NCBI GenBank assembly: GCA_036149055.1
Contig: JAYZQJ010000041.1
Location: forward strand, 1 to 20,146
Length of the DNA stretch: 20,146 nucleotides
Direction: 5' to 3'
Source: Myxococcota bacterium
GTDB taxonomy: Bacteria > Myxococcota_A > Polyangia > Polyangiales > Sandaracinaceae
Each line of letters begins with the position of its first letter. Positions within the stretch are counted from its first letter, which is position 1. A program made the translations under genes and the position numbers. Under the pieces are notes generated by a model. That model searched no databases. It saw only the letters and a program-made list of their open reading frames with translations, and was not told the origin of the DNA. This document shows, in pieces, positions 1-20,146 of this stretch.

Positions 1-280
1 GACCCCCTCGCCCAATCGCGGTGATCCGGATGCGGCCACTGGACGACGCAGACGCCCGTGACCCTCGGAATGAACGCCATTTCGTGGCTGACGCTCACGG
101 CCAACATGCTCGCCTGCCTACGCATCAGCGCGCCGGTTGCCCGTCGCGCTGCAAGGCTGGCTACCGGCCTGCCGGGCTCGGCTTTGACCGGGTGGGATTC
201 GCACCCACAAGACACCTCTTCCAAGTTTCGGTCGCTACCGCATCACTCCCTCCCCTCGGACCAGCAGTGCCTGGTCGCAC
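1..280 (-). mobile_element. Group II intron, 5' portion (domain I); continues beyond the left window edge
   Basis: The minus strand from 280 reads GTGCGACCAGGCACTGCTGGTCCGAGG..., the canonical GUGYG 5' end. It contains a GNRA-capped hairpin GTGGGT-GCGA-ATCCCAC (192-208), a GCAA-capped stem CAGCGCGACGG-GCAA-CCGGCGCGCTG (~125-150) and an AGCCACGAAAT motif. An EBS1 stem-loop (34-63) follows, whose loop pairs with the adjacent 5' exon. The intron-encoded protein and domains V/VI are not in the window. Confidence 0.88.
34..63 (-). other. Predicted EBS1 stem-loop of the group II intron (loop UCUGCGU, 52-46)
   Basis: The minus strand GGTCAC-GGGCG-[TCTGCGT]-CGTCC-A-GTGGCC forms an 11-bp stem with one bulge. 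The loop CUGCGU pairs with the last six 5'-exon nucleotides GCGCAG (286-281) by 5 Watson-Crick pairs and 1 G-U pair. Confidence 0.8.
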
Positions 281-436
281 CTGCGCCTCTGCGTCTCTGC
301 GAGAGACCAATTGCCACCGAAGCTCCGCACCTGGGTCGGAGCGCACGCCGAGCCCCGGCCACCCTCCATCCCGCGGCCACCCAGCCCCTTTGCGGCTTCG
401 CGGCTTGGCGAGAGCCCATCGCCGCCGAGGCACCGC
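281..436 (-). repeat. Dispersed ~110-bp repeat, two cores, the second interrupted by the intron
   Basis: The minus-strand cores CGCCAAGC-CGCGAAGC-CGCAAAG (410-388) and CGCAGAGA-CGCAGAGG-CGCAG| (301-281) are 109 bp apart. Their flanks (GCGGTGCYTCGGCGGC...GGCTCT, GGGGCTGG...GATGG...GCCGG.GCTCGGC) align by eye with the units at 19489-19990. Confidence 0.85.
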
Positions 437-469
437 ATCTAGATACGGCAGAGATCGAGAGGGCGAAGG

Positions 470-477
470 GGTATACC
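470..477. promoter_or_regulatory. Palindromic -10-like element GGTATACC (possible leaderless/bidirectional promoter)
   Basis: TATACC reads on both strands. The ATG at 484 begins 6 nt after the plus-strand hexamer. No clear -35 element. Confidence 0.35.
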
Positions 478-483
478 GGGGAC

Positions 484-1191
484 ATGACGAAGAGCTTCGT
501 GGCGGGAGCGACCGGGCTGACCGGGCGATCGGTGGTGGAGACGCTGCGGTCGAAGGGGCTCCCGGTGATCGCGCACGTGCGGCCGGACTCGTCGCGGCGG
601 GACGAGTGGCGGGCGCGCTTCGAGGAGATGGGCGCCGAGGTGGACGTGACGCCGTGGGACGAGGACGCGCTCGCCGAGACGCTGCGCGCGAAGGCGCCGG
701 ACGTGGTCTTCGCGCTCCTCGGCACGACGAAGCGGCGCGCGCGGCGGGCGGACGATCCGAGCGCGGAGACCTACGAGGCCGTCGACTACGGCCTGACCGC
801 GATGCTGCGGCGGGCGGCCGAGCGGTCCGGGCACGGGCCCCGCTTCGTGTACCTCAGCTCGATGGGGGTGAAGCCGGGGACCGCGAACGCGTACCTCGCG
901 GCCCGCGCCCGGATCGAAGCCGAGCTGCGAGAGGGCGCGTTGCCTTGGGTCTCGGCCCGCCCGTCCTTCATCGTGGGCGACCGCGACGAGACCCGGCCCG
1001 GGGAGGCCATCGGCTCGTCGGTGGCCGACGCGCTGCTCGGCGCGCTCGGCGCGGTCGGCGCGCGCTCGCTGAGGGATCGCTACGCGTCCATGACCGGGCC
1101 CGAGCTCGCCCGCGCGCTCGTCGCGATCGCCCTCGACCCGGATCGGGACGGCGAGGTCGTCGAAGCCGACGCGCTGCGCGCCCTCGCCTGA
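484..1191 (+). CDS. NAD(P)-binding Rossmann-fold protein (atypical SDR / NAD-dependent epimerase-like), 235 aa
   Basis: N-terminal FVAGATGLTG (GxxGxxG) motif, plus ALLGTT, VDY, FVYLSSMG, YxxxR and RPSFIVG segments typical of atypical SDRs. Start moved to ATG 484 because the ORF extension to 58 overlaps the intron and repeat. Confidence 0.85.
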   Translation: MTKSFVAGATGLTGRSVVETLRSKGLPVIAHVRPDSSRRDEWRARFEEMGAEVDVTPWDEDALAETLRAKAPDVVFALLGTTKRRARRADDPSAETYEAVDYGLTAMLRRAAERSGHGPRFVYLSSMGVKPGTANAYLAARARIEAELREGALPWVSARPSFIVGDRDETRPGEAIGSSVADALLGALGAVGARSLRDRYASMTGPELARALVAIALDPDRDGEVVEADALRALA

Positions 1192-1379
1192 GGCGCCCCC
1201 TTTTTGACGCGCTTGACAGGTTTACAGCGGGGCCCGGCAACGCAGTGCGTCATCGCGGGATCGTTGAGGTTTTCGACTTTACAAAACGACCCACGAACGA
1301 GGGCCTGGTAGGTGGGGCATCCGTGCCTACATGCCGCCAAAGTTACCCTGGAATCAGCTACAAAGCGGGAGTTAACGGC

Positions 1380-1407
1380 TTGACAGACCAAGGCCCTCCC
1401 ATACACT
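1380..1407 (+). promoter_or_regulatory. sigma70-type promoter for aceBA
   Basis: TTGACA (1380-1385), 16-bp spacer, TACACT (1402-1407). It is followed by a 5'UTR hairpin (1413-1443) and RBS GGAGGA (1461-1466) before ATG 1475. Confidence 0.7.
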
Positions 1408-1474
1408 CCCAGCGCTCGGCCGACCCTGGCGGCGGCCAGAGCGAGCTTCCCCTCACCACCGGAGGACTGACGCA

Positions 1475-3073
<1,599 letters not shown>

Positions 3074-3095
3074 ACCCGAGAACAGGAGTAAAGAC

Positions 3096-4367
3096 GTGGC
3101 AACCCTTCCCCCGATCGAGAGAGACACCGACGACTGGAGCCACCCGCGTTGGAAGGGCGTCGAGCGCCCCTACACGCTGGAGGACGTCAAGAAGCTCCGC
3201 GGCTCGCTGCGGCTCAGCTACACCCTCGCCGACAAGGGCGCGCGTCGCCTCTGGAAGGCGATGGACGAGAAGCCCTTCGTCCGCTCGCTCGGCGCCCTGA
3301 CCGGCGGCCAGGCGGTGCAGATGGTGCGCGCGGGCCTCGAGGCGATCTACTGCTCCGGCTGGCAGGTCGCGGCCGACGCGAACACCGCGGCGCAGACCTT
3401 CCCCGACCAGAGCCTCTACCCGGCCGACTCGGTGCCGAAGCTCGTGAAGCGCATCAACAACGCGCTCATGCGCGCCGACCAGATCGACTCCGTCGATGGC
3501 GTCGACCGCATGGACTACTTCGCGCCGATCGTCGCGGACGCGGAGGCGGGCTTCGGTGGCCCCCTCAACGCGTACGAGATGATGAAGAACATGATCGACG
3601 CGGGCGCCGCCGGCGTGCACTTCGAGGATCAGCTCTCGAGCGAGAAGAAGTGCGGCCACCTCGGCGGCAAGGTCCTCGTCCCGACCAGCGTCTTCATGCG
3701 CAGCCTCACCGCGGCCCGCCTCGCGGCCGACGTCTGCGGCGTGCCCACCGTGCTCATCGCGCGGACCGACGCCGACAGCGCCAAGCTCCTCACGAGCGAC
3801 ATCGACGAGCGCGACCAGCCGTTCTGCACCGGCGAGCGCAGCCCCGAGGGCTTCTTCTACGTGAAGACCGGCATCGAGAGCTGCATCGCCCGCGCGAAGA
3901 GCTACGCGCCGATCGCCGACCTCATCTGGATGGAGACCTCCACCCCGAACCTCGAGCAGGCCAAGCAGTTCGCGGAGTCGGTGCTCAAGGACTTCCCCGA
4001 CAAGAAGCTCGCCTACAACTGCAGCCCGAGCTTCAACTGGAAGAAGAACCTCGACGACTCGACCATCGCCAAGTTCCAGAAGGAGCTCGGCGCGATGGGC
4101 TACAAGTTCCAGTTCGTCACTCTCGCCGGCTTCCACATGCTCAACTACTCGAGCTTCATGCTCGCGAGCGACTACAACGAGCGCGGCATGGCGGCGTACT
4201 CGGAGCTCCAGGAGAAGGAGTTCGCGGCGGAGTCGATGGGCTACACCGCGACCAAGCACCAGCACGAGGTCGGCACCGGCTACTTCGACCTGGTCACCAA
4301 CCTGGTCAGCGGCGGCGAGAGCAGCACCACCGCGCTGAAGGGCTCGACCGAAGAAGAGCAGTTCTGA
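3096..4367 (+). CDS. aceA: Isocitrate lyase
   Basis: Catalytic KKCGH motif, plus [30 protein letters not shown] and [14 protein letters not shown] start with AGGAG RBS (3084-3088), 22 bp after aceB. Confidence 0.97.
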
Positions 4368-4387
4368 GCTTCGCGCTCGAACCGACG

Positions 4388-4430
4388 AAGCGGGCCGCCG
4401 TCCTCGAGACGCGCGGCCCGTTTCTCGTTT
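4388..4430 (+). terminator. Intrinsic terminator after aceA, between convergent genes
   Basis: Stem AAGCGGGCCGC-CGTC / GACG-C-GCGGCCCGTTT followed by a T-rich tract (TTTCTCGTTT). Confidence 0.7.
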
Positions 4431-4431
4431 C

Positions 4432-6168
4432 TCACTCGCTCAAGGCGACGCAGACCTCGCGGCTGACCCGGCGGGAGAGCGCGGCCTCGCCGCCGAGGAG
4501 GGACGCGCGGAGCCCGAGGTCGCGGAGCGCGGCGCGGGTGGCGTCCGGGAGGGCCTCGGGCGTCGCGTAGAAGACGACGTGGCCGAGGGCGCCGGCGGCG
4601 AGCGCGTCGACGATCGGGTCGTGCCGCACGAGGAAGGCGTCGCTCGCGTCGACACCCTCGTCCCGCGCGAGCACCCGCGCGACCTGGGCGGCGGTGTCGA
4701 AGCGGCTGGAGCCGGCGAGGCGACGCGGCGAGGGGAGCGCCCGGAGCACCGCGTCGGACACGGCCGCCGGTCCGCCGACGACGAAGGTGCGGCGGACCCC
4801 GAGGCGCTCGAGCGCGCGGCGGGTCTCGGCCGGGATCGTGTGCCGGGTCACCAGCAGCACCGGCGCGTCGAGCTGCCCCGCCGGGCCAGCCGCCGCGAGC
4901 GCGTCCGAGACGGAGGCGTCGGCGCCGGAGACGACGAAGGCGGTCCGCGCCGCCCCACGCCGCTCGGCGACCCGGGCCGCAGTGTCGAAGCGCGTCGCGC
5001 CGGCCACCCGCTCGACCCGCGAGACCGACGGCAGGCTCGCGAGCCGCGCCGCCACCCCCGCCGAGACCGCGCCCTCGCCGCCGATGACGAAGACGGTCCG
5101 GGTGCCCCAGCGGCGGAGCGCGCGCTCCGTCTCTTCCGGCAGGCGATCCGGCGCGGTGAGGATCAGGGGCGCGGACAGGGATCGCGCGAAGGGGCCGGCG
5201 CTCAGCGCGTCGATCACGCCTCCGCCCACCCCGCTCACCACCACCGCCACCGAGCGATCGACCGCGTGCGCGTCCGCGACGGCGATCGCGGTGGCGAAGC
5301 GGTTGGGGCCGGAGAGGCGGTCGACCTCGGCGCAGGGCGCGTCTTCGCCCGCGTAGAGCGCCCGGACGCCCTCCACGTCGAGGGGCGAGAGGCCGTCGTG
5401 GTTCGCCTCGTACAGGCTGCCGTCCCGGAGGGTGATCGTCGGGCTGCATCGCCCGCGCGCGTCGCAGCGACCGCTGAAGGCGGTGGGAAAGTAGTGCATG
5501 CGCGAGCCGGTGTCGTAGGGGCCGCGCGGGGTCGCGTCGACGGTCTGGAAGTAGGGCTCGGCGCCCTCCTCGAGGTTGTCCCAGTGGATGGCGACGTGGT
5601 CGTCGCGGTCGGGCCGCTGGTGCTCGTGTACGAGGCCGATCGCGTGGCCGATCTCGTGGATGACGGTGCCGACGTCGCACGCGGCGTCGAGGGTGATCTC
5701 CTGCGCGCCGCCGACCCGGCCCACGTACGACCAGCACCCACTCCCCGGCACGAAGCGCACGAAGTCGGCCTCGCCCCGCCGCGGCACGAACCGGAGCGGC
5801 GTGCGGGCCTCCCAGTGCGCGATCGCCTCGTCGACGCGGCGGCGGTCGGGCAGCGCGGGGTCGAGCTCGAACGGCACCACGGCGCCGGGCCAGAGCCGAC
5901 CGGGCCGGGCGGCGCCGTCGGCCAGCGCGTCGTGGCGCGCGCCCACCTCATGCTCCGAGCCCTCGGGCACCGATCCCTCCGCGACCGGCCGACCGACGAT
6001 CACGTCGCCCCAGACGAGCGCGAAGCCGTCGGCCTCGACGTAGCGGGTCCGGAGGACGGTGCCGTCGGGGCGACGGACGAGCCCCTCGACGTGCGCGCCC
6101 ACGACGCCGGGGGACGGGGCGGCGCAGCCGGCGCAGAGCATCGCGGTGATCCAGGAGAGACGGCGCAT
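4432..6168 (-). CDS. Predicted lipoprotein: astacin (M12A) zinc metallopeptidase with three C-terminal cell-wall-binding-2 (CWB2)-like repeats, 578 aa
   Basis: Signal/lipobox-like N-terminus MRRLSWITAMLCAGC. Astacin motifs WPGAVVPF, GCWSYVG, HEIGHAIGLVHEHQRPDRD and Met-turn SRMHY. C-terminal repeats RLSGPNRFATA / RVAGATRFDTA / RLAGSSRFDTA with PLILT/PVLLVT and VIGGEGAVS/VVGGPAAVS. Start moved from 6861 to ATG 6168. Confidence 0.88.
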   Translation of the reverse strand: MRRLSWITAMLCAGCAAPSPGVVGAHVEGLVRRPDGTVLRTRYVEADGFALVWGDVIVGRPVAEGSVPEGSEHEVGARHDALADGAARPGRLWPGAVVPFELDPALPDRRRVDEAIAHWEARTPLRFVPRRGEADFVRFVPGSGCWSYVGRVGGAQEITLDAACDVGTVIHEIGHAIGLVHEHQRPDRDDHVAIHWDNLEEGAEPYFQTVDATPRGPYDTGSRMHYFPTAFSGRCDARGRCSPTITLRDGSLYEANHDGLSPLDVEGVRALYAGEDAPCAEVDRLSGPNRFATAIAVADAHAVDRSVAVVVSGVGGGVIDALSAGPFARSLSAPLILTAPDRLPEETERALRRWGTRTVFVIGGEGAVSAGVAARLASLPSVSRVERVAGATRFDTAARVAERRGAARTAFVVSGADASVSDALAAAGPAGQLDAPVLLVTRHTIPAETRRALERLGVRRTFVVGGPAAVSDAVLRALPSPRRLAGSSRFDTAAQVARVLARDEGVDASDAFLVRHDPIVDALAAGALGHVVFYATPEALPDATRAALRDLGLRASLLGGEAALSRRVSREVCVALSE

Positions 6169-6180
6169 GGGGGCGCCTGG

Positions 6181-6196
6181 TGCAAGGGCCGCTCCA
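6181..6196 (-). promoter_or_regulatory. sigma54 (-24/-12) promoter for the astacin gene
   Basis: The minus strand TGGAGC-GGCCC-TTGCA has the exact GG-N10-GC spacing. The ATG follows 13 nt after the GC. Confidence 0.6.
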
Positions 6197-6307
6197 TGCG
6201 CGACGGACGGGCGGCGGGGCCCCGAGGCTGTGGGGTCCGACCCCACGCCGGCCACTCGAGCCGCCATCGGCTGCAATCGCGCGGGGAATCGGGCAACATG
6301 GTCCGCG

Positions 6308-9916
<3,609 letters not shown>

Positions 9917-9918
9917 GA

Positions 9919-9948
9919 GAGGCCGCCCGCGCGAGCGCGAGCGGCCTC
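9919..9948 (-). terminator. GC-rich hairpin between the convergent kinase and fasciclin genes (probable terminator)
   Basis: Minus strand GAGGCCGCTCGCG-CTCG-CGCGGGCGGCCTC, a 13-bp stem with one G-U pair; weak U tail. Confidence 0.55.
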
Positions 9949-9968
9949 CGTCGGAGTGAAGAGCGGGC

Positions 9969-11342
9969 TCAGGGCAGCAGGACCTCGCTGATCACGTGCA
10001 CCACGCCGTTGGTGACGTTGATGTCGGTGATCAGGATGTCCGCCGCGCCCGCGCCGGTGGCGCCGCTCGGGCCGCTGACGGTGGGCGGCGTGGCCGCGGT
10101 GTCGAAGGTCAGCGTCCCGTTGAGCGAGTCCGCGGTGGCGGGGATCCCGTCCGAGAGGACCGGCGCGCCCGCGTTGACCACGTGGGTGAGCAGGACGTCG
10201 CGGAGGGCCTCGGCGCTGAGGTCGCCGGGCGCGCGCCCGAAGGCGTCGTTGGTCGGCGCAAAGACGGTGTAGGGCTCGTTCGCGCTGAGCGCCTCGGCCA
10301 CGGTCGTGCCGTCGCCCAGCGGCGCGGCCGCGCCGACGGCGGTGACGAGCTCGCTCAGACCCGCGGCGCCGGCCGCGTCCGGCACGTTGAGCGGGATGAG
10401 GACCGCGTCGACGACGTGCACGATGCCGTTGGTGGCGACCACGTTGGCGACCGACACGTTCACGAAGCCGTTGATGGTCACGCCGTCGCTGGTGTCGAAG
10501 ATCAGGGTCAGCCCGTTGCCGTAGGCGTTGGTCGCGGCGCTGTTCGCGAAGTCGGGGACCTCGCCCGACGGGACCGCGGCGCCGGCGATCACGTGGTACA
10601 GCAGCACCTGCGCGAGCGCGTCACCGGTCGGGACCGCCGAGAGCGCCTCGAACGCCTCGTTGGTCGGCGCGAAGACGGTGAACGGGCCCTCGCCCTGGAG
10701 CGTCTCCACGAGGTCGGCGTCCGCGACCGCGCCCACGAGCGTGGTCAGCCCCGCGTAGGTCGCGAGCATGGGAATGTCCGGCGGGAGGAGGACGCGGTCG
10801 ATCACGTGGATGATCCCGTTGGACGCCTCGATGTCCGCCATCACGACGTTCGCGCCGCCGGTGACCGCGTTGCCGCCGTTGATCGTGACGCCGCCCTCGG
10901 TGCCGAGGATGAGCGAGACGCCGCCGGCCGCGCTGGCCGCCGGGCCGGCCGTGATCGAGCCCGAATCGACCGCCGCGCCGCTGATGACGTGGTAGGTCAG
11001 GATGGCCGTGAGCTGCTCGTTCGACATGCCCTCGATCATCTCCATGGTGATCCCGGACGCCTCGAACGCGGCGTTGGTGGGCGCGAAGACGGTGTAGGGG
11101 CCAGGCGCCTCGAGCACGGCGACGAGGCCGGCCTGATCGGCGGCCGCCACCAGCATCGAGAAGTTCTCGTCCGACGTGGCGATGTCGGCGATGGTGTTAC
11201 CCATGGTGCCGCCGTCGTCGCCGCCGGTGCCGGTGTCCTCGGCCATGCCCGAGTCGATCGGGTCGTCGCCGTCGTCGCAGCCAAACGCCAGCGGGAGCGC
11301 GAGAGCGCACACGGCCAGCGCGATCCAGGTCTTGGTTCGCAT
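9969..11342 (-). CDS. Fasciclin (FAS1) domain lipoprotein, three FAS1 repeats
   Basis: Lipobox LAFGC. Three copies of the H1 motif [YF]TVFAPTN.AF, the central Y/T-H motif, and the H2 motif NG[IV][IV]HV[IV]. RBS AGGAGG at 11348-11353. Confidence 0.93.
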   Translation of the reverse strand: MRTKTWIALAVCALALPLAFGCDDGDDPIDSGMAEDTGTGGDDGGTMGNTIADIATSDENFSMLVAAADQAGLVAVLEAPGPYTVFAPTNAAFEASGITMEMIEGMSNEQLTAILTYHVISGAAVDSGSITAGPAASAAGGVSLILGTEGGVTINGGNAVTGGANVVMADIEASNGIIHVIDRVLLPPDIPMLATYAGLTTLVGAVADADLVETLQGEGPFTVFAPTNEAFEALSAVPTGDALAQVLLYHVIAGAAVPSGEVPDFANSAATNAYGNGLTLIFDTSDGVTINGFVNVSVANVVATNGIVHVVDAVLIPLNVPDAAGAAGLSELVTAVGAAAPLGDGTTVAEALSANEPYTVFAPTNDAFGRAPGDLSAEALRDVLLTHVVNAGAPVLSDGIPATADSLNGTLTFDTAATPPTVSGPSGATGAGAADILITDINVTNGVVHVISEVLLP

Positions 11343-11485
11343 GATGTCCTCCTGAGTTGTCGAAGCGAAGTGCGGGTAGCTCCCCCGGAGCAGTACCCCC
11401 GACGCTGAGCCGAGCTAGTGTCGGGCTCGAGCGGCGACAACGCTCAAAACGACCAAAAGGACCATCGAATCGATCGATACCAGGC

Positions 11486-12484
11486 TCAATCGCCCAGAAT
11501 GTATCCGAAAATCAGCGGGGCCACGATCGTCGCGTCGGACTGAATCATGAATTTGGGCGTTTCTACGTCCAGCTTGCCCCAGGTGATTTTTTCGTTCGGG
11601 ACCGCCCCCGAGTACCCCCCGTAGGAGGTCACCGCGTCCGAGATCTGGCAGAAGTAACCCCAGAACGGGACCCTCTCCATCTGCAAGTCCTGAATCATCG
11701 TCGGCACCGCGCAGATGGCGAAGTCGCCCGCGATCCCGCCGCCGACCTGGAAGAAGCCGACGCTCGGGTGGTCGGCCCCGTCCGCGTCCTCGCCCCGGTA
11801 GCCGGAGTGCTCGAGGTACCAGCGCATCAGGTGCTCCATCTGCTCGGTGCCGCTCTTGACGCACTGGTGGTGCGGGAGCGCCTTCCGGTAGACGGCGGCG
11901 GCGAACATGTTGCCCGTGGTCGAGTCCTCCCAGCCCGGGGAGTAGACGGGGATGCCCTTCTCCTTGGCCGCGAACATCCAGGAGTCCGACTCGGGGATCT
12001 GGAAGTGCTGCTTGAGGGTCTGGTCGTCGAGCACGTCGAAGAGGTACTCGCTCTCCATCTTGCGCTCGCCCTCGTCGCAGGCCTTCTTCCAGCGATCGAT
12101 GAGGCGCTTCTCCAGGTGCCGCATCACCGTCTCCGGGATGCAGGTGTCGGTCACCCGGTTGAAGCCGCGGTCGTAGAGCGCCTTCTCGTCCTCCGCGCTC
12201 AGCGCGCGCCAGTCCTGGATGATCTCGTACTCGTTCGCCGCGAGGAGGTTGAAGATGTCCTCCTCGAGGTTCGCCCCGGTGCAGCAGATCGCGTGCACCT
12301 TGTCGGCGCGGATGAGCCGCCCGAGGATCCTGCCGATCCGCGCCGTGCTCATCGCGCCGGCGAGGGTGACCATCATCTTCCCTCCGGCGGCCAGGTGCGC
12401 CTCCCAGGCCTTGGCCGCGTCGACGACCTCCCGGCTGTTGAAGTGCAGGTAGTGATGGTCCATGAAGTCGCGCACCGCGCCCAT
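11486..12484 (-). CDS. Deoxyhypusine synthase-like protein (bacterial DHS family; likely polyamine/homospermidine pathway)
   Basis: Motifs TLAGAMSTA, CTGANLEED, PGWEDST, QVGGGIAGDF, YGGYSGAVPNEKITWGK and IQSDATIVAPL. RBS GAGGTG; a TATACT -10-like hexamer at 12525-12520. Confidence 0.9.
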   Translation of the reverse strand: MGAVRDFMDHHYLHFNSREVVDAAKAWEAHLAAGGKMMVTLAGAMSTARIGRILGRLIRADKVHAICCTGANLEEDIFNLLAANEYEIIQDWRALSAEDEKALYDRGFNRVTDTCIPETVMRHLEKRLIDRWKKACDEGERKMESEYLFDVLDDQTLKQHFQIPESDSWMFAAKEKGIPVYSPGWEDSTTGNMFAAAVYRKALPHHQCVKSGTEQMEHLMRWYLEHSGYRGEDADGADHPSVGFFQVGGGIAGDFAICAVPTMIQDLQMERVPFWGYFCQISDAVTSYGGYSGAVPNEKITWGKLDVETPKFMIQSDATIVAPLIFGYILGD

Positions 12485-12544
12485 CGGTTCACCTCGTCTG
12501 TCGTCGAAAAAGGGGGAGCAGTATAGACGCCGCCCCCCGAAGAG

Positions 12545-13162
12545 CTATCGCCCGACCGCGCCCACCTCGTGAGGGGGTCGCTCCATCAGCTCCTCCAGGC
12601 GACCCTGGAAGTCGGAGCGCGGGAAGTCGCGCAGGAACTCGTAGTAGCGGCGCTCGGCCTCGGCGACGTGCTCGAGCATCACCAGCGCCTCGATCGCGAA
12701 CGCCTCCCGCTCCTCGCGCAGGACCCCGTCGGGGTGGAGGCGACGGTGCTGGTCGAGCAGCCCCACCGCCTCGGCCGGGTGCTCGGCGAGCAGCTCCCGG
12801 GCCCGGCCGAGGAGACGCATCTCGGCGCCGAGCTGCGCGAAGCGGGGATCCCGGTCGGCCTCGTCCGGCGGAGGCGGGGGCGGCTGCGTCTCCAGGTCGG
12901 GCACCTCGGGGAGGTCCGGCACGAAGTCGGGCCCGGCCTTCGAGCGCCGCTCGGGCGCGTCCTCGATCTCGACCCCGCCCACCTCGCCGGCGGGCTCGGC
13001 GGCCTCGTCGGGCTCGGGCGCCTCGGGGGACTCGGCCGCCGGCGCGTCGCCCGGCTCGTCGTCCCCGAACGCGCCCCAGATCGCGAGGGCGCCGCCGGCC
13101 AGCGCGACCCCCAGCACGAGGGCCGTCACCCACGCCTCGCTCCGTTGGTTGGCCTCGGACAC
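12545..13162 (-). CDS. Hypothetical membrane-anchored protein: N-terminal TM helix, acidic/Pro-rich linker, C-terminal TPR-like helical domain
   Basis: Hydrophobic WVTALVLGVALAGGALAIWG. The C-terminal pattern E..LL..AR..L...P..A..LL..H....P.G.L.EERE...IEAL....FL..FP.S is TPR-like. Confidence 0.7.
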   Translation of the reverse strand: MSEANQRSEAWVTALVLGVALAGGALAIWGAFGDDEPGDAPAAESPEAPEPDEAAEPAGEVGGVEIEDAPERRSKAGPDFVPDLPEVPDLETQPPPPPPDEADRDPRFAQLGAEMRLLGRARELLAEHPAEAVGLLDQHRRLHPDGVLREEREAFAIEALVMLEHVAEAERRYYEFLRDFPRSDFQGRLEELMERPPHEVGAVGR

Positions 13163-13171
13163 GCGGCGGAG

Positions 13172-13179
13172 GGTATAGC
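13172..13179. promoter_or_regulatory. Overlapping divergent -10-like hexamers in a 25-bp intergenic gap
   Basis: Plus-strand TATAGC (13174-13179) lies 8 nt before archease GTG 13188. Minus-strand TATACC (13177-13172) lies 9 nt before GTG 13162. Confidence 0.45.
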
Positions 13180-13187
13180 CTCTCGCC

Positions 13188-13604
13188 GTGGGGCACCGCT
13201 TCTTCGATCACACCGGCGACTTCGGCGCCGAGCTCTTCGCCGAGGACGAGCCGGGGATCTACGCGGCGGCGGGGGCGGCGCTGTCGGCGCTGCTGCTCGA
13301 CGACGCCTCGCGGATCGAGCCGAAGGAGCGGAGACCGATCGAGGTGTCGGGGATCGACGAGGCCGATCTCCTGGTCGCGCTCGGCAACGAGCTCCTCTTC
13401 CTCTTCGAGACCGAGGGCTTCCTCTGCGCCGGCCTCGAGGAGGTCACCCCGGGCGGCGACCACCTCCAGGCCGTGGCCGTCGGCGAGCCGTTCGACCCCG
13501 AACGACACGTGATCGCGCGCCCGATGAAGGCGGTCACCCATCACGGCGCCGAGGTCCGCGAGTCCCCCGACGGCTGGACGGCCCGCCTGATCTTCGATCT
13601 CTGA
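13188..13604 (+). CDS. Archease (RtcB activation cofactor)
   Basis: 138 aa with N-terminal DHTGD (HTAD-like), KAVTHHG (KAVTYH-like) and C-terminal IFDL. RtcB lies 4.3 kb downstream on the same strand. Confidence 0.9.
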   Translation: MGHRFFDHTGDFGAELFAEDEPGIYAAAGAALSALLLDDASRIEPKERRPIEVSGIDEADLLVALGNELLFLFETEGFLCAGLEEVTPGGDHLQAVAVGEPFDPERHVIARPMKAVTHHGAEVRESPDGWTARLIFDL

Positions 13605-13615
13605 CGGTTGACCGC

Positions 13616-13644
13616 TTGCCGGGGCTGGTCGGGGGCTCTACGCC
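13616..13644 (+). promoter_or_regulatory. Possible sigma70 promoter for a leaderless RND adaptor transcript
   Basis: TTGCCG (13616-13621), 17-bp spacer, TACGCC (13639-13644); GTG 13651 begins 6 nt later. Confidence 0.35.
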
Positions 13645-13650
13645 GGGGCG

Positions 13651-14727
13651 GTGACCGTTCAGGCCAGCCTCCCGCAGTTCGTGTGGCTCAGTGCGGCGTT
13701 ATGCCTCGTGCACGGCTGCGGCGAAGCGTCCGCGGCGCCCGAGCGCGGCGGGCCACCGCCGGCGCAGGTCCAGGTCGCGACCGGCCGGGAGGGCACCCTG
13801 CGGGTCGAGCGCACCTACCTCGGCACGGTGCGAGCGCTCGCCCGGGCGGAGCTCGCCGCCGGCGCCGACGGGGAGGTCACCGAGGTCAACGTGAGCGAGG
13901 GCGATCGGGTGGAGGCGGGGCAGGTCCTGCTGCGCGTCGACCCCGATCTGGCCGCCGCCGACCTCCGCGCGGCCCGCGCCGCCGACCGCCGCACCCGCGC
14001 GCGAGAGGACCAGGCGGGCCGCGACGCCCGGAGGTTCGCGGCCGCGGGCCCGCGCATCGTCGGCGAGGTCGAGATCGAGCGCGCCGCGAGCGAGGCAGAC
14101 GCCCTGTCGGCCGAGGCCGAGAACAGCCGCGCCACCCTCGCGCGGGCCCGGGCCACGCTCGCCCGGCACCACGTGGTCGCCCCCTTCGACGGCGTCATCG
14201 CCGCCCGCAGCGTCGACCCCGGCGACTGGGTCTCCCCCGGCACCCCGGTGCTGGAGCTGGTCGGCGACGCCCGGACCGAGATCCTCGTGCGCGTCGAGCC
14301 CGAGCTGCTCGAGAGCGTCTCCGTCGGCTCCGAGGCGACCGTCTCGCGGGCCGGGCGCGAGGCCACCGCGCGCGTCATGGGCGTCGTCCCGGCGCTCGAC
14401 CCGCGCACCCGCACCGCGCAGCTCCGGCTCGTCACCGCCGACGCCACGCCCTGGCTCCTGCCCGGCAGCACCGTCGACGTCGGCTTCGTCATCGAGCGCG
14501 GCGGCGAGGGCATCATCGTGCCCCGCGACGCCCTGGTGGACGGGGTCGCGGAGAGCCGGGTGGTCCGGGTCGCCGACGGGCGCGCCGAGCCGATCACGGT
14601 GCGGGTCGTCGAGCGGGCCCGCGAGGAGGTGCGCGTGAGCGCCGAGGGCCTCGGCGCCGACGACGTCCTCGTGGTGCGCGGCAACGACCGCCTCCGCCCC
14701 GGCCAGCCGCTGCAGGTCGTCGAGTGA
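13651..14727 (+). CDS. RND efflux periplasmic adaptor (membrane fusion protein)
   Basis: Lipobox-like LVHGC; lipoyl half-motifs V.EGDRVEAGQVL and APFDGVI...VDPGDWV.PG; LDPRTRT; C-terminal GLGADD.LVVRG. Its stop overlaps the permease start (GTGA). Confidence 0.92.
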   Translation: MTVQASLPQFVWLSAALCLVHGCGEASAAPERGGPPPAQVQVATGREGTLRVERTYLGTVRALARAELAAGADGEVTEVNVSEGDRVEAGQVLLRVDPDLAAADLRAARAADRRTRAREDQAGRDARRFAAAGPRIVGEVEIERAASEADALSAEAENSRATLARARATLARHHVVAPFDGVIAARSVDPGDWVSPGTPVLELVGDARTEILVRVEPELLESVSVGSEATVSRAGREATARVMGVVPALDPRTRTAQLRLVTADATPWLLPGSTVDVGFVIERGGEGIIVPRDALVDGVAESRVVRVADGRAEPITVRVVERAREEVRVSAEGLGADDVLVVRGNDRLRPGQPLQVVE

Positions 14728-17700
14728 GCGAGCCGGACCGCGGCGGCGGGCTCTTGCGCGTCGCCGTCGAGCGGCCGGTGACCGTCGTCGTCACCGCCAT
14801 CCTCGTCGTGCTCTTCGGCGCGCTGTCGGTGCTCGATCTCCCGATCCAGCTGACGCCCGACATCTCCATCCCGACCCTGACCGTGCGCACCTCGTGGCCG
14901 GGCGCGTCGCCGACCGAGATCGAGAGCGAGATCCTCGAGCCGCAGGAGGACGCGCTCAAGGACGTGCCCGGGCTCGTCCGCATGACCAGCGAGGCGCGGC
15001 CCGACCAGGCCACCCTGACCCTCGAGCTCTCGGTCGGCACCGACATCGACGAGGCGCTCGTGCGGGTGACCAACCGGCTCACCCAGGTCGGCGACTACCC
15101 GGACGCCGCCAACGAGCCGTCGGTCGAGACCGCCGACGACACCGGGCCGCCGCTGGCGGTGATCGCGATCCGCACCCCGAACGGCGAGCCGGTCGCGGCC
15201 TACCGCACCTGGGTCGAGGAGACGGTGCTCCCCGAGCTCCAGCGCGTGCGCGGCATCGGCGACATCCGCCACATCGGCGGGCGCGACACCGTCTTCCTGA
15301 TCGAGGCCGACCCTCGCGAGCTCGCGGCCCGCGGCCTCTCGATCCCGGCGATCGCGGCCCGCGTCCGGACCGAGCTCCGCGACGTGTCCGCCGGTGACGT
15401 CACCCTCGGCCGGCGCCGGCTCCTGGTGCGCACCATGGCGGTAGCCCCGCAGCCGGAGCGGCTCGAGGAGATCGTGCTCGCGAGCGGGGACGACGGCACG
15501 CCGATCCGGCTCGGCGAGGTCGCGCGGGTCTCGCTCGGGCTCCGCGACGCGACCGGCGTGGCGATGAGCGACGACCGGCCGTCGATGGTGCTCTTGCTGA
15601 GCCGCGAGTCCGGCTCGAACGTGCTCGAGGTGACCCGGCAGATCCGCCAGCGGGTGGACGAGCTGGACCGCGACCTCTTCCAGCCCGAGGGCCTGCGCAT
15701 CGAGGTCATCAGCGACCAGGTCGACTACATCCAGGGCGCGCTGGATCTGGTGCAGCAGAACCTGCTGGTGGGCGCGCTGCTCGCGGTGATCGCCCTCTTC
15801 GTCTTCCTGCGCAGCTTCGGCGCGAGCGCGATCGTCAGCCTCGCGATCCCGATCTGCGTCTTCGGCACCGCGCTGGGCATGACCCTGCTCGGCCGCTCGG
15901 TGAACGTGGTCTCGCTCGCCGGGATCACCTTCGCCATCGGCATGGTGCTCGACAACTCGATCGTCTCGCTGGAGAGCATCGACACCTGGCGGCGCAAGGT
16001 CACCGACGCGAAGGAGGCGGCGTTCCGCGGCATCAAGGAGGTCTGGGGCGCCCTGATCGCCTCGACCGCGACCACCGCCGCCGTCTTCATCCCGGTCATC
16101 ACCTGGGAGGGCGAGGTCGGCCAGCTCCTGCGCGACGTCGCGGTGGCGATCAGCTTCGCCGTCGTCGCCTCGCTCGTGGTCAGCGTCTGGGTGATCCCCG
16201 GGCTCGCCGGCCGGGTGCTGAAGACCAAGAAGGACGCCGAGGAGCCCAAGCTCGCGCGCCGCGTGACCGCCAAGATCGGCGCCGCGGTCGGCTGGCTGAC
16301 CCGGAGCGGGCTCCGGAGCGGCGGCGTCGTGCTGGCCGCGGTCGGCGCCTGCGTCGCCCTCACCATGGTCCTGCTCCCGCCCATCGAGTACCTGCCCAAG
16401 GGCAACCGGAACCTCGTCTTCGGCATCCTCGTGCCGCCCCCGGGCACGTCCGTGACCGAGCTCGAGCGCGTCGGCGAGCACGTGCAGGGGCAGGTGGCCT
16501 CGCACATCGGCCGCTCCACCGACGACGCCCCGGCCATCGCGCGCAGCTTCTTCGTGGGCAGCCCCGAGCGCATCTTCGCCGGCGCCGTGGCCCAGGACCC
16601 GGAGCGCGTCGGCGAGATGCTGGGCTGGCTGCGCGGCGTGCAGGGCTCCATCCCGGGCTTCATCGCCTTCGCCACCCAGGCCAGCCTCTTCGGCCGCTCC
16701 GGCGGCGGCCGCTCGATCGAGATCAACCTCTCGGGCAGCGACCTCGGCACCCTCACCCAGGTCGGCGGCCGGCTCTTCGGCGCGGTCGGCGAGGCCATCC
16801 CCGGCGCCCAGGTGCGGCCGGTGCCCTCCCTCGACCCCGGCGCCCCGGAGCTGCGCGCGTACCCGAGGCGAGGCGAGGCGGCCCCGCTCGGCGTCACCAC
16901 CGACGCGCTCGGGCTCACCCTCGACGCCTTCGTCGACGGCGCGATCGTCGGCGAGCTCGGCCCCGAGGGCGAGCCCCAGCTGGACGTGATGATCCGCGGC
17001 GTGCGCGAGGACGGCGGCCGCATCGACGACGCCGACGACATCCGCGCCGCCCCGGTCGTCGCCCCCGGCGGCGAGGTCGTGCCCTTCGGCGTGCTCGCCG
17101 ATCTGCGCGAGGAGCTCGGCCCGACCGTGATCCGCCGCATCGAGCGTCGCCGCGCGCTCACCCTCGAGGTCTCGCCGCCCGACGAGGTCCCGCTCGAGGA
17201 GGCGCTCGCGCGGATCGAGGGGCTGCTCGAGGAACTCCGGGCGGACGGAGCGCTGCCGTCGTCCGTGCAGACGAGCTTCACCGGCACCGCCGGCGACCTC
17301 GAGATCGCGCAGAGCCAGTTCGGCGAGGTGCTGCTGCTGGCGCTGATCATCAGCTACCTCCTGATGAGCGCGCTCTTCGAGGACTTCCTCGCGCCGATCG
17401 TCGTGCTCGTCACCCTGCCGCTCGCCGCCGCCGGGGGCGTGGGCGGGCTGCGCCTGGTCGACGCCTTCCTCGCGCCGCAGCCGCTCGACCTGATGACGGC
17501 GCTGGGCTTCTTGATATTGATCGGCGTCGTAGTGAACAACGCCATCCTCGTGGTCGACGGCGCGCTCGCCCGGCTGAAGGAGGGCGAGGCCCTCGACGAG
17601 GCCGTGCAGGGCGCGGTCGAGAGCCGCGTGCGGCCCATCCTGATGACGACGCTCACCTCCCTCGCCGGCCTCGCCCCGATGGTGCTCTTCCCCGGCTCGG

Positions 17701-17861
17701 GCAGCGAGCTCTACCGCGGCGTCGGCGCGGTGGTCCTCGGCGGCCTGACGCTGTCGACCGCGCTCACGCTCTTCGTCGTGCCGTCGTTCTTCACGCTGAT
17801 CTGGCGCGTCCGCCTGAAGCTCTCCTCCGCGGCCGCCCCCGCCGGCGCCCCGGCGGAGTGA
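14724..17861 (+). CDS. RND efflux transporter permease (AcrB/AcrD/AcrF family), 1045 aa
   Basis: N-terminal RPVTV...LP...PDI, WPGASPTEIE, TM4 AIGMVLDNSIV, TM10 GVVVNNAIL and TM11 RVRPILMTTLT. GTG 14724 is in frame with the 13608 ORF and translationally coupled to the adaptor. Confidence 0.93.
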   Translation: MSEPDRGGGLLRVAVERPVTVVVTAILVVLFGALSVLDLPIQLTPDISIPTLTVRTSWPGASPTEIESEILEPQEDALKDVPGLVRMTSEARPDQATLTLELSVGTDIDEALVRVTNRLTQVGDYPDAANEPSVETADDTGPPLAVIAIRTPNGEPVAAYRTWVEETVLPELQRVRGIGDIRHIGGRDTVFLIEADPRELAARGLSIPAIAARVRTELRDVSAGDVTLGRRRLLVRTMAVAPQPERLEEIVLASGDDGTPIRLGEVARVSLGLRDATGVAMSDDRPSMVLLLSRESGSNVLEVTRQIRQRVDELDRDLFQPEGLRIEVISDQVDYIQGALDLVQQNLLVGALLAVIALFVFLRSFGASAIVSLAIPICVFGTALGMTLLGRSVNVVSLAGITFAIGMVLDNSIVSLESIDTWRRKVTDAKEAAFRGIKEVWGALIASTATTAAVFIPVITWEGEVGQLLRDVAVAISFAVVASLVVSVWVIPGLAGRVLKTKKDAEEPKLARRVTAKIGAAVGWLTRSGLRSGGVVLAAVGACVALTMVLLPPIEYLPKGNRNLVFGILVPPPGTSVTELERVGEHVQGQVASHIGRSTDDAPAIARSFFVGSPERIFAGAVAQDPERVGEMLGWLRGVQGSIPGFIAFATQASLFGRSGGGRSIEINLSGSDLGTLTQVGGRLFGAVGEAIPGAQVRPVPSLDPGAPELRAYPRRGEAAPLGVTTDALGLTLDAFVDGAIVGELGPEGEPQLDVMIRGVREDGGRIDDADDIRAAPVVAPGGEVVPFGVLADLREELGPTVIRRIERRRALTLEVSPPDEVPLEEALARIEGLLEELRADGALPSSVQTSFTGTAGDLEIAQSQFGEVLLLALIISYLLMSALFEDFLAPIVVLVTLPLAAAGGVGGLRLVDAFLAPQPLDLMTALGFLILIGVVVNNAILVVDGALARLKEGEALDEAVQGAVESRVRPILMTTLTSLAGLAPMVLFPGSGSELYRGVGAVVLGGLTLSTALTLFVVPSFFTLIWRVRLKLSSAAAPAGAPAE

Positions 17862-17913
17862 CCCCATGGGCGCCCTCTTCTGAGGCGCGCTACGTTGCGC
17901 CCGGGGCCAGAGC

Positions 17914-19434
17914 GTGGGGAAACGAGACGATCGCAAGAAGCGGAAGCGGGCCGAGGCGCGCAAGACCAGCAAGGTGCACGTGCCGACGGCACCGGCTCCC
18001 TATCGCGGGCGCGTGCCGCTCGAGCAGATCAGCGAGACCTGCTGGCGCGTGCCGAAGACCGGCCCGATGCGGGTCGAGGGGCGGGTCTACGCCGACGAGA
18101 CGCTGCTGCCGTCACTCCGAGAGGACCGCGCGCTCGAGCAGGTCGCGAACGTCGCCACCCTCCCCGGCATCGTCGGCGCGTCCCTCGCGATGCCCGACAT
18201 CCACTGGGGCTACGGCTTTCCGATCGGCGGTGTGGCCGCGTTCGACCCGCACCAGGGCGGCGTCGTCAGCCCCGGCGGCGTCGGCTACGACATCAACTGC
18301 GGGGTGCGGCTCCTGGTGGCGGACGTGGACCTCGACGCCGTCCAGCCACGGATCGAGGCGCTGACCCAGGGCTTGTTCGAGGCGATCCCGGCCGGCGTCG
18401 GCAGCAAGCGCCCCGAGCTCGCGCTCACCGGACGAGACCTCGACGCGCTCATGGAGGACGGGCTGCGCTGGGCGCATCGCTCGGGCCTCGCCACCGCGGA
18501 GGACGTCGATCGGGTCGAAGAGAACGGGCGGCTCGAGGGCGCCGACCCCTCGGCGGTGAGCCCCCGCGCGAAGCAGCGCGGCGGCCCGCAGCTCGGCACC
18601 CTCGGGAGCGGGAACCACTTCGCCGAGGTCGGCGTGGTCGAGGAGATCTTCGACGCGACCCAGGCGGAGGCGTTCGGCCTGCGCGAGGGCGTCGTGACCC
18701 TGATGATCCACTCCGGCTCGCGCGGGCTCGGCCACCAGGTCTGCACGGACTCGCTCGGCACGATGATCCGCGCGTCCGGCGAGCACGGCATCGCGCTCGT
18801 CGACCGGCAGCTCTGCTGCGCCCCCATCCGCTCCCCCGAGGCCGAGCGCTACCTCGGCGCGATGGCGGCGGCCGCGAACTTCGCGTTCGTGAACCGCCAG
18901 GTGATGACGCACTGGGCCCGCGAGGTCTTCGACCGCCTCTTCGGCGCGACCCTCCGGACGGTCTACGACGTCTGCCACAACATCGCGAAGTGGGAGCGAC
19001 ACGCGGTCGACGGCAAGGAGCGACGCCTGCTGGTGCACCGCAAGGGCGCGACCCGCGCGCTCCCGAAGGACCACCCGCTCCTCCCCGACGCCTACCGCGA
19101 CGTCGGCCAGCCGGTGATCATCCCCGGCGACATGGGCCGCTACTCCTTCGTGCTCGCCGGCGCGAAGGGGAGCGAGGACACCTTCGGCTCCGCCTGCCAC
19201 GGCGCCGGCCGCGTGCTCAGCCGCTCCGAGGCGAAGCGCAAGTTCGGCGGCACGGACGTCATGCGCAAGCTCCGCGACCAGGGCGTCATCGTGCTCGGCG
19301 CGTCGAAGGCGACCGTCGTGGAGGAGATGCCCTTCGCGTACAAGGACGTCGCCGAGGTCGTCGAGGTCGTGCACGCCGGCGGCATCGCCGACAAGGTCGC
19401 CCGCATCCGCCCGCTCGGCTGCGTCAAAGGCTGA
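17914..19434 (+). CDS. rtcB: RtcB RNA ligase (archaeal/eukaryote-like, archease-associated type)
   Basis: Motifs MPDIHWGYGFPIGGV, GVGYDINCGVR, GTLGSGNHF, IHSGSRG, DVCHNIAK, HRKGATR, PGDMG, SACHGAGR and EEMPFAYKDV. Confidence 0.96.
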   Translation: MGKRDDRKKRKRAEARKTSKVHVPTAPAPYRGRVPLEQISETCWRVPKTGPMRVEGRVYADETLLPSLREDRALEQVANVATLPGIVGASLAMPDIHWGYGFPIGGVAAFDPHQGGVVSPGGVGYDINCGVRLLVADVDLDAVQPRIEALTQGLFEAIPAGVGSKRPELALTGRDLDALMEDGLRWAHRSGLATAEDVDRVEENGRLEGADPSAVSPRAKQRGGPQLGTLGSGNHFAEVGVVEEIFDATQAEAFGLREGVVTLMIHSGSRGLGHQVCTDSLGTMIRASGEHGIALVDRQLCCAPIRSPEAERYLGAMAAAANFAFVNRQVMTHWAREVFDRLFGATLRTVYDVCHNIAKWERHAVDGKERRLLVHRKGATRALPKDHPLLPDAYRDVGQPVIIPGDMGRYSFVLAGAKGSEDTFGSACHGAGRVLSRSEAKRKFGGTDVMRKLRDQGVIVLGASKATVVEEMPFAYKDVAEVVEVVHAGGIADKVARIRPLGCVKG

Positions 19435-19450
19435 CCCCCTTCGGTCTTCT

Positions 19451-19990
19451 CCGTTGGGTAGGGCTCCGGCGGCAACTGATCTCGCGCAGCGGTCCTTCGG
19501 CGGCATTTTGGCTCTCGCCGAGGCGCGAAGCCGCAAAGGGGCTGGCATGGCGCCGCGATGGCGGCTCGCCGGCGCTCGGCTGGCTGCCTCTTCGTTGGGC
19601 GGTGCTTCGGCGGCATTTTGGCTCTCGCCAAGGCGCGAAGCCGCAAAGGAGCTGGCTTGGCGGCGCGATGGCGGCTCGCCGGCGCTCGGCCGGCTGCACG
19701 CCGTTGGGTAGCGCTTCGCCGGCAACTTGGCTCTCGCAGAGGCGCGGAGGCGCAGAGGCGTGGGGGGGCGGCGGGATGGGCGCTCGCCGGCGCTCGGCCG
19801 ACTGCCTCTTCCTGGGGTCTTCGGCGGCTGCTCAATTTCACGCAAAGACGCAAAGACGCAAAGGGGCTGGCATGGCGGCGCGATGGGGGCTCGCCGGCGC
19901 TCGGCCGGCTGTACGCCGTTGGTCAACGCTTCGCCGGGTAGCGCTTCGCCGGCAAACTTGTCTCTCGCAGAGGCGCAGAGGCGCAGAGGC
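19451..19990 (+). repeat. Tandem array of a ~110-bp repeat with a triple-octamer core (CGCNRAGN)x3, five cores
   Basis: Cores start at 19516, 19626, 19735, 19841 and 19966 (spacings 110, 109, 106, 125). The first four are followed by variants of GCGCGATGGCGGCTCGCCGGCGCTCGGC, and all five are preceded by CTTCG(G/C)CGGC. Confidence 0.92.
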
Positions 19991-20026
19991 GGCCAGTGGT
20001 CCTGTATCCGCTGGCCCATCTGGTGG

Positions 20027-20065
20027 TTCCGGAAACTCTGATCCGTCGCATTCCGGAAAATCTGA
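20027..20065 (+). promoter_or_regulatory. Pair of 15-bp direct repeats, each containing the palindrome TTCCGGAA (operator-like)
   Basis: TTCCGGAAACTCTGA (20027-20041) and TTCCGGAAAATCTGA (20051-20065) are 14/15 identical and lie just upstream of an RBS and ATG. Confidence 0.55.
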
Positions 20066-20089
20066 GCCCCCTCGGAGGAAGGGGCGCGG

Positions 20090-20146
20090 ATGATGATGCT
20101 GGCGATAGCGATGGCCGCCATGATGCAGGCGGTGGAGGAAGGCGAC
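20090..20146 (+). CDS. Start of a CDS truncated by the window edge (MMMLAIAMAAMMQAVEEGD...), product unknown
   Basis: GGAGGAAGGGG purine tract upstream, ATG cluster at 20090, open frame to the window end. Confidence 0.45.
   Translation, partial: MMMLAIAMAAMMQAVEEGD

Follow-up and report, generated by a model that had tools for sequence, protein, structure and literature searches.

A group II intron of a marine bacterium of the Myxococcota sits at one and the same spot of an intergenic repeat, and this repeat presents it with many harmless landing sites. We consider it highly probable that the element is an active, or very recently active, IIB-like intron which, with an endonuclease-less reverse transcriptase (RT)/maturase, retrohomes into this lineage-specific repeat. 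Bacterial group II introns persist by finding sites where their insertion does little harm, and the known solutions are single homing sites, insertion sequences (IS), terminators, attC sites and other introns. The first-pass annotation of the sequence had proposed the multicopy intergenic repeat as the landing pad of the intron. This proposal is largely supported: all 13 5′ junctions and all five 3′ junctions fall within the repeat, and orthologous sites are found empty. The repeat offers far more sites than are used, about 113 perfectly pairing last octamers versus a handful of copies, and so lends itself naturally to asking whether intron spread is limited by the supply of sites or by selection. 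In addition, the confinement of insertion to one of three near-identical octamers, without a visible EBS2, raises a question of recognition.

The window contains the 5′ end of a group II intron inside a repeat core

The window, that is, the whole stretch of DNA analyzed, comprises 20,146 nt and corresponds to bases 1–20146 of contig C41 in a 9.89-Mb assembly (289 contigs, 73% G+C, shortest contig 2,578 bases). Its minus strand from 280 to 1 represents the 5′-terminal 280 nt of a group II intron, including most of domain I. The intron is cut by the contig edge and, since the window starts at contig base 1, its leftward extension is impossible in this assembly. In Rfam, model RF02005 (group-II-D1D4-6) aligns to minus-strand positions 201..1 (77.5 bits against a gathering score of 49; E 2e-20), and the hit carries a flag for 3′ truncation where the sequence ends. 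It was the only match in a gathering-threshold Rfam scan of the whole window. The features to which the text refers are the following:

1..280, minus strand: 5′ part of the intron (RF02005, 77.5 bits on 201..1; 278/280 identical to the full-length copy L062)
45..53, minus strand: EBS1 terminal loop of 9 nt, GUCUGCGUC, placed by the Rfam alignment; EBS1 CUGCGU occupies 51–46
276..280, minus strand: 5′ splice-site consensus GUGCG, read directly (GTGCG at 280–276)
281..286, minus strand: IBS1 GCGCAG, assigned by pairing with EBS1; these final six bases of the 5′ exon open the third octamer
281..310, minus strand: repeat core split by the intron, TTGGTCTC + TCGCAGAG + ACGCAGAG + GCGCAG, fitting the genome-wide core consensus
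388..411, minus strand: neighbouring core of the same array, non-target variant TCGCCAAG-CCGCGAAG-CCGCAAAG, from direct reading and genome-wide variant counts
484..1191, plus strand: neighbouring gene encoding an NAD(P)-binding protein and oriented divergently from the array with the intron (PF13460 51 bits, PF01370 44 bits; start codon read)
17914–19431, plus strand: rtcB, encoding RtcB (PF01139, 558 bits), followed by an array
19624..19990, plus strand: four-unit repeat array downstream of rtcB, from sequence; two empty cores pair perfectly with EBS1

Direct reading placed the start of the intron, GTGCG at 280–276 on the minus strand, immediately after ...CTCT-CGCAGAGA-CGCAGAGG-CGCAG (302–281), exactly where the first-pass annotation had put it. 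The junction on this strand reads ...TTGGTCTC-TCGCAGAG-ACGCAGAG-GCGCAG/GTGCGACCAGG..., the slash marking here and below the point of insertion. The same GUGCG start is found in 8 of 9 full-length relatives from genome contigs, as well as in the related intron of G003, a complete genome of the same family. The sequence UCUGCGU at 52–46, earlier predicted to be the EBS1 loop, lies within a 9-nt hairpin loop, GUCUGCGUC (53–45), which aligns to the terminal loop of the RF02005 model hairpin. At the other end of the window, the array behind rtcB holds two intact cores, at 19735–19757 (CGCAGAGGCGCGGAGGCGCAGAG) and 19966–19988 (CGCAGAGGCGCAGAGGCGCAGAG), both of which continue CGCAG-AG as had been noted before. 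The corresponding insertion points in these empty cores fall after 19755 and after 19986.

A full-length copy encodes an RT/maturase with no endonuclease domain

The whole element is spanned by a 2,064-nt metagenome contig (L062), which reads CGCAG, a 2,020-nt intron and then AGGGGCGGGAGG. Rfam analysis of this copy yielded 107.5 bits for RF02005, whereas RF00029 reached 36.4 bits and so fell short of its gathering score (40). Its ORF is intact, with 430 aa from the ATG, and matches TIGR04416 with 344 bits (cutoff 300). In Pfam only RVT_1 passes (120 bits), the GIIM match is weak and sub-threshold, and no HNH or other endonuclease family was detected at E <= 0.1. About 15 nt separate the end of the ORF (residue 430) from domain V. 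The predicted fold (z = -5.1) comprises a hairpin for domain V and, for domain VI, a helix from which an unpaired A bulges out at a distance of 7 nt from the 3′ end. The RT/maturase ORF and domains V and VI, which the first-pass annotation had suggested seeking to the left of the contig edge, therefore all exist in the full-length copy, beyond the window. Over 98% of its length, the RT is 43–47% identical to plasmid-borne intron RTs of Halomonas, Methylocystis and Sinorhizobium. Judged by their listing, none of the Rfam-linked papers on D1D4-6 assigns this model to an intron class.

Searches of this genome with RF00029 and PF08388 gave no match, which we attribute to the missing interior contig and to the sub-threshold score of domain V/VI rather than to absence of the element. 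RVT_1 matched the assembled genome just once (C177:9781-10401, L001), inside an 821-aa open frame away from the contig ends. This frame was unmatched by the DNA searches with the intron and may encode a different kind of reverse transcriptase.

All junctions fall at a single position of the repeat core

The genome was searched with a 300-base query (20 exon plus 280 intron bases) and with the G003 intron, and metagenome contigs were scanned with intron bases 1–30, which returned 10 loci. The 300-base query matched three places in the genome: the window end in C41, the start of C42 (98.7% identical) and, over 67 bases, C198. The 5′ ends in C41 and C42 are identical to L062 at 278 and 279 of 280 positions, respectively. 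The G003 query recovered four 3′ ends, in C242, C143, C73 and C72, which are 100% identical to L062 over the 123–124 bases compared. The intron ends in these six contigs all sit at contig edges, and the lengths of the overhangs would fit a repeat collapsed at a k of about 127; in this lineage, short-read assemblies break at the intron and at the repeat alike.

Every one of the 13 5′ junctions (three from this genome and 10 from metagenomes) follows the fifth base of the last octamer in a repeat core, and none was found in unrelated sequence. Eleven of them read CGCAG/, one ACGCAA/ and one ACGTGG/. Pairing with EBS1 reaches 6/6 at 12 junctions and 5/6 at the remaining one: ACGTGG attains 6/6 through two G-U pairs, while ACGCAA attains 5/6. 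The single occupied core with four units carries the insertion in its fourth unit. On the other side of the intron, the 3′ exons (5/5) start with AG plus the G-rich tail and never with another octamer, so that the 3′ flank resumes the repeat as the first-pass annotation had anticipated. Specifically, the 3′ ends in C242, C143, C73 and C72 all close ...GGGGCTACTCGAC/ and continue with AGGCGGGG, AGAAGGGG, AGAGGTGG and AGGGGTGG. Because the searches used intron sequence only, the set of junctions is unbiased towards repeat flanks. The 13 junctions do not amount to 13 independent populations, since the metagenome contigs and this genome may be related samples. As the assemblies break in the intron, L062 is the one case in which a 5′ junction is physically joined to a 3′ junction.

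The position of the copies of this genome at contig edges would also be expected if the junctions were assembly chimeras, formed where two repeats meet at contig ends. We find this scarcely credible, as the same junction is present in two metagenome assemblies, including the 2,064-nt contig with the whole intron and both exons, recurs in contigs of further public runs, including a 2,027-nt contig in run X2, and obeys EBS1-IBS1 pairing.

At C198:62677-62848 (L012), the intron copy ends after nt 47 and runs into another multicopy element, which begins TGTTGCCGCGCAGGG and contains an imperfect hairpin. The same 125 bases of this element end C289 and C205, 80%-identical versions start C155 and C28, and the left flanks all differ. 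Judged by these matches, it looks like a second mobile element interrupting an intron copy.

Orthologous loci are occupied in a related population and empty in this genome

We compared the 600 bases upstream of the metagenome junctions with this genome. The flanks of L064, L066 and L067 are 98.8–99.7% identical to it over the whole 600 bases, whereas that of L063 is 95% identical within a tandem array, which leaves its orthology ambiguous. At these four places, this genome reads an uninterrupted CGCAG/AGATGGG, CGCAG/AGGGGCAG, CGCAG/AGGCGGGG and CGCAG/AGGGCACC, and its core orthologous to L065 has two octamers only. Occupied and empty loci differ by the precise presence or absence of the intron, without target duplication, which matches the prediction for reverse splicing. 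These three orthologous loci, together with the ambiguous fourth, are filled in a related population and empty here, and on this comparison of flanks they represent recent movement.

These comparisons also bear on the possibility that the intron entered a single unit once and that its copies were then spread passively, by array duplication or recombination and with no retrohoming. The repeats are indeed tandem and recombination-prone, and the C198 locus has a duplicated array segment. However, flanking sequence beyond the core of about 30 nt varies from copy to copy while intron copies are at least 99% identical, the orthologous loci differ only by the exact presence or absence of the intron at CGCAG/AG, and the insertions in the variant cores ACGCAA and ACGTGG still fit EBS1, at 5/6 and 6/6. 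Purely passive spread is thus very improbable.

The target is an expanded, lineage-specific intergenic repeat

The repeat is an intergenic unit of about 100 nt that forms head-to-tail arrays with a period of about 100–110 nt and has no visible coding capacity. Each unit begins with TTTGnCTC, to which three octamers of the form N-CGC-N-R-AG and then a G-rich tail are joined. Its consensus reads TTTGGCTC-TCGCAAAG-GCGCAAAG-CCGCAAAG-GGGnnGGGGGGCnGCGGGATGGnGGCTCGCCGGCG..., followed by variable sequence. Genome-wide, we counted 391 cores with at least three octamers (381 with three, eight with four and two longer), and the largest of the 127 clusters that they form has 14 units; no more than 500 bases separate 88 of the cores from a contig end. 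Neighbouring cores at most 600 bases apart comprise 219 direct, 42 convergent and three divergent cases. The last octamers read CGCAAAG (157), CGCAGAG (146) or CGCCAAG (78). By a codon-periodicity test, which is crude, the gene upstream of the array is co-oriented in 109 of 148 determinable cases. The array behind rtcB in the window exemplifies this arrangement, and the intron-bearing array at the left end is the opposite, with a divergent upstream neighbour (484–1191).

The pattern CGCARAGNCGCARAGNCGCARAG has 218 matches in this genome, nine in a same-genus genome (G001), seven, one and one in three members of the family (the seven in G018), and none in 36 further relatives, for a total of 40 relatives searched. 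By these pattern counts, the repeat is hugely expanded in this genome and is lineage-specific.

That repeat and intron are both abundant only in this lineage could be taken to mean that the intron made the repeat, either as carried flanking exon or as a copy made by its RT, and that the repeat was not a pre-existing target. Such an origin is extremely unlikely in view of the hundreds of intron-free units, compared with at least four full-length intron copies and one interrupted copy. In addition, G001 and G018, with nine and seven cores, contain no match to the first 280 nt of the intron (E <= 0.001), and the unit lacks similarity to the intron ends.

EBS1 pairing and a proposed further determinant of target choice

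EBS1 (CUGCGU) pairs with IBS1 (A/G)CGCAG over 6 bp. In the window copy, five of these pairs are Watson-Crick and one is G-U, in agreement with the pairing to the exon end GCGCAG proposed earlier. We compared 11 different introns of the lineage, namely the window intron, that of G003 and nine full-length loci obtained with a domain V pattern scan of genome contigs. Since the register of the loop shifts by one base between the window intron and its relatives, scoring by aligned column was unsuitable, and EBS1 was scored as the best of three registers, with controls treated likewise. Cognate EBS1 and exon paired at 6/6 in 9 of 11 introns and at 5/6 in the other two, whereas only 1 of 110 non-cognate combinations reached 6/6. 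This covariation backs the assignment of EBS1.

A second element of the first-pass annotation, that the U preceding EBS1 reads the A at the first position of the 3′ exon (+1), does not hold. The base 5′ of EBS1 (window 52) is U in 10 of 11 introns, whatever the +1 base, which is A in eight, C in two and G in one. As it does not covary with +1, this U looks, on the alignment, like a conserved IIB-type delta position rather than a +1 reader. No column of the 11-intron alignment, a MAFFT alignment that is perhaps imprecise, covaries or pairs with the +1 base as an EBS3 would.

Of the claim that EBS1 sets the target, the EBS1-IBS1 pairing stands, but the pairing is not sufficient alone. EBS1-compatible hexamers followed by A number 30,875 genome-wide, including 113 last octamers and 178 inner octamers. 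Among 800 inner octamers, these 178 pair at 6/6 with EBS1, and none has been seen occupied. Given 30,875 compatible sites and unused inner octamers, with only last octamers filled, an additional determinant must exist. The same figures weigh against an intron that has no preference for the repeat and inserts at any EBS1 hexamer, most of which the repeat would supply. EBS1 pairing is the sole recognition demonstrated, and even the insertion in the degenerate core ACGTGG still pairs, as such an intron would require; nevertheless, 13/13 5′ and 5/5 3′ junctions lie in the last octamer, which makes indiscriminate insertion highly improbable.

An EBS2, which the first-pass annotation could not identify convincingly, did not emerge here either: 6-mer and 5-mer complementarity scans of the 11 introns revealed no shared region. 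Domain I contains no stretch that pairs over 5–6 nt with exon bases -7..-16 in six or more of the 11 introns, the underlying MAFFT alignment being perhaps imprecise. By eye, the loop equivalent to that bearing EBS2 in a plasmid intron of S. meliloti offers a sole, weak candidate, GCGUU, which could pair with G(A/G)CGC at -15..-11, leaving a 4-nt gap before IBS1. Two other candidates were rejected. A 9-nt complement at intron nt 418–426 lies outside domain I and is at chance level by our estimate. A G-quadruplex in the tail is not a required extra determinant, since the motif occurs in only 61 of 382 cores and in one of four occupied 3′ exons.

It is conceivable, although we consider it doubtful, that beyond the hexamer the intron uses a determinant different from a canonical EBS2 to read the architecture of the repeat, namely the last octamer of the triplet beside the G-rich tail, that repeat arrays constitute a further target class, and that intron and repeat expanded together in this lineage. 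If so, tandem intergenic repeat arrays would join homing sites, terminators and attC sites as group II targets.

Proposed route of insertion

In the retrohoming that we favour, the intron inserts between CGCAG and AG of the last octamer. The excised intron RNA with its bound RT would reverse-splice into the repeat DNA and, because the element has no endonuclease, cDNA synthesis would be primed by the nascent strand at a replication fork, as in RmInt1. A further determinant, possibly RT contacts or cryptic pairing with the flanking repeat, would confine insertion to the last octamer. The arrays are probably cheap for the host because they lie between genes, mostly 3′ of a co-oriented gene. Their location after the 3′ ends of such genes would make read-through transcription of the intron possible. 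This would not cover transcription of the window copy, whose upstream gene is divergent.

Comparison with known group II introns

RmInt1 of Sinorhizobium meliloti has its homing site in ISRm2011-2 (PMC1802570); its RT lacks DNA-binding and endonuclease domains, and recognition relies on EBS-IBS pairing (PMC4075523). The intron described here resembles RmInt1 in its endonuclease-less RT, its multicopy, non-essential target and its EBS-IBS base pairing. It differs in that its target is a non-coding tandem repeat of about 100 nt with hundreds of copies, whereas that of RmInt1 is an IS gene. We take the RmInt1-like endonuclease-less IIB introns to be those that carry the class D label. A plasmid intron of S. 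meliloti, not necessarily RmInt1 itself, scores 137 bits with RF02005 and is 43% identical in the RT region over 98% of its length. Its EBS2 is readily recognized where one would expect it (AGAUUG versus CAATCT), unlike in the present intron, in which none is detectable.

Class C (IIC) introns are targeted to terminators or attC sites and have no EBS2 (PMC4424553, PMC12584367); the second of these papers covers groEL stop-codon introns and IIC terminator targeting. The present intron shares with them a generic, many-copy intergenic motif as target and, by the scans above, has no recognizable EBS2. However, IIC introns use a DNA hairpin with a short EBS1, whereas here EBS1 spans 6 bp, domain I is IIB-like (RF02005) and the targets share sequence, not shape alone. 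In the three-octamer 5′ flanks, reading by eye revealed no hairpin or inverted repeat directly upstream of the insertion point.

Among IS-targeting introns of Enterobacteria, such as E.c.I4 in IS629 and IS911, site occupancy ranges from 2 to 100% (PMC3522654). Homing into a repeated, dispensable element with partial occupancy is common to both situations, the copies here numbering about 4–5 versus 113 perfect last octamers. In contrast to an IS, which is a mobile gene able to ferry an intron between genomes, the repeat described here is confined to one lineage. Mobile elements tied to short extragenic repeats include a group II intron of Pseudomonas putida KT2440, which is REP-associated in 2/9 copies (PMC1525189), and the REP-targeting insertion sequences ISPpu9/10 and IS1397. 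The association in KT2440 is weak (2/9), and the excerpt of that report mentions no EBS-REP pairing (PMC1525189), whereas 13/13 junctions lie at one nucleotide position here.

Three target specificities are distinguished for bacterial introns, namely homing sites, terminators and attC sites, and nested introns have been described as a perpetual homing site (PMC4424553). Among titles and the beginnings of abstracts on introns in extragenic or intergenic repeats, in MITEs and in myxobacteria, from a coverage that leaves out most subscription journals, we found no homing into a non-coding repeat array. The retrohoming chemistry is ordinary; it is the kind of target that is unusual.

Occurrence, expression and related introns

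The intron was found, in whole or in part, in 20 public runs from 11 studies, 16 of which runs contain at least half of the sampled words; most rows among the matches listed are labelled marine or seawater. In three RNA-library runs from two studies, contigs cover 28, 28 and 14 of 30 bins of L062, and in one RNA-library contig 25 letters precede the first L062 base, so that this contig extends into the 5′ exon. Comparison of the contigs of three RNA runs and one DNA run with L062 revealed no spliced joint, uncovered bins carrying no meaning here. The intron sequence in RNA libraries (X15-X17, in the set of runs with X2) may reflect DNA carry-over. Word depth in one DNA run is 54 for the intron contig and about 5–12 for most flanking pieces, which is in line with several copies per genome, though word depth is no copy number.

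The intron of G003 (L014, G003:C1:8288500-8293000, minus strand, about 3861–1812) is related but decayed. Its RT ORF is broken, with an internal part on the opposite strand (inversion) and the C-terminal part in a different frame. The domain V pattern retrieved 45 loci from genome contigs, most of them from metagenome-assembled Myxococcota according to record titles, and many at contig ends. In one Archangium-labelled genome, five copies (L017, L026, L039, L046 and L055) share about 60–75 bases of 3′ flank and then diverge, the shared part being another short dispersed repeat. Four copies in Polyangium fumosum (L016, L022, L042 and L050) lie within paralogous sequence that extends over at least 260 bases, and in a third genome (L034, L044) the introns are found beside runs of CACGAC-like hexamers. 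These introns lack their 5′ exons, as their contigs stop within the intron. Judging from the shared repeats and paralogous flanks, multicopy targets seem usual among the related introns of Myxococcota.

In the AGC triad of domain V, a G-U pair is usual. Across L015-L059, and with the domain V of L062 at 1951–1983, the G of the triad faces an A (GGAUC) in 40 of 45 loci and a U in five, so that G-A replaces the usual G-U pair in most members, including the multicopy ones.
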